Assembly: GCA_963833225.1 (NCBI GenBank)
Contig: CAWHXD010000008.1
Coordinates: 64,001-128,000, forward strand
Direction: 5' to 3'
Source: an uncultured Chloroflexia bacterium
GTDB lineage: Bacteria > Chloroflexota > Limnocylindria > Limnocylindrales > CSP1-4
Length of the DNA: 64,000 nt
Made by a program: the position numbers and the translations under genes. Every line of letters starts with the position of its first letter. Position 1 is the stretch's first letter. This document shows, piece by piece, positions 1 to 64,000 of the stretch. Under the pieces are notes generated by a model. That model was not told the origin of the DNA, ran no database searches, and saw only the letters and a list, made by a program, of their open reading frames with translations.

Positions 1-87
1 GATGACGAGCCGCGAGCGCGGAACCCCGGTGCCCGGCCGCGGCCTCGGAAGCCCACCTTCGCGGAGCGGCGCGAGCGCCGCGCGGCC

Positions 88-630
88 GTGGAGGACGTGG
101 CGGAGGTGCTCGATGCCGCCGCGCGCTTCCTCGAGGCTCGGCCACGCGCGGTGGCGGAGGTGGAGCGCAAGCTCAGCGGCATGGGCTACCGGCCATCCCT
201 GGTGAGCCTGGTGGTCGAGCGCTTGGTCGACCTCGGCTACCTCGACGACGAGGCATTCGCCCGCGCCTGGGTGGAGTCACGGGACCGGGCGAGCCCCCGC
301 GGCGAGCACGCGCTGCGCCGAGAGCTCTCCCAACGCGGCGTGGACCGGACGCTCGTCGACGAGGTCCTCGACGGCCGGCGTGAGGACGCGGCGGGTCGCC
401 TGGAGTCGCAGGGCCCCGACGAGGTCGCCGCGGAGCGGCTGCTTCGGAAGCGACTGCCCGCGATCCTGCGCGAGACGGACCCGCGCCGGCGGCGGCAGAA
501 GGCGTATGCGCTGCTTGCCCGCGCTGGGTTCTCGCCGGATATCTGCGGGTCCGTGACCCGGGCCGTGCTCGCGGAGGCCGATGCGGACCCCGATCCGGGT
601 GAAGACGACGGGGTCGCGGACGACGCCTGA
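88..630 (+). CDS. recX: RecX regulatory protein (true start may lie upstream of 88)
   Basis: RecX motifs (RPRAVAEVERKL, LGYLDDEAFARAWV, PRGEHALRRELSQRGV, LARAGFS); recX-rny order is typical. Confidence 0.9.
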   Translation: MEDVAEVLDAAARFLEARPRAVAEVERKLSGMGYRPSLVSLVVERLVDLGYLDDEAFARAWVESRDRASPRGEHALRRELSQRGVDRTLVDEVLDGRREDAAGRLESQGPDEVAAERLLRKRLPAILRETDPRRRRQKAYALLARAGFSPDICGSVTRAVLAEADADPDPGEDDGVADDA

Positions 631-728
631 CGGCCGACTGATGGTGATCCGCGAGCGCACGGGCGGCAGGTGGCGATGAGGACGGCACCATCCGCCCGAG
701 CCCGATCGGGTTGCCCGGTGTAGGCTAC

Positions 729-886
729 TGCGCAACCGGACGCGGACCCTCGGGCCGCGATCCGGGCGAGCCGTGACACCGGTTGAGAGCCTTCTGGAGC
801 CTGCATGGGCCCGTCGGCTCCCGAGCCCAAGCGAAGGCCGGTGTTCGCGTAGCCCGAGCCCGATTCCGGATCACGCGCCCGGCGCA
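729..886 (+). ncRNA. Candidate structured RNA upstream of rny (possibly 6S-like)
   Basis: Nested complementary segments: GATCCGG 759-765/CCGGATC 866-872, ACACCGG 776-782/CCGGTGT 838-844, GGAGCC 796-801/GGCTCC 816-821; TAGGCT -10-like at 721-726. Confidence 0.35.
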
Positions 887-915
887 TTCATCCCGCCGGG
901 TGGGAGGAACTGAAG

Positions 916-2446
916 ATGGAGTACGTCCTCGCCGTGGCGGCTGCAGTGGTCGCCGGCGCAGTGGGCGTCGTCGTGGGATTCGTCGCCCGCGGGACGCTGT
1001 CCAACCAGACGCTCAAGTCGGCCCAGGACAAGGCGGCGCGCATCGTGGCCGAGGCGCGCACGCAGCAGAAGGACATGATCCTCGAGGCCAAGGACGAGAA
1101 GCTGCGGCTGCAGCGCGAGGTCGAGGATGAGGCGCGCACGAAGCGCACGGAGCTCCAGAACCTCGAGCGCCGCCTGCTCACCCGGGACGAGCAGCTCGAC
1201 CAGCGTGCCGACACGCTGGAGGAGAAGAGCCAGAAGATCGTCGATCGCGAGCGTGACGTGGAACGCCAGCGGGGCGAGCTCGAGCGCCTCAGCCAGGATC
1301 GCCTCGCCGCCCTGGAGCGCGTGTCCGGCCTGTCCGCCGAGGACGCCAAGAGCATGCTCCTCGAAGCCATCCGCGAGGAGGCCGAGCACGACGCCGTGAA
1401 GCTGGCGCGGTCCATCGAGCGGCGTGCACGCGAGGAGGCCGGCGACAAGGCGCGCGAGATCATCGTGACCGCCATGCAGCGCGTGGCGGCAGACCACACG
1501 GCCGAGCACACGGTCACGGTCGTGCACCTGCCCAGCGACGAGATGAAGGGCCGGATCATCGGCCGCGAGGGGCGCAACATCCGCGCGCTCGAGCAGGCCA
1601 CGGGGATCGACCTGATCATCGACGACACGCCCGAGACCGTCGTCCTCTCCGGCTTCGACCCGGTCCGGCGCGAGGTCGCGAGGCTCGCGATCACCAAGCT
1701 CATCGCCGACGGCCGGATCCACCCCGGCCGGATCGAGGAGGTCGTCAACAAGGCGCGCGCGGAGGTCGACCTCGTCATCCGTCAGGCCGGCGAGCAGGCG
1801 GCCTACGACGCCGGCGTGCCCGGGCTGCCGCCCGACCTCCTCAAGCTGATCGGCCGCCTCAAGTACCGGACCAGCTACGGCCAGAGCGTGCTCGTGCACA
1901 GCGTGGAGACGTCGCTCCTGGCCGCGATCATCGCCGCGGAGATGGGTGCCGACGTGCAACGCGGCCAAGATCGGCGGCCTGCTCCACGACATGGGCAAGG
2001 CGGTGGACCACGAGGTCGAGGGGCCCCACGCGGCCATCGGCGCGGCCATCGCCCAGAAGAACAGCATGCCGTTCAAGGTCGTCAACGCGATCGCAGCGCA
2101 CCACCAGGAGGTGGAATACGCCTGCATCGAGGCCCCGATCGTCCAGATCGCCGACGCCATCTCGGCCTCCCGCCCCGGTGCCCGCGGCGAGACCATGGCC
2201 ACCTACGTCAAGCGCCTCGAGGACCTCCAGGCGATCGCCGAGAGCTTCACCGGCGTGGAGCGCTCGTTCGCCGTCCAGGCTGGCCGCGAGGTCCGGATCC
2301 TGGTCCGTCCGGAGGAGATCGACGACCTGACGGCCACCCGGCTGGCGCGCGACATCGTCAAGAAGATCGAGGACAACCTCACGTACCCGGGCCAGATCAA
2401 GGTGACGGTGATCCGCGAGACCCGCGCGGTCGAGTACGCGAAGTAG
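916..2446 (+). CDS. rny: Ribonuclease Y (frameshift near 1958 joins ORFs 916.. and 1946..2446)
   Basis: N-terminal TM helix, coiled coil, KH motif [17 protein letters not shown] motif GLLHDMGK, C-terminal [20 protein letters not shown]; SD GGAGG. Confidence 0.95.
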
Positions 2447-2461
2447 GGGGCGGGCTCGCGC

Positions 2462-3328
2462 ATGGCCAACCGCAACGAGCGAGCGGGGCTCGGCAACCCG
2501 CCCAACGGCAACGCGCCGCGACCGCCCGGGGCGTGCCGGGTGCTGATGATCGGCGACATCATCGGCAAGCCCGGGCGCGTGGCCATCGAGCAGGCACTGT
2601 CCGGGCCTGCGCGATGAGCGCGGCGTGGACTTCGTGACCGCCAACGGCGAGAACCTCGCGGGCGGCATGGGGCTGACGGTGAGCACGGCCGAGGCGCTGT
2701 TCGCCGCCGGGGTGGACGTCGTGACCTCCGGCAACCACATCTGGGACAAGCGCGAGATCTACCCGTTCCTGGACCAGAGCGACCGCGTGCTGCGTCCGCT
2801 CAACTACGGCACCCATGGCGTCCCGGGCCGTGGCTGGGGCACGTACGAGGCGCTCGACGGCTCCGAGCTCGCGGTCATCAACCTCCAGGGCCGGACGTTC
2901 ATGCAGCCCATCGACAACCCGTTCACGGAGGCGGACCGGCTGCTCGACGAGGCGTCGGAGCCGCTGCCGCCGATCCGCCTGGTGGACTTCCACTGCGAGA
3001 TCACGTCCGAGAAGAACGCCTTCGGCCTGTACCTCGACGGCCGCGTCTCGCGTCGTGGTCGGGACCCACACCCACGTCGTGACGGGCGACGAGCGCATCC
3101 TGCCCAAGGGCACCGCCTACCAGTCCGACCTCGGGATGACGGGCCCGCTGTGGAGCGTGATCGGGTTCAAGCCCGACACGGTCCTGCCCCGGTTCATCAA
3201 TGCGCTCCCCACCCGGTTCGAGGTGGGCGACGGGCCCGTGATCCTCAACGCGTGCCAGGTGGACATCGATCCCGGCGACCGGGCGGGCGCTCCAGATCGA
3301 GCGCATCAGCCGCCTCGTCGAGGTCTGA
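2462..3328 (+). CDS. ymdB: YmdB/TIGR00282-family metallophosphoesterase (frameshifts near 2600, 3050 and 3275)
   Basis: Motifs [50 protein letters not shown] spread over several frames; directly downstream of rny. Confidence 0.9.
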
Positions 3329-3330
3329 GG

Positions 3331-4262
3331 GTGGCCGCGCGCCACGCCGCGGCTTCCGACGGGGGACCGGTCGCCGCCGGAACCGCGGTTGCCGACGTGC
3401 ACACGCACACGACGCGATCCGACGGCCTGCTGGAGCCGGCGCGAGCTCGTGCCGCGAGGCCGCGGCTGCGGGCGTGCGCCTGTTCGCGATCGCCGACCAC
3501 GACAACCTCGCCGCCTACCGGGAGCTCACGGCACCGGGCGCCACACCGCTGCCCGAGGGCCTCGAGCTCGTCCCGGCCGTGGAGATCAACGCGGTCGCCG
3601 GGAGCCTGGCGATCGACCTGCCCGAGGGCGAGCTGCACGTCCTGGGCATCGGCGTGGATCCGTTCGACGATGCCTTCGAGGCGGCGATCGCCGCGCAGCG
3701 CACCGCGCGCCGCCGTCGGTTCAGCGCCGCCGTCGAGCGCCTGCGCGCGATCGACATGCCCGTGGACGAGCACCTCCCGCCGGGGGTCCTCGAGAGCGAC
3801 GACGCGCTCGGGCGCCCGACGCTTGCCCGGGCGCTGGTCGCTGCCGGCCACGCGGACAGCGTGGAGGACGCCTTCCGCCGCATCCTGGGCACCGGCCTGC
3901 CGGGCTACGTGCCGCGGACCGGCATGGACCCGGTGGAGGCGATCCGGGCAATCCGCGGGGCGGGTGGCCTGGCCTCGATCGCCCACTTCGCCGACGCGCC
4001 GCTGCACCTGGGACTGCTGCGCGAGCTGGTGGGACAGGGCCTCGATGGCCTGGAGACCCACCACCGGTCGTTCGAGGCCGAGACGCGTGCGGCCATGACA
4101 GCCGTGGCCCGGCTCCTGGGCCTGGTCGAGACCGGCGGCACGGACTACCACGGCGACACCGGCAGCTACGCGGAGGACCATGCCCGCCTGGTGATGCCGG
4201 ACGAGCTGGTCAGCGGCCTGCGCGCGGCCCTGGCCGACCGGGGCTGGCCGGCGCGACCGTGA
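3331..4262 (+). CDS. PHP-domain phosphoesterase (frameshift near 3445)
   Basis: DVHTHTTRSDG in one frame; AIADHD, ELHVLG, IAHF, TGGTDYHG in the next. Confidence 0.85.
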
Positions 4263-4284
4263 TCCGCACTACCATCGGCGGGTC

Positions 4285-5946
4285 ATGACGTCCCGTCGCC
4301 TGCCCGTCCTCGATATCGCTCCGGCGCAACCGGCACCGGCCGCGCCGCGCGACCCGCTCACGCCCGACGACCAGCGCCTGGTGGAGTTCCGGCCCGAGCC
4401 GCGTGCCCTGCCGTCGTTCTTCGTCTGGACGCTCGGCTGCCAGATGAACAAGAGCGACTCGGAGGAGATGGCGGGGCGGCTGCTGACGGCCGGATGTGCC
4501 GAGGCGGCCTCGATGGAGTCGGCCGACCTCGTGGTCATCAACACCTGTGCGATCCGCGAGGCCGCGGAGGCAAAGGTCATCGGCCGCCAGGGCCATCTCG
4601 CCCGGCTCAAGTCGGCGAACCCCGCGCTGCGCGTGGTCGTGACCGGCTGCTCGGTCCGCGAGTCGAACCGTGACGGGCTCGCCCGCCGCTACCCGGCCGT
4701 GGACCTGTTCCTGCGGCCCGACGAGGAACCCGAGCTGGTGGACCGCCTGGGGCTCGCCTCGGCGCAGGCGCCGGTGGGGGCCATCGCCGACGACCGCGGC
4801 CACGACCCTCGTCAAGGGCACGGCCGTGTCCGACGCCACGTACCTCGTCCGGGCTCGCGCGGATGCGGTGGCGGGCGGCGCGGTGAGCCGAGGCTCGGCG
4901 ATCAGCGCCTGGCTGCCCATCATCTATGGCTGCGACAAGACCTGCACCTACTGCATCGTCCCGTTCAGCCGGGGCCCGGAGCGGAGCCGCCCGTTCGATG
5001 AGATCGTGGAGGAGGCCCGTGCGCTCGCCGCGGCCGGCTTTCGCGAGGTCACGCTGCTCGGCCAGAACGTCAACAGCTACGGTCACGATCTTGCCCCCGA
5101 GGAGCGCTTCGCCCACGTCTCGGTGGCGCGAACGGTCGGCCGGCGCCAGGATCGGGAGGCCCGACCGGATCTGGCCGAGCTGATCCGGGCCGTCGACGGG
5201 CTCCGCGCACCCGACGGCTCCCCGGCGATCCCGCGGCTGCGCTTCGTGACCTCCCACCCGTGGGACCTCTCCGACCGGCTGATCGAGGCCATGGCGGCCT
5301 GCCCGTCGGTCTGCGAGTCGCTCCACCTGCCGGTCCAGTCGGGCTCGGACGCGATGCTTCGCCGGATGGGCCGCCAGTACACGATCGATCACTACCTCGA
5401 GCGCATGGCGCGGATCCGCGAGGCGGTGCCCGGGGATCTCGCTGTCGACCGACGTGATCGTCGGCTTCTGCGGCGAGACCGAGTCCGAGTACGCCGATAC
5501 GCTTGCTCTGCTCCGGACGGTGCGCTTCGACCAGGTGTTCGCCGCCGCCTACAGCGAGCGCCCCGGGACGCCGGCGACGAAGCTTCGCTGACGACGTCCC
5601 CGCGGCGGAGAAGCGGCGCCGGCTGGTGGACCTGCTCGACGTCCAGGAGCGGATCGGGCTCGACCGCAACCGTGCCTGGCTCGGGCGAACCACCGAGGTC
5701 CTCGTGGACACGATCATCCCGCCGCGCTCGCACGACCACGACGACGAGGAGGAAGCGGCCGGCATCCCGGAGAGCCGGGACGCGTTCGCCCACCTGCCCG
5801 CCGGCGTCGTCCACCTGGCGGGGCGATCCCGGGAGAACAAGCTCGTCCACGTCGCCGGGCCGGCCGACCGGCTGGGAACGCTCGTGGGGGTCACCATCGA
5901 CCACGCCGGTCCGTACGCGCTCCGCGGCTCGCTCGCCGCCGGCTGA
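4285..5946 (+). CDS. miaB: tRNA-2-methylthio-N6-isopentenyladenosine synthase MiaB (several frameshifts)
   Basis: [19 protein letters not shown], radical [29 protein letters not shown]-terminal TRAM-like region; adjacent to miaA. Confidence 0.92.
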
Positions 5947-5955
5947 GCGACGTCC

Positions 5956-6891
5956 ATGACGCTCGCCCCGCTCGTCGTCATCGGCGGGCCGACCGCCACC
6001 GGCAAGACCGGGCTGGCCATCGGGATCGCTGAGCAGCTGCTGGCCCAGGGCATCGCGGCCGAGGTCGTCTCCGCGGATTCACGACAGGTGTACCGCGGCC
6101 TCGACATCGGCACGGCGAAGGCGACGGCCGAGGAGCGGGCGCGGGTCGTCCACCACGGCATCGATCTCGTCGACCCGGACCAGGCGTACTCGGTCGCCGA
6201 GTTCCGGACCCACGCGCTCGGCGCCCTCGCGGCGCTGGGAGCCCGCGGCGGGATCGGAATCCTCGCGGGGGGGACCGGCTTCTGGCTGCGCGCGGTCATG
6301 GCCGGCATCGACACCGACGCGCTTGCGTCCGATCCACGGGTCCGGCGCGGGATCGAGGCCATGCTGGCATCCGATGGGGTCGAGGCGGTCGCGTCGCGGC
6401 TGACCGCGATGGCACCCGCGCTGGCGGCGCGCACCGACCTCCGGAACCCCCGGCGCGTGGTCCGTGCGCTGGAGATCGCCACGCTCCGGGGTGATGCCCC
6501 GCTGCCGGACCGCGTCGGCTACCCGGCGCCGGTCCTGGGCCTGCAGCTCATCGTGGACCCGGCGGAGCACCATCGCCGGATCCTCCACCGGGCGCGCGCC
6601 CAGTTCGAGGCCGGGCTGGTCGAGGAGGCGAGACGCCTGCGCGAGCGCTACGACCCGGCGCTGCCGGCCTTCTCGGCGATCGGCTACCGCGAGAGCTGGG
6701 CGGTGCTCGACGGCGAGTGCACGCCCGAGGAGGCGATCGCCCGCGACGCCCGGCGCAACATCCAGTTCGCCAAGCGCCAGCGCACGTGGTTCCGCTCGGA
6801 GCCCGCGCTCGCGGTGGTGGACGCGACCGATGACCCGCAGGGCGAGGTGACGGGGGCGGTGGCGGCGTTCCTCGAACGCCTGCACGGCTGA
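5956..6891 (+). CDS. miaA: tRNA dimethylallyltransferase
   Basis: GGPTATGKT, SADSRQVYRGLDIGTAK, GGTGFW, AIGYRE, FAKRQRTWFR. Confidence 0.95.
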   Translation: MTLAPLVVIGGPTATGKTGLAIGIAEQLLAQGIAAEVVSADSRQVYRGLDIGTAKATAEERARVVHHGIDLVDPDQAYSVAEFRTHALGALAALGARGGIGILAGGTGFWLRAVMAGIDTDALASDPRVRRGIEAMLASDGVEAVASRLTAMAPALAARTDLRNPRRVVRALEIATLRGDAPLPDRVGYPAPVLGLQLIVDPAEHHRRILHRARAQFEAGLVEEARRLRERYDPALPAFSAIGYRESWAVLDGECTPEEAIARDARRNIQFAKRQRTWFRSEPALAVVDATDDPQGEVTGAVAAFLERLHG

Positions 6892-6940
6892 CGCCGCGGG
6901 TGCAGGGGGATGCGGGCGACGAGCCGGTATGCTGGCCGCG

Positions 6941-8257
6941 ATGAGCCCCCGAGACACGATCGACCTCGCGCCCCACGTCGAGAAGGCGTTCCTCGTCGCC
7001 GTGGACACCGGTGATGACGCCGGGTGGACGGCCGAGGACAGCCTGACCGAGCTGGCCGCGCTGGCCGCCACGGCCGGTGCCGATGTCGTGGGCGCCGAGT
7101 GGCAGAACCGCCGCCATGTCGACCCCAACTGGTACGTGGGCAAGGGCAAGGCCGAGGACCTGCTCCAGGCGAAGTCCGAGACCGGCTTCGACATCGTGGT
7201 GGCGGACGACGAGCTCAGCCCGGCGCAGCAGAAGACCCTGGAATCGCTGCTCAACGTCAAGGTCATCGATCGCAGCCGGCTGATCCTCGACATCTTCGCG
7301 CTTCACGCCCAGACGCACGAGGGGCGGCTCCAGGTGGAGCTTGCCCAGCTCGAGTACCAGCTGCCGCGCCTGACCCGGCTGTGGACGCACCTGTCGCGCA
7401 CCGGCGGTGGCATCGGGACCCGCGGACCCGGCGAGTCGCAGCTCGAGACGGACCGCCGCCTGATCCGGGAGCGGATCAAGAAGATGAAGGCCAAGGTGGA
7501 CGATGTCCGCCAGCAGCGGCAGACCACGGCCCGTGGTCGAGACCGCCGGCTGTACCCCACGGTGGCCATCGTGGGCTACACCAACGCCGGCAAGTCGACG
7601 CTCCTCAACGCGCTCGTTGGCTCCGTCGTGGCCAAGGCCGAGGACAAGCTGTTCGCGACCCTTGATCCCACCTCGCGCCAGGTCAAGCTGGGCGACGGCC
7701 AGACCGCCATCGTCACCGACACCGTCGGCTTCATCCACAAGCTGCCCCACCAGCTGGTGGATGCCTTCCGGGCGACCCTCGAGGAGGTCACCCGCGCCGA
7801 TGTCCTGGTCGAGGTGGTCGACGCCTCCGATGCCCATGCCGCGGAGCACCGAGCGACGGTCCAGGTCGTGCTCGACGAGCTGGGTGCCGGGGACAAGCCG
7901 CGGCTGACGGCATTCAACAAGGCGGACCTCCTGTTCCCGGGCACCGATGGCGATCGGCCGGCCCCCGCCGTCGCGGGCTCGGTGCTGGTCTCGGCAGCGA
8001 CGGGGTTCGGGCTCGACACGCTGCGCGCCGAGATCGCGGCGCTGCTCGCGTCGCTGTGGGAACCGGTGGACGTCGATGTCCCGTACGCGGCGGGAGAGCT
8101 GCTGGCCCGCGTCCGCGAGCGTGGCACCGTGGACCTCGAGTACGGCGAGCGGTCCGTGAAGGTCCGCGGTCGAATGGCCCCGTCGCTCGCCGGCGAGCTG
8201 CGCGCCGTCGCGGACCGCTGGGCGGAGACCCTGGCCGAGGAAGGCGTGGGGTCGTGA
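6941..8257 (+). CDS. hflX: Ribosome-splitting GTPase HflX
   Basis: LQVELAQLEYQLPRL, GTRGPGESQLETDRR, GYTNAGKST, LFATLDPT, DTVGF, NKAD. Confidence 0.96.
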   Translation: MSPRDTIDLAPHVEKAFLVAVDTGDDAGWTAEDSLTELAALAATAGADVVGAEWQNRRHVDPNWYVGKGKAEDLLQAKSETGFDIVVADDELSPAQQKTLESLLNVKVIDRSRLILDIFALHAQTHEGRLQVELAQLEYQLPRLTRLWTHLSRTGGGIGTRGPGESQLETDRRLIRERIKKMKAKVDDVRQQRQTTARGRDRRLYPTVAIVGYTNAGKSTLLNALVGSVVAKAEDKLFATLDPTSRQVKLGDGQTAIVTDTVGFIHKLPHQLVDAFRATLEEVTRADVLVEVVDASDAHAAEHRATVQVVLDELGAGDKPRLTAFNKADLLFPGTDGDRPAPAVAGSVLVSAATGFGLDTLRAEIAALLASLWEPVDVDVPYAAGELLARVRERGTVDLEYGERSVKVRGRMAPSLAGELRAVADRWAETLAEEGVGS

Positions 8258-8853
8258 GCCCGCACCGCGGCGCACCCGTCCGTCGAGCGGGGACCGGCCG
8301 CCTGCCGGGAGGTCACCGGCTGACCTGGACCGTCGCCGACGGGCGCCGCGGGCGTCGGTGGCGCGCCACGACCACGAGTGCCGATGGCCGGCTGGTCGGG
8401 GCCCTGCTCGTGGAGGTTGGCACCGACGGAGCCCTGCGCAAGATCGAGGTGGCGTCACCGGCCGGCCTGCTGACGCTCCACCCGGAGGTGGGGGAGGGGA
8501 CCCTGCACGGCAACGTGGTCCGTCCCGCCGGGATCAGCCACGTCACCCTGCCGTGGACGGCACGGCACCTGCTGTTTGCCGGCAGCTCGCCCGTGACCGG
8601 GGCCGTTGCCGCGGCGCAGCTGGAACGCGAGCTCCCGGCAGGGCAGGGGAGCGCGATCCCGGCGGTCGAGATCGCGGACGACCTCTCGATCCGGCAGGCC
8701 ACCTGGCGCGTCGCCCGCGTGGGCGAGCGGCGCTGGCGCCTGCTGGCCGCCGACGGTGGTCCATCGGTGGCCGTCACGCTTGACGACGATGGCATCCCGA
8801 CCGCTCTCGAGGACGCGGAGACCTGGCCGCTGGAGGTCGATCAACCGGCCTGA
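8254..8853 (+). CDS. Hypothetical protein
   Basis: GTG overlaps the hflX stop (GTGA); coding-like composition. Confidence 0.7.
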   Translation: MSPHRGAPVRRAGTGRLPGGHRLTWTVADGRRGRRWRATTTSADGRLVGALLVEVGTDGALRKIEVASPAGLLTLHPEVGEGTLHGNVVRPAGISHVTLPWTARHLLFAGSSPVTGAVAAAQLERELPAGQGSAIPAVEIADDLSIRQATWRVARVGERRWRLLAADGGPSVAVTLDDDGIPTALEDAETWPLEVDQPA

Positions 8854-8863
8854 GCCACCCGCG

Positions 8864-8924
8864 CGTGGACAACCTGTGGACAAGCGCGCGATTTCCGAAC
8901 GCGACCCCTGCAAGTCGTGGATAA
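8864..8924. promoter_or_regulatory. Cluster of three co-oriented DnaA-box-like 9-mers
   Basis: CGTGGACAA 8864-8872, TGTGGACAA 8875-8883, CGTGGATAA 8916-8924; reverse complements match or differ by one base from TT(A/G)TCCACA. Confidence 0.6.
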
Positions 8925-8929
8925 CCCCG

Positions 8930-8959
8930 TTGCCGCGGCGCCCGGTCGCCGGATATTGT
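8930..8959 (+). promoter_or_regulatory. Putative sigma70-type promoter
   Basis: TTGCCG (8930-8935), 18-nt spacer, TATTGT (8954-8959). Confidence 0.5.
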
Positions 8960-8964
8960 GGGTC

Positions 8965-9124
8965 TTGCCCGAAGGGGCGGACGAACCAGCGACGGACCCG
9001 CAGGTGCTTGCACAGGCGGGGACGAGACGAAACCGCAGGTGCTTGCACAGGCGGGGACGAAACGGGAACGCGGTTGCTTGCAGCAGCGGACTCGACGCCG
9101 GGGAGAAAGTTCCTTCGGGCGTTT
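8965..9124 (+). ncRNA. Candidate small RNA of tandem CUUG-tetraloop hairpins
   Basis: Leading hairpin, three G-CUUG-C hairpins and a final hairpin; G-U wobble pairs work only on the + strand. Confidence 0.55.
8998..9060 (+). repeat. Perfect 28-bp direct repeat, two copies at a 35-nt period (degenerate third copy 9069-9092)
   Basis: CCGCAGGTGCTTGCACAGGCGGGGACGA at 8998-9025 and 9033-9060. Confidence 0.95.
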
Positions 9125-9174
9125 CGCTGTCTCCCGCGCTGACCGTCCCAGGGCGCACGACGAGGGTCCCGGCG

Positions 9175-10002
9175 GTGAGGGCACGAGAACTCCGGCAGGC
9201 GGTCGGCCGTCCCGGGTTCACCGCTGCCCTCGGGCCCGCGGTGCTGCTGGTGGGTGCGCTCGTCCCGTCCCTCCGGCCCCCGACCGCCCTGCTCATCGTG
9301 TTCGGCTGGTTGATCCTCCTGCGGGTGGTGCGATCCCCTGCAGCGGTTGCCTGGGCCGCCGTGCTGCCGCTCGCCGTGGTCCTGGTCTGGCCATGGGTAC
9401 TGGGTGCCGACGTGCCGGTGGGGGATCCGGGCTGCCGTGACCCACTCGCGACCATCGCCGTGCGTCGCGTCGCCGTGGCTGCGGTCGGTCTCGTGCTTGT
9501 TGCCGGCCTTGCCATCATCCATCGCTCCGGGCTGACGGAGCTCGGGCTCCGCCGGCCAACACGGTTCGAGGCCGTCACCTCGGCGGGCGGTGGCGTCGCG
9601 CTTGTCGCGGCGGGCCTGTTCATCGGGCCGGCCATCGCCCGACCGTTCTTCGGCGAGCTCGACTTCCCCGTGCCGGCGGCCGCCCTTGTCCCCGCGGCCG
9701 CGTTCGGCGTCGCGAACGGCGTCCTGGAAGAGGTGCTGTACCGGGGGGCGCTCCAGGCATGGCTCGCGCGAACAGTTCCGATGGCCATCGCGATCGCCAT
9801 CGGGGCCGTGGCGTTCGGCATCGTGCACGTTGGTCCCGAGGTCGTCGACCTCGTCCCCGTGCACGTCGCGCTGCTGACGGGCGCAGGGCTCCTCGCCGGG
9901 CTGGCGCGGTGGCGTTTCGGGTCACTGTGGATCCCGATCGGCTTCCACGTCGGTGCGGACGTCGCCCTCTACGTCGGGCTGGCCTGCCGATCTGCCGGCT
10001 GA
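9175..10002 (+). CDS. CPBP (CAAX/Abi) family intramembrane metalloprotease
   Basis: Multiple TM helices; EEVLYRG, FGIVH, GFHxxxD motifs; start approximate. Confidence 0.85.
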   Translation: MRARELRQAVGRPGFTAALGPAVLLVGALVPSLRPPTALLIVFGWLILLRVVRSPAAVAWAAVLPLAVVLVWPWVLGADVPVGDPGCRDPLATIAVRRVAVAAVGLVLVAGLAIIHRSGLTELGLRRPTRFEAVTSAGGGVALVAAGLFIGPAIARPFFGELDFPVPAAALVPAAAFGVANGVLEEVLYRGALQAWLARTVPMAIAIAIGAVAFGIVHVGPEVVDLVPVHVALLTGAGLLAGLARWRFGSLWIPIGFHVGADVALYVGLACRSAG

Positions 10003-10061
10003 ACCCACGGTGCGCGCCTCGGCGGCCGGACCGGGTGGGGGAGGGCCGGTGGGCCCGGCAG

Positions 10062-11059
10062 TCAGACCAGCCCCACCTCGAGGAGGACCTTGCCCCGCGC
10101 CAGGCCGTCGTCGACGCGGCGGAGCGCTTCGGCAACCTCCGACAATGGAAACCGGCTGTCGATGGCCGGCCGCAGGTGTCCCTCGAGCACGAGGCCGGTC
10201 AGCGTGGCGACGTCCGCCGCCAGGAACGGCTTCCACCACAGCATCATGCCGGTCCGCCGGCTGCCCGCGAGGCTGACCACGGGGCCGACCAGCATGGCAT
10301 CGACCAGCGAGCGGCTACTCCCGCCGAGGGTCACGTATCGCCCGCCGGGTCGCAGCGCGCGCCGCACGTGGAGCATCGAGTGGTGCGACTCCGCGGCCAG
10401 GATCCAGTCGTAGCGGATCCGTCCGTCGAACGCGTCGCGGGTGGTGTAGTCGATCACCTCGTCGGCGCCCATCGACCGGACGAAGTCCATCTTGGCGGCG
10501 CTGCACACGCCGGTGACCTCGGCGCCCATCCACTTCGCCAGCTGGATGGCAAACGGACCGACATTGCCCGAGGCGCCGTCGATCAGGACCCGCGAGCCAG
10601 CTCGCACCGTGGTGCCGTCACGCCCGCGCAACCCCTGGATGGCCAGGATCGCAGCGTGCGGCAATGTCGCGGCCATGTCGCTGCTGATCCCGTCGGGGAT
10701 CGGCTGGAAGGCTCGCTCCGGCGCGCACGCGTACTCGGCGAACGCCCCCGATCCGAAGGGGTACAGGTCCGCGAACACCCGGTCCCCGGGCTTGAACCGG
10801 GTCACCGCCGGCCCGACGGCGGCCACGGTTCCCGCGGCGTCGCTGCCGAGGCGCGGATCGCGCGGCCGGCGCGGCCCGAGGGCCAGCCGCATGATCCCGG
10901 GCTTGGGCCACATGAGATCGAGGTCGGCGCGGTTGACCGAGGCGGCCTCGACGCGAAGGAGCACCTCGTCGCCCTGGGCTCGGGGATGGCGACGGGCTCG
11001 ACCCTGACCACGTCCGGACCGCCGTACCGGTCACGGGTGACTGCCAGCATGCGTTCCAT
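10062..11059 (-). CDS. NAD(P)-dependent zinc-type alcohol dehydrogenase/quinone oxidoreductase (frameshift near 10975)
   Basis: RYGGPDVV N-terminus, LGSDAAG, IDGASGNVG, GADEVIDY, ARGKV. Confidence 0.85.
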
Positions 11060-11111
11060 GGGGTCCATCATAGGCTCGGCGCAAGAAGGGTTGACGCCGG
11101 CGACTTGGCGT

Positions 11112-11135
11112 AGTATTACTGCGCTCAGTAATACT
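11112..11135. promoter_or_regulatory. Operator inverted repeat upstream of vapBC
   Basis: AGTATTACT-N6-AGTAATACT perfect 9-bp inverted repeat; TTGACG at 11091-11096. Confidence 0.7.
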
Positions 11136-11146
11136 GGAGATGACCG

Positions 11147-11386
11147 ATGCGGATCACGTCAAAGGGGCAGGTGACCATTCCCCAGGACATCCGGGAGCGG
11201 GCGGGCTTCCTGCCCAACACGGACGTCGACTTCGTGCTCGATGGGGACCTCGTGTACCTCGTCAAGTCCTCGGAGCGGCGGCGTCCGACGCGGGGCGACA
11301 TGCTGATTGGTCATCTGCAGCGGCGCCGTGGCCGCATCACGATGACGACAGACGAGATCATGGCGCTCACGAGGGGCGATGAATGA
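11147..11386 (+). CDS. vapB: AbrB/MazE/SpoVT-family antitoxin
   Basis: MRITSKGQVTIP AbrB signature; overlaps the PIN toxin start. Confidence 0.9.
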   Translation: MRITSKGQVTIPQDIRERAGFLPNTDVDFVLDGDLVYLVKSSERRRPTRGDMLIGHLQRRRGRITMTTDEIMALTRGDE

Positions 11387-11790
11387 CCCCCATTCTCGTT
11401 GACAGCAACGTCCTGATCGACGTGCTCGACGAGCCCGGGCCCTGGACATCGTGGTCGACAGACGCCCTGCGCCAGGCGGCCAATCAGGCCGAGATCGTGA
11501 TCAACCCGATCGTGTTCGGGGAGGTCTCGATGGGCTTTCCGACGGTCGAAGCTGTCGACGACGCGCTTCCGCCCGCCTGGATCCGTCGAGAGGACATCCC
11601 GTACCCCGCGGCCTTCCTCGCAGGCCGGTGCTTCCTCGACTACCGCCGTCGCGGCGGGTCGCGGAGCACGCCGCTGCCGGATTTCTACATTGGCGCTCAC
11701 GCCGCCGTGGCCGGCTATCGCCTCCTGACCCGTGACGCCGCGCGGTATCGCACGTACTTTCCTCGGCTCAGCCTCATCTCACCGGAATGA
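11383..11790 (+). CDS. vapC: VapC PIN-domain toxin
   Basis: LVDSNVLID, PLPDFYIGAHA, LLTRD acidic PIN motifs. Confidence 0.92.
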   Translation: MTPILVDSNVLIDVLDEPGPWTSWSTDALRQAANQAEIVINPIVFGEVSMGFPTVEAVDDALPPAWIRREDIPYPAAFLAGRCFLDYRRRGGSRSTPLPDFYIGAHAAVAGYRLLTRDAARYRTYFPRLSLISPE

Positions 11791-11829
11791 CCGCACACCG
11801 GTCCCAAGGGCTCTCCCAGTGCGATTGGC

Positions 11830-11857
11830 ACTTCCGATAAGGTAAGTTATGTCTCGC
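11830..11857. other. dif-like XerC/D recombination site
   Basis: ACTTCCGATAA-GGTAAG-TTATGTCTCGC, an 11-6-11 layout with ATAA-N6-TTAT core; AT-rich in a very GC-rich background. Confidence 0.55.
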
Positions 11858-12747
11858 TATGTGCGCAGAACCGAGTGCAGAAAGCGCACGGCTCCTTCGA
11901 CCCGGGCCCGAATTAGGTTGAGGTGGGACATATCGAATACGCCCGACGAGCCGTGCGTACCGGCGTTGAATACCTTGAAGAGTTCAATCACCTCATCGAC
12001 GTCTGCTTCAGCGAATGCCGCGAGCGCTTCGGAGGGGCGGCCGGATCGGGCGAGGCAGTATCGAAGGCGAGCTCGTCGGGTTGGTCGGCCATCATGCGCG
12101 AGCGCAGCGTCCGGTTCCCACTGAAGGACCTCCACATCCGGTGCCTCCCGCTCAATGATCCTCGTGAGAATCTCCCTGGAGCTGGACGAGAAGTGGCGCG
12201 CCGCATCCGGGTTTCTTGGGCTGAGGGCAAAGAGCGCTCCGCGCCATCGGGTCGCAAGGTCCACCTCGAAGTCCGCCAAGCGCGCCTCGATCGCTGGGTC
12301 CGTCGCCGGCGCTGGATCGATGTCAGACCCCGGCCTGTCCGCACGCGCCAACGCCAGACTGTTCGAGGCTTCGTTCTGCGCTAGGTCGAGGATGTCAGGC
12401 CGGGACTCGAGCCAGGTGCCCATGGCGGCACTCTCGACCGCCTCGTAGCTCGCATGGAGACCTACAACCGCTCGGTAGTACGTGCTGGATCGCACCACAG
12501 TGCTGGGCGTGGACAGCTGCTGGAGCGAGGCTTTCAGCCTCCGACGGTTCTCGAGAACACGAGCGTTGTGGGCGCGAGCCTCGCGGTTGTAGGCATCCAC
12601 GCTCTGTCGGAGCTGGCGTTGTTGCTGTCGGACCTCGTCGTTGTGCCGCCTGACGGCTTGGTTGTACTTGTTGATCGCCTGCTGCTGACGCTGAGCTGCC
12701 TGCCGAAGCATCGAGGAATACTGACTAGGAGTCACTCGCCTGACCAC
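11857..12747 (-). CDS. Coiled-coil plus predicted pPIWI-associating nuclease-like (HEPN-like) domain protein
   Basis: Q-rich N-terminal coiled coil; NPDAARHFSSSSREIL and FNAGTHG resemble that family (recalled, not searched); lower GC. Confidence 0.6.
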   Translation of the reverse strand: MVRRVTPSQYSSMLRQAAQRQQQAINKYNQAVRRHNDEVRQQQRQLRQSVDAYNREARAHNARVLENRRRLKASLQQLSTPSTVVRSSTYYRAVVGLHASYEAVESAAMGTWLESRPDILDLAQNEASNSLALARADRPGSDIDPAPATDPAIEARLADFEVDLATRWRGALFALSPRNPDAARHFSSSSREILTRIIEREAPDVEVLQWEPDAALAHDGRPTRRARLRYCLARSGRPSEALAAFAEADVDEVIELFKVFNAGTHGSSGVFDMSHLNLIRARVEGAVRFLHSVLRT

Positions 12748-12786
12748 GTTGCTGCTCCTGCATAGGCGGCTTGGTGTGGGGCGAAT

Positions 12787-12800
12787 GGTACATCCGTTCT
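12787..12800. promoter_or_regulatory. Possible LexA (SOS) box overlapping the -10 of the nuclease gene
   Basis: Minus strand AGAAC-GGAT-GTACC, one mismatch from GAAC-N4-GTTC; TACCAT -10 at 12790-12785. Confidence 0.45.
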
Positions 12801-12860
12801 AACCACTTCGTCGAGGCGGCGGGAGGCGTGGATGAGAGTCCCTGCCGGCTGCGAGTGTTC

Positions 12861-13592
12861 CTACTCCGCGCCGTCCGGCGGCCCGGCCTCAGAGGGCGAC
12901 CCGCCATCCGAAGTTGGCGTCGCGGCTGCGCTGCGTCGATTTGCTCGCGCTGCCGCGCGCGCAGCCCGTTCCTGTTGCCACTCATCGAACCGCACCCGTA
13001 GGTCGTAGATGATCTCCATCAGAGCCTGAAGGAAATCGAGCGCGTACCGGGCGTCTCGGGCCGAGACGCGATCACCGGCGTGCGCTCCCTCGTTTCTGAC
13101 AATTCGCAGCCCATCGCCCCAGGTGCGCAACTCCTCGCTGATGGCACCCGCGTCGAGCATCTTCTTCAGGCCGTCGTGTATAGACCGAGACGAGGGATCG
13201 AAGTCGAGGCAGATGGCCTCCAGCGCTCGGCCCGCCATGGTGGCAACGGCGGTCCATGCCGTGGCCTCTTCGCAGCGAACAGCTTCGTCGTAACTGTGGC
13301 GCACATGCCTCGGCACCGCGAACGTGATGCGGCGGGCGTCGAATGGAAACTCGAGCACATACCTTGAAGTCTCGAAGGCGTTACTTTCCTCGTCGAACTC
13401 CCGCCGGAGGAGGAGCGGAAGAGAACACCCGGAGCAGACCGCATAGGTGAACTCCTCAGGATCGGACTCGCCGTCCCATCGGGTGTGCCGGCTGGCGACG
13501 CGGAACATTCGTGGTTGACCGCACTCTGGACACACATACGCCAGATCAGGCTTGCGCGGGGTGGCATCTTCGTCTGCGGAATCGTCAGGCAT
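12861..13592 (-). CDS. DUF4145-like (HEPN) protein with N-terminal zinc ribbon
   Basis: CPEC...CSGC; YDEAVRC, GRALEAIC, HEPN R-x4-H motif RNEGAH. Confidence 0.8.
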   Translation of the reverse strand: MPDDSADEDATPRKPDLAYVCPECGQPRMFRVASRHTRWDGESDPEEFTYAVCSGCSLPLLLRREFDEESNAFETSRYVLEFPFDARRITFAVPRHVRHSYDEAVRCEEATAWTAVATMAGRALEAICLDFDPSSRSIHDGLKKMLDAGAISEELRTWGDGLRIVRNEGAHAGDRVSARDARYALDFLQALMEIIYDLRVRFDEWQQERAARAAARANRRSAAATPTSDGGSPSEAGPPDGAE

Positions 13593-16206
13593 CAGGTACG
13601 ACCTTCGAGGTTGCGACTACCTTCATGACCTCGTCGCCGTAGTGGTTGATGACCTTCACAGCCACCTTGCCGGTGCGGGGCCGCGGGAACGGACGGGAGA
13701 CGGTGGAGTTGATCGTGGCCCAGGCTTCATCGCTGATGTCGGCGCGGAGGGCGCGGCGGAGCTTGTCGTAGGGGTCGTCGGCGCCCGTGAAGTAGGCGTG
13801 GCGGACGAAGAAGGCGTCGCCGTCGTAGTTGGTGTCCAGGAACCAGGCGGCGATGTCGTCGACCGAGGAGGAGCGGAGCTCGCCGGTGGTGGGGTCATAG
13901 ACGTCGAGGCCGCGGATCTCCACCTGGAGCTGTCCTTCCCCCACCGGGCGGACGTCGATGTCGGGCTCGCCGAAGACCATGAACAGGTTGCCGGTGCCGG
14001 TCTTCTTGAGGAGCTCGTCCCCCATCGCGAGGTCGGGGTTCATGCGCGCCTGGAGGATGGTGAGGCGGCCGAGGGTGCTGGCCTCCTCCCCCGCCAGCGG
14101 GTCGAAGGCGAAGCCGCACACGACCAGCAGGTCCGCAAAGTGAACGGCCTCCTTGGCGGCGTCGCGGATGAGCTCGGGACCGACGGTGCCGAACTCGGGG
14201 CCGATGGCGATGGCGACGGTCCGCGCCTGGCCGGCCTCGGTGTACTCCCCCACTCCCTGGACGAAGACGCCGGGGTATGGGTCAAGGCGGAGGAACTCGA
14301 GGCGCTCCTTGCGCTTCGTGTTCTGGACGCCGGCGCGACGAAGGTTGTCGAGGATGCTGCCGATGAAGCGGCCGGCATCGACCGCGGCCGGGATCGCCTC
14401 GGCGGCGGGCACGTCCTCCGGGCCGTCGACGTTGACGCGGTGGGGCGACAGGCTCTCGACGGTGAAGGGACCCGAGACGCGGACGATCTTGCGGTCCTCG
14501 TACGGGCGGTCGAACAGGGTCTCGGTGTCCGCGTGGCGGGCGATGGCGGCGTCGATCTCCTCGCGGGTCATGCCCTCGTGGATGTCCGGGTTCTGGGCGA
14601 TCGACTTGAGGGTGACATGCGGGACGCGCTCGTACACGAAGCCGCGGCGGATGTCGTTGGTGGGTCGCTCAAGCGTTAGCGAGTGAGCCTGGCCGGTGAC
14701 GTCGGCCTCCTTGCGGATGCCGGCTTCGGAGTCGGCGAGGAGGTAGTACGGGAACTTTGCGGCCATCAAACGGGAACGGGCCAGCGCGAGCGCGACGCGG
14801 CTCGTGTCGATCGTGATCCAGCGGCGGCCCCACTGCTCGGCGACGTACGCGGTGGTGCCGGAGCCGCAGGTCGGGTCGAGGACGAGGTCACCGGGGTCTG
14901 TCGTCATAAGCACGCACCGCTCAGCAGCCTTCGTGCCGGTCTGAACGACATAGATCTTCTCATCAGTGAATTGACCGGTCGCTGTGTCATCCCACAGCTG
15001 AGTGATTGGCACGTATGGGAAGTCATCGATATAGCGCACGTATCGAATTGAGTTGGAAGCGAGGTGTAGCCGTCGCGCTGCCGCAATCCGCGCTAGTCCG
15101 ACGGCCGTCGTCTTCCATGGCCTTGTATAGGCCTTGCCTTCGTATTCGAATGAGAACTCGGGGTTGCCCTGTGAACTCATGTCAGCAGGTACGTACCGGC
15201 GCGATCCTGCAGGAAGCGCCATGGCTCCGATTCGCTCTTGGCTGGCCAGTCCTCGCCGCGATCCATCCGGGAACTCGATCCAGTTGTAGGTGTCGGCGGT
15301 TCCTTCGTCCGTCGACTTGACTCGATAAAGTTGGCGATACTTGGCAGCATCCTTGTCGCGTGCGTACCAGAGAATGAAGTCGAAGCGCGCGGCCAGGAAC
15401 GAACTCGCGAGCCCCGTCGTCTTGGCGAATGCGATGTGCGCGCACAAGTTCGAAGCGCCAAACACCTCGTCGAGAAGGCTACGAACGAGGTGCACGTTCT
15501 CGTCACCGATCTGCACGAAGAGCGAACCTGAATCGGTCAGCAACTCTCGTGCCACGGCTAGCCGATCGCGCAGGTACGCGAGGTACGAGTGGATCCCAAG
15601 TTCCCACGTGTCTCGATATGCGCGCACCTGTTCCGGTTGGCGCGTGAGGTCGGAGTCCTTCCCGTCCCGGACGTCGCGCTTACGCGTCGAGACCTGCCAG
15701 TTCGAGCCGAACTTGATCCCGTAGGGCGGATCGATATAGATGGTCTGGACCTGGCCCTTGAGGCCTTCCTTCTCGGCGAGGCTCGTCATCACCAGCAGCG
15801 AGTCGCCCAGGATCATTCGGTTGGACCACTTGCCGGGGTGTCGGTAGAACTCGACCTTCTCCTTGAACGTGAGGTCCGTGTACGGCGCGAAGAAGCCGAG
15901 CTGCTCCTCGGTTTGCCGGCCCTGGCTCTCGGCGCGGAGCTCCTCGACGAGCGCCAGTGGGTCGATGGTCTCCTGGATGTAGATCGGGACCGCGGGGACC
16001 TCCAGGTCGTGGCTGTCCTGCTCGTCCTTGCCCTTCCAGACGAGCTGCGGATCCAGATCCGGGTTCCGGGGGTAGCGCACGATCGCTGGCCTCTTCTCCT
16101 CGGGGCGGGCGAACGACTCGAGCTCGGCGGTGGGGATGTTGGAGCGCGTGTCGCCCGGGTGCGTGGTCGCCCGGACCGGCGTGCTCGGCCTAATCCTGTC
16201 AGCCAC
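13585..16206 (-). CDS. mod: Type III R-M adenine methyltransferase (Mod)
   Basis: YIDPPYGIKF catalytic motif, VLDPTCGSGTT SAM-binding motif, C-terminal VAVKVINHYGDE. Confidence 0.92.
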   Translation of the reverse strand: MADRIRPSTPVRATTHPGDTRSNIPTAELESFARPEEKRPAIVRYPRNPDLDPQLVWKGKDEQDSHDLEVPAVPIYIQETIDPLALVEELRAESQGRQTEEQLGFFAPYTDLTFKEKVEFYRHPGKWSNRMILGDSLLVMTSLAEKEGLKGQVQTIYIDPPYGIKFGSNWQVSTRKRDVRDGKDSDLTRQPEQVRAYRDTWELGIHSYLAYLRDRLAVARELLTDSGSLFVQIGDENVHLVRSLLDEVFGASNLCAHIAFAKTTGLASSFLAARFDFILWYARDKDAAKYRQLYRVKSTDEGTADTYNWIEFPDGSRRGLASQERIGAMALPAGSRRYVPADMSSQGNPEFSFEYEGKAYTRPWKTTAVGLARIAAARRLHLASNSIRYVRYIDDFPYVPITQLWDDTATGQFTDEKIYVVQTGTKAAERCVLMTTDPGDLVLDPTCGSGTTAYVAEQWGRRWITIDTSRVALALARSRLMAAKFPYYLLADSEAGIRKEADVTGQAHSLTLERPTNDIRRGFVYERVPHVTLKSIAQNPDIHEGMTREEIDAAIARHADTETLFDRPYEDRKIVRVSGPFTVESLSPHRVNVDGPEDVPAAEAIPAAVDAGRFIGSILDNLRRAGVQNTKRKERLEFLRLDPYPGVFVQGVGEYTEAGQARTVAIAIGPEFGTVGPELIRDAAKEAVHFADLLVVCGFAFDPLAGEEASTLGRLTILQARMNPDLAMGDELLKKTGTGNLFMVFGEPDIDVRPVGEGQLQVEIRGLDVYDPTTGELRSSSVDDIAAWFLDTNYDGDAFFVRHAYFTGADDPYDKLRRALRADISDEAWATINSTVSRPFPRPRTGKVAVKVINHYGDEVMKVVATSKVVPDA

Positions 16207-16480
16207 CGCTTACCCCTTGCTCATCTCGCGCGTGCCGTCGCACCCACAGCAGCCTCAGGGTGATGATCGCGACGTATCCGGCCCCAACCGCAATCAGGAG
16301 CGGCAGGGTGTGCCACAACCAGACCGCGTCATTCACCGTGGCCTGGGCGGCCTCGCAGGCGCTCGATCGACCCACCAGCCGCATGCACGGGAGGAGCATC
16401 GACGCGTCGCCAAGATCGAACAGCACGACCCACAGGGCTGCGAGCGTCCACAGTGCGATCGCCACCCCGAATGCCTTCAT
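16199..16480 (-). CDS. Small two-TM membrane protein inserted upstream of mod
   Basis: SD GGAGG, MKAFGVAIAL start, two hydrophobic segments; stop overlaps the mod start. Confidence 0.55.
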   Translation of the reverse strand: MKAFGVAIALWTLAALWVVLFDLGDASMLLPCMRLVGRSSACEAAQATVNDAVWLWHTLPLLIAVGAGYVAIITLRLLWVRRHARDEQGVSGG

Positions 16481-16645
16481 CGCGTGGAGCCCTCCAGGGC
16501 GGGATCGTCTCTCGAGCAAGCATGTCTGCGTGAAGTGGTCGTGGCTACGGTCCGGCCGTGATCCGCGTCACGTGGCAGCCCGAGAAGGATGCTGTTGCCA
16601 TCGACGGTAGTATCCGTGTCATCTCCGCACGGCGCCCCACTGGGC

Positions 16646-17119
16646 GTGAACGACGTGCGCACGCAACGCAACGTCCGCCGGCATGAGCCCGCGCCGCCCA
16701 TCGGCGGCGACCTGTCGTACTGGTCGACTGTGCCGCCTGGCGACGCGCGGCCAGGCCTGAGCGATCCCGATCCCAACGTGAGGCTCCGCGCCGCACTCCT
16801 GCCACCACACACGTGGCATGTCGACGGCATCGAGGCGTTCTGGATCGAGTCGGACGACGGGTCGGTCCTCAGCCTCGAGTTCCCTGACACGGGGCCGGCG
16901 TACGAGGCCGCCCGGCCCCTGCTGGTCGCGGCGGACAAGCCGGATGCCATTGCGCTCATCGGCCGTCGTCCTGACGGGCGCACCGTGGAGCTGATGCGCG
17001 GGGCCTTCCTCCTCAACATCGCCGAAGCCCACCTCGGGTTTCCGGCCCGATCCCGACGCCCGGACGCGATCCATCCCGTCACAGCTGAGCCTTCGCCGGT
17101 GCGAGGAAGCGACTCCTGA
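16646..17119 (+). CDS. Hypothetical protein antisense within the R-M operon
   Basis: High GC at third codon positions; globular composition; 3' end overlaps the res 3' end. Confidence 0.55.
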   Translation: MNDVRTQRNVRRHEPAPPIGGDLSYWSTVPPGDARPGLSDPDPNVRLRAALLPPHTWHVDGIEAFWIESDDGSVLSLEFPDTGPAYEAARPLLVAADKPDAIALIGRRPDGRTVELMRGAFLLNIAEAHLGFPARSRRPDAIHPVTAEPSPVRGSDS

Positions 17120-20051
17120 TCAAGTCCGCGGCGTTCTCCATGTGCGTGACCTCGAGGAACGCCCAGCGGCCCAGACCGCTCCAGTTGTTGATCGCCGGGG
17201 TCCAGAGGTCGCCGGCGGCCGCCACCTTGGCCTGCTTCTCCTTCTTCGCCTCGCCGGAGACCTCCAGCAGCAGGGTGAGGAGGTCGTCGTCGCCCCGTGA
17301 GGCGGGATCGCGCAGGCGGATGAGAAAGTCGGGCACGTAGTTGGCGGCGCGGCCCTCGTAGGTGTACGGGATCTTGAGGTTGAGGCCCTGGTTCTTCGCG
17401 TAGGCCACGACCTCGGGCATCTGCTCCAGCTTCTGGGCGAGCTCCGTCTCCCAGTGCGAGTCCTGGGCAACCTTGTTGATTGGGCTCTTGCCGGTGTCGA
17501 AGCAGACCTTCGTGGTCTCGAAGTACACGTCGTCGGTGGAGCCGATGGCGTCGTAGGGGCGCAGGATCGGGATCATCCGCTTCTCGCCGGGGGTGCCCAT
17601 GACGATGGCGCGGTGGACCTTCTCCGCCGCGGCGTGGCTCCACTCGGCCAGCAGGAGCAGCTGCGGGTAGGCACCGTCGCCGAGATACGGGATGACACAC
17701 TCGTCCAGCCAGCGCCGCGTGATCGTCGTCAGCTGCGGGAACAGCCAGGGGCGCTCGCCGCCTTCGGGGTCCCGGAAGTAGGTGTCCAGGGTCCGCTTAG
17801 CCACCGCGAACACGACCGTGTTGAGGCGCTGCTTGTCCAGCGGCAGCTCGAGCAGGTTCATCTCGCCCACGATCGGGTCCAGCTCGGTCTGCGTGGGGAC
17901 CTCGCGGGTGGAGAGCTCCAGGACGCTCTTCTCGTCGAACGTCGCTGTCAGGCGTTCGGCCGGCATCTCGTACCGGTAGCCGATGACGCGCGGGAACTCG
18001 ATTCGGAGGCTGGATCGCTCAGGCAGCGCGCGGACGGTCTGGATCGGCTTGGGCGCCCGCACGGTGCCGGGCTTCGTGGTCGTGAGGAAGGTGAAGGGCA
18101 CGCCCAGGACCTCGGCGTACTCGGGCTCGAACATGCCGTCGGGCGTGGGGTCGTAGCTCGCTCGGCGGAGCGCCCGGCCAACGACCTGCTCGCACAGGAG
18201 CTGCGTTCCGAACGCGCGGATGCCCAGGACGTGGGTGACGGTGTTGGCGTCCCAGCCCTCGGTGAGCATCGAGACCGACACCACGCAGCGGATGTCCGCG
18301 CCCAGCCGACCGGGCTTGCCGACGGTGTTGAGGACCTCGCGCAGGATGTCCTCGTCCTGGAGATCGTCGGCGCTGCGCCCCGGGAAGCGGGCGATGTACT
18401 CGCGCTTGAACTCCTCGATCTCGCGGGCGGCGGCCCTCTTGAACGCGGGGTCCAGGGCGTCGCCGCGGTCCAGCTGCATGGAGTCGATGAGGAGGCTCAC
18501 CGGGCGGTGGCGCCAGCGGTCGCCGTCCACGTTGCTGAACAGGGGGAGCTTGCCGGGCGCGGCGACGGTCTCACCGCCCTGGAGGGTACGGTCATAGCCC
18601 GCGATCCAGTCGTAGACGAGCTTGCTCACGCTGGTGTTCGAGCAGACGACGATGAACACCGGGGGCCGGCCCATGCCGGCGCCTTCCCATTCGTCGTACG
18701 AGCGCTGGTAGTCGCCGTAGAGGCTCTCGAGCGCGCCTTCGAGCACCTTGGGCAGCGTGGGGTCACCCTCGCCGACGGTCGTGTCCTTGAGGCCCTTGCG
18801 TGGGAGCCCGTCGCGCACATGGACCCACAGGTCGCGGTACTTGGGCAGGTCACCGACCATCGAGTCGTCCGAGACGGGCACGCGGGGGATCTTGACGATG
18901 CCGGATTCGATGGCGTCCATCAGTCCGAAGTCGCTCACGACCCACGGGAACAGGGTGCCCTCCGGATAGCCGGATCCTTTCAGGAAGAAGGGCGTCGCGG
19001 AGACGTCAAAGATGCTGCGGATGCCGATCTTGTCGCGGACGGCCTTGAGGCCGTCAAACCAGACCCGTGCCTCCTCGGCGTTCTTGCGCGCCTCCGTGCG
19101 CTCGTCGGCGTCCAGGCCGCCCTCCGCCGCCTCCTCGGGTGGCGCCGGCGTGTAGCAGTGGTGCGCCTCGTCGTTGAGGACCACGATGTCCTTGGCGGTG
19201 CCGAACACGCGGCAGACGCGGCGGACCATCTCGCCCGGCGTCTCCTTGAAGCGCTCCAGGTCCCCGCCGGGGCCCGCCAGGATCTTCTTCGTCAGCGCGG
19301 CTGCCTGCTCCTTCTCGCGGCGGATCAAGGCGTGGTAGTTGGTGATCTCGATGGTCGCCGACTGGAGGCGGTCCAGCTGCTCCGGCGTCACGATGTCCAT
19401 CGAGCGGAAGAAGGTCTGGGGGTCGTTGGGGAGCAGGACGCGGAGGCGGTCGCGGATCGTGATGCCCGGGGTCACGATCAGGAAACGGTGGGCAAAGCGC
19501 TTGTCGTACGGGTCCGCGAGCTTGTTGAGGGCCTGCCAGGCGATGAGCATCGCCATCACGACGGTCTTGCCCGAGCCCGTGGCCATCTTGAAGGCCAGTC
19601 TCGGCAGGCCGGCGTTCAGGCGCACGTTCTCCTGCCGGATCACGTTGAGGGCCTTGGTGTCGCCGATCTTCTCCGCGGCTTCGGTGAGGTAGATCGCTGT
19701 CTCCGCCGCCTCCACCTGGCAGAAGAACAGGCGGCGCTCACGATCATCCGCCCGCCAGTGCGCAAGCAGATCCTTCGTGATCGCCGTGGTGTGCGGGTAG
19801 CCCTGGAGGCGCCACCGGGAGACGGCCTGGCGGACCTCGTTGACGATCTCGTTCTGCTGCTGTCGGGTCCCGCCGCCGAACTGGATCGCCAGCTGCGCCG
19901 ATGCCTTCTTGGGCTTCGCGACCGGGACGAAGAATTCTGAGGCGCGGCGCCTGGGCTCGATGTCCCCGCTGACCAGGCCGTCGACCACCCGGAAGTGCTT
20001 CGCGGGCTCCACGAACGGCGAGTTGATGACGGGGTTGTCGATGGTGGTCAT
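17079..20051 (-). CDS. res: Type III restriction endonuclease Res subunit (BPTD_3080-like)
   Basis: SF2 helicase motifs KMATGSGKT, NDEAHH, SATP, MLTEGWD, EQVVGR; C-terminal nuclease YVPDF...LEVSG. Confidence 0.92.
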   Translation of the reverse strand: MTTIDNPVINSPFVEPAKHFRVVDGLVSGDIEPRRRASEFFVPVAKPKKASAQLAIQFGGGTRQQQNEIVNEVRQAVSRWRLQGYPHTTAITKDLLAHWRADDRERRLFFCQVEAAETAIYLTEAAEKIGDTKALNVIRQENVRLNAGLPRLAFKMATGSGKTVVMAMLIAWQALNKLADPYDKRFAHRFLIVTPGITIRDRLRVLLPNDPQTFFRSMDIVTPEQLDRLQSATIEITNYHALIRREKEQAAALTKKILAGPGGDLERFKETPGEMVRRVCRVFGTAKDIVVLNDEAHHCYTPAPPEEAAEGGLDADERTEARKNAEEARVWFDGLKAVRDKIGIRSIFDVSATPFFLKGSGYPEGTLFPWVVSDFGLMDAIESGIVKIPRVPVSDDSMVGDLPKYRDLWVHVRDGLPRKGLKDTTVGEGDPTLPKVLEGALESLYGDYQRSYDEWEGAGMGRPPVFIVVCSNTSVSKLVYDWIAGYDRTLQGGETVAAPGKLPLFSNVDGDRWRHRPVSLLIDSMQLDRGDALDPAFKRAAAREIEEFKREYIARFPGRSADDLQDEDILREVLNTVGKPGRLGADIRCVVSVSMLTEGWDANTVTHVLGIRAFGTQLLCEQVVGRALRRASYDPTPDGMFEPEYAEVLGVPFTFLTTTKPGTVRAPKPIQTVRALPERSSLRIEFPRVIGYRYEMPAERLTATFDEKSVLELSTREVPTQTELDPIVGEMNLLELPLDKQRLNTVVFAVAKRTLDTYFRDPEGGERPWLFPQLTTITRRWLDECVIPYLGDGAYPQLLLLAEWSHAAAEKVHRAIVMGTPGEKRMIPILRPYDAIGSTDDVYFETTKVCFDTGKSPINKVAQDSHWETELAQKLEQMPEVVAYAKNQGLNLKIPYTYEGRAANYVPDFLIRLRDPASRGDDDLLTLLLEVSGEAKKEKQAKVAAAGDLWTPAINNWSGLGRWAFLEVTHMENAADLIRSRFLAPAKAQL

Positions 20052-20293
20052 CCGGGCACTTCGGAGTCGAAGCAGCCGCGCTTCCAGACGTCGGCGAAGC
20101 CGTCGCCCCCACCGGCCTTCTCCACCCGGCGCTCAAAGGCGTAGGCCTCGCCGGTGGGGTCGGCCTCCATCGGCCCGGGCTCCCCCACCATCGCGCACAC
20201 GTCGAGGAAGTGGCTCTGGGCGGAGGCCTTCTCGGTGGTGGTGACGCCGCGCCAGCGGGCGGCGAAGGCGGCTGGCGTCAGGGTCGGGGGCAT
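20048..20293 (-). pseudogene. Truncated N-terminal fragment of an MmeI-like type IIL/IIG R-M enzyme
   Basis: TPAAFAARW, EKASAQSHFLDVC, YAFER, GFADVWKRGCF followed by abrupt divergence; 81 aa. Confidence 0.7.
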
Positions 20294-20514
20294 GTCCCGT
20301 CCCCCTCAGGCCGCGCTCGCGTCGGCATCCTGCCCGTGTGCCCTCCCTGTGCCGGCTGGTGGTCCGACTCCCCTACTCTACGCCGCCGGGGTGGCGAGGC
20401 GCTCGGTCGGGTCACCAGGAATGCGACTGTCGTTCAACACGGGTTCGGCCCACGGGCCGACCGCCGCCGTGCCACCATGTCCGCGCCCAGGATGCGCAGC
20501 TACAGGGACGCAGG

Positions 20515-21447
20515 ATGGAAGTCGAGCCGCAGCCGCAGTCCGCTGGACCCTCAGCGGAGCCCGATCGAGCGGCCGCACCGCCCCAGTCGCCAGGGTCGCC
20601 TGAGGCGCCCGCGCCGATCTCCGGTGGGTTCGCTGATGGACGGTCGGCCGGCGTGATTGAGCCCCCGCCAGGCACGCCGCTGCCGCCTGCAGCAGGCGCT
20701 GGGCTGGGCTGGGCAGTTCCGACGCCCGCGCCGGCGGCCCCCGCAGGTCCGGTCCGCACCGTCGTCATCCCAATGGTGGCGCTCGCCGCGGCGATGCTCA
20801 TCGCCGGCTGGTCGGCCTACCGCGTCAAGGGGCCGCCGTCCGATGACTACGCGGTCGGCTACCTGCTCGGGTCAATCGCCGGCGTGTTGCTCGTCGCGGG
20901 AATCGCGCTGGTCATCGCCCGCAAGGTCATCGGGCGCGCCTTCCCCGCCCGGTACCGCCTCATCGCGGCGGTCACTGCGCTCGTGCTGACAATCATGACC
21001 AGTGCCGCCAGCATTGGTGCGGCGATTCGCCCACCCGCGGATCCGGCCGCCGCCATGGTCATCGCAGCCCCGTACTCACTGTCCCCGGCCAGCGCGGAGA
21101 TCGAGCAGGAGTTCCGCGCGATTTCGGACGGCGGGAATCAGCTTGTCGCCGTCAGGCTGGTGACCGACGAGACCGGCACCACGGTGGCGATCCTCGTGGC
21201 CACCCCCGGTGCCCAGACGCCCGAGTTCTGGGCGGGCCTCGACCGCGGGTTCGCCGACGCGGTCGGCGACGGCGCCGTCACGCCCACCACGTTCCACGGT
21301 CAGGAGGCTCGAGAGGTCCAGGGGAATGGCGTTGCCGCGATGGCGTGGATCGGCTCGGACGAGCTGCTCGTGGTGGTCTACGCGGACTCGAACGCCATGG
21401 CCCTGTCAGTGGCGGAAGCACAGGTCCGCGCCGTCGGCACCAGGTAG
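20515..21447 (+). CDS. Membrane protein with Pro-rich N-terminus and three TM helices
   Basis: Hydrophobic segments and coding bias. Confidence 0.7.
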   Translation: MEVEPQPQSAGPSAEPDRAAAPPQSPGSPEAPAPISGGFADGRSAGVIEPPPGTPLPPAAGAGLGWAVPTPAPAAPAGPVRTVVIPMVALAAAMLIAGWSAYRVKGPPSDDYAVGYLLGSIAGVLLVAGIALVIARKVIGRAFPARYRLIAAVTALVLTIMTSAASIGAAIRPPADPAAAMVIAAPYSLSPASAEIEQEFRAISDGGNQLVAVRLVTDETGTTVAILVATPGAQTPEFWAGLDRGFADAVGDGAVTPTTFHGQEAREVQGNGVAAMAWIGSDELLVVVYADSNAMALSVAEAQVRAVGTR

Positions 21448-21566
21448 GAGCGGGCCGCAGACCGGAGGGCGGCGACAGTCGGCGCGGGGAGCCTGGCGTT
21501 GCTATCGTTCGTAGCGGCGTCCGTCAATCAGGTACTGCGGGGCAGTGCCGGGACAGAGGGGGAACG

Positions 21567-23744
21567 ATGCGTCGCTTCACGGTCTTGTTGGCCGCCTTCA
21601 TGCTGTCGTTCTCCGCCGGAGCCCCAGGATCGGCGCTGGTGCCGTTCGCGTCCGCCCATGACCCGGTGGTGCTGGGTGATCCTGCCGGCTCGCCCGGACC
21701 CCTGCCGCCAGCGGTGGGGGCGGATGTTCCGGCCGTCGTGAGCGGCAGCCCGGACCTCCAGCCAGCGACCGCTCCGGCCGCGGGGGCGGCGCCGACGGAC
21801 ATCACGCCGACCGTGTCCTGGGTCTACCAGTTCAACAACGGCACGTACATCGTCGGCCAGCCGACGCAGGTGTACGGCGTCGTGAGCCCGACGCCCGACG
21901 GCGGAACCATGACGCTGTACGTCGACGGCGTCGCCACCGACACCGAGCCGTGGGTCTCTGGGCTCACGGGCCTGAACTGGACGCCGGCCTCCACCGGCAC
22001 CCACGACGTCGCGGTCACGTACAGCGGCACGGCCGCCTACGGGCCCTCCTCGGGCACCGAGATCGCCACGGTCATCCCGCCGTTTCCGAGCGTCCACCTG
22101 TCGGTCAATCCATCGACCGTGACCCGGAACCATCCGGTCACCCTCACGCTCGCCGTGACCCCGGATCCGGGGGTTGGGGAGGTCGCCTTCGAGATCGATG
22201 ACACGATCGTCGCGACCGTCGCGCTGGATGCTGGGACGGCGACCTTCGACGCCTCGATCAGCGACGTTGGGCAGCACTACGTCGTGGCCAGGTTCCTGGG
22301 CAACGAGAGCTGGTCCACGCAGTCGGACGCCGCATGGATCTGGGTGACCGGCGACGTCACCACGATCAGCATGGACCTGCCGACGCAGCCGATCCCGCCT
22401 GGACCGCGAACCGTCCACGTCACGCTCGACCCGGATCCCGGGGAAGGCGTGGTCCAGTGGAGTCTCTACCCCTCGGCGCAGTCAGGGGAGGTACCGATTG
22501 GCCCCGGTGGCGCGGCCCAGATCGACCTGACAGAGCTCTCGGTCGGCGACTACATCCTGGATATCATCTATCCGGGTTCCGACATCCGGCAGCGGACCAC
22601 GTCGAGCGTCAGGTTCAAGGTGCGCCCCGCCACCACGACGACGCTGACCACGGATCGGACCGTGGCGTACGTTGGTGAGGCGGCGCCGGTGCTGAAGGCG
22701 TTCGTGACCACCGCGGACAGCTGCACCGACGGCACCCTGACGATCATGGACGACGCCGGTTCGGGGCCTGTCGAGCTGGCCACACCGACGGCGTCCATCT
22801 GCGCGGCCGATGGCATGGGCTACACCTACGTGACGAACGCCCTTGCCATCGGCACGCACAACATCACGGCACGGTTTGACGGCGGTACGGGCCTCGCACC
22901 CTCGACCAGCGAGCCGGTGGTGATCACGGTCAGCCCGGACACGGCCGTCCACGCGTCGTTCAAGCCGTCGTCGGCAAAGGTCTTCGCGTACCGGGACGGG
23001 TACCGGGACACGGTCACCCTGGGTGGCAAGCTCGATGAGCTGGCGAACGTGACCATCCGCATCTACACCAGCGGTGGATCGCTGAAGCGGACCTGGAAGC
23101 TGGGCAGCAAGGATGCCGGCTCCTACGGCGTCAAGTGGAACGGCACGACATCGAGCGGATCGAGGGTGGCGGCGGGCAAGTACACCGCCAAGGCCACCTT
23201 CAAGGATGCCCTCGGGCATACCAGAACGATCACCGGCAAGGTGACCGTCAGCTGGCGACAGGCGGCGTGGAAGACGGGCACCGTGATCACGAAGTACGGC
23301 GACCAGTTCGCCTACTACGCCAACGAGACCACGGGACACCTGTTCAAGAGCCCCGACTACCCTCGAGGGCGGACGATGGACGCGGGCGAGATGGATCGCA
23401 ATTGCGATCCCTGCGCCTTCATCTACGGCGTGCGAGCGTTCCAGCTCAACACCAAGGTGATCGCGTACCGGAAGATCTACGCGACGCTCTACGGCCATGG
23501 CTACACCGACCGGGACCACCCGGGCACCGGGTATGCCGTCGACCCCAAGACCGGCGCCTGGGAACACGGAACGCCGCTGCCCGAGTACATGCAGAGCGGG
23601 GTCACCCACAACATCACCATCCCGGCGTCGTACGTGGACAGCTCCGACCGGGTAAAGGTCGTGCTCTACATGACGCAGAAGTGGGGCGACGCATGGGACG
23701 TTCACGCCCTGAAGCTGCACTACCAGTACGCGGTCTGGAAGTAG
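21567..23744 (+). CDS. Secreted Ig-like (Big_3) repeat protein with FlgD-Ig-like domain
   Basis: Signal peptide; GTHDVAVTYSG/GTHNITARFDG repeats; VTIRIYT...WNGT...VAAGKY motif. Confidence 0.8.
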   Translation: MRRFTVLLAAFMLSFSAGAPGSALVPFASAHDPVVLGDPAGSPGPLPPAVGADVPAVVSGSPDLQPATAPAAGAAPTDITPTVSWVYQFNNGTYIVGQPTQVYGVVSPTPDGGTMTLYVDGVATDTEPWVSGLTGLNWTPASTGTHDVAVTYSGTAAYGPSSGTEIATVIPPFPSVHLSVNPSTVTRNHPVTLTLAVTPDPGVGEVAFEIDDTIVATVALDAGTATFDASISDVGQHYVVARFLGNESWSTQSDAAWIWVTGDVTTISMDLPTQPIPPGPRTVHVTLDPDPGEGVVQWSLYPSAQSGEVPIGPGGAAQIDLTELSVGDYILDIIYPGSDIRQRTTSSVRFKVRPATTTTLTTDRTVAYVGEAAPVLKAFVTTADSCTDGTLTIMDDAGSGPVELATPTASICAADGMGYTYVTNALAIGTHNITARFDGGTGLAPSTSEPVVITVSPDTAVHASFKPSSAKVFAYRDGYRDTVTLGGKLDELANVTIRIYTSGGSLKRTWKLGSKDAGSYGVKWNGTTSSGSRVAAGKYTAKATFKDALGHTRTITGKVTVSWRQAAWKTGTVITKYGDQFAYYANETTGHLFKSPDYPRGRTMDAGEMDRNCDPCAFIYGVRAFQLNTKVIAYRKIYATLYGHGYTDRDHPGTGYAVDPKTGAWEHGTPLPEYMQSGVTHNITIPASYVDSSDRVKVVLYMTQKWGDAWDVHALKLHYQYAVWK

Positions 23745-23913
23745 GTCGTTGCTGCGGGCAAGCGAGTCGATCGGAGCTTGGACAGATCTGGCGGAACCGA
23801 CGCAGCAAGCCGCGACTTGCCTGTCGGGGTATCGCGACGCCATTGGGTAGAGTCGCGCGACCTCACACAGTAGACTCGAGGACCAGCCATCCCCGCCCCC
23901 TGGAGGTGCGTTC

Positions 23914-24637
23914 ATGACCATGGAGTACGTCTCCCTGCCCGGTGAGTCCGCTCCGCCCGTTCCCGACGGGCCGAAGCTGTGCAACGGCGACGACATGCGC
24001 ATCCTGCACAACGCGTTCCTGTGGGCATACGCAGAGGCACCCGGACTCGTGCGCGGCGCCCCCGGCGGTGACGTGGCGCGCAGCGAGTTCCTCGGCCAGT
24101 GGCTCGCCGATCTCGACGCGACGCTGCACACGCATCACGAGAGCGAGGACGAGCTCCTGTGGGGCAAGCTCGAGCAGCGCGCTCCCGCCTGCGCGCTCCA
24201 CGTCGGCCAGATGCGCGCGCACCACGCGCAGGTCGCGGGATTGCTCGAGGAGGCGAGCCCGCTCCTCGCCCGATGGCGCGCGACGGCCGACCCGGCGGTC
24301 GGTGAACAGCTGGCCGATGCCTACGAGCGGATGCTCGAGGTGCTGAAGGTGCATCTCCGCCGTGAGGTGGTGGAGGTCGTCCCGGTCGCCGAGCGGGTGA
24401 TGTCACCAGGCAGAGTGGTCGGCGATGGGCGACCACAGTGTCGGGGCGATCCCGAAGAGTCGACTCCTGCCGCAACTCGGGATGCTGCTCGCGAACTCGA
24501 CGCCGGCGGACCGCAAGGCCTTCTACGCGGGCACGCCCCTGTCCGTGAAGGTCCTCTGGCGCCTCGTCGGCAAGCGCCAGTACGCGAAGCAGTTCCAGCA
24601 GCTGTTCCCGGGCAGGTCCGTCCCACCGACCCTCTGA
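23914..24637 (+). CDS. Hemerythrin-domain protein (frameshift near 24410)
   Basis: MRILHNAF, HTHHESEDELLW, AHHAQV, HLRRE; continues in ORF 24425..24637. Confidence 0.8.
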
Positions 24638-24780
24638 CGTGTACCTGCATGAGCCTCGATGACCTGATCCGTTCCGGCGAGGTCTCACGGCCGGGTGGGT
24701 GCGGCGACGCATCTTGACGCCAGGCGGGCGTCGGCAGACGATGAGCTCGCCCATGGACCACGACCGCCGGAGGGCTTGAG

Positions 24781-25020
24781 ATGCTCGAGGGATCACTCTG
24801 GGCGACTCGCCACGCCCTGTGGGAGGAGGAGCAGCGCAAGGCGGAAGAGACCGAGGCGCTCGACGCCACGCGGCACCGACTGGACGCTGACGAGGAGGAG
24901 GCCTTCGCCACTCGGCATGCCAAGGGGCGGCGTGCGCTGCGGAAGCCTGAGGCCGCCGGTTCGCGAGATGACGCTGTCCAGGCTCAGGGCGGCACCGCGC
25001 GGAGTCGGGCGAACAAGTAG
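24781..25020 (+). CDS. Small hypothetical protein with three ATRH repeats
   Basis: SD GGAGG; charged, helix-like 79 aa. Confidence 0.55.
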   Translation: MLEGSLWATRHALWEEEQRKAEETEALDATRHRLDADEEEAFATRHAKGRRALRKPEAAGSRDDAVQAQGGTARSRANK

Positions 25021-25068
25021 GCGAGGACCGCAATTGCGCGGATCCCGTCAGCGCTCGATCCTCCTCAG

Positions 25069-25683
25069 ATGAAGATCTTCTTCCGCTCGACGGCTTCTGA
25101 CCGGCAGTCGCGCGGACGCGTCGTGGCGTCGTGGTTCTTCATCGCGGCCACTGCCGCCGCGAGCCTGTCCGCCTGCGGCGGCTATTGGCCGCCTCCGAGT
25201 CCGACGACGTCGTTCCGCCCGGAGATCATCGGCGTCGCCACGGACGTGACATCGCTCGAATGCGGCGTCTCGAGGGTCGTGCTCGAAAGCGGAGACCAGG
25301 TCGATCTCGACCTGGTCGGGAGCTCGCTCGACTACGACACGCCGTGCCCGGAGACTGACTCGCCGTCGGCTTGGCGGGCCTTCGGCGACAACCACGCGGA
25401 CACGGCCGCGGATCGCCTGTTCTTCTACGGCCACGACACGAGTGGCGGCGCCTGGTATGGGTGGGCGACACCGACGGAGGGCTGCGACGCCGGAACCTAC
25501 GGCATCGGCGTGGGTGCGTGGGACGAGGGCGGGTCCTTCCACCTTCCGAAGGGGGTCGTGCTCGACAAGGCCACCGACTTCCGCGCGGCCGACACGGCCC
25601 GGGCGTTCGTGACCGCTGACGGCGAATTGTGCGTCAACGTCGCGGGAGCCGTCACGGCGACTTGGGAGCCGCCGGTTCTCTGA
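25069..25683 (+). CDS. Putative lipoprotein
   Basis: Hydrophobic leader ending in lipobox LSAC. Confidence 0.65.
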   Translation: MKIFFRSTASDRQSRGRVVASWFFIAATAAASLSACGGYWPPPSPTTSFRPEIIGVATDVTSLECGVSRVVLESGDQVDLDLVGSSLDYDTPCPETDSPSAWRAFGDNHADTAADRLFFYGHDTSGGAWYGWATPTEGCDAGTYGIGVGAWDEGGSFHLPKGVVLDKATDFRAADTARAFVTADGELCVNVAGAVTATWEPPVL

Positions 25684-25698
25684 TGCTCGAACGCCTCT

Positions 25699-26049
25699 TC
25701 AGTGGACAGCCGACATGCCGGCGATCGTGAGCCAGAGCATCAGTGCCAGGGCGACGGCCGGGACCACCAGCCCGCCGATCAGTGCGGCGATCGACACGCT
25801 CCGGGCATGAGCTTCGCGCATCACGCGAGCCGGCGCGCTCGGGGGCTGCGCCGCCCAGACCCAGATGAGCACGATGACGGCGATCATGCCGAGCACGCTG
25901 CCGAAGAAGGACAGGACCGCCGCTCCGACGCGGTCGACGGTCGGCCCGGCCAGCCACGGCTGGTCGAGAGGCACGTAGATCCGGGGATCCGGGGGCGGCG
26001 GCGGGCCGAGCGGATCGGGCCCAGGCGATGCGGCAGGCGGCAGGGTCAA
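25699..26049 (-). CDS. Small membrane protein
   Basis: Pro-rich start and two TM helices; start approximate. Confidence 0.5.
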   Translation of the reverse strand: MTLPPAASPGPDPLGPPPPPDPRIYVPLDQPWLAGPTVDRVGAAVLSFFGSVLGMIAVIVLIWVWAAQPPSAPARVMREAHARSVSIAALIGGLVVPAVALALMLWLTIAGMSAVH

Positions 26050-26165
26050 CGATCGGTCCCCCACGTTTGTGCTGCGCGGACGGCTCCGCGCCGGCCCCCA
26101 CACTCTCGCCACGGGTCGCGGGACATGTCAAGGTCGTCAGCGCCCCTTCTCGTGGATCGCTCAAG

Positions 26166-26197
26166 ATGCCACCTATGTATGGTACCGTGGGTGGCAT
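26166..26197. promoter_or_regulatory. Operator inverted repeat and extended -10 of an apparently leaderless TA operon
   Basis: ATGCCACC/GGTGGCAT; TG-G-TACCGT ends 7 nt before the ATG. Confidence 0.65.
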
Positions 26198-26522
26198 GGA
26201 GAAGACGACGATCTACCTGACGACCGAGCAGAAGGCGGCGCTAGCGGCCGCGGCACGGGAGCAGGGGCGCAGCGAGGCTCGCCTCATCCGCGACGGGATC
26301 GATGGCGTTCTCTCCGGGCGTCGGGTCGGCGAGACGGCGACCCCGCTGTCGAGCGTGCCGCCGCCGGTTGACGCGGCCCACGATGACCGACTCGCCCGGC
26401 CGCGCTGGGTGAGCCGCGAGACCTTCGTGCGGCAGCTCATCCCAGCTCAGGCCGATGCGGCGCTGCGCGCGGAGCTGCGCGACCTCGCTCCGGACCTGAC
26501 CGACGAGTCCCCTACCCGATGA
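26196..26522 (+). CDS. vapB: RHH (CopG-like) antitoxin with extended C-terminus
   Basis: MEKTTIYL...GRSEARLIRDGI; overlaps vapC start. Confidence 0.85.
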   Translation: MEKTTIYLTTEQKAALAAAAREQGRSEARLIRDGIDGVLSGRRVGETATPLSSVPPPVDAAHDDRLARPRWVSRETFVRQLIPAQADAALRAELRDLAPDLTDESPTR

Positions 26523-26905
26523 CCGACGGCCTCGCGGACACCAGCCTGTTCATCGCCCACGAGACCGGCCGGCCGCTCCGAACGGAGGCCCTGCCGGATC
26601 GGCTCGCGGTGTCGGTCATCACCATCGGCGAGCTGCGCGTCGGCGTCCTCGCTGCGCTCGACGTGGCGACCCGAGACCGGCGGCTCGGGACGCTGACGGC
26701 CGCGCTCGCTCTCGAGCCTGTTGCGGTCGACGAGGGGGTCGCCGCCGCGTGGGCTCGGCTCCGCGTCGACCTTCGCGATCGGGGCCTGCGGATGCGGGTC
26801 AACGACTCCTGGATCGCGGCGACAGCCATCGCCCTGGGCGTCCCGGTCGTCACCCAGGACGACGACTACGTGGAGCTGCCGGGCCTGGCCGTCATCCACG
26901 TCTGA
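26519..26905 (+). CDS. vapC: VapC PIN-domain toxin
   Basis: LADTSLFI, SVITIGEL, VNDSWIAATA, VVTQDDD. Confidence 0.92.
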   Translation: MTDGLADTSLFIAHETGRPLRTEALPDRLAVSVITIGELRVGVLAALDVATRDRRLGTLTAALALEPVAVDEGVAAAWARLRVDLRDRGLRMRVNDSWIAATAIALGVPVVTQDDDYVELPGLAVIHV

Positions 26906-26907
26906 GC

Positions 26908-26927
26908 ATGATACCGGCTGGTATCAT
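26908..26927. promoter_or_regulatory. Operator palindrome containing the -10 of the RHH-doc operon
   Basis: ATGATACC-GGCT-GGTATCAT; TATCAT ends 6 nt before ATG 26934. Confidence 0.7.
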
Positions 26928-26933
26928 CTGGCA

Positions 26934-27134
26934 ATGCCGATGACACTCCGCCTCACACCCGAGGAGACCGAGGCGCTTCGCGAGACCGCGCGCCGCGAGC
27001 ACCGCTCCATGCAGGCGGTCGCCCGCGAGGCGATCGCTGTGTACGTAGCGAGCCGGACCCGGCGCCGGGACGAGCACCTCGTCCGGATCGTGGCCGAGGA
27101 CGCCGAGCTCTTGCGACGCCTCGGCAGCATGTGA
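26934..27134 (+). CDS. RHH antitoxin of the Doc toxin
   Basis: MPMTLRLTPEETEALR...RSMQAVAREAI; overlaps doc start. Confidence 0.8.
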   Translation: MPMTLRLTPEETEALRETARREHRSMQAVAREAIAVYVASRTRRRDEHLVRIVAEDAELLRRLGSM

Positions 27135-27523
27135 CCGAGTATCTCGACCTCGACGACCTCCTGGCCGCCGCCGAGGGCTCGCTCGGACATCCGGCCGACG
27201 TCCGCGACATCGGCCTGCTCGAGGCGGCGGCGTCACGTCCTCGGGCGACGGCGTTTGGCGAGGACGCCTACCCGGACCTTGACCGCAAGGCGGCCGCACT
27301 CCTCCATTCCATCGTCACGGGTCACCCGCTCGTCGACGGCAACAAGCGGCTTGGCTGGGTGGCGGTCCGGCTCTTCTACCGGCTCAACGACGCGGATGTC
27401 CACCCCACCGCCGACGACGCCTTCGACCTGGTGGTCGCCGTTGCCGCGGGCACGATGAACGACGTGCCGGCGATCGCCGGTCGGCTCCGGTCGTGGCGCG
27501 AGGGGCCCGTGGCGGAGGGCTGA
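27131..27523 (+). CDS. doc: Death-on-curing (Doc/Fic) family toxin
   Basis: VRDIGLLEAA, KAAALLHS, HPLVDGNKR. Confidence 0.9.
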   Translation: MTEYLDLDDLLAAAEGSLGHPADVRDIGLLEAAASRPRATAFGEDAYPDLDRKAAALLHSIVTGHPLVDGNKRLGWVAVRLFYRLNDADVHPTADDAFDLVVAVAAGTMNDVPAIAGRLRSWREGPVAEG

Positions 27524-27621
27524 CCGGTGCTGTCAGACGCTACGACTCGCGTCGTCGTGCAGCGCCATGCGCCGCTGGTCCCCTTGCGGCTGGCACTCGG
27601 CGCCTGTGGTGCGGTCGAGGG

Positions 27622-29985
27622 CTACGGGCGGACGACGAACCCGTCCACGTCGACCCGTGGACGGCCGGCCGTGCCGAGGACCCTGATCCGCACCGTCCGC
27701 TCCGCGGCGTGCTTGAAATTGGCGGTCCAGACGACGGTCCGATGCCGCAGCACCGGCGACCCGAGGTCGACCACGGCAACCAGGCGGCCGTCCACGAAGA
27801 CCTTGGCCTTGCCACGGGTCGGGCCGGTTGCCCCGACCCAGGAGATGGATCGGCCGGTGAATGTGGTGCGGATGGTCGAGCCGCGCGTGGTGGCGGAGCG
27901 GGCTGATCCACCCCACCACTCGGTCCCGGCATGGCGCCGCCACGAGCCGCGGTAGGCGAGCCGGCGACTCCCGTCCTGGATCTTTGCGAGGTTGAACGAC
28001 GAGCCTGTCTGGGCGCCGCCGACGTTGCCGGCCCGATCGACCGGACGGATGCGGAAGCGGTAGGCGTGGCCGACGCGGAGGGCTTCGGTGACGGAGGGAG
28101 ACGCTGACGTCCCGAGGGATGACCACGGGCCGCCGTCGGACGACAGCGACACGAGGTAGTGGTCGACGCCCGACAGGTCGTCGTCGCCCGACCATGTCGC
28201 CCGGACGGGCGCCACGGCGGATCCGGTGCCGTCACCGGTGACTGTCCGGGTGGCCGGTTCGGTGGCGCTGGGTGGCATCTGCTCCACCAGCCAGTCCCGG
28301 GTCGCCGGGGTGCGGTCGCCGAGCCCGCTGAGCGTGATGGCGCGCACGGACAGCACGTGGTCCGCGATGCTGCCGTGGACGAGCACGGGGGCCGTGCACG
28401 CGAACCAGTCCGAGAGGTCCACACGGCACTGGAAGGTGACGCCTGCGGCGGGCGACGAGAAGCCGTCCAGCATCGTCATGCCGACGTTGGACCAGATCGG
28501 GCTGTCGGTCATGGTTGTCTCGGGCCGCGGCCCGGGCACGACCTCGAGGTGGTAGGCGGCGTCGGCGGGCTCCACGGATGGATCGGTCGGACGGAACTCG
28601 GCGCGGTACGCGTGGCCGGCGGTCGCCTCCACGAGGTCGTGCAGGAGCGTGGACGTCGCCCCGTCGGGCGTCCCCTCGGCCAGCACCTCGTCGGTCATGT
28701 CATCGAGGATCTGGATGGTGCCGGTCGCCAGCGGACCGCCGGCCGCGAGGCGGGCGATGAGCGTAGCCGGCTCACCGATCGCCACGCCGTCATCGGTGAC
28801 CGTCGACAGGGTGAGCGTGGTCGCGGTCCCGACATCGACCTCGATCGGGTCGGCCGAGGCGCCCAGGAAGAAGCCGCTCGGCTCGAGCTGCGACGTGACC
28901 ACGTGATGCCCCGGCGGGAGCGTGACGGTGTAGGCGAACATCTGGCGAGCGGGATCCGCAAGCAGGACATCGGCCGGCCCGAAGGCCGCGACGCCATCCA
29001 CGAACAGGAGCGGCGCACCGGCCGGCGGGGTCACGGTCAGCTCAAACGTCGCGGGCGCTGGCCCGAAGGCCGGGATCGTGCCGGGCTGCAAGGCCAGGCT
29101 GGTCGACACGAACCCGGCGCCCACGAGCCGCAGGCGCCTCGCTCCGGCGGGCGTCGTGTCGGGCAGCCGCAGCTGGGCAACACGCGTCCCGGGTCCGGTG
29201 GGAGCGAACGCCACGGCGATGTCGCACGTAGCGCCCGAGGCGAGCGTCGCGCCCGAGCAGGTGTCGGCAGTGACCACGAAGTCCCCTGCCGCCGCCCCGT
29301 CGATCCCGATCGTCCCGAGCTCGGTCGACGCGGTCCCGACGCTGGTGAAGGTGACCGGCATCGCCACCGACTGGTCGCCGACCACGGCCGTCCCCATGGG
29401 GAGGATGTCGTCTGTCTGGAGCATCGCCGGCGTCGGCCGATCGTCGTGGTAGCGGATGGCGCCCGCCATGACCCCACCGAAGCACCGCAGGTCGAAGTCC
29501 GCGTCCACCCGCTCGAGCGTCCCGTCGGCCGCGAACGCGATCGACTGGATCGAGAACTCGCCGGACCCTGAGCAGTTGTTCCCCATTCCGGCCGAGATCG
29601 TCACGCAGGTCGGGCCGCAGGAGATCTCCTCGACAGGCTCCGGGACATCGTAGGTGCCGGGCACCACGGGCCCCGAGTCCTGCCAGTACGAGATTGTCCA
29701 GGTGCCGTCGCTGACCCAGAACCCGTTCGGAACCGGCGCACCGACAGGCAACGATCCGCCGGTGATCTGCCCCGTCTCGCTGGTCGTGAACGCGTGCCAC
29801 GGGGTCCCGGGCGGCAGGTGGATCCCGTACCCGATGTCTTGCGGGTCGAGGTCGACATAGAGCGAGCTGAAGTCGCTGGTCGTCGTGCCGAGGGCGGTGC
29901 CGGCGGGCGGCACGGTCGTAATCGCCAGGGCGATGACCAGGGCACCAATCGCCGAGCGCAGCAGCCGACCGGACACGGTTCGCAT
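27622..29985 (-). CDS. Secreted multidomain surface protein (Hydin/choice-of-anchor D-like, Ig, FN3-like, basic C-terminal beta domain)
   Basis: Signal peptide MRTVSGRLLRS; DTCSGATLASGATCDIAVAFAPT; YRFRIRPVDRAGN. Confidence 0.8.
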   Translation of the reverse strand: MRTVSGRLLRSAIGALVIALAITTVPPAGTALGTTTSDFSSLYVDLDPQDIGYGIHLPPGTPWHAFTTSETGQITGGSLPVGAPVPNGFWVSDGTWTISYWQDSGPVVPGTYDVPEPVEEISCGPTCVTISAGMGNNCSGSGEFSIQSIAFAADGTLERVDADFDLRCFGGVMAGAIRYHDDRPTPAMLQTDDILPMGTAVVGDQSVAMPVTFTSVGTASTELGTIGIDGAAAGDFVVTADTCSGATLASGATCDIAVAFAPTGPGTRVAQLRLPDTTPAGARRLRLVGAGFVSTSLALQPGTIPAFGPAPATFELTVTPPAGAPLLFVDGVAAFGPADVLLADPARQMFAYTVTLPPGHHVVTSQLEPSGFFLGASADPIEVDVGTATTLTLSTVTDDGVAIGEPATLIARLAAGGPLATGTIQILDDMTDEVLAEGTPDGATSTLLHDLVEATAGHAYRAEFRPTDPSVEPADAAYHLEVVPGPRPETTMTDSPIWSNVGMTMLDGFSSPAAGVTFQCRVDLSDWFACTAPVLVHGSIADHVLSVRAITLSGLGDRTPATRDWLVEQMPPSATEPATRTVTGDGTGSAVAPVRATWSGDDDLSGVDHYLVSLSSDGGPWSSLGTSASPSVTEALRVGHAYRFRIRPVDRAGNVGGAQTGSSFNLAKIQDGSRRLAYRGSWRRHAGTEWWGGSARSATTRGSTIRTTFTGRSISWVGATGPTRGKAKVFVDGRLVAVVDLGSPVLRHRTVVWTANFKHAAERTVRIRVLGTAGRPRVDVDGFVVRP

Positions 29986-30145
29986 TCCCCCACCCCTCTC
30001 GCGCAGGCCGCACGCGCAGGATCCGCGCCTTCGCCGCCGACAAACAACACATACCGGGGCGCCCGTCCGTTCGTCAAGGGCCGCCATTCCCCTGCGTGTC
30101 CGGGCAACGGGCCAATCATCGCGCAGCTGGCAACGCGCACACGTC

Positions 30146-33100
30146 CTAGCGAAGGATGGCGAACGCATCGATGTCCACGCGCTTGGAGGTGCTGGCCGAT
30201 CGCTTCGTTCCTGTGACCACGATCCTGATGCGATGGGTTTCGGTCGCCCCCCAGGTCCGCGACCACACGATCCTCGCCGGATGCTTGCTGGATGCGTAGA
30301 GGTCGACCGTCGCCACCTTGCGGCCATCGAGCCACACCTGGACTTTGCCGCGCGCGGGTCCCCGCGTGGAGACGAAGGCCACGCCGCGGGCCGTGACCTT
30401 GATCGACGCCGAACGGCCGGCCTTGCCGGTGTAGCGCACGGCGCCGCCCGCCGCGCCTGCCAGGGCCGCCGCCTTGAACCGCCCCGAGTAGGCGACCGCC
30501 GACGACCGCTCCCCGATGAGCTTGACCCTGATCGTCGAAGCGACGTGCCACGGCCCGACGTTCCCCGCGCGGTCGATCGGCCGCACGCGGAATCGATAGT
30601 TGCCGGGCGTGAGCGCCAGCGTGGTCGAGGCCAGGGTGTCGTCCGCGAGTCCCACGGGGGCATAGGCGGTCGCCCCCGGGCCGAGCATCGAGAGCTCGTA
30701 GTGCAGGGCCCCCGGCTGGCCATCCGCGGCCGCCGCCCAGGCAACCCGGATCGGAACCGTCGACGCGGCGGTCGATGCGCGCAGCGTCACGACAGGGGCT
30801 CCCCCACCGTACGGTGGGAGCGTGTCGAGGATCGTGCGGGGTGCGGCGGGGACCGACACGTTGCCGGCGGCGTCGCGGCTCCACACGTAGACGCGACGCG
30901 GCCCGTCCGAGCCTGTCAGGGTCACCGTCGTGGGCTTCTCGTCAACCCAGCGCGGGTCGGTGGCCGTGGGCGACAGCGGAACGTCCGAAACCAGCCACCC
31001 GGACACGCCCGTCCCCTCGTCGGACCCGGACACGGCGATGGGCACCTCTATCGAGCTGGTGACCTCGGGGAGTGTCGCACCGGCGGCCGGCGGCGTGGTG
31101 TCGATCCGGGTCACCGACAGGGCCGTCGGCGACCAGTCGCCGCGGACATCGCGGACGAAGCCATGGAGCTCGCGCTCGTCGTCGCCCGCCTGGAGGGTGA
31201 ACGTCGCCGGCTGCGGGTTGGCGGGATCCCACCACCCCGGGCCGGGCGAGAGCTCGGACTCATCGACGTACCAGCCGGCGATGTCAGTTGCGCCACTCAC
31301 GACCGTCAGGATGACCGGGACCTCGAGCGTCCCGGCCACGGCCGGGGTCTCCAGCGTCACCTCGAGGCGTGGAGTGGTCCGCCACGCAACGGCGACCGGC
31401 GTTGCGGCGTAGGGCCAGGATCCGTCGCCCATCCGGCTGCCGCTTCCCCAGCACCTGACCTCCCCGTCGGTGGTCTGGACGCAGGTGGAGAGCTCAGCGG
31501 TCACGTGCGTCGCCGTGATCCCTGGGACGACCACCGGTGTTGGCCGGGTCAGCGTGGTGCCGTCCCCGACCTCGCCGCTGCTGTTCACCCCCCAGCACCG
31601 GAGGGTGCCGTCCACGGACACGGCACACGCGTGGGTGGCACCGATGACGACATCGACAGCGTCGTCGATCCCGGACACGGCGACCGGCACCTGGTGCCAT
31701 GCCTGCGAGCCGTTGCCGAGCTGCCAGTTCTCAGCGTAGCCCCAGCAGCGGATCGACCCGTCGGCGAGGGCGGCACAGGACGTGCGTCCGAAGGAGGAGA
31801 CGTCGATCGCCGTCGTGATGCCGCTCACCGGGGCCGGCAGGGTCTGGTCGCCGGTCTGCTCGCGGCCCAGCTGCAGGCTGCCGTTGTCGCCCCAGCACTC
31901 GATCCCACCGGCGGCGAGCCGCGCGCACGAGACATGGTCCGAGAGGGCCAGCTGCGCGACGCCGGTCAGGCCTGTGACCGCTCCGGGTGGCAGCACGTCA
32001 TAGCTCGTCGAGCCGTTGCCCAGCTCGCCGTACACGTTGTCTCCCCAGCAGGTCACGCTGGTGTCGGCCAGGATCGCGCAGGCATGTGATGCGCCCACCT
32101 GGACGTCCACCGCCGAGTCGATGCCCGGGACCATGATCGGAATCGCGCTGGCTGGGCCAGGGGCGCCCAGGGTGCCGCGGGGATTGAACCCCCAGCACCA
32201 CACGGTGCCGTCCGCGCGCACGACGCACGCCGACGCGCCGTTCGACGCGAGGGCCACGGCGTCGTCGATCCCGATCACAGCGACAGGGACCGGAGAGCCG
32301 GTGCGGACCGTGCCATCGCCGAGCTGGCCCGCCCAACCCGGTCCCCAGCAGCGGACCCTTCCGTCCGGGACGAGCGCACATGCCCCATGCTCGGCAGGGA
32401 TGGCTCCGGTCTGCAGGCCTGCCGGCGCCACCGGTGATAGCGTCCGTGCCGTGGATGACCCCAGCATCCCGGACTCCCCGTCGCCCCAGCAGCGCAGGCC
32501 ATCGGCCACCAGCGCGCAGGTGTTCTGACCGCCCGCGTCGACGGCAATGGCCCCATCCACCGGGGGCGTGACCGGGGCCGCCGGCGACACTGTCGTGCTG
32601 TCACCAAGCTGGCCCACGGAATTGTCGCCCCAGCAGCGGATGGTCGCGTCCACAAGGCGGGCACAGCCGTGGGCGGTGGCGAGCGTGACGGCGACGGCAT
32701 CATCAAGCCCGGCAACCAGGACCGGTGTGGGGCTGTCGGTCATCGTGCCGTCGCCCAGCCTGCCACCGGTGTTCTCGCCCCAGCAGCGCACCGTGCCGTC
32801 AGCCAGCACGGCGCAGGTGGCCGTCCCGTCCGCCGCGATGGCCACCGCGTCCGCGATCCCGGCAACGGTCACGAGCGTTGCCGAATCGTCGGTGCTGCCA
32901 TCGCCGAGCTGACCCTTCCAGTTGGCGCCCCAGCACCGCACGGTCCCGTCCTCGATCAGGGCGCAGGCGTGCCAGCTCCCCGAGGCGATCGCGGTGACGT
33001 CGGCCAGTCCCGCCACCGGTGTCGCAGGCCCGGCAGGCCCGCCCATCAGGCTTCCCCAGCAGGTGACGGTCCCGTCGTCAGCCAGCGCACAGGAGTGACC

Positions 33101-35194
33101 CGCGCCGGAGGACACCGCGACGGCGTCGACCACGCCCGGGACCGGCTGCGGCGCGTTCCAGGCGAATGCCTCGGAGCGGGGCGCCTGTCCCTTGTCGTTC
33201 GCGCCCCAGCACCACGCCGTGCCGTCGGCAAGCGCTGCGCACCCGTGGGTCAGACCCACCGCCACGTCGACAGCTGGGGCACCCATCTCCCCGACCGATC
33301 CAGGGGAGTCTGTCGCGCTCGTGCCGTGGAAGCCCAACATCTGGTCAGCCGTGGTGCCCCAGCACTCGACCACCCCGTCAGCCGCGATGGCACAGACGTT
33401 CGAAGCCCCCACGGAGACGTCGACCGGAAGCACGTCGTCGGGTGTGAACGCCGGTCCAACCATCACCTGTCCCACCGCCACCAGGCTGTCGGTCGCGGTA
33501 TCGCGGATGGTCACGGTCTGCTCCCCTGCAGTATGCAGCGTGACCGGGAACCGCCACGTCCCGGCGTCGTCCTCGGTCAGCTCGTGGTCAGAGGGCAGCT
33601 CGGCGTCAGGGTCTGAGCTCATGACGTGCAGCGTCCCGCGGTACTGCGGCGCGAGGGCACCGTGGGCATCGAGGGCCTCGACGGTCACCGTGCCCGGCGT
33701 CCCGGTTCGCTCAAGCGCGGCGAACCCACCGGCGAAGAGTTGGACGACCGGCTCCGGATCGGTCGATGGCGTTCCCTGCACCAGGATCGGCGCCTCCGCA
33801 GGGAGGATCCACGGCTCGACACCCGAGTAGTCCGCGCGCAGCAGGTGCAGCCCGGGCAGGTTCATCCGTTGCAGGCTCACGGACAGCTGGCGGCCCCCTC
33901 CAGTCTGCGCCTCACCGAGGACGGTGCCAGTGGTTTCGTCGGTGATCGTCAGCGTGCCGCCCGGGGGGAAGGCGAAGCCCGTCGTGTTGACGATGGCGAA
34001 GACGTCGAGCACGCCCGGGGGCTGGTTGAAGCTCGGGTACACCGTCCAGTAGATCGAGGAGGTCGCGTACGAGACCTGCGTGATGACGTTGGACGCCGAC
34101 GGCGCGTAGCCTTCCGTGCCGAGGTACTCGGCGGCCACGGTGAACTCGCCCGCGCGGTTGGTCTCGTACGTCGTGGATCCGGGGAAAGGAACGGGTGGCC
34201 CGATGGGAGACGGGGCCGGCGCTCTTCCGTTGATCAGCCAACGGACGTCGACCCTGCCCGGTGGCTCAGGGGTGATGACCGCCGTGAACGTGACGGGGTT
34301 CCCGATGACGGCCGGATTCCGGTCCGTGGCGATGGTGATGGAGGTCGGACGCGTGATTGGCGCGGCGAGCTCCATCGATCGGTACCCTGCCGGTGAGTCG
34401 AGCGGGACGACCAGGCGTGCCGTTCGTTCGACCTGGGGGCCGTCAGTGGGCGCGAACCGCAGGGTCAGGCTGCACGTCGCCCCTGGCGATAGCGCCGCAC
34501 CGGCACAGGCATCACTTAGGATGCTGATCTCCCGGGCGGCATCGCCCTCCACCCGCGTTGCCCCCGGATGCACGACCCCGGGACCCACGCCCGTGACCGT
34601 GACCGAAATCTCAGCTGCCTCGCCGGCGAGCGTGCGCGGGAACGCGGCCTGCCCGGGAGCCGAGGCGAGCGAGGCGACCGGGTAGTCGCTGTGGTACCGC
34701 AGCTGGTACCAGACCGGTGGCTCGACGCCGCACCAGAAGTCGACAGCCAGGCTCGCGAGCGCCTCGCCGTCCCAGGCGATCTCGTGGATCGTGAACCCTC
34801 GCGACGGCGCCTCGCGGCACTCGGAGTCCACGCCCAGGCGGGCCGCGTCCGCGGGGCCAAACTCGTTGCCCACGCCCGTGTAGGTGCCGGCGTGGAGCGC
34901 CTCGCCGGCCGGTGCGATCAGCGTCACCGAGCGGTATCCATCCTGGGTGCTGCCTACGGTGAACCCGACCCAGGCCCCGCCCTCGTTGGGCGCTGATTCG
35001 AAGGACGGGGCGCTGAAGACGGTCGCCTCCGGCTGCGCGTTGTTCCAGGCGAGGGCCGGGCGCTCGATGGTGAACACGACGTCGGGGGGCTCCGCCGCGT
35101 GCGCGTGGGGCGCGAGCGCCGGTGTCGTCGACGTCGCCGCGCCCAGCACAGCGACCAGCATCGCAGCCAGCCTTCGCGTCGTGCCCATCGCCAC
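30146..35194 (-). CDS. Large secreted RCC1-repeat protein with Ig/FN3-like domains
   Basis: Many HxCA(L/I)xxDGTVxCWG-N-xxGQLG repeats; signal peptide; C-terminal module shared with the neighbouring gene. Confidence 0.88.
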   Translation of the reverse strand: MAMGTTRRLAAMLVAVLGAATSTTPALAPHAHAAEPPDVVFTIERPALAWNNAQPEATVFSAPSFESAPNEGGAWVGFTVGSTQDGYRSVTLIAPAGEALHAGTYTGVGNEFGPADAARLGVDSECREAPSRGFTIHEIAWDGEALASLAVDFWCGVEPPVWYQLRYHSDYPVASLASAPGQAAFPRTLAGEAAEISVTVTGVGPGVVHPGATRVEGDAAREISILSDACAGAALSPGATCSLTLRFAPTDGPQVERTARLVVPLDSPAGYRSMELAAPITRPTSITIATDRNPAVIGNPVTFTAVITPEPPGRVDVRWLINGRAPAPSPIGPPVPFPGSTTYETNRAGEFTVAAEYLGTEGYAPSASNVITQVSYATSSIYWTVYPSFNQPPGVLDVFAIVNTTGFAFPPGGTLTITDETTGTVLGEAQTGGGRQLSVSLQRMNLPGLHLLRADYSGVEPWILPAEAPILVQGTPSTDPEPVVQLFAGGFAALERTGTPGTVTVEALDAHGALAPQYRGTLHVMSSDPDAELPSDHELTEDDAGTWRFPVTLHTAGEQTVTIRDTATDSLVAVGQVMVGPAFTPDDVLPVDVSVGASNVCAIAADGVVECWGTTADQMLGFHGTSATDSPGSVGEMGAPAVDVAVGLTHGCAALADGTAWCWGANDKGQAPRSEAFAWNAPQPVPGVVDAVAVSSGAGHSCALADDGTVTCWGSLMGGPAGPATPVAGLADVTAIASGSWHACALIEDGTVRCWGANWKGQLGDGSTDDSATLVTVAGIADAVAIAADGTATCAVLADGTVRCWGENTGGRLGDGTMTDSPTPVLVAGLDDAVAVTLATAHGCARLVDATIRCWGDNSVGQLGDSTTVSPAAPVTPPVDGAIAVDAGGQNTCALVADGLRCWGDGESGMLGSSTARTLSPVAPAGLQTGAIPAEHGACALVPDGRVRCWGPGWAGQLGDGTVRTGSPVPVAVIGIDDAVALASNGASACVVRADGTVWCWGFNPRGTLGAPGPASAIPIMVPGIDSAVDVQVGASHACAILADTSVTCWGDNVYGELGNGSTSYDVLPPGAVTGLTGVAQLALSDHVSCARLAAGGIECWGDNGSLQLGREQTGDQTLPAPVSGITTAIDVSSFGRTSCAALADGSIRCWGYAENWQLGNGSQAWHQVPVAVSGIDDAVDVVIGATHACAVSVDGTLRCWGVNSSGEVGDGTTLTRPTPVVVPGITATHVTAELSTCVQTTDGEVRCWGSGSRMGDGSWPYAATPVAVAWRTTPRLEVTLETPAVAGTLEVPVILTVVSGATDIAGWYVDESELSPGPGWWDPANPQPATFTLQAGDDERELHGFVRDVRGDWSPTALSVTRIDTTPPAAGATLPEVTSSIEVPIAVSGSDEGTGVSGWLVSDVPLSPTATDPRWVDEKPTTVTLTGSDGPRRVYVWSRDAAGNVSVPAAPRTILDTLPPYGGGAPVVTLRASTAASTVPIRVAWAAAADGQPGALHYELSMLGPGATAYAPVGLADDTLASTTLALTPGNYRFRVRPIDRAGNVGPWHVASTIRVKLIGERSSAVAYSGRFKAAALAGAAGGAVRYTGKAGRSASIKVTARGVAFVSTRGPARGKVQVWLDGRKVATVDLYASSKHPARIVWSRTWGATETHRIRIVVTGTKRSASTSKRVDIDAFAILR

Positions 35195-35439
35195 GTTTCC
35201 CCCTCAGTTCAAAACGCGGCTGATCCGCGGCAGCGAGCGTTGGCGATCAGCGCCCGGTGTCGCTAGAGCCGAATGGCCCGCGACGCGGCGCCGGCCGGGC
35301 ACCCGTTCGCTCGCAGTGCCCTGGACCTCACCGGGGGTGGTGCTCCCAGGCAACAATTCGTGGATCGCGGCGATGAAACGACGTCCCTCCACGCGCGGCT
35401 CGCGGCCCGGTATCGGGAACGTATGGTATGGTATATGGC

Positions 35440-35661
35440 ATGGAGAAGACCACCGTCTACCTGACCGACGCCCAGAAGCGCGCGCTGGGGACGGCGGCGA
35501 AGGCCTCCGGTCGAAGCGAAGCCGAGCTCATCCGGGAGGGCGTTGAGCTCGTTGCCGCACAGCACCGGGCCGCAGAGCCGGTCCTTCCCCTGTTCGAGAG
35601 CGGCCACCCCGATCTCGCAACGCACGTGGACGACGAGCTCGCGGGCTTTGGTGAGCGGTGA
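35440..35661 (+). CDS. vapB: RHH antitoxin
   Basis: MEKTTVYL...GRSEAELIREG, ending ELAGFGER; TG-G-TATGGT 7 nt upstream (leaderless layout). Confidence 0.88.
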   Translation: MEKTTVYLTDAQKRALGTAAKASGRSEAELIREGVELVAAQHRAAEPVLPLFESGHPDLATHVDDELAGFGER

Positions 35662-36077
35662 TCATCCTCGACACGAGCGGTTTCCTGGCGGCAATCGACG
35701 GCAGCCAGCGGGCGCATCGCGAGGCGGCCGAGGCTCTGCGGGGGTCCGGCGGCCCGTTCCTCCTCTCCCCGTTCGTCTTGGCGGAGCTGGACTACCTGCT
35801 GTCGGTGCGGGTGTCGGCTTCCGCGGCGGCCGCCCTCCTCGGGCAGGTGGCGGCGGGGGCGTACCGCCTCGAGCCGATGGATGCGGACGACATCGCCCAC
35901 GCGGCCGAGGTCATCGAGCGCTACCGGGATCTGCAGCTCGGGCTGGCCGATGCGTCGCTCGTGGTGCTGGCTGAGCGCTACCAGACATCGGACATCCTGA
36001 CCCTCGACGAGCGCCACTTCCGGGCCGTGGCCGGCCCGCGAGGCCGGCCGTTCCGGATCCTGCCGGCCGACGCCTGA
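35658..36077 (+). CDS. vapC: VapC PIN-domain toxin
   Basis: IILDTSG, LAELDYL, LADASL, LTLDERHF. Confidence 0.92.
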   Translation: MIILDTSGFLAAIDGSQRAHREAAEALRGSGGPFLLSPFVLAELDYLLSVRVSASAAAALLGQVAAGAYRLEPMDADDIAHAAEVIERYRDLQLGLADASLVVLAERYQTSDILTLDERHFRAVAGPRGRPFRILPADA

Positions 36078-36217
36078 GCGTCAGTGCGAGGAACCAGAGA
36101 CCCGTCGGTCACCACCTTCATTCGAAGCATCGCGCCCGGAGGTCGCTGTCAAGTGGGCGGCCGTCGCCCGTGCGGCAGGAGGGGTTGTGGGGATGGCCTC
36201 CATGGTCCGGCAATACC

Positions 36218-36258
36218 TTGACATGTTACCGCCAGCGGTAATACTTGAGGCTATTACC
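36218..36258 (+). promoter_or_regulatory. fic promoter with overlapping operator palindromes
   Basis: TTGACA 36218-36223; TTACCGC/GCGGTAA (36226-36241) and GGTAATA/TATTACC (36237-36258). Confidence 0.6.
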
Positions 36259-36262
36259 GGAG

Positions 36263-37363
36263 ATGCCCATGCGATACCGGTTGCGCGGACGAGCACTCAC
36301 CAAGCCCCTTGCCGACCTCGACCAGCGGCGCTGGCTGTTCGACAACCTGCCGATCGATCCCACCCACGCGGAGTGGATGCGTCGCCGTGCCTGGGTGCGG
36401 ACAATCCACGGCACAGCGCGAATCGAGGGCAACACCGCCAACGACATCGAGGTCGAGGCCCTGCTCGCCGGCGAGGGCTCGACGAAGGTGAGCGAGCGCG
36501 AGGCTCGCGAGATCATCGGCACGCGGGATGCGCTGACGCTCGCAGACGAACTGGCCGCGAGGCGCGTCACTCCGGACGAGGCCGTCATCAGGGAACTGCA
36601 CCGACGGGTGCTCTGGAACCAGAGCCCGCTGCTTACGCCCGGGGAGTATCGCCGCGGCGAGAACCGCGTCGTTGACGCTGCCGGGGGCCCGATCTTCAGT
36701 ACGCCCCCCTCTGGGGACGTCCCCGAACTCATGCGTGGGTTTGCCGCCTGGCTTGCGACCGCGGCGAAGCGTCACACTCCTCCTGTCGTCGCGGGCCTGG
36801 CGCACCTCGAGTTCGTCGCGATCCACCCGTTCAACGACGGCAATGGGCGAACGGCCCGTGCGATCGCCCGCATGATCCTCGTGCGCCACGGGTATGCCCT
36901 CGGCGGGCTCGTCTCGCTCGACGCCCAGCTCGATCTGGACCGATCCGCCTACTTCGCGGCCATCCGCGACGCGGTCGGGCAGGACTACGTGCCGGGGTAT
37001 GACGCCACGCTCTTCGCCCGCTACTTCGTGACGTCGATCACCCGCTCCGCCGATCACGTCCTGGCCAGGCTCCGGGGCCTCGGCGACGTCATGGTCGAGA
37101 TTCGCCGGTCCATTGCCGACGGGTCGCTTCCGCCCGCGATGATCGACGGGCTCGCATACGCGTGGGTCAATCGCCACCTGCGCGCCGGGGACTACATCCG
37201 CCTCACGGGCCGGTCGGCGCAGAACACGACGCGCGACCTCGGGGTCGCGGTGAAGCACGGCTGGCTGCGCGCGACTGGTGAGAAGCGGGGTCGCTACTAC
37301 GTGTTGGGGCCGGCGCTGCTCAAGACGCCTGCGCAGGGCGAGATCGTGTCACCCTCCGCGTAG
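36263..37363 (+). CDS. Fic-family protein (class II) with C-terminal winged-helix-like region
   Basis: Canonical HPFNDGNGRTAR; N-terminal inhibitory TARIEG motif. Confidence 0.88.
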   Translation: MPMRYRLRGRALTKPLADLDQRRWLFDNLPIDPTHAEWMRRRAWVRTIHGTARIEGNTANDIEVEALLAGEGSTKVSEREAREIIGTRDALTLADELAARRVTPDEAVIRELHRRVLWNQSPLLTPGEYRRGENRVVDAAGGPIFSTPPSGDVPELMRGFAAWLATAAKRHTPPVVAGLAHLEFVAIHPFNDGNGRTARAIARMILVRHGYALGGLVSLDAQLDLDRSAYFAAIRDAVGQDYVPGYDATLFARYFVTSITRSADHVLARLRGLGDVMVEIRRSIADGSLPPAMIDGLAYAWVNRHLRAGDYIRLTGRSAQNTTRDLGVAVKHGWLRATGEKRGRYYVLGPALLKTPAQGEIVSPSA

Positions 37364-37419
37364 ACGGTTGGCCCACAACACCGACCTTCCTTGACGCACA
37401 AGGGCCGTCGCAGGCCCTG

Positions 37420-38663
37420 TCAGCCCCTGATGCCGCGCAGGCGCTTCCGCAGGGTGACCTGCGGCACGGCCGACACGTCGATCCGCTGCGCGTCGAGCAG
37501 GCGCACGAACCGCTGCATCCCACGGGTGAGCGCTTCGGTGAATGCCGTCTCGCTCGCCAGGGCCGGATCCTCGAGCCACAGGCCCGGGATCCGGAGCGTG
37601 CGGGTCGCCCGGTCCAGCTTGGCGTCGAACCGCCCGACCAACCGATCGCCCCACAGGATCGGCAGCACGTAGTAGCCGAATCGGCGCTTCGCGGCTGGCG
37701 TGTAGACCTCCCACGAGTACTCGAACCCGAACAGGGGCTTGGCGCGGCCGCGCGCCGAAACCGGGTCGAGCGGCGACAGGAAGACGGCTTCCTCATCGGT
37801 GGTGCTGTCGATGGGATTCCAGGCACTCGGCACGCGCCCGGACTCCAGCTCGGCGAGGAGCGGGACATCGGACGCGACCGCCAGCTGGGTCGCCCTCCAG
37901 CCCTCGACCTTGACCTCGATCACGGCGTTGGACGCGATCCAGCGCGCCTGCCGGGCCGCCAGCTCGCCCTTGGGCACGTCGCGCCTCAGGAACCAGTTGA
38001 CCCCGGTGAGCCGGGTGAGCCCGCCCGCCGCGACCTCCTTGCGCAGCAGCAGGTCGTCTGCCTCGTCCTCGGGGACTTCGCGCAGCGCCTCCGGTTGGCG
38101 CGACCGCCTCCGTCGCCGCGTACACCCGCTCGAACCGATCGCGCCGGCTCACCATTGCCTCGCCGGTACGCCACAGGTAGTGGAGGGCAAGGGCGCTGTC
38201 CTTGCGGCCCCGGTAGCTGTCGACGCGCGTCCGGTCCCGCATCTCGAAGTCCCGGTTGGACACCTCTCGCCCCGACCGGAGGATGGTGCGCATCTCCTCC
38301 ACGGCGTCCGGGTGCTCGTGCTCGATCCGGGCCATCATTCCCTTCTCCGGCCTCGCGCCGCATCAGCACGCGCCAGAACGGCAGCTCGTCCATCGGCCGG
38401 ACGGCCAGCCAGCCGCCCCACTCGAAGAACCTCCGCTGCTCGTACGTGAGTCGAGCCCAATCGTCGATCGCGTAGTCCACGACACGACTGGCCAGCATGA
38501 GGTCGTGGGCGCGGGCGACGACGACGAGTGGATCGAGCTGGAGGTGCTCCATCGTGCGCATCGCCGTGGCGGCGCCTTCAAGACCCTGCCAGCGGCGCCC
38601 AGGCCACATGCCCTGGCGTCCCATGACGTAGCGGCGCGCGGTGACCGCCGAGATCTCAAGCAT
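37420..38663 (-). CDS. YcaQ/AlkZ-type (HTH_42) crosslink-repair DNA glycosylase (several frameshifts)
   Basis: LQLDPLVVVARAHDL, FLSPLDP, LFGFEYSWEVYTPAAKRRFGYYVLPIL across frames. Confidence 0.85.
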
Positions 38664-38788
38664 GTCTCACGGGCCTGACTGTAGCTTGGACTCGGGTCAG
38701 TTCGGATCGCGGAGGCCTTCCGGGCTGCGCCTCCACGGCGCGCTCCAGGGTCGTGCCGAGGGTTCGCCCGATCGCCGACAATGCGACG

Positions 38789-39757
38789 ATGAGGGCCGTC
38801 GTCCAGGACCGATACGGGCCGCCCGAGGTGCTGCGCATCGAGGACGTCGAGCAACCCGTGCCGAAGGATGACGAGGTCCTGGTCCGGGTCCACGCGTCGA
38901 CGGTCAGCCAGACGGACACCCATGGCCGCGGCGCGCATCCCGTCCTGTGGCGCCTCGTCGCGGGGCTCCGTCGGCCCAGGTGGCGGACCCTGGGCGTCGA
39001 GTTTTCCGGCGAGGTCGTGGCGGTCGGTTCGGCCGTCCAACGGTTCCACGTCGGCGACGAGGTCTTCGGGTGTCGCTGGTTCGGTGCGCATGCCGAGTTC
39101 ATCTGCATGCCGGCGACCGGACCGATGGCCCTCAAGCCGACCAACATGAGCTTCGAGGAGGCCGCTGCCATCAACGACGGCGGATCCCAGGCACTCTCGA
39201 CGTTGCGCCGGGCCGATGCCCGCGAAGGGCGGCGGATCCTCATCTTCGGTGCCTCGGGTTCGCTCGGCACGGCGGCGGTGCAGATCGCCAAGCACCTCGG
39301 CGCGCACGTGACGGCCGTCTGCGGCACGGATCACGTGCAGCTCGTGCGGTCACTCGGCGCCGACGTGGTCATCGACTACCGGAACGAGGACTTCACGAAG
39401 AACGGCCAGACCTACGACGCGATCATCGACGCGGTCGGCAAGTACGCCTTCCGATGGGGGCGTCGCTCGCTCCGGCCGGACGGAGTCTACGTCGCAACCG
39501 ACGTGGGGCCGCGCCCCCTGGAGACGCTCTTCCTCGCGGTTGCGACGCGTTGGGTCGGCAGCCGGCGGCTCAAGTTCGCATCCGGACGGCGGAGCCTCGA
39601 GGACGTCCTCCACCTCAAGCAGCTCGTCGAGGCGGGAGCCTACCGGCCGGTCATCGATCGCGTCTATCCGATGGACCAGGTGGCGGACGCCCATCGGTAC
39701 GTCGAGGGGTGGCACAAGGCCGGCAATGTCGTGCTGACGATGGACCGCGGGGCCTGA
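38789..39757 (+). CDS. NAD(P)-dependent alcohol dehydrogenase/quinone oxidoreductase
   Basis: RYGPPEVL, IFGASGSLG, GADVVIDY, HKAGNVV. Confidence 0.9.
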   Translation: MRAVVQDRYGPPEVLRIEDVEQPVPKDDEVLVRVHASTVSQTDTHGRGAHPVLWRLVAGLRRPRWRTLGVEFSGEVVAVGSAVQRFHVGDEVFGCRWFGAHAEFICMPATGPMALKPTNMSFEEAAAINDGGSQALSTLRRADAREGRRILIFGASGSLGTAAVQIAKHLGAHVTAVCGTDHVQLVRSLGADVVIDYRNEDFTKNGQTYDAIIDAVGKYAFRWGRRSLRPDGVYVATDVGPRPLETLFLAVATRWVGSRRLKFASGRRSLEDVLHLKQLVEAGAYRPVIDRVYPMDQVADAHRYVEGWHKAGNVVLTMDRGA

Positions 39758-39809
39758 TCGCCTATCCGTCTGCTGCGTCGATCCGCTCCCCTCCTCCCCG
39801 TCGTCGGAG

Positions 39810-39842
39810 TTGACACGGCCTACATACAACCGTATGGTTGTA
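39810..39842 (+). promoter_or_regulatory. Leaderless-type promoter with ArsR operator
   Basis: TTGACA, 17 nt, TATGGT, then ATG 7 nt later; TACAACC-N4-GGTTGTA palindrome. Confidence 0.75.
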
Positions 39843-39845
39843 CCA

Positions 39846-40181
39846 ATGGCCACCACGTTCGACCCCGACCGCGCGTTCGCCGCCCTCTCCGATGCCACCA
39901 GGCGTGACATCGTCCTGCGGGCGCTGAGCGGCTCCGAGGGCGTTGCCGAGCTCGCGGGCCATTACCCCATGAGCTTCGCGGCGGTGCAGAAGCACGTCGC
40001 GATCCTCGAGCGCGCGGGCCTCGTGACCAAGCACCGCCTTGGTCGCCGGATGCTCGTGCAGACCGATATCGAGACGCTGCGCCTGGCGCGTGGCCTGCTC
40101 GACGAGTACGAGGCGCTGTGGCGCGGTCGCATCGACCGGATGACCGACCTCATCGCCGCCAGCAAGGAGACGAGAGGATGA
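39846..40181 (+). CDS. ArsR/SmtB-family transcriptional regulator
   Basis: FAALSDATRRDI, SFAAVQKHVAILERAGLV. Confidence 0.9.
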   Translation: MATTFDPDRAFAALSDATRRDIVLRALSGSEGVAELAGHYPMSFAAVQKHVAILERAGLVTKHRLGRRMLVQTDIETLRLARGLLDEYEALWRGRIDRMTDLIAASKETRG

Positions 40182-40678
40182 CGGTCACCTCGGTCCGCAA
40201 GGACCCCGACGCCCTGACGATGACCCTCACCGCCGAGTTTGACGCCCCGCCCGAGCGGGTGTGGCAGCTGTGGGCGGACCCGCGACAGCTGGAGCGATGG
40301 TGGGGTCCGCCCACCTGGCCCGCGACGTTCACGCGCCACGCCCTCGCGCCCGGCAGCCGGGTCGAGTACCACATGACGGGACCGACCGGCGACCAGCCCC
40401 ACGGCTACTGGGACGTGCTCGAGGCGGATCCGCCCCGGCGCCTCGTCTTCCGGGATGGGTTTGCCCACGACGATGGCACGCCAGACGACGACTTCCCGCG
40501 CAACGAGGGGCGGGTGACGATCGATCCCATCGGCGCCGGCCGCACCCGGATGTCCATCGAGAGCCGCTTCCCGAGCGTCGAGGCCATGCAGCAGGTCCTG
40601 GCCATGGGCATGGAAGAGGGCCTCACGCTCGCTGTCGGCCAGATCGACGACATCCTCGCGGAAGGCGTCGCGGCATGA
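40178..40678 (+). CDS. SRPBCC/AHSA1-domain protein
   Basis: FDAPPERVWQLWADP...WWGPP; typical ArsR partner. Confidence 0.88.
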   Translation: MTVTSVRKDPDALTMTLTAEFDAPPERVWQLWADPRQLERWWGPPTWPATFTRHALAPGSRVEYHMTGPTGDQPHGYWDVLEADPPRRLVFRDGFAHDDGTPDDDFPRNEGRVTIDPIGAGRTRMSIESRFPSVEAMQQVLAMGMEEGLTLAVGQIDDILAEGVAA

Positions 40679-41550
40679 CCGCAGCCAGCACGCCGACGAC
40701 GCACACGCTCGCGGTCCCGGGCGCCACGCTCGCCTACGACGTCCGCCCGGGCGACGCGCAGACCCCGACGCTGCTGCTCATCGGCTCGCCGATGGGCGCG
40801 GGCGGGTTTGTGACCCTGGCGAGCCACTTTCCCGATCGAACGGTGGTGACCTACGATCCGCGCGGCGTCGACCGCAGCGCGAAGGACGATCCGGCCAGCC
40901 CGTCCACGCCCGAACAGCACGCGGACGATCTCCACCGGATCATCGACGAGCTCGGCGGTGGGCCGGTCGACCTGTTTGCCAACAGCGGCGGGGCGGTCAA
41001 CGCCCTCGCGCTCGTGGCTGCGCACCCGGAGCAGGTCCGGACGCTGGTCGCCCACGAGCCGCCGCTCGCATCGATCCTGCCCGACCGGGAGGGCGCCCTG
41101 GCTGCCAGTCGGGCCGTCAGCGACGCCTACCAGCAGGGCGGCTTTGGGGCGGGCATGGCTCGCTTCATCGGCGTCGTCAGCCACCAGGGCCCGTTCGACC
41201 CCGCCGAGGCCACCCAGCCGGGCCCGGACCCCGCGATGTTCGGACTGCCAACCGAGGACGATGGCGACCGGACCGACCCGCTGCTGTTCCAGAACCTCGT
41301 CACCTGCACCCACTACGAGCCGGCCTTCGCCGCGCTGCGGGCGGCCTCGACGCGGATCGTGCTGGGCGCGGGGGTCGAGTCCGGGGGCCAGCTGGCGCAT
41401 CGCGGAGCCCGTGCCGCCGCAGAGCAGCTGGGAACCGACCTCGTGATGTTCCCGAGCGACCACGGCGGCTTCCTGGGCGGCGAGTACGGTCAGGCGGGGG
41501 ATCCTGACGCCTTCGCCGCCAGGCTGCGCGAGGTGCTGCATCCCGCCTGA
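40675..41550 (+). CDS. Alpha/beta fold hydrolase
   Basis: VTYDPRG, ANSGG nucleophile elbow, AHEPP, DHGGF. Confidence 0.88.
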   Translation: MTAASTPTTHTLAVPGATLAYDVRPGDAQTPTLLLIGSPMGAGGFVTLASHFPDRTVVTYDPRGVDRSAKDDPASPSTPEQHADDLHRIIDELGGGPVDLFANSGGAVNALALVAAHPEQVRTLVAHEPPLASILPDREGALAASRAVSDAYQQGGFGAGMARFIGVVSHQGPFDPAEATQPGPDPAMFGLPTEDDGDRTDPLLFQNLVTCTHYEPAFAALRAASTRIVLGAGVESGGQLAHRGARAAAEQLGTDLVMFPSDHGGFLGGEYGQAGDPDAFAARLREVLHPA

Positions 41551-41734
41551 GGGCATCTGCTGCTTGGGTGCCCTGGTGCGGGCTGTCACCGTCATACGGA
41601 CCAGCGTCTGCAGGACCAAAGAGTCCGGCCGGGCCGTTGCGCAAGCCAGTGCCACCCGCCACGCTGGGGGAGTCGAAAGCCGGCCATGCCCGTGACGACC
41701 CAGAGAGCGCGATCCGCGGCACGGTTGTTGAGAG

Positions 41735-42616
41735 GTGACCCCGCTGCGCAAGCCGCTCCGCCGCTACAGTCGAAGCTTGGCGGCCCTTGCCCTTGGACTG
41801 ACGCTTGCGGCCGCGCTGTTCCCGGCGACCGTGGCGGCGGCGTCGCCGTTCAAGCTGGACCTCTACTTCGCGAGCGGGTACGAGCGCCAGGTCGACGGAC
41901 GGGCATGCACCGCGGGCTCGACGGCGATGATGCTCAACATCATCGCCGGGCGAGACCTGAAGCTCGACCAGGTGGCGATCCTTCGCTACGCGCGGGCCCA
42001 CGACGCCCTGAAGAGGTCGCGCGGATCGGATCCGCTCGGCTGGTCCAGGGCCCTGACGTACTTCTCGACAGAGGCTGGTGAGGTTCCGTTCACCTATGGC
42101 TGGGAGACCTACGGCTCCGAGTACCGAGCCCTCAAGCGGGCGGCCAGGCGGATCGCGGTCACTGGCAAGCCGGTCGGGCTGGTTATCTGGTACGGCGGTC
42201 ATGCGGTCGTGATGACCGGGTTCGAGGCCACGTCGGACCCGCGCGATGGCCACTTCAAGCTGACCCACGTCTGGATCAGCGACCCGTACGGGTCCCATCA
42301 CCACCGGTACACCGCCGCCGGGAGCCCGCTCGACCCCTACTACCAGCGGGACGCGACCCGAACCTACAACAGGGCGTGGTACGGCAAGTACGTGATCGTG
42401 GTTCCGCAGAAGGCTGCGCCTCTGCCCACGCCGACTCCGGACCCGAGCCCGACCCCTGTGCCCACGCCGACTTCGGACCCGACCCCGACGCCACCGCCAA
42501 CCCCCACGCCGGCGCCGAGCGCCGAGCCCACGCCCCCGCCAACGGCGGAGCCCAGCCAGACGCCACCGCCGACTCCGGAGCCCAGCCAGAGCCCTGACGT
42601 CAGCCCGGAGGCATAG
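41735..42616 (+). CDS. Secreted C39-like (papain-fold) peptidase with Pro/Thr-rich tail
   Basis: Signal peptide; QVDGRAC, GGHAVV, ISDPY putative triad; PT repeats. Confidence 0.7.
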   Translation: MTPLRKPLRRYSRSLAALALGLTLAAALFPATVAAASPFKLDLYFASGYERQVDGRACTAGSTAMMLNIIAGRDLKLDQVAILRYARAHDALKRSRGSDPLGWSRALTYFSTEAGEVPFTYGWETYGSEYRALKRAARRIAVTGKPVGLVIWYGGHAVVMTGFEATSDPRDGHFKLTHVWISDPYGSHHHRYTAAGSPLDPYYQRDATRTYNRAWYGKYVIVVPQKAAPLPTPTPDPSPTPVPTPTSDPTPTPPPTPTPAPSAEPTPPPTAEPSQTPPPTPEPSQSPDVSPEA

Positions 42617-42652
42617 AACCGAAGGTCCCGCCTCGGGCGGCTCGAACGTGCC

Positions 42653-44728
42653 ATGGAACCCCGGACCCCCTCGGGGCAGGCTGTCGGCGATGCGCAGGAA
42701 GGTTGGCCAAGTCCCGTGTCCGGAGCCGGTCCCGTGATGACGACGTGCCCCGTGTGTCGGCTGGTGGTCGCGTTTGACACGCACGGCAACAGCGCGTGCG
42801 GCCACGTCCGGGCGGGCATCGTCCAGCCGCCGCCTGTCCAGCCACCACCCGTCCAGCCACAGCCTGCGCCTCCGCCACTGTCCACGTCCGCTGCCGCGCC
42901 GCTTCCACCGCCGGGCCCACAGGGCGCGCCAGGGTGGGGTTCCCCAGTCCGGCCGGCCCCCCGGTCCGCCGGCGGCATCGGACGCAAGGGCTGGATCGCC
43001 ACGGCGGCGCTCCTGGGCGGACTGCTCCTGGTGCTGGTCCTGGTCGGATCGTCGCTGGAGCCAGACGGAGCCGTGCCTGGCGGCGCGGCCGCCACGACCG
43101 CGCCGGGCTCGACGGCCGTCGGCACCCCACCACCCGCGGCCGATCCCGTCGTCGGCTCGGTCAGCGTGGGCGAGACCGCGTACGTTGGCGGCGAGCGCAG
43201 CGACCCCGGTCAGGACACGACCCTCAGCGCGCCGGCCGACGGTCCAGGGGCAGGGATCCGGATCCACATCCCGGGAGACGCCTATGGCGATCCGGTTGAC
43301 TTCGAGCTGTCGGTCTCGTCGGTCGAGGTTGATGGCTATGCGGGCCTGATCGAGCCCGCGTCGGGCCTCGTCACCATCGAGAACGGTGGGCGGTACGCGG
43401 GCATCCCGATCGCGGTGACGGTCCCAGCGGAGGTGCCCGACGGGTGGTTTGCGATGGGGTTCTACCTCCTGCCCGACGGCTCGCTCGAGCCGATGCCGCT
43501 GGTCGAGGTGAGCCCAACCTCGGTCACCGTCGCGACCCGCCATTTCAGCTCCTTCTTCATCGGGCGGATCCGCGAGATCGAGCTTCCCGAGTCGGTCGGC
43601 ACGGGGTTCCACCCGGGTGTCGATGACTTCCCCACTCCCAACTACGGCAGCGCGCTCGAACCCAACGGCCACTGTGCCGGCCAGTCGCTCGCCGAGATGT
43701 GGTACTTCGCCGAGCAGAAGCCGGACGGCGCGCCCGCCCTCTGGTCCCGCTACGACGGGATCTCGGACGTGCCCACGCCGTCGTTCTGGCGTGACGATCG
43801 GCTGGTCTACCGGCTGGCCTCGTCGGTCCAGCACGACATCGACTGGGACAGCGACGCGGTGACGAGCTACTGGACCCTCATGAAGTCCGACCGCGATGAC
43901 ATCCAGCGCGACGCGTTCCGCTACGCCATGGCGGTCACCGGGATGCCCCAGTTCGTCGGCCTCACCGAGTCCGGTCGTACCGGAGGCCACGCGATCGTCG
44001 CCTACGCCGTGACCCCGCATGGCCTGTGGGTGGCCGATCCGAACTTCCCGGGTGCCCTGCGCGAGATCGAGTGGGATGCGCAGCACAACGAGTTCGTGCC
44101 CTACCTGTCGGGTGCGACCGCGGCGAAGTCCGATCACGCCTACAACCGGCCGGCTTTCTTCGGCAAGACGGCCTTCGTCCCGTGGGAGAAGGTCGGAGAC
44201 CGGTTCGCCGAGGCGAACGTCGGCACCATTGGGAACGGGGCGTATCCCGCCGGGACGCTGCTAATCGGCACCTCCAACGCCAAGGGCAAGACGAAGTGGG
44301 AGGCCTTCACCGATGGCATGACCCTGCCCGGCCAGGAGGTGCTGCTCAAGTACCTGCCCGACGATCCGGCCGACACGATGAACGCCACCCTCTACAACGG
44401 CGAGGGCCGCGTGATCGCCAACATCCGGTCGGGCAAGGCCAGGACCGTCACGCTCGGCTACGGGATCAACGACCTCGGCGTGTTCATCACCGCGGAGGTG
44501 AACGGCAACTTCGAGGCGGTCGACTTCACGTCCCTCACGGTGCGGACGCCGCCGCCCGGGGACCTCCCGGTCGCCACGGACCCGCCGGTCCCGGCCGATC
44601 CGGTCGCGACCGATCCGCCCCAGGCCACGCCGGCACCGCCGTCTGGCGGCTATGACTGCTCCAAGCCGCGGCCCACGGGCATCAAGGGGCTGGACTGGGA
44701 CCTGCACTGCACCGGGATCTCGCCGTGA
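42653..44728 (+). CDS. Membrane-anchored protein with putative papain-fold cysteine peptidase domain
   Basis: TM helix; NGHCAGQS, GGHAIV, VADPN. Confidence 0.65.
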   Translation: MEPRTPSGQAVGDAQEGWPSPVSGAGPVMTTCPVCRLVVAFDTHGNSACGHVRAGIVQPPPVQPPPVQPQPAPPPLSTSAAAPLPPPGPQGAPGWGSPVRPAPRSAGGIGRKGWIATAALLGGLLLVLVLVGSSLEPDGAVPGGAAATTAPGSTAVGTPPPAADPVVGSVSVGETAYVGGERSDPGQDTTLSAPADGPGAGIRIHIPGDAYGDPVDFELSVSSVEVDGYAGLIEPASGLVTIENGGRYAGIPIAVTVPAEVPDGWFAMGFYLLPDGSLEPMPLVEVSPTSVTVATRHFSSFFIGRIREIELPESVGTGFHPGVDDFPTPNYGSALEPNGHCAGQSLAEMWYFAEQKPDGAPALWSRYDGISDVPTPSFWRDDRLVYRLASSVQHDIDWDSDAVTSYWTLMKSDRDDIQRDAFRYAMAVTGMPQFVGLTESGRTGGHAIVAYAVTPHGLWVADPNFPGALREIEWDAQHNEFVPYLSGATAAKSDHAYNRPAFFGKTAFVPWEKVGDRFAEANVGTIGNGAYPAGTLLIGTSNAKGKTKWEAFTDGMTLPGQEVLLKYLPDDPADTMNATLYNGEGRVIANIRSGKARTVTLGYGINDLGVFITAEVNGNFEAVDFTSLTVRTPPPGDLPVATDPPVPADPVATDPPQATPAPPSGGYDCSKPRPTGIKGLDWDLHCTGISP

Positions 44729-44785
44729 GCGGCGTACCTTCGGGGGATTTCGCGTCGGCCGATCGCTCCCGTATCGTCCCGGATC

Positions 44786-45406
44786 ATGACGGCGCCGCTG
44801 AGCCCACTGCACTTCGTGCTCCAGCGCACGCCCGAGGAGATCTTCGAGCCGGACTCCGTGACGGAGGCCCCGCTCGTCCGCTTCGCGGCGTATGCCTCGC
44901 ACCACCGCATCTCCGGCTGGGTACGGCTGCACGCCGACCGGCTGACAGACCTGCTCAACGCCCATGACGGCCTGGTGCTGACCGACGTCGACATCGAGGA
45001 CCTTGACGAGGGGACCCGGCACCGCTCGGATCGGATCCAGGTGGCCACCCGGGAGCTCGTGGCCGTGCATGCCGCGGGGCCGCGCGGCGACGAGGCCCTT
45101 CGCCACCGGACGCGCGCGCATGCGCTGGCGATCCGGACCGGCTCCTACCTCATCGCGGGCCATCTCCACGTTGACCCCGGCGTCGACCCGCTTGAGAGCC
45201 TCCGGCTGCGCCCTGCGATGGTTCCGCTCACGGATGCCTGGCTCGAGTACTGGACGGATGGAGCGGCGCGCCGGCACGGCATCGGGACGATCGTCGTCAA
45301 CCGCGACGCGGCCGACTTCATCGATCTCGTGACCGACGACGACCTGATCGAGGGGCTCCTGCGGCCTGACGCGATGCCGGAGGCGGACACCGTCGCATCG
45401 GCATAG
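44786..45406 (+). CDS. Hypothetical protein (duplicated DUF6812-like fold)
   Basis: Two similar halves: HRISGWVRL..RLTDLLN..LTDV and YLIAGHLH..PLTDA. Confidence 0.6.
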   Translation: MTAPLSPLHFVLQRTPEEIFEPDSVTEAPLVRFAAYASHHRISGWVRLHADRLTDLLNAHDGLVLTDVDIEDLDEGTRHRSDRIQVATRELVAVHAAGPRGDEALRHRTRAHALAIRTGSYLIAGHLHVDPGVDPLESLRLRPAMVPLTDAWLEYWTDGAARRHGIGTIVVNRDAADFIDLVTDDDLIEGLLRPDAMPEADTVASA

Positions 45407-45474
45407 GGCCGCGTCGTGGGTCGGTCCCTGCGCCCGCCTCGCCGGTCTCGCCGGTCTCGCGCGGCAGGCGGTGG

Positions 45475-47007
45475 TCAGCGGCAGTCCTTGCCGGCCGGGA
45501 GTGGCGCCGCCGGTGGCAGCGGACCGCTGAGGGCACCGCGCACGACCGAGCGGACCCGGGCGATCGCGTCCTTGTCGAGGTGCTCGGGGTAGGCCGGAGG
45601 GACGAACCTGACGGCCAGCACCCGCCGCAGGTTCACGCGTGCCGCCAGGTCAGCCAGCTCGCGGATGTCCCCTCGCCGGATGGTCGTCCACACGTTGTCG
45701 CGCGCGATCTTGAGCAGCCCCGATACCCGCGGCGCGAGCTCGACCGGGTCGACGTTGTGCGCCAGGGCAAGGAGCACATCCTGCTGCCGTCGCATCCGGC
45801 CGTAGTCGGAGTCCTGGTGGCGTGACCGGGCATAGGCGAGGGCCATCCGTCCACTCAGGTGCTGGCACCCGCGCGCGAAATCGACGGTGATCAGGCCGGA
45901 CCCGTCCTCCAGCGGGTACTTGTCGTCGTGCAGCGGCTCGGTGATGTCGATCCACAGGCCGCCCAGCTCGTCGATGAGCTGCACGAAGCCGGCCAGATTG
46001 ACCACGGCCATCCCGTCGAGCGGCACGCCCACGAGCTCCTGGACGGCACCCGCCACGGCCCGGTAGCCCCGGTTCTCGCCGCCGGGGAACTTGTTGGGAT
46101 GGCCCATCGCGTACACGTACAGCGAGTTCAGCAGGTGCGGGTAGCGGCCGTTGGGGAAGGCACCGGCGCTCTCGGGCGCCAGCGGGACGCCAACCAGGTT
46201 TCGGGGGATGCCGAACAGCGCGGCTCGACCGGACTTGGTGTTGACGGACAGCAGGATCATGGTGTCGGTGCGCAGGCTCCAGCGGTCGGGACCGGCGTCG
46301 GCGCCCACGAGCAGCAGGTTGAGCCGTCCATCCCGGGCCCAGGCCGGCCCCGGGTCGGGTGTCGAGGTCGGCGGTGCCGTGTCCGGAGCGGAACCCGACG
46401 CCGTGGGTTCGCTGCCGCCGGTGGTGGCACCGGGTGTCGCGGACGGGCCGACCCCAGGGGATCCACCCGGCGACGGCGAGCCCGGAGCGGGCAACGATGC
46501 CTCCGCATCCGGCTCGGTGGAGGCAACGTCATCAAAGTTCGCGGGTGGGATGACCCCTTCCTCCGGATCGCCCTCGTCACCCGGCAGGAAGATGGCGTCC
46601 AGGGTCATGTTGGCGTCGATGCCCACGGCCTCCACGTAGCCGTGGAGTCCGAGCGTCGCGGCGACGAGCAGGAGCAGGGCACCCTTGGCCACCACCCCGG
46701 GGCCACCGTTCGAGCCCCTGCGGACGCCGAGGCGCCAGGCGTCCACGATCGCCACGACGTGATACGCGGCGAGCACCACGTTGACCACGAGCAGCAGCGT
46801 CAGGATGGACGGGTCGACGAGGAGACCGGCGATGTCCATGCTCGTCGCCCCGACCAGGGCAACCAGCACGACGAGCGCGGTGGCGACGGCGGGTGCGGCC
46901 ATGACCGCGGCACGCCCGACGGACCCGAGCGCCAGCTGCCCGGCCCCGGGCAGCACGAACGAGAGGGCCGCCGCGAGCGTTGGTGAGCGCCGGACAGACA
47001 CGTGCAT
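45475..47007 (-). CDS. LCP (LytR-CpsA-Psr) family protein
   Basis: NLLLVGAD, RTDTMIL, GIPRN, ALAYARSRH..SDYGRMRRQQ. Confidence 0.92.
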   Translation of the reverse strand: MHVSVRRSPTLAAALSFVLPGAGQLALGSVGRAAVMAAPAVATALVVLVALVGATSMDIAGLLVDPSILTLLLVVNVVLAAYHVVAIVDAWRLGVRRGSNGGPGVVAKGALLLLVAATLGLHGYVEAVGIDANMTLDAIFLPGDEGDPEEGVIPPANFDDVASTEPDAEASLPAPGSPSPGGSPGVGPSATPGATTGGSEPTASGSAPDTAPPTSTPDPGPAWARDGRLNLLLVGADAGPDRWSLRTDTMILLSVNTKSGRAALFGIPRNLVGVPLAPESAGAFPNGRYPHLLNSLYVYAMGHPNKFPGGENRGYRAVAGAVQELVGVPLDGMAVVNLAGFVQLIDELGGLWIDITEPLHDDKYPLEDGSGLITVDFARGCQHLSGRMALAYARSRHQDSDYGRMRRQQDVLLALAHNVDPVELAPRVSGLLKIARDNVWTTIRRGDIRELADLAARVNLRRVLAVRFVPPAYPEHLDKDAIARVRSVVRGALSGPLPPAAPLPAGKDCR

Positions 47008-47154
47008 ACCCCCGGGGGACGGACCGATGTCAGGACGATGCGCCGCCGGGCATCGGAGCGCATGTGGCGAAGGTCACCTGCTCGTGCGACGACGCGGTGA
47101 GCGATCCGCGCCGGTCCCGGGCCAGGCGGCGGCCGGCGAGGCTGTCGGGGTCGC

Positions 47155-48762
47155 CTACTCCACGATCGAGTCCGTGAACGTGATCGAGCTGCCGAGGAAG
47201 AAGATCCCGGGGTACGTCCAGAACCCGTCTCCAGTGTTGTTGCGGAGGACCGAGCCCACGACCTCGACCGCCCCGGACCGATCGTTGCTGACGAAGAAGA
47301 TGGCGCTGCCGCCCTCGTGGTTCGAGGTGTTGCCCTCGATCCGGGTGCCCTCGACGTGGAGCGTCATCGCGTTGCCGTCGTTGTAGATCGCGCCGCCATT
47401 GCCACCGCCGGGCGTGCCGGGCTTGGCGGGGTTGGCCCCGGTGCCGGTGGCCCGATTGCCGGTGAACAGGCTGTTGAGGATCGTCCACGACACGCCGATC
47501 GACGAGATCCCGCCGCCGTTGGAGCCCTCGTTGCGGCGCGCGCCCGTGCCACCGAACGTGCTGTCGACGACGTACACGGGCAGGCCGTTGAACTGCGAGA
47601 ACACCTGGATGGCGGCACCGCCCACGTCAGGCCCGGTCCCGGCGCACCGGTTGCCGTAGAAGCCGGCATTCACCACCCGGAACCGGCCGCCACGCACGAA
47701 GATCGCTCCCCCGCCGTCCATCGTGTCCTTGCCCCTGGTACGCCCGTCCACGAACGTGATGTTCTGGACGGTCAGCGTGGGGTGGGCCTGGTCCTGGCAG
47801 TGGTCCGTGGTCCACACGAGGTCCGGGTCGCAGGTGTTCATGTACAGGATCCGCCGGGCGTCCTGGCCGTCGAGCGTCACGAGCCCGCCGCCGTCGATCA
47901 CCACGTCGGGGTGGTTGTTGAACACCCGGGCCGTCTCGGCCATCTTGATGGTCACGGGCTCGGGGCCACAGTCGAACGTGATCACGCCGCCTGCGGCCAC
48001 CGCGTTGACCACGGCCTTGGAGGTACAGCTCGCCGGGGTCCCGTTGCCGATCACCCGGTCAGGCGACGACGTGTCCGCCGGCCCGGCGCCGGGCGGGACG
48101 GCTGCCGCCCCGTCGGGGTTGCCGGGGTCCGGCTGCGCGGGCGTGACCCGGGTGACGCCGATCACGCGGGCGAGGAACCCCGCCGTCTCGGCACGCGTGA
48201 TGGCGCGGTCCGGGCAGTACTGGTGGTGTCCGCAGCCGACCGCGAGACCCGCCGTGGCCAGCCGGTTGATCGCCGTCGAGAAGCGCGTCCCCGGGTGGAC
48301 GTCCTTGTACGGCATGGTGCCCGTCGCCGTGAGCGCGAGCGCGCGGCTCAGGAACTGCGCCATGCGGCCGCGCGTGACCCTGGTATCGGGGCAGAAGCGG
48401 TGGGCCTTGCACGGGGTCACGATCCCGGACGTCACCACCTTGTCGACGGCCTTGGCGAGCGCGGACCCGGAGACGTCACGGAACCGGATCCCGCTGGTCG
48501 CGGTGAGATGGAACGTCCGGGCGAGGAGCTTCGCCATCTCGCCGCGGTCGGCCCTGGCGTCGGGGCAGAACCTGCTGTTCCTGGGCGGGTTGCAGGGCTT
48601 CATGATCCCCGCCGCCACGACAGTCTCGATAGCGGCCTCGTACCGCGATCCGTTGTCGTCCACGAACCGACCGGAGCCGGCCGCGGCCGAGGTCGGGAAG
48701 GCCGCCGAGACGGCCAGGACGCCGATGGCCAGGATCAGCCGGAGGCGGCCGCCGATGGACAC
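47155..48762 (-). CDS. S-layer homology domain protein with C-terminal beta-helix-like domain
   Basis: Three SLH-like repeats (FCPDxxxxRGEMA, FCPDTRVTRGRMA, YCPDRAITRAETA); GGAI repeats. Confidence 0.82.
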   Translation of the reverse strand: MSIGGRLRLILAIGVLAVSAAFPTSAAAGSGRFVDDNGSRYEAAIETVVAAGIMKPCNPPRNSRFCPDARADRGEMAKLLARTFHLTATSGIRFRDVSGSALAKAVDKVVTSGIVTPCKAHRFCPDTRVTRGRMAQFLSRALALTATGTMPYKDVHPGTRFSTAINRLATAGLAVGCGHHQYCPDRAITRAETAGFLARVIGVTRVTPAQPDPGNPDGAAAVPPGAGPADTSSPDRVIGNGTPASCTSKAVVNAVAAGGVITFDCGPEPVTIKMAETARVFNNHPDVVIDGGGLVTLDGQDARRILYMNTCDPDLVWTTDHCQDQAHPTLTVQNITFVDGRTRGKDTMDGGGAIFVRGGRFRVVNAGFYGNRCAGTGPDVGGAAIQVFSQFNGLPVYVVDSTFGGTGARRNEGSNGGGISSIGVSWTILNSLFTGNRATGTGANPAKPGTPGGGNGGAIYNDGNAMTLHVEGTRIEGNTSNHEGGSAIFFVSNDRSGAVEVVGSVLRNNTGDGFWTYPGIFFLGSSITFTDSIVE

Positions 48763-48832
48763 AGTGTTGATCTCCCCGGACGGGTGGTCAGAGAGGCGAA
48801 CCTAGCAGGGCTATGGGGGTGCCACAAGCGGC

Positions 48833-50857
48833 CTATCCGTACTGGCCCCGCCTGGCCAGCGACGCCAGCCACTCGTCCCGATCGAGCGGGCTGGGGCCGG
48901 TGCGCCGGCGCGTCGGCGGGTCGTCCCCGCCAACGGGCTGGTAGCCGCCGGGGCGCCACTCCAGGATCCCCTCCCCCATCGACAGGCCGGGGAGCCGGGC
49001 CTGGAGGGTCCGGACGCTCGCGATGGGCATGACGGCGTCGACCCTGGACACGCCGTTCGCCGAGAACTGGCCGCGCACGCGACCATCGAGCCGGCCCAGC
49101 AGTGCCATGACGCCGGGCGTGGTCGACGCTGGCACCTCGAGCGCGAGATCCGCGAGCGGCTCGCACACCCAGGTTCCGGCCCGGTCGAGCGCCGCCAGGA
49201 GCACGAGCTGCGTGAGCCGCCGGTAGTCCGCCGCCGATGTCGCCGGCGAGCAGTACCCGCAGTCGGTCATGGTGACCCGGCAGTCGGTCACCTGCCAGCC
49301 GGCGAGACCCTCCGTCAGCGCCTCGCGGGCGTATGCCTCCATCTGCGTCACGAAGGTGTCGACGGTGTGGAACAGGTAGAGCGGGACCAGCTTCGGCTCC
49401 ACGTCGGCCCGGAACTCGACCCCGGATCCCGGCGGAGCCGGCTCGATCCGGAGCGCCAGCGTGGCCAGGAACGGGTTCGTGCTCAGCGGGGAGCTCCGAC
49501 CGGTGATGTTGGTGTGCGTCCTCGCGCTGATGACCTCCTCGGCCTCGCCGACCCGTGCGGGACGCTCGATGCATACCGTGGTCGTCTGCCGGAAGCTGGT
49601 ACCGATCCCGTACTCGCGCTCCAGCGTGGCCCCGATGACCTCCTTCTGGACCTCGCCGTAGAGCGAGACCGAGATCTCGTGCCGGTGATCATCCTGGCGG
49701 ACATCGATCAGCGGGTCCTGCTCGGCGAGCTGCGCGAGCGCCGCGCGGAGGCTCCCGGACTGCTCGGGCCGGAGCGGATACACGACCGCCTCCAGCGCCG
49801 GCCGCGGGAAGCGCGTGGCAACCGCCTCGCCCGGCGGCGGCTCCCCGATGGCGTCACCGACGCGGACCATCCCGAGACCGCGGACCGCCGCCATCTCCCC
49901 CGCCGTGAGGACGTCGCGACGGGGCGCGCCCGCTGGCGCGAAGACCTTGATCGATGTCGGCTTGGCCTCCTCCCCTCCCCCAACGCGGACGCGCTGACGA
50001 GGACGGAGCGTGCCCGCGAACAGCCGGACGTAGGCAAGGCGCTCGCCCGACACGGTCCGCTCGATCTTGAACACGCGACCCGAGACGGCCGCGTCCGGAT
50101 CGCCGCGGACACCGGAGAGGAGCTCGTCCGCACCCGCGAGCAGCGCGTCGATCCCCACGCCCCTCGCCGCCGAGCCGAAGTACACCGGGTGGACCCAGCC
50201 TCGGCGTGTCTGGGCGGCCACCTCCGCCCGCAGCCGCGACGGAGACAGCCCGGCCTCGTCCTGCACGTACGCTCGCAGGATCGCCTCGTCCCGTTCGGCC
50301 AGGATCTCCGTCAGTCTCGTGCGGTGGCCATCATCGTCCGGCGCGAACGGCACGAACGCGGCGTCCCGGGTGCCGGGCGACTGGACCGTGCCCATCGGCA
50401 CCACGCCCGGCGACAGCCGGCGGGCCATCGACGCCAGCACCCCCTCCGGGTCCGCACCGGCCCGGTCGATCTTGTTGACGAAGATCATGGTCGGGACGTG
50501 GAGGCGATGCAGGGCGCGGAACAGCAGCGGGGTCTGGGGCTGGACGCCCTCGACCGCGGGCACGACCAGGACCGCGCCGTCGAGCACGCTCAGGACACGC
50601 TCGACCTCCGCGATGAAGTCCGGGTGGCCGGGGGTGTCGACGAGGTTGACCGCGAGGTCGCCCACCAGGAACGAGGCGACCGCGGACCGGATGGTGATGC
50701 CGCGTTCGCGCTCGAGATCGAGCGAATCGGTCTGAGTGGTGCCGGCGTCGACGCTGCCGGCGCGATCGATGGCCCCTGCGGTGAACAGGAGCCGCTCGGT
50801 GAGGGTGGTCTTACCGGCGTCGACGTGAGCGAGAATGCCAAGGTTGAGCGTGCGCAT
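48833..50857 (-). CDS. TetM/TetO/OtrA-type ribosomal protection GTPase (EF-G paralog)
   Basis: NLGILAHVDAGKTT, ERERGITI, DTPGHPDF, NKID, LYGEVQKEV, domain IV loop GYCSPATSAADYR. Confidence 0.88.
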   Translation of the reverse strand: MRTLNLGILAHVDAGKTTLTERLLFTAGAIDRAGSVDAGTTQTDSLDLERERGITIRSAVASFLVGDLAVNLVDTPGHPDFIAEVERVLSVLDGAVLVVPAVEGVQPQTPLLFRALHRLHVPTMIFVNKIDRAGADPEGVLASMARRLSPGVVPMGTVQSPGTRDAAFVPFAPDDDGHRTRLTEILAERDEAILRAYVQDEAGLSPSRLRAEVAAQTRRGWVHPVYFGSAARGVGIDALLAGADELLSGVRGDPDAAVSGRVFKIERTVSGERLAYVRLFAGTLRPRQRVRVGGGEEAKPTSIKVFAPAGAPRRDVLTAGEMAAVRGLGMVRVGDAIGEPPPGEAVATRFPRPALEAVVYPLRPEQSGSLRAALAQLAEQDPLIDVRQDDHRHEISVSLYGEVQKEVIGATLEREYGIGTSFRQTTTVCIERPARVGEAEEVISARTHTNITGRSSPLSTNPFLATLALRIEPAPPGSGVEFRADVEPKLVPLYLFHTVDTFVTQMEAYAREALTEGLAGWQVTDCRVTMTDCGYCSPATSAADYRRLTQLVLLAALDRAGTWVCEPLADLALEVPASTTPGVMALLGRLDGRVRGQFSANGVSRVDAVMPIASVRTLQARLPGLSMGEGILEWRPGGYQPVGGDDPPTRRRTGPSPLDRDEWLASLARRGQYG

Positions 50858-50915
50858 GGAGCCTCATGCCTTCCAAGGAGGTGATCACCTTCTGGCTGGA
50901 CACGGGTGCTCCCAT
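50811..50915 (-). CDS. Putative 34-aa leader peptide overlapping the GTPase start out of frame
   Basis: SD AAGGAG, ATG 50915, MGAPVSSQKVITSLEGMRLHAHAQPWHSRSRRRR, stop 50813-50811. Confidence 0.55.
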   Translation of the reverse strand: MGAPVSSQKVITSLEGMRLHAHAQPWHSRSRRRR

Positions 50916-51021
50916 CTCGCTCCTTCCTCGCGAAACCGGCGCTGGCTGCGCCAGAACCAGCCTCGCATGCCGCGTCAAGCGAAGCGAGCCCGGAAGCTGG
51001 CGTTACGTCTCTGGCAGGTCG

Positions 51022-51831
51022 TCAGCGGAGGCGGCCACCCGGCCGGAAGCTGCCTCGCAGCCAGCGGATGAAGAACATGGCATGGCGATGGTAGGTGTCG
51101 ACGGTCACCGGCGCCCGACCGGCGGCCTCGATCGTGCGGGCGTACGCCGACGCCTGTCGCACGAGCTCGTCCGCGGTGACCGCGTCCCGCGGGACCGGGC
51201 GTCCTCCGGGGCCGGCGCCGCGCGGTCGGTATTCCCCGGTCCGCCAGTCGAGGAAGCGGCGCGCGTAGTCCCAGTAGCTGTGGATCGCGTTCGGGCGCAT
51301 GCCGGCATCCCGGCAGGCCTGCTCGTAGCGGGCAAGCTCGCGGACGAGCTGGGCGTCGTCCCACGGGCCTCCGTGCGGCGCGTGGGCCGCGCGTTGTTCC
51401 GCCATCCGCCGCCCCTCCACGAACGGGTTCTCGATGCGGACTCCGCCGTACATGGCGCCGTCGGCCAGGTCCTCCGTCAGCAGCCGCGAGCAGCCCGCCG
51501 CCTTCGCCGCCGCGATAATGAGCGCATCCCAGTACGAGACCTGCCACGCGCGAGTGCCCGAGATCGCTGCCGACACGAGCTCTGCGTCGATCGGAACGAC
51601 CGGCAGGTGACGCATTCGCTCGACCATGCTGCCGGCGGCGGCCTCCGTCACCCGTCGCCCGAACTTCTGGGTGACCGTGACGTAGAACTCCCCCAGCACC
51701 TGCGCCGACAGGACGAGAGCGCTCCCGCCCGACGGTTCCAGGACGGCGCGCGCCTGGGCCTGCTTGGCCGGCTCATCCGCATCGACCGCGTACACCCAGA
51801 CGTTGGTGTCAACGAAGGATCGGGCGGTCAT
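51022..51831 (-). CDS. PIN-domain toxin with C-terminal duplicated helical module
   Basis: FVDTNVWVYA, SAQVLGEF, SYWDALI, LLTEDL, IENPF, then two ~49-aa repeats. Confidence 0.85.
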   Translation of the reverse strand: MTARSFVDTNVWVYAVDADEPAKQAQARAVLEPSGGSALVLSAQVLGEFYVTVTQKFGRRVTEAAAGSMVERMRHLPVVPIDAELVSAAISGTRAWQVSYWDALIIAAAKAAGCSRLLTEDLADGAMYGGVRIENPFVEGRRMAEQRAAHAPHGGPWDDAQLVRELARYEQACRDAGMRPNAIHSYWDYARRFLDWRTGEYRPRGAGPGGRPVPRDAVTADELVRQASAYARTIEAAGRAPVTVDTYHRHAMFFIRWLRGSFRPGGRLR

Positions 51832-52054
51832 ACAGCTCGTCCCGCGTCCAGGTGCGCCCCGCTCCCCCACTCCCGGCAGTGGTGGCGTCAGCCAGCTCGA
51901 GGAAGGCCGTGAGCGCCTCCTCGGCCGGGTCCGGTCCGGCATATCGCTCGAGGTACGCGGCGACCAGCGCATTCACCGAGATGCCCTGCTCGAGCGCCCG
52001 ACGACGCGCCCTGCGGATGATGTCGCCCTCGATGGAGATGGTCAGGTTCGCCAT
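51809..52054 (-). CDS. RHH-type antitoxin (DUF6364-like)
   Basis: MANLTISI...ARRRALEQGISVNALV, WTRDELYDR; operator CCAGTG-TAG-CACTGG at 52062-52076. Confidence 0.82.
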   Translation of the reverse strand: MANLTISIEGDIIRRARRRALEQGISVNALVAAYLERYAGPDPAEEALTAFLELADATTAGSGGAGRTWTRDELYDRPILR

Positions 52055-52112
52055 AATGTCGCCAGTGTAGCACTGGTCACGCTGCGAACCGGCCCATGCG
52101 ACGATCAGCATC

Positions 52113-52991
52113 GTGCGCCGCCTCCTCGTCGTCGACTTCGCCAACATCGCCCATCGCGCCTACTTCGCCGGGCGTGGACGCCCGGCCTTCGCGCCTGACG
52201 GCCGGCCGGTGTTCCTGGTCAGCACGTTCCTGCGCTTCGTGCTGGCGAGGATCCGCGAGGAACAGGCGACCCACGTTGCGCTCGCGTTCGAGAGCACCAC
52301 GGGGTCGCGGCGCCGCGAGCTCTTTGCGGCCTACAAGCCGCGCAAGGCAGCGGAGCCGGACGACCTCCTCCCGCAGCTGCGCGATGCCAATATCGCCTGC
52401 GGCCGGATGGGCTGGGCGCGCTATCGCGCCGAGGGCTGGGAGGCAGACGACGCGATGGCGGGCATCGCGGACGCGGCGCTGGCCGCAGGGTTCGACGAGG
52501 TCCTGCTCCACACCGGCGACCACGACCTGCTGGGCATGGTCGGCGACCGGGTGGCGGTGCTGATGCCTCGGGCCGGCGGGGGCGTCGACCGCTATGACGC
52601 CAGCGAGGTCGAGCAGCGCAGCCCGTATCGCGTGCCGCCCGCGCTGGTGGCGGACGTGAAGGCGCTCATCGGCGACTCGACCGACGGCTACGGCGGCGTT
52701 CGGGGGATCGGACCGGCGGTCGGGCCGGACCTGGTCCGGCGGTTCGGATCGCTGGCCGCGCTCTACGATCGACTGGACGAGGTCGAGGCCACCGGGGTGC
52801 GCAACCGGCTGCTGGCCGGGCGCGAGGATGCGTTCCGCTGCCTCGATCTTGCCACCCTGCGTCGTGGCGCTCCCCTGTCGCCGGCGTTCGATCCCGGTGC
52901 CGGACGCGTGGGGACGCATGACCCCGCACGGGCTGCCGCCTGGCTGACGTCGATGGGCCTGCCGGAGCTGATCCGCGCCCTGGACCCGTAA
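52113..52991 (+). CDS. Stand-alone 5'-3' exonuclease/flap endonuclease (PolA N-domain-like)
   Basis: LLVVD, RRRELFAAYK, EADD, TGDHDL, LIGDSTDGYGGVRGIG (H3TH). Confidence 0.88.
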   Translation: MRRLLVVDFANIAHRAYFAGRGRPAFAPDGRPVFLVSTFLRFVLARIREEQATHVALAFESTTGSRRRELFAAYKPRKAAEPDDLLPQLRDANIACGRMGWARYRAEGWEADDAMAGIADAALAAGFDEVLLHTGDHDLLGMVGDRVAVLMPRAGGGVDRYDASEVEQRSPYRVPPALVADVKALIGDSTDGYGGVRGIGPAVGPDLVRRFGSLAALYDRLDEVEATGVRNRLLAGREDAFRCLDLATLRRGAPLSPAFDPGAGRVGTHDPARAAAWLTSMGLPELIRALDP

Positions 52992-53081
52992 CCCGGGAGC
53001 AGGCCCTGGCCCGGTCGCCGGACCCCATGCCAACCGCATCCGCCATTGACACGGAGACCCGTGAGGCGACAACGTACCCGC

Positions 53082-53477
53082 ATGGCCTTCATCGTTGTCT
53101 CCGACGCCCAGATCACCTGTGCCTTCGGTGCTGCCCCCGGCACGCTCACGGTCCTGCCGACCGGACCCGCGCTGCAGCAGATCGGCGGCAAGAACGTGGC
53201 CACGATCATGGACTTCAAGCCCAACGTGAACATCGCGCCCTTCGGGATGTGCACCACGTTGTCCAACCCGCAGGTGGCCTCCGCGACCTCCGCGGCCCAG
53301 GGCGTCCTCACGCCCCAGCCCTGCATCCCCGTGACCACGTCGCCCTGGAACCCGGGCTCTTCGACCCTGATGCTCGGCGGACAGCCGGTCCTCACGGATC
53401 CGTCGACCTGCATGTGCGCCTGGGGCGGGCAGATCTCGGTGATCAACCCGGGCCAGCAGACCGTCACCACCGGGTAA
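53082..53477 (+). CDS. DUF4280 (PAAR-like) protein
   Basis: AQITCAFG, ATIMDFKPNVNIAPFGMC, PCIP, CMCAWGGQI. Confidence 0.9.
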   Translation: MAFIVVSDAQITCAFGAAPGTLTVLPTGPALQQIGGKNVATIMDFKPNVNIAPFGMCTTLSNPQVASATSAAQGVLTPQPCIPVTTSPWNPGSSTLMLGGQPVLTDPSTCMCAWGGQISVINPGQQTVTTG

Positions 53478-53579
53478 CCGGGTCACGGACCCCCGGGCGG
53501 GCTGACCGGCGGCCGGCCCGCCGTCCCTGTGAGTACAATCCGGCCGACGGCTGACCCGGTCCGCAGGAGTGTTCGCAGC

Positions 53580-54041
53580 GTGAGCGCCCTCCATATCCCC
53601 AAGAACCAGCTGATGCTCATCGCCGGCGTCGTGTGGTGTGCGGCGGGTGCCATGGTCAGCGTGATCGGCCTGCCGCTCGAAGCCGGGCTGGCGCCGGCGC
53701 ACCTGGTCCTGATCCCGCTCAGCGTCGTGATCTTCGTCCTGTTCTACTTCTTCGTCTTCTCGCGGCTGGTCCGCAAGCACACCGACCGGATCCGAGCCCG
53801 GGCGGAGGAGCGGCTCCCCTTCTGGCACTTCTTCAACGCGTCATCGTGGGCGGTGATGGCGGTGATGATGGGCGGCGGGATGGCGCTCCGCCAGTCACAC
53901 GTCATGCCGGACTGGATGATCGCCTTCTTCTACAGCGGCCTGGGCGTGGCACTCTTCCTGTGTGGCGTCCAGTTCCTTGGCGTGTTCGCCCGCAAGGACG
54001 TCCTGGCGGCCAGCCCGGAGCGGGTCCGCTCCGACGCGTAG
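53580..54041 (+). CDS. Four-TM membrane protein
   Basis: Hydrophobic helices; coding bias. Confidence 0.7.
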   Translation: MSALHIPKNQLMLIAGVVWCAAGAMVSVIGLPLEAGLAPAHLVLIPLSVVIFVLFYFFVFSRLVRKHTDRIRARAEERLPFWHFFNASSWAVMAVMMGGGMALRQSHVMPDWMIAFFYSGLGVALFLCGVQFLGVFARKDVLAASPERVRSDA

Positions 54042-54145
54042 CCGGCCGGAAGCGCCGGGCCGGGCCCGCCGACCCCGAAGTACCAGGCCGGCTGACGTCC
54101 GGGTCGGGGACGCGCCCCGTGGACAGCGCGCACCATCCGCGCGTC

Positions 54146-55522
54146 ATGGCCGGCTTGACCAGTGGTCCTCGCGTCGCGGATCCCCGCACCCGGGTCGGTG
54201 CCGCGCTGGCGCTTGCCCTGACCGCGCTGGCGTTGGCCTCTCCATCCGCCTTCGCGGCTGACCCGTCGCCCGAACCCACGCCGCTCGTGTTCCACACGCC
54301 CCAGTACCTGGTCTGGATGGACGGCCACTCGACGTCCGGCGGTCCGGTGGAGGACAACGCGTACTGGCTGTACGTGGCACCGCCGGACGAGAATGGCGAG
54401 TTCCGGGTTCCCGACGGTGGCGGCGGCGTCTTCCATTACCGGGGCCACCTCGTTGGGGGCCCGTTTGCGGGTTCCGAGGATGCCTGCCCCGCCATGCTCG
54501 CCGTGGGCGTTCCCATCCTGCAGGCATGGCTGGTAGCGGCAGGCGAGACCGCGCAGGTGGTCGACTGCGCGGCCCAGGCAGTGACACCGGAGCCGCCAGC
54601 AATGGAGCCTGCCGACGGGGCGCCCGCTGATCCCGAAGCGCTCGGGATCGCCGTGGCCCTGATCGGCCTGCTCCTGGTCGGCGGCGGCGCCGTGCTCGGC
54701 GCCGGAGCGGGCAGTGCAACCCTGCGACCGGAACCCGCCGATGCCCCAGAGCCGGAAATCAGGGAGCCGAGCGAGCCTGAGCGTCCCGCGGACCCGTGCG
54801 CCGCCCAGGCCGAGGTGGTTGGACAGGCCAGCGCGCGCGGGCGCTACCTCAATGACCTGCTGATGGCCTGCCGCCGAAACGAGGCGCTGCTCCAGGAGCA
54901 GATCGACACGATCACGAGCCTCGTCCTGCCGGGCAGCGTGATGCTCGATCTTGGGTTTGTCGCGGGCGGCCTCTCGGGCGGCCTGGGGCTCAGCCTGTTC
55001 GAATCCGCGACCTTCCGCGCCGCCGTAGGCGAAGCGATCGCCAAGGACGTCATCAAGGAGCTCGCCAAGCAGGCGCTGGGCAGCGCGGGCGGCGTCCTGG
55101 AGCCGGGCAAGGTCGGCGCCGAGGGCCTGACGAGCGGGATCAAGCAGACGCTCCTGGAGGGTCTCGAGCGCGCGATCGTCAACCACCGCTTCTTCAATTC
55201 GATCGCCCCGACGGCGCCGACCCGCGTCTTCCGGAACGGCGGCGAGTACGCCTCCTTCGTGCACGAGCTGGAGGGGTATGCGCACGACGTCGCAACGCCC
55301 ATCAAAGACGGTCTCGGAGCGATCATCGACCTCTACAGCGGCGTGACGGGGGCGATCGACCTGTACCAGCGTCTTGACCAGCTGCGCGGGATCCGCGATC
55401 GGATCGCGGACAGGCGGGTGAACCTGGAGCTGGAGTTCGAGGATGCGATCGGCAGCCATCGAGACGCCGCGGAGCGTCTCGCGCACTGCCGTGAGATCAC
55501 CGCCCCGGGACACCGCTGGTGA
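54146..55522 (+). CDS. Hypothetical exported/membrane protein with helical C-terminal region
   Basis: Signal peptide, TM helix, coiled-coil-like region. Confidence 0.7.
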   Translation: MAGLTSGPRVADPRTRVGAALALALTALALASPSAFAADPSPEPTPLVFHTPQYLVWMDGHSTSGGPVEDNAYWLYVAPPDENGEFRVPDGGGGVFHYRGHLVGGPFAGSEDACPAMLAVGVPILQAWLVAAGETAQVVDCAAQAVTPEPPAMEPADGAPADPEALGIAVALIGLLLVGGGAVLGAGAGSATLRPEPADAPEPEIREPSEPERPADPCAAQAEVVGQASARGRYLNDLLMACRRNEALLQEQIDTITSLVLPGSVMLDLGFVAGGLSGGLGLSLFESATFRAAVGEAIAKDVIKELAKQALGSAGGVLEPGKVGAEGLTSGIKQTLLEGLERAIVNHRFFNSIAPTAPTRVFRNGGEYASFVHELEGYAHDVATPIKDGLGAIIDLYSGVTGAIDLYQRLDQLRGIRDRIADRRVNLELEFEDAIGSHRDAAERLAHCREITAPGHRW

Positions 55523-55529
55523 GCGCGAC

Positions 55530-56360
55530 ATGAAGCCCGGGACCAGGCGCCGCGCGTCGCGGGCCTCGATGCTTGCCGGGGCGCTGCTGTTCGTCGTTGG
55601 TGTCGGGATCAGGATGGGCATGGTTCCCGCCGGCGGCGTCGCCGGCCAAGGCCCCAGCGAGGGCCCGAGCGTGGCATCGCCGGAGCCCACTCGCGTGCCG
55701 CCGGCCCCGTCCACCGCCTCCGTTGCGCCATCGGCAGCGGCGGTGCCCGCGCCCACGCTCAAGCCATCGGCCAGCCCGACACCCGCGCCGGTGAGTCCAG
55801 CGCCGACCCCTGAGACCTGGTTCGCGGATGACTTCGACACGGTGGGCGCCTGGCCGGTCGGCAACCTCGACCTGCTCAAGGCCGAGGTGTCGGGCGGGGT
55901 CTACCGCGTCATCGCACAGCCTGTCGACCTCCCCGTCGTGGTGGTCGCCGGTGCCAGCGACGGGTGGCCTGGCGCCGACCTGACCCTCTCCGCGGATGTG
56001 GGCCTCGCTGCTGACGCCGACGCGTCGAGCGCCGTCGGCCTCGTGATCGAGGACGCAGACGGCACGAGGCTGCTCGCGCTGGTCTCGGCCGGTGGACGGG
56101 TCATGTTGGCGCGCGATTCGATGGAGTCGTTCGATGTGGTGGCGTCAGGGTCCATCCCGGCGCCGTCGGGACGCATCCACCTGGGCCTGGAGCTCGCGTC
56201 CGGCCGCGCCACCGTGACGATCGACGGCTCACCGATCGCCGCCGCAACGGCCACCCTCGACCCGGCGTTCGTAGGCCTCGCCTTCTGGGCGTCCGGGACC
56301 CGCACGCGGTTCGAGGTGGACAGCTATGGGGTCTGGTCCTCCCCTCGCGATCCCGCCTGA
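55530..56360 (+). CDS. Hypothetical exported protein (beta-sandwich-like)
   Basis: N-terminal TM, Pro/Ser/Thr linker, WFADDF start of a globular domain. Confidence 0.7.
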   Translation: MKPGTRRRASRASMLAGALLFVVGVGIRMGMVPAGGVAGQGPSEGPSVASPEPTRVPPAPSTASVAPSAAAVPAPTLKPSASPTPAPVSPAPTPETWFADDFDTVGAWPVGNLDLLKAEVSGGVYRVIAQPVDLPVVVVAGASDGWPGADLTLSADVGLAADADASSAVGLVIEDADGTRLLALVSAGGRVMLARDSMESFDVVASGSIPAPSGRIHLGLELASGRATVTIDGSPIAAATATLDPAFVGLAFWASGTRTRFEVDSYGVWSSPRDPA

Positions 56361-56452
56361 GTCTGGTCTCGTCGCAACAGGGCCCGGGCAGGCGCCGGGC
56401 ATTCGAGATCGCCGGTCGCGACGGGCGCGGTGATGCTGCGCATACTGTCGAC

Positions 56453-57097
56453 ATGTGGTCGACACCCCTGACGCGCTCCGCGATCTCGTCGATCCGGTGG
56501 CGCTCCGCCCTCGGCGTGGTCGTCCTGCTGGCCGCGTTGGCCGGCTGCGCTGCCGGTGGTTCGGACACGTCCGCGGTCCCATCCACTGCGCCGTTGGCGG
56601 GTGACAACGTGCTCGCCACCCGCCTCGCTGCGATCGATGCCGCTGTCAACGAGTGGCAATCCGCGCCCGACGTCGCGACGGCGCGAACGGCGGCCGAGGA
56701 GGCGCGCAACCTGGTTGTCGGCCCGGCTGGCCCGTTCTACGGCGACGGGGACGGCGACGGCATGATCGAGGGGGTCAGCGCGATCGGCCTGCTGCCTGGG
56801 CTGGGTGGCGAACCGGGGCTCGCCACGCCCGCGGCGGGTGCCTGCGTGGTGCGCGACCTCCTCGGTGGCAGCTGGGCGGACCCTGCGGATCGCTGGGCCA
56901 CCCTTGAGACAGCGATCGACGAGTGGAGCTCCCTGAACAACACCTTCCCGACCCTGCCGAGCCATCCGCAGCGGCTGGTGGGGTGGGCGACGCTTGCCCT
57001 TGCGTCGGCGGACCTTCCGACGGTCCACGAGTACGGAGGGCACGCCCACCTGCACATCGCGGTCTCGATCCAGGCGACGACCGCCTGCACGCCGTAG
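56453..57097 (+). CDS. Putative lipoprotein
   Basis: Lipobox LAGC. Confidence 0.7.
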   Translation: MWSTPLTRSAISSIRWRSALGVVVLLAALAGCAAGGSDTSAVPSTAPLAGDNVLATRLAAIDAAVNEWQSAPDVATARTAAEEARNLVVGPAGPFYGDGDGDGMIEGVSAIGLLPGLGGEPGLATPAAGACVVRDLLGGSWADPADRWATLETAIDEWSSLNNTFPTLPSHPQRLVGWATLALASADLPTVHEYGGHAHLHIAVSIQATTACTP

Positions 57098-57246
57098 CCG
57101 CGCGAGCCTGCACGCCCTGCCGGTCTCCGGTCCACCTGTTCCGCGCCGGCGACCGCGCCGCCGATCGACCGTTGTGGACAGCAACGCGCGGGAGGCGCAT
57201 GGTGGTGACCCGTGGCACCGACCCGGCACCCGATGGAGGCACCTGC

Positions 57247-57318
57247 ATGGACAAGAAGGCCAAGACGCCCAAGAAGCCGAAGACGGCGAAGCCCAAGGGG
57301 ACGGCGAAGTCGGCCTAG
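57247..57318 (+). CDS. 23-aa lysine-rich small peptide
   Basis: SD GGAGG 57235-57239; MDKKAKTPKKPKTAKPKGTAKSA; all Lys codons AAG. Confidence 0.6.
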   Translation: MDKKAKTPKKPKTAKPKGTAKSA

Positions 57319-57653
57319 CTCTCCTGGCTGACTGCTGACCGCCTGCGGCGCGCCCCGGGTGCGGCCGGCGTCTGCGGTTCCGAACCTGCCAGCTACGGTT
57401 CCGTGATCACCAGCCCGCGTTCAGTGGGGGCGGTTCGTGGCGTCCTGATCGCCATCTGCATCAGGATCGGCCCCTCCCTACGGGGCCAAGGACCCGAAAC
57501 CCGGGTTTGAGCGCGCGGTCCCCGTGTGCGCACGGCGGATCTGATCCTGATCGCGTTCAGGTGAGCGACCGGGCTGGCCCCAAGGCGACGAGGGCGACCG
57601 GAGCGAGCACGACGAGGCGCCCGGGCATCGCCACGAGGGCGCCGAGCGGCTCG

Positions 57654-57911
57654 CTAGTAGCGGCGACGGGGGCCCGTCTCCTCCTTGACCTTCGGCTCGC
57701 GGCCGGGCCGCGGCGGCCGAGGCAGCGTGCCGGGCGCCATGTCGGGCGGCTTGGGCAGGGGTCCTCGCGCACGCGCGGCCTCGACCGCACGGGCGAACTC
57801 GGACGCCACCGGCGCCGGGATGCTCGCCTCCCAGGCGCGCTGGACTTCGACCATCCGGACCGACTCGGTGGCGCGCTGCTCGCGCTCGTTTCTTGACCGC
57901 TTCGTCATCAT
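57654..57911 (-). CDS. Small hypothetical protein
   Basis: MMTKRSRNEREQRAT...; coding bias. Confidence 0.55.
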   Translation of the reverse strand: MMTKRSRNEREQRATESVRMVEVQRAWEASIPAPVASEFARAVEAARARGPLPKPPDMAPGTLPRPPRPGREPKVKEETGPRRRY

Positions 57912-58050
57912 GCCTCGCAATCCGGGGGCCACCATGGCCCCGGGGCGGTCGATCGTACGCCCGTTGAGGCGATGGCGCGAGATTCGCCGGTGCGCCCCAG
58001 TACTGTCCGGTCGCTTGCGCCAAGTGGCGCGCGACGGCACCATTCCGCCC

Positions 58051-58722
58051 ATGGGACACCTGTGGCCGCTGTTCGACCTGCGCCTGCGCACGCCCCGTCT
58101 CGAGCTGCGGCTGCCCACGGACGACGATCTCCTCGCCCTCACCCGGATCGCCAGGAAGGGCGTCCACGACCTGGACCGGTCGCCGTTCATCGTGCCCTGG
58201 GACGAGCTGCCATCACCGGCGTTCGATCGGCAGTTCCTCCTCCATTGGTGGCAGGAGCGGGGCTCGTGGTCCCCGTCGGCATGGAAGCTGGGACTGGCGG
58301 TCATCGCGGACGGAGAGCCGATCGGCATCCAGGACGTGATCGCGGACGACTTCGCGAGGTCCCGGACGGTCCGCACCGGCTCCTGGCTCGGGCTGCCCTT
58401 CCACCGGCGCGGCTACGGGACGGAGATGCGGGCCGCCGTCCTGTGGTTCGCGTTCGAGGAGCTGGGCGCCGCCGTCGCCGAGTCGGGGTACATCGACGGC
58501 AACGGGGCGTCGGCGCGGGTCTCGGAGAAGCTGGGCTACGAGCCCAACGGCACCCGCCTGATGGACGCGCGGCCCGGCCACGAACGACAGGAGCACCTGG
58601 TGCGTGTCACGCCCGCGACATGGAGGCGCGACCTGGTCCCGGTGACGGTCGAGGGCATGGACGGATGCCAGGGGTTGTTCGGTGAGCGTGAGCTGGCTCC
58701 CGACAGCTGGATCACCCTGTGA
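58051..58722 (+). CDS. GNAT acyltransferase (RimJ/RimL, Rv0802c-like)
   Basis: LRLRTPRLELR, TGSWLG..HRRGYGTEMR, NGASARVSEKLGY. Confidence 0.88.
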   Translation: MGHLWPLFDLRLRTPRLELRLPTDDDLLALTRIARKGVHDLDRSPFIVPWDELPSPAFDRQFLLHWWQERGSWSPSAWKLGLAVIADGEPIGIQDVIADDFARSRTVRTGSWLGLPFHRRGYGTEMRAAVLWFAFEELGAAVAESGYIDGNGASARVSEKLGYEPNGTRLMDARPGHERQEHLVRVTPATWRRDLVPVTVEGMDGCQGLFGERELAPDSWITL

Positions 58723-60638
58723 GCCCCGTGACCAGCGAGCCTTCCGGTCCCGATCTGACGCCCGAGGCCGCGCCTGTGCCGGAGGCGCTGATCGAGCCGG
58801 TGGAGCCCGCCGGGCCGGCGACTCCCGAGGCCGAGGCGCGACCCGCCCGGCGGCGACGACGGTGGATCGCCGTTGCGCTGCTGCTGGTGCTGGTGCCGCT
58901 CGTCGCCGTCGGGGCGGTCGCGGGTGGCCTGCTCGCCTGGGATGCCGGGTACGAAGGCCTGGTGCTGCCCGGGGTCCACGTGGGCACCGTCGACCTGTCC
59001 GGGATGGACGGGGCGACGGCAGCGGCGGCCATCGACGCCGGCTACCCGCTTGGCGAGGGACGCATCGTCCTGCGCACGCCCGACGGGGACATCACGATCC
59101 CGTACGCCGACGTGGACCGACGCCCCGACACGGCAGCGCTCGTGGCGGAGGCGATGGCGGCGGGCCGTTCGGGCCAGCTGCTCGAGCGCGCGCGTGCGGA
59201 GATCGACCAGGCGATCAACGGCACCGTCATCGCCCCGCGGGTCCTGTTCGACGAGACCGCCCTCCGGGAGGCCATCGCTGCCAGGCTGGCAACGCTGGAT
59301 CGGCCGCCGGTGGATGCCACGATCACGATGCTTGCCGATGGCCCCGTCACAACCTCGTCGCAGGTGGGCCAGACGGTGATCGCGGAGCCGATCGTGGCCG
59401 CGGCGCTGGAGGCCGTCGCTCCGCTCGACGCTCCCGCCGACACCGTGATCGAGGTGTCACCCATCGCCGTCGCGCCGGCCGTGGACGCCTGGACCGTGGG
59501 TGAGGCCTCGGCTGCCGCCGAGCGGATGATCGGCGACGTGGTGGTCACCTTCCGCGACCAGAAATGGACCATCCGCGCGGCCACGGTCAGAAGCTGGATC
59601 CAATTTGAGGCACCCGGCAATGGGACGGTCTCCCCGGCCGTCGACAGGTCGATGATCGCCGCCGCACTCAAGAAGCCGACCAAGGCGGTGCTCAAGACGC
59701 CGGTGAATGCAGAGTTCCTCAAGGGCCGCGGGGGACGCATCGTGGGTGTGGTGGCCAGCAAGGACGGGCGCGAGCTGGATGCCGCGACGACCGCTGCGAG
59801 GATCGTCGTCGAGCTCGAGGGACGCGCCCTTGGCCCGCATCTCGCGCCGGTGAGCGTGGCCATCACGAAGACGTTCCCCAAGCTCACCACCGAGGAGGCT
59901 CGCAAGACCGCCCCGGTCATGACCCGGCTGGGGACGTGGAAGACGTATTTCCCGATCGGCGATCACAACTACTACGGCGCGAACATCTGGCGGCCGGCCG
60001 AGATCATCGACGGCACGATTCTCGCCCCTGGCGAGACGTTCGACTGGTGGCGGGCGATCTGGCCGGTCACCACCGCGCGCGGCTTTGGGCCGGGCGGCTA
60101 CATCGCCGGCAACCACACCGAACCCACCGGTGCCCTGGGTGGGGGGATGTGCTCAAGCTCCACGACGCTGTTCAATGCCGCGATGCGCGCCGGCCTGAAG
60201 ATGGGCGCCCGCTCAAATCACAAGTACTACATCGGCCGCTACCCGCTCGGGCTCGACGCAACGGTGTCCATCTCGCCGGGCGGTGGCCGCCAGACGATGT
60301 CGTTCACCAATGACACGGCCCACGCCATCCTGATCCGCGGGATCAAGATCCGACACGGCTCGGCGGGCTACGTGCGCTACGAGATCTGGGGCATCCCCGA
60401 CGGACGCACGGTGTCGATCAGCAATCCCGCGGTGACCAACGTGAGCAAGGCAACGACCAACATCGTGTACGTGGACAGCCTGCCCACGGGGGTGCGCGAG
60501 CAGACCGAGTACCCGTCCAACGGGATGAGCGTGTCGGTGACCCGCATCGTCCGCAACGCGAAGGGCAAGATCATCCACCGCGACACGTGGTACTCCCGCT
60601 ACGTGCTGTGGAACGGGCGGATCGAGATCGGCCGCTGA
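58719..60638 (+). CDS. VanW-family protein with putative peptidoglycan-binding domain
   Basis: TM helix; DGTILAPGETF, LGGGMCSSSTTLFNA, RYPLGLDATV. Confidence 0.88.
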   Translation: MSPVTSEPSGPDLTPEAAPVPEALIEPVEPAGPATPEAEARPARRRRRWIAVALLLVLVPLVAVGAVAGGLLAWDAGYEGLVLPGVHVGTVDLSGMDGATAAAAIDAGYPLGEGRIVLRTPDGDITIPYADVDRRPDTAALVAEAMAAGRSGQLLERARAEIDQAINGTVIAPRVLFDETALREAIAARLATLDRPPVDATITMLADGPVTTSSQVGQTVIAEPIVAAALEAVAPLDAPADTVIEVSPIAVAPAVDAWTVGEASAAAERMIGDVVVTFRDQKWTIRAATVRSWIQFEAPGNGTVSPAVDRSMIAAALKKPTKAVLKTPVNAEFLKGRGGRIVGVVASKDGRELDAATTAARIVVELEGRALGPHLAPVSVAITKTFPKLTTEEARKTAPVMTRLGTWKTYFPIGDHNYYGANIWRPAEIIDGTILAPGETFDWWRAIWPVTTARGFGPGGYIAGNHTEPTGALGGGMCSSSTTLFNAAMRAGLKMGARSNHKYYIGRYPLGLDATVSISPGGGRQTMSFTNDTAHAILIRGIKIRHGSAGYVRYEIWGIPDGRTVSISNPAVTNVSKATTNIVYVDSLPTGVREQTEYPSNGMSVSVTRIVRNAKGKIIHRDTWYSRYVLWNGRIEIGR

Positions 60639-60680
60639 CCGACGCGAGGCACGTGGCAGGTTGCCCCGACTGCCCCGCCC

Positions 60681-61346
60681 TCAGCCGTCGGAATCGAGGT
60701 AGGCGAGCACCGCGAGCACGCGCCGGTGATCGGTCCGCGAGTCCGGCAGGTCCAGCTTGGCGATGATGCTGCTGATGTGCTTCTCGGCCGCGCCCTCGGT
60801 GATCGTCAGCAGCTGCGCGATCCCGGCGTTGGTGCGGCCCTCGGCCATGGCGGCGAGGACCTCCCGCTCGCGTGGCGTCAGCGCACCGAGCCGGTCATCC
60901 TGGCGGCGTCGGACCATCAGCTGGGCGACGACCTCGGGATCCAGGGCGGTCCCACCCGACGCCACCCGGCGCAGCGCGTCGAGGAAGTCCCGGACATCCG
61001 CGACGCGGTCCTTGAGCAGGTAGCCGACACCACCCCCGCGGTCTGCGAGGAGCTCGCTCGCATACTGGCGCTCCACGTACTGGCTGAGGACGAGGATCGG
61101 GGTGCCCGGCACCAGGCGCCGCGCCTCGAGCGCCGCCCGGAGGCCCTCGTCGCGCTGCGTGGGCGGCATCCGGACATCGACCACGGACACGTCCGGCCGG
61201 TGCTCCACCGCGGCCTTCACGAACGAGGGTCCGTCGCCCGCCTTGGCGACGACGGTCGCACCGGACTCCTCGATGAGCCGCGTGAGGCCCTCGCGCAGCA
61301 GCACGGAATCCTCGGCGATGACGACGCGCAGGCCCTGGATCGACAT
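60681..61346 (-). CDS. NarL/LuxR-family response regulator
   Basis: VVIAEDS, VDVRMPP, GYLLKDR, LTPREREVL HTH. Confidence 0.93.
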   Translation of the reverse strand: MSIQGLRVVIAEDSVLLREGLTRLIEESGATVVAKAGDGPSFVKAAVEHRPDVSVVDVRMPPTQRDEGLRAALEARRLVPGTPILVLSQYVERQYASELLADRGGGVGYLLKDRVADVRDFLDALRRVASGGTALDPEVVAQLMVRRRQDDRLGALTPREREVLAAMAEGRTNAGIAQLLTITEGAAEKHISSIIAKLDLPDSRTDHRRVLAVLAYLDSDG

Positions 61347-61397
61347 GCGGCGATTCTGCCCCACTCGGGCCGCCTCGGCGAGGCGGTCCCACGCCCG

Positions 61398-61425
61398 ATG
61401 GTGGGGATTCCCCTACCCCCACCAT
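61398..61425. promoter_or_regulatory. Inverted repeat between regulator and kinase (putative regulator site)
   Basis: ATGGTGGGG...CCCCACCAT. Confidence 0.5.
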
Positions 61426-61578
61426 GCCCGCTGCCCGGCTGGGACCCCGACGCCGGGTGACCTACGGTCTACGCATGACGATCCGCCACGTCCCCAGGGA
61501 CGCCACGGCCATGCGGCTGCCGCAGCCCGACGACGGCGTGCCTCCCCGCCCGCTGCTCGTGGTGATAGGGTCGGCCCG

Positions 61579-62958
61579 ATGACCGCCAGCAGCACCCCCG
61601 CTCCGACGCCCGGGTCGCCCGTCCCTGGATCACCGGCCCCGGCGTCGCCTGCGCGCCGTCGCAACCCGGTCGTCTCGTTCCTGATCTCGCCGGTGGATCC
61701 GGCCACGTGGCGAGCCGTGTTCGCGATCGGCTTCGGGTTCATCGTCTCGATCTTCGCGATCTCGATCGTGTCGGCGCTGTTCTCGATGGGCGGCTCGCTG
61801 CTCCTGTTCCTGGTGGGCTTCGTGTTCGTCGGCCTGGGGATCGAGTCGGCGCGCCTGGTTGCCCGGGTCGAGCGCTGGCGGATGAGCCTGGTGGACGACA
61901 CGAGGCCCCTGATCCCCCACCCCTACAAGTCGGCCGACGTATCGCCCAGCGAGCCCTACGGACCCTGGATCCGCAAGCTCGCCGACGCCGCGTTCCTGGA
62001 CACGAGCCGCTGGCTCGACGTTGCCTACGTGCTGATCTCGTTCCCGCTGGCGATGATCGAGTTCACGGTCGCGGTCCTGCTGTGGATGCTGACGGTCGTC
62101 TTCCTGCTGACCCCGCTCGCGCTGCTCCTGCCGCGCCCGGACTGGATCGTGACCAAATTCGGCAACGGTCCCGTCTCGCCCGAGGGTGTGCTCGCGATCC
62201 TGTTCCTCATCGGGCTGGGCCTGCTCCCGATCGCTGCCTCGACAACCCGGGGCATGGCGATCCTGCACCGGTACGTCGTGGAAGGCCTGCTGTGCATCAG
62301 CCCGGCGCAGGCCCTGCGGCGCGACAACGAGCGGCTCCGTGGCAGCCGTGCCGCGGCCATCGAGCTCGAGGCCAGCGAGCTGCGCCGGATCGAGCGCGAC
62401 CTGCACGACGGCGCCCAGCAGCGCCTGGTCATGCTCGCCATCGACCTCACGCTCGCCGAGGACAAGCTCGACACGGACCCTGCGGCCGCGCGCAACCTGA
62501 TCACGGGTGCCCGGGACCAGGCCCGCCAGGCGCTGGCCGAGCTGCGCGAGGTCGTCCGCGGCTCCGCGCCGGCCATCCTGCTCGACCGCGGGCTCGCCGC
62601 GGCCCTCTCGGCGGTCGCGGGGCGGAGCACGGTTCCCACGTACATCGACAGCGCGATGGCCCCCAATGAGCGACTCCCCCACGGCGTCGAGCGGGCGGCG
62701 TACTACGTCGTCACCGAGGCCCTGACCAACGTCGCCAAGCACGCCGGTGCACGCCGGTGCGACGTCGCCATCCGGCGCTCCCCCGGCTGGCTGCTGGTCG
62801 AGATCCGGGACGATGGCGCCGGCGGCGCCACCCTGCAGTCCGGCGGCGGGCTCGCCGGGCTGCGAGACCGGGTGGAGGCGCTGGACGGGCGGCTGGAGCT
62901 GATCAGCCCGGCCGGGGGACCGACCGTCCTGCGGGTCTGGATGCCCGTCCCGGCCTAG
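61579..62958 (+). CDS. Sensor histidine kinase (HisKA_3) with membrane sensor domain
   Basis: ERDLHDGAQQRL, EALTNVAKHA, DDGAGGA, GLAGLRDRV. Confidence 0.92.
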   Translation: MTASSTPAPTPGSPVPGSPAPASPARRRNPVVSFLISPVDPATWRAVFAIGFGFIVSIFAISIVSALFSMGGSLLLFLVGFVFVGLGIESARLVARVERWRMSLVDDTRPLIPHPYKSADVSPSEPYGPWIRKLADAAFLDTSRWLDVAYVLISFPLAMIEFTVAVLLWMLTVVFLLTPLALLLPRPDWIVTKFGNGPVSPEGVLAILFLIGLGLLPIAASTTRGMAILHRYVVEGLLCISPAQALRRDNERLRGSRAAAIELEASELRRIERDLHDGAQQRLVMLAIDLTLAEDKLDTDPAAARNLITGARDQARQALAELREVVRGSAPAILLDRGLAAALSAVAGRSTVPTYIDSAMAPNERLPHGVERAAYYVVTEALTNVAKHAGARRCDVAIRRSPGWLLVEIRDDGAGGATLQSGGGLAGLRDRVEALDGRLELISPAGGPTVLRVWMPVPA

Positions 62959-62986
62959 CGGGTCGACGGCCGGCCGCGCCGTCCCG

Positions 62987-63006
62987 TATACTAGAACACC
63001 TGTTCT
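62987..63006 (+). promoter_or_regulatory. -10 element followed by a perfect LexA SOS box
   Basis: TATACT 62987-62992 directly followed by AGAAC-ACCT-GTTCT 62993-63006. Confidence 0.8.
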
Positions 63007-63026
63007 GTTCCCTCGGGAGACCGGCA

Positions 63027-63230
63027 ATGGCGGACTGGCTCGCGGACATCTCGACCGACCCCCGGCGCTTCCCGGTGGTCCATCACCGTCACGCCAACGG
63101 CACGCTCCGCGCGGAGCGGGACCGGACGCCGTCGGTGACCCTCGATCACGCGGGCCGCCGGGTGGAGCGCTGGACGTATGCCTGCGCCTGCGGCGAGCTG
63201 TACCTGTGGGACCGCCAGCCGACCCCATGA
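63027..63230 (+). CDS. Small hypothetical protein with HxH and CxC motifs, putatively SOS-regulated
   Basis: SD GGGAG; MADWLADIS...HHRH...YACACGE. Confidence 0.65.
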   Translation: MADWLADISTDPRRFPVVHHRHANGTLRAERDRTPSVTLDHAGRRVERWTYACACGELYLWDRQPTP

Positions 63231-63249
63231 GCGCTGGCGCCGCTGCCCA

Positions 63250-64000
63250 TCAGGCGGCCGGTGCCTCGCCTACCGGGCGCGGATCGGCGAGCTGGTGGCC
63301 GAGGCGGGCATCCGGCATCGTCCGCACGGCCACGATCCAGGCGGCGACCGCCGCGGCCGCCATCAGCCAGTAGGTCACGGTGAGGCCGCTCGCGAGGGCC
63401 GCGCGGCCCGCGTCCAGCTCCGCCGAGGACAGGCTGCCGCGCCGGAACGGATCGAGGATGGCCGATGAGGCGGTCCCGACGAACGCGGCCAGGATGCCGC
63501 CCATGAGCCCAACGCCGACGGCACCCCCGATCGTCCGGCTGAACTGCACCAGGCCCGTCGCGACGGCGCGCCGACCCCAGGCGACCGAGCCCTGGATGAT
63601 CACCAACAGTGTGGTCGACGAGAGCCCCATCCCGACGCCGGTGACCGCGCACGCCAGCGCCGCAAACCAGAGCCCGTCGATCCGGTCGAGCTGGGTGACG
63701 AGGAGCGCCCCGATGACGAGCATCGACGTCCCGCCGATCACGAGCGGCCTCGCGCCCACGCGGGCCAGCAGCCGGCCCGCCACGACAGATGCCAGCGGCC
63801 AGCCGATGGACATGGCGGCCACCGCTACGCCGGCCTCGAGCGGGGTGCCCAGGTGGACGCCTTGCACCATCGGCGGCACGAAGGTCGTCACCCCGAACAT
63901 CACGATGCCCGCGAGCGTGCCCACCAGGAGCCCGGCGCGGATCACGGGCGCCTTGAGGAGCTCAAGGTCCACGAGTGGATCCGGCGTCCGGCGAGCGTGA
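63250..64000 (-). CDS. MFS drug-efflux transporter, C-terminal part (5' end outside the window)
   Basis: Multiple TM helices; QFSRTIGGAVG motif. Confidence 0.88.
   Translation of the reverse strand, partial: HARRTPDPLVDLELLKAPVIRAGLLVGTLAGIVMFGVTTFVPPMVQGVHLGTPLEAGVAVAAMSIGWPLASVVAGRLLARVGARPLVIGGTSMLVIGALLVTQLDRIDGLWFAALACAVTGVGMGLSSTTLLVIIQGSVAWGRRAVATGLVQFSRTIGGAVGVGLMGGILAAFVGTASSAILDPFRRGSLSSAELDAGRAALASGLTVTYWLMAAAAVAAWIVAVRTMPDARLGHQLADPRPVGEAPAA

Follow-up and report, generated by a model that had tools for sequence, protein, structure and literature searches.

What is encoded in the gap between the small conserved gene that ends at 8853 and the CPBP/Rce1-like membrane protease gene that starts at 9175? 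The window, the whole 64-kb stretch of DNA that we analysed, comes from a member of the Limnocylindria, an abundant, uncultured class of soil and freshwater. Its own assembly is 3.89 Mb in 20 contigs and 86% complete. All elements of the inspected locus are on the + strand. A preliminary description of this gap saw DnaA-like boxes, a weak promoter and a run of hairpins. It proposed an unannotated RNA that titrates a protein through repeated CUUG loops. Direct reading finds the boxes, the weak -35/-10 pair, the three 35-nt units and the GGAC after each of the first four hairpins as they were described there. Sequence comparison places the window RNA in an uncatalogued family of end-clamped sRNAs from the Limnocylindria, as its hflX-linked member (S1 type). 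Its gene of ~160 nt would occupy about 8965-9126 of the + strand, with a probable start at ~8965-8967.

The fold of the RNA and its end clamp

No Rfam family matches at the gathering score in the 64-kb window or in six related loci, and a search of the element and the long paralogue at E values up to 10 gave nothing relevant. Full-text searches of the literature brought up nothing on sRNAs driven by DnaA boxes, nor on sRNAs from Limnocylindria. Long open reading frames cross the region, and they are non-coding because the orthologues differ from each other by 35-nt insertions; the length differences among orthologues are indels of just this size. The + strand folds at -91 kcal/mol (z -3.9), which only 1 of 200 shuffles equals, and the - strand at -66 kcal/mol (z -1.4).

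The outermost helix of the predicted fold is a clamp, P1, in which the 5' strand GCCCGAAGGGGC (8967-8978) pairs with the 3' strand GUUCCUUCGGGC (9109-9120). It is 12 bp long here and has a predicted pairing probability of ~1.0 in partition-function folding. Two of its pairs are G.U and would be A.C mismatches on the other strand. Inside the clamp the minimum-energy fold places a second helix, P2, with CCAGCG (8986-8991) as its 5' strand and CGCCGG (9096-9101) as its predicted 3' strand. Covariation in P2 can be seen by eye in the single-hairpin orthologues (CUGA/UCAG, ACUCG/CGAGU and CGGC/GCCG).

The preliminary description had read the two ends as a first and a final hairpin. The sequences are there, but they are the two strands of the clamp, and the outer stem of the final hairpin (GGGGAGA/UCUCCC) was rejected because it has no comparative support. 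The paralogue on contig C7 is instructive on this point. Its ends read GUCCGAGGGGGCC and GGUUUCCUCGGAC, with two positions changed on both sides and all 13 pairs retained. These compensatory changes show that the two ends of the RNA are partners in one helix and that neither forms a local hairpin of its own.

The same holds across the family. In an alignment of 53 distinct members, which was fitted to the structure via the model and is biased in favour of the structure to that extent, 97.3% of cells are standard pairs and 11 of the 21 pairs are changed on both sides. For P1 alone the paired share is 99.3%, with double-sided changes at 4 of 13 pairs. None of 500 column shuffles of this alignment reaches the observed values, and when partners are slid by 1-3 columns pairing falls to 32-52%. 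On the coding strand of these loci the covariance model scores 59-96 bits; run against the other strand it reaches 31-43 bits, a difference that agrees with the two invariant G.U pairs of the clamp. Strong covariation, the 35-nt indels and the lack of an Rfam match uphold the earlier proposal of an unannotated non-coding RNA gene on the + strand.

The clamp is followed by a U-rich tail, UUUCGCUG (9122-9129), the putative termination site. It is weaker than the family consensus, which reads UUUUCGUG or UUUCGUUG directly after P1: its 8 positions include 4 U, as against 5 in most relatives. What precedes the tail as a stem is the long-range clamp, and a simple terminator scanner that needs a loop of 3-8 nt flagged none. 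The outer stem of the supposed final hairpin was tested across loci by pairing the bases before the 3' strand of the clamp with those after the U-tail. Matched pairs had a mean of -12.9 kcal/mol and were no better than permuted ones at -12.7 kcal/mol, with 542 of 2000 permutations as low.

Hairpin units and apical loops

The interior of the RNA consists of three 35-nt units at 8991-9025, 9026-9060 and 9061-9095, of which the second is 94% and the third 66% identical to the first. The hairpin of unit 1 (8993-9024) has 14 stacked positions, including two tandem G.A pairs, and a CUUG cap. That of unit 2 (9033-9054) is a near-identical, recent copy found in this genome only. The hairpin of unit 3, CGCGGUUG-CUUG-CAGCAGCG (9069-9088), has a stem with a predicted probability of ~1.0 and is the counterpart of the second hairpin in two-unit orthologues. 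Within the units, the GGAC after each hairpin is the 3' half of a stem extension (CGGA...GACG, which includes a tandem G.A pair). In the energy model units 1 and 2 do better as partners of one another (-83.7 kcal/mol) than as separate hairpins (-78.2 kcal/mol), and either arrangement may be the real one.

Among 20 orthologous loci there is one apical hairpin in 12, two in 7 and three in 1, the genome of the window. The three hairpins are a local tandem duplication, from one to two to three, of a single module inside the clamp. The triplication appears to be recent and lineage-specific; it may raise valency and would not be needed for function. The repetition of hairpins that catches the eye is local and of recent date, and it does not define the RNA. 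Multiplication of a hairpin type does recur in the family, since one paralogue has three hairpins that share a 13-nt loop and the short paralogue has one.

What is kept in these hairpins is the pairing. Stems show double changes among the orthologues, from CCCGC/GCGGG to CCCAC/GUGGG and to CCUGC/GCAGG, the latter two in the unit 1 stem of two-unit orthologues. In 11 of 53 members the C and G that close the CUUG tetraloop are jointly replaced by U and A, which gives UUUA, and GNRA loops (GCGA and GUGA) are also seen in relatives. On these comparisons the apical loops are best described as interchangeable stable caps that hold no recognition site. The GGA motifs of the window RNA lie in helices and internal loops, and none is in a hairpin loop.

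One could object that a duplication with 94% identity is an artefact of assembly, a concern that the preliminary description had itself raised. It is probably not one, because a 65-nt metatranscriptome contig from another study is letter for letter the same as 8998-9060 (63 nt), which leads from unit 1 across the unique junction into all of unit 2. The newest duplication would then exist beyond this assembly. A run index gave only small shares for RNA libraries. Contigs from four RNA runs were few and shallow, some of them with promoter DNA, and all except the 65-nt one are from relatives. These contigs give no start, end or strand, and such libraries can hold DNA, so they do not show expression.

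Relatives, paralogues and neighbouring genes

The full element occurs once in its own genome. Of 24 further genomes of the genus, 21 gave relatives of the region, and none of 16 did in a sister family whose genomes measure ~1.1 Mb. All 19 orthologous loci that were read keep the boxes, the -10 hexamer, a 5' UUGCCCGAAGGGGC and a 3' GUUCCUUCGGGCG followed by a U-rich run. The orthologues are generally 85-120 nt long.

Searching the own genome with the end segments gave three further loci, so there are four paralogues. One of ~180 nt is on contig C19 between thymidine kinase and NUDIX genes, one of ~74 nt is on the same contig, and one of ~146 nt is on contig C7. They have common end segments, a box-bearing promoter and a -10 hexamer at equal distances, and their interiors are unlike each other. 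The ~180-nt paralogue is predicted to fold into a clamp with three arms, not a rod. Each of the other three paralogues sits behind three or four boxes.

Beyond the genus, 39 of 60 genomes sampled in the window's family contain the exact end pattern, as do 0 of 140 in four other families of the class. A covariance model derived from 29 short members goes further: it hits 49 of 49 genomes of the window's family (f1) and 54 of 55 of a second family (f4), a count that includes the unpublished genomes G122, G131 and G156 and becomes 51 of 52 when they are excluded. The same search gave 0 of 46 in three other families (f2 0/7, f3 0/38 and f5 0/1). Members from the second family have slightly different clamp sequences with the pairing retained. 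Tandem pairs of these RNA genes, each gene with a set of boxes to itself, occur in five genomes from other genera. The features found family-wide are a pair of boxes 2 bp apart with a third box just upstream of the -35, an end clamp of 12-13 bp and a U-rich tail.

Two other origins were considered and rejected. The RNA is not a copy of an rRNA hairpin: a blastn-short comparison of the four paralogues with the own rRNA operon gave only matches of 9-11 nt (E >= 0.28). The own rRNA promoters are without boxes. Nor is it a dispersed repeat of the REP or MITE kind, as the preliminary description had allowed. There is one full copy with constant neighbours, the interiors of the four paralogues are unlike, and the copy in the window is syntenic across genera. 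Among the four paralogues, the tracing of neighbours across genomes covered this copy.

The upstream neighbours do not vary. The order hflX, small gene, RNA is found at 27 of 27 loci with enough upstream DNA, in several genera. In the window hflX is at 6929-8257, and the small gene follows directly at 8254-8853 (+ strand). The latter matches no Pfam or NCBIfam family. Its protein is modelled as a DUF1089-like barrel (pLDDT 88.5) with PDB 2h1t as best match (E 7e-7). We considered this protein as an RNA-binding partner and rejected it, as the model resembles the DUF1089 protein PA1994 and carries no hint of RNA binding. Downstream of the RNA there is a CPBP gene in 12 loci, and elsewhere a PALP enzyme, MBL-fold proteins or a PMT_2 glycosyltransferase. 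Constant genes upstream, varying genes downstream and the tandem RNA genes together favour an independent RNA gene.

The promoter and its DnaA-type boxes

Box 1 (CGTGGACAA, 8864-8872) and box 2 (TGTGGACAA, 8875-8883) are DnaA-type sites in the same orientation with a 2-bp gap between them. Box 3 (CGTGGATAA, 8916-8924), also DnaA-type, ends 5 nt upstream of a weak -35-like TTGCCG (8930-8935), and an 18-nt spacer leads from there to the -10 hexamer TATTGT (8954-8959). All of them are on the + strand and were read directly. Measured from the clamp, the pair starts at -103, the core of box 3 is at -50 and the -10 hexamer is at -13. A consensus promoter scanner flagged nothing, as the -35/-10 pair of the window agrees at 8 of 12 positions and 9 are required.

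A survey of the 51 family members with enough upstream DNA shows how strictly this layout is kept. Counted from the start of the clamp, 49 members have the core GTGGAYAA at -49 to -51, and all 51 have a TAnnnT hexamer at -12 to -15. Two boxes that are separated by 2 bp, with no more than 3 mismatches in 18, form a pair in 38 members, at -102 to -105 when direct or -115 to -117 when inverted; the control was 1 in 3000 random 130-nt windows of the genome. The earlier claim of a promoter with DnaA-like boxes stands, and these boxes are conserved in the family (box 3 in 49/51, the pair in 38/51). Of the earlier proposals, that of a novel sRNA coupled to DnaA is thus supported. In the family layout the third box is centred near -46, and the arrangement is rigid, with distances of 41 and 52 bp between box starts that keep them in helical phase. 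At the -35 this promoter is weak; in other genera the position is degenerate, and 10 of the 51 have no TTG there. Two members without box 3 carry a consensus CTTGACC -35 instead. This coupling is what one would expect if a protein bound to box 3 replaces recognition of the -35. The rigid layout makes the promoter a simple system to test, with two natural variants that lost boxes and gained a consensus -35.

Do the boxes bind DnaA? Against the consensus, which we take to be TGTGGA(C/T)AA (TTATCCACA / TTGTCCACA), box 2 scores 9/9 and boxes 1 and 3 score 8/9. E. coli DnaA favours box pairs 2-3 bp apart (PMC11317965), and in P. aeruginosa DnaA is a direct regulator of gidAB-parAB (PMC13438810). 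The layout of a box, 26-31 nt and TAnnnT occurs at six sites of the genome, namely the four sRNAs, rsmG (gidB) and parAB. The latter two have the same box layout here before genes that are DnaA targets in P. aeruginosa (PMC13438810). Like other DnaA-regulated promoters outside oriC, such as those of the E. coli regulon and p1 of gidAB-parAB in P. aeruginosa, the promoters described here have consensus 9-mer boxes upstream with a pair 2 bp apart. They differ from these in that four of the six have non-coding RNAs as products and in that the third of the candidate boxes lies at a fixed place beside a weak or missing -35. On these grounds we think it probable that the boxes are DnaA boxes.

The chromosomal origin is less well marked. 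The presumed oriC has weaker boxes only. The dnaA-dnaN spacer has several boxes with a GTGGAY core and one box within one mismatch, and upstream of dnaA no box within one mismatch was found. Given these weak boxes at dnaA and oriC, another DNA-binding protein with a DnaA-like site is possible. GC skew gives a weak signal with a minimum near dnaA on contig C6 and none that is clear on the window's contig. A second Bac_DnaA hit was considered as a DnaA paralogue and rejected; an open reading frame translated at that locus, which may or may not be the frame of the hit, scored as a transposase. Clusters of three GTGGAYAA cores exist in the genome only at the window RNA and two paralogues, and when the nine-letter box is counted with one mismatch the third paralogue also has three. 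The strongest clusters of DnaA-type boxes in the genome are at the four sRNA loci and not at the presumed origin.

Function of the RNA and competing explanations

We argue that the best explanation, and a rather likely one, is an independently transcribed, structured sRNA of the hflX-linked, end-clamped kind, with a promoter activated by DnaA, a clamp for termination and protection, and an interior that acts as the effector. DnaA, probably as DnaA-ATP, would bind the boxes and activate an otherwise weak promoter of the sigma-70 type, and the level of the RNA would track the status of replication initiation. The clamp and the U-rich tail would serve both as a terminator and as protection for the two ends of the RNA. 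The near-invariant sequence of the clamp suggests an additional site of protein recognition. The working part would be the interior rod of helices with its tandem G.A pairs, and since it has no conserved single-stranded loop it is likelier to bind a protein than to act by base-pairing. The known targets of DnaA regulation are a handful of genes for proteins. If the explanation above is true, DnaA would have a family of structured RNAs as its main transcriptional output, and replication initiation would be tied in a new way to regulation at the level of RNA. For non-coding RNA in Limnocylindria this would give a first handle on function.

One can imagine a bolder version, which we hold to be decidedly unlikely. 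DnaA would command a dedicated regulon of modular end-clamped RNAs in which the clamp docks a protein and the interior hairpins are decoys. Their number would set the capacity: one to three hairpins with G.A motifs here, and one to three GAUCACCUC loops, like the 3' tail of 16S rRNA, in the paralogues. Were this true, the status of replication initiation would be passed on to control at the level of RNA or of the ribosome.

The main rival to an independent sRNA is a cis-acting 5' leader or attenuator. Here the box promoter would serve the CPBP gene, the clamp and U-tail would be a conditional terminator, and the stable sRNA would be the terminated leader. The CPBP gene (9175-10002, Pfam PF02517, E 6e-16) is on the same strand and begins 53 nt past the clamp. 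It has a Shine-Dalgarno-like GAGGG, and inspection by eye showed no -10 of its own, so read-through from the sRNA promoter may matter at this locus. The arrangement of RNA and CPBP gene is repeated at the 12 loci mentioned above, and two paralogues also have close downstream genes, a NUDIX gene after ~34 nt in one case and a same-strand open reading frame after ~53 nt in the other. However, PALP, MBL-fold or PMT_2 genes take the downstream position at other orthologous loci, and at 3 of the 12 CPBP loci the gene has a -10-like hexamer of its own 6-7 nt upstream of the start codon, in the manner of leaderless mRNAs. A leader does not fit the tandem arrays either, where the first RNA precedes the promoter of the second, or the fourth paralogue, which faces a convergent cupin gene. 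We consider the leader unlikely. A quite improbable scenario has the function reside in the DNA: the box triads would be sites of DnaA titration or recycling like E. coli datA or DARS, transcription would only modulate DnaA occupancy, and the RNA would be a by-product. That the genome's strongest DnaA-type clusters are at the sRNA loci and not at the presumed origin is what one would predict from it, as is the rigid, helically phased spacing of 41 and 52 bp. It does not explain why stems change in a compensatory way, why G.U pairs are of one strand, or why the model scores 59-96 bits on that strand versus 31-43 on the other. Moreover, two members without boxes keep the RNA behind a consensus promoter.

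Could the RNA instead bind RNA polymerase like 6S or Ms1? A search of the own genome for RF00013 was negative at E values up to 10, and the place of a 6S RNA therefore looks unfilled; the window RNA is like 6S a rod that is closed by its two ends. Yet it matches neither the 6S family nor any other RNA family at the same threshold. The RNA is much shorter in most relatives, with orthologues of 85-120 nt, and has small internal loops with no large central bubble; the genome holds several paralogues that differ in their interiors, the ~180-nt one with three arms. Ms1 is linked to a HAD-hydrolase gene in Actinobacteria (PMC9130861), and the neighbouring genes here differ, with no HAD-hydrolase. 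A polymerase-binding RNA is very improbable. We give no more credit to the protein sponge of the preliminary description, in which repeated hairpins titrate a global RNA-binding protein in the manner of CsrB/RsmZ. The three similar hairpins are a likeness to these RNAs that holds for this one genome, and multiplication inside the clamp recurs in the three-hairpin paralogue with the 13-nt loop. A single hairpin is the rule, though (12 of 20 orthologous loci), the loop varies among interchangeable stable tetraloops, and the GGA motifs are outside the hairpin loops. No gene for CsrA (PF02599), Hfq or TROVE/Ro60 (PF05731) was found in the own genome, whose 86% completeness limits what such absences mean. 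The idea of a multivalent CUUG sponge is not supported and is highly improbable.

The independent sRNA that we favour also resembles families of sibling RNAs. As with the Y RNAs and the bacterial YrlA and YrlB, there are several structured paralogues per genome with a conserved terminal stem of paired ends and variable interiors. The differences are that a Ro60/Rsr (TROVE) gene was looked for here and not found, that Rfam gives no match, that a tRNA-like domain is absent and that the promoters are of another type. Qrr1-5 are sibling sRNAs behind a common regulator-dependent promoter, some of them in tandem, and they share a seed region. The likeness to Qrr1-5 is in having multiple sRNA genes under one regulated type of promoter, and the difference is that here the ends and the promoter are common to all members and the interior is what differs.

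Hairpin loops and clamp strands of the paralogues

One of the three further family loci in the genome is an RNA paralogue with three hairpins, which lies outside the window on the + strand of contig C7 (560112-560257; locus L055, ~3612-3757). The loop sequence of its three hairpins is GAGAUCACCUCAAGG. A single loop of this kind is found in the 74-nt paralogue (C19:161378-161451). The 9-mer GAUCACCUC is identical to the 3' tail of the genome's own 16S rRNA, the anti-Shine-Dalgarno region, with an E value of 4.4, a match too short for significance alone. In one relative (genome G024, locus L024, ~3480-3530) the 3' clamp strand of the long paralogue and the U-rich tail after it are tandemly duplicated (UCCUUCGGGCGCUUUCGUG twice).

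Shared promoter boxes and a candidate origin

The promoters of rsmG (gidB) and parA-parB (C6:30458-30530 and C8:444241-444320; loci L051 and L052) share their layout with those of the RNA genes and are the sole other such sites in the genome. The order is an inverted TTATCCACA box, a GTGGACAA box, 26-31 nt and a TAnnnT hexamer.

We consider the dnaA-dnaN spacer (C6:93869-94364) a candidate oriC. It has a three-fold tandem repeat of GGCGCCCGTTGC(T), several boxes with a GTGGAY core and an AT-richer patch. It is close to a weak minimum of cumulative GC skew at ~90 kb.

The gene after hflX and other regions

The small gene after hflX (window 8254-8853) has no sequence family. Its product is confidently modelled as a DUF1089-like barrel (PA1994, PDB 2h1t). 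Invariant His, Glu and Asn residues in this protein (LLTLHP...LHGN...H...LPW) resemble a site for a metal or a ligand.

Small ORFs of unknown function adjoin a large DNA-methyltransferase-like ORF (13585-16206, - strand), and the region as a whole (window 11857-16206) may represent an island for restriction-modification or defence. Elsewhere in the genome, contig C5 is AT-rich at ~2050-2600, in contrast to the remaining high-GC genome, and this stretch may be contamination or foreign DNA within the assembly.
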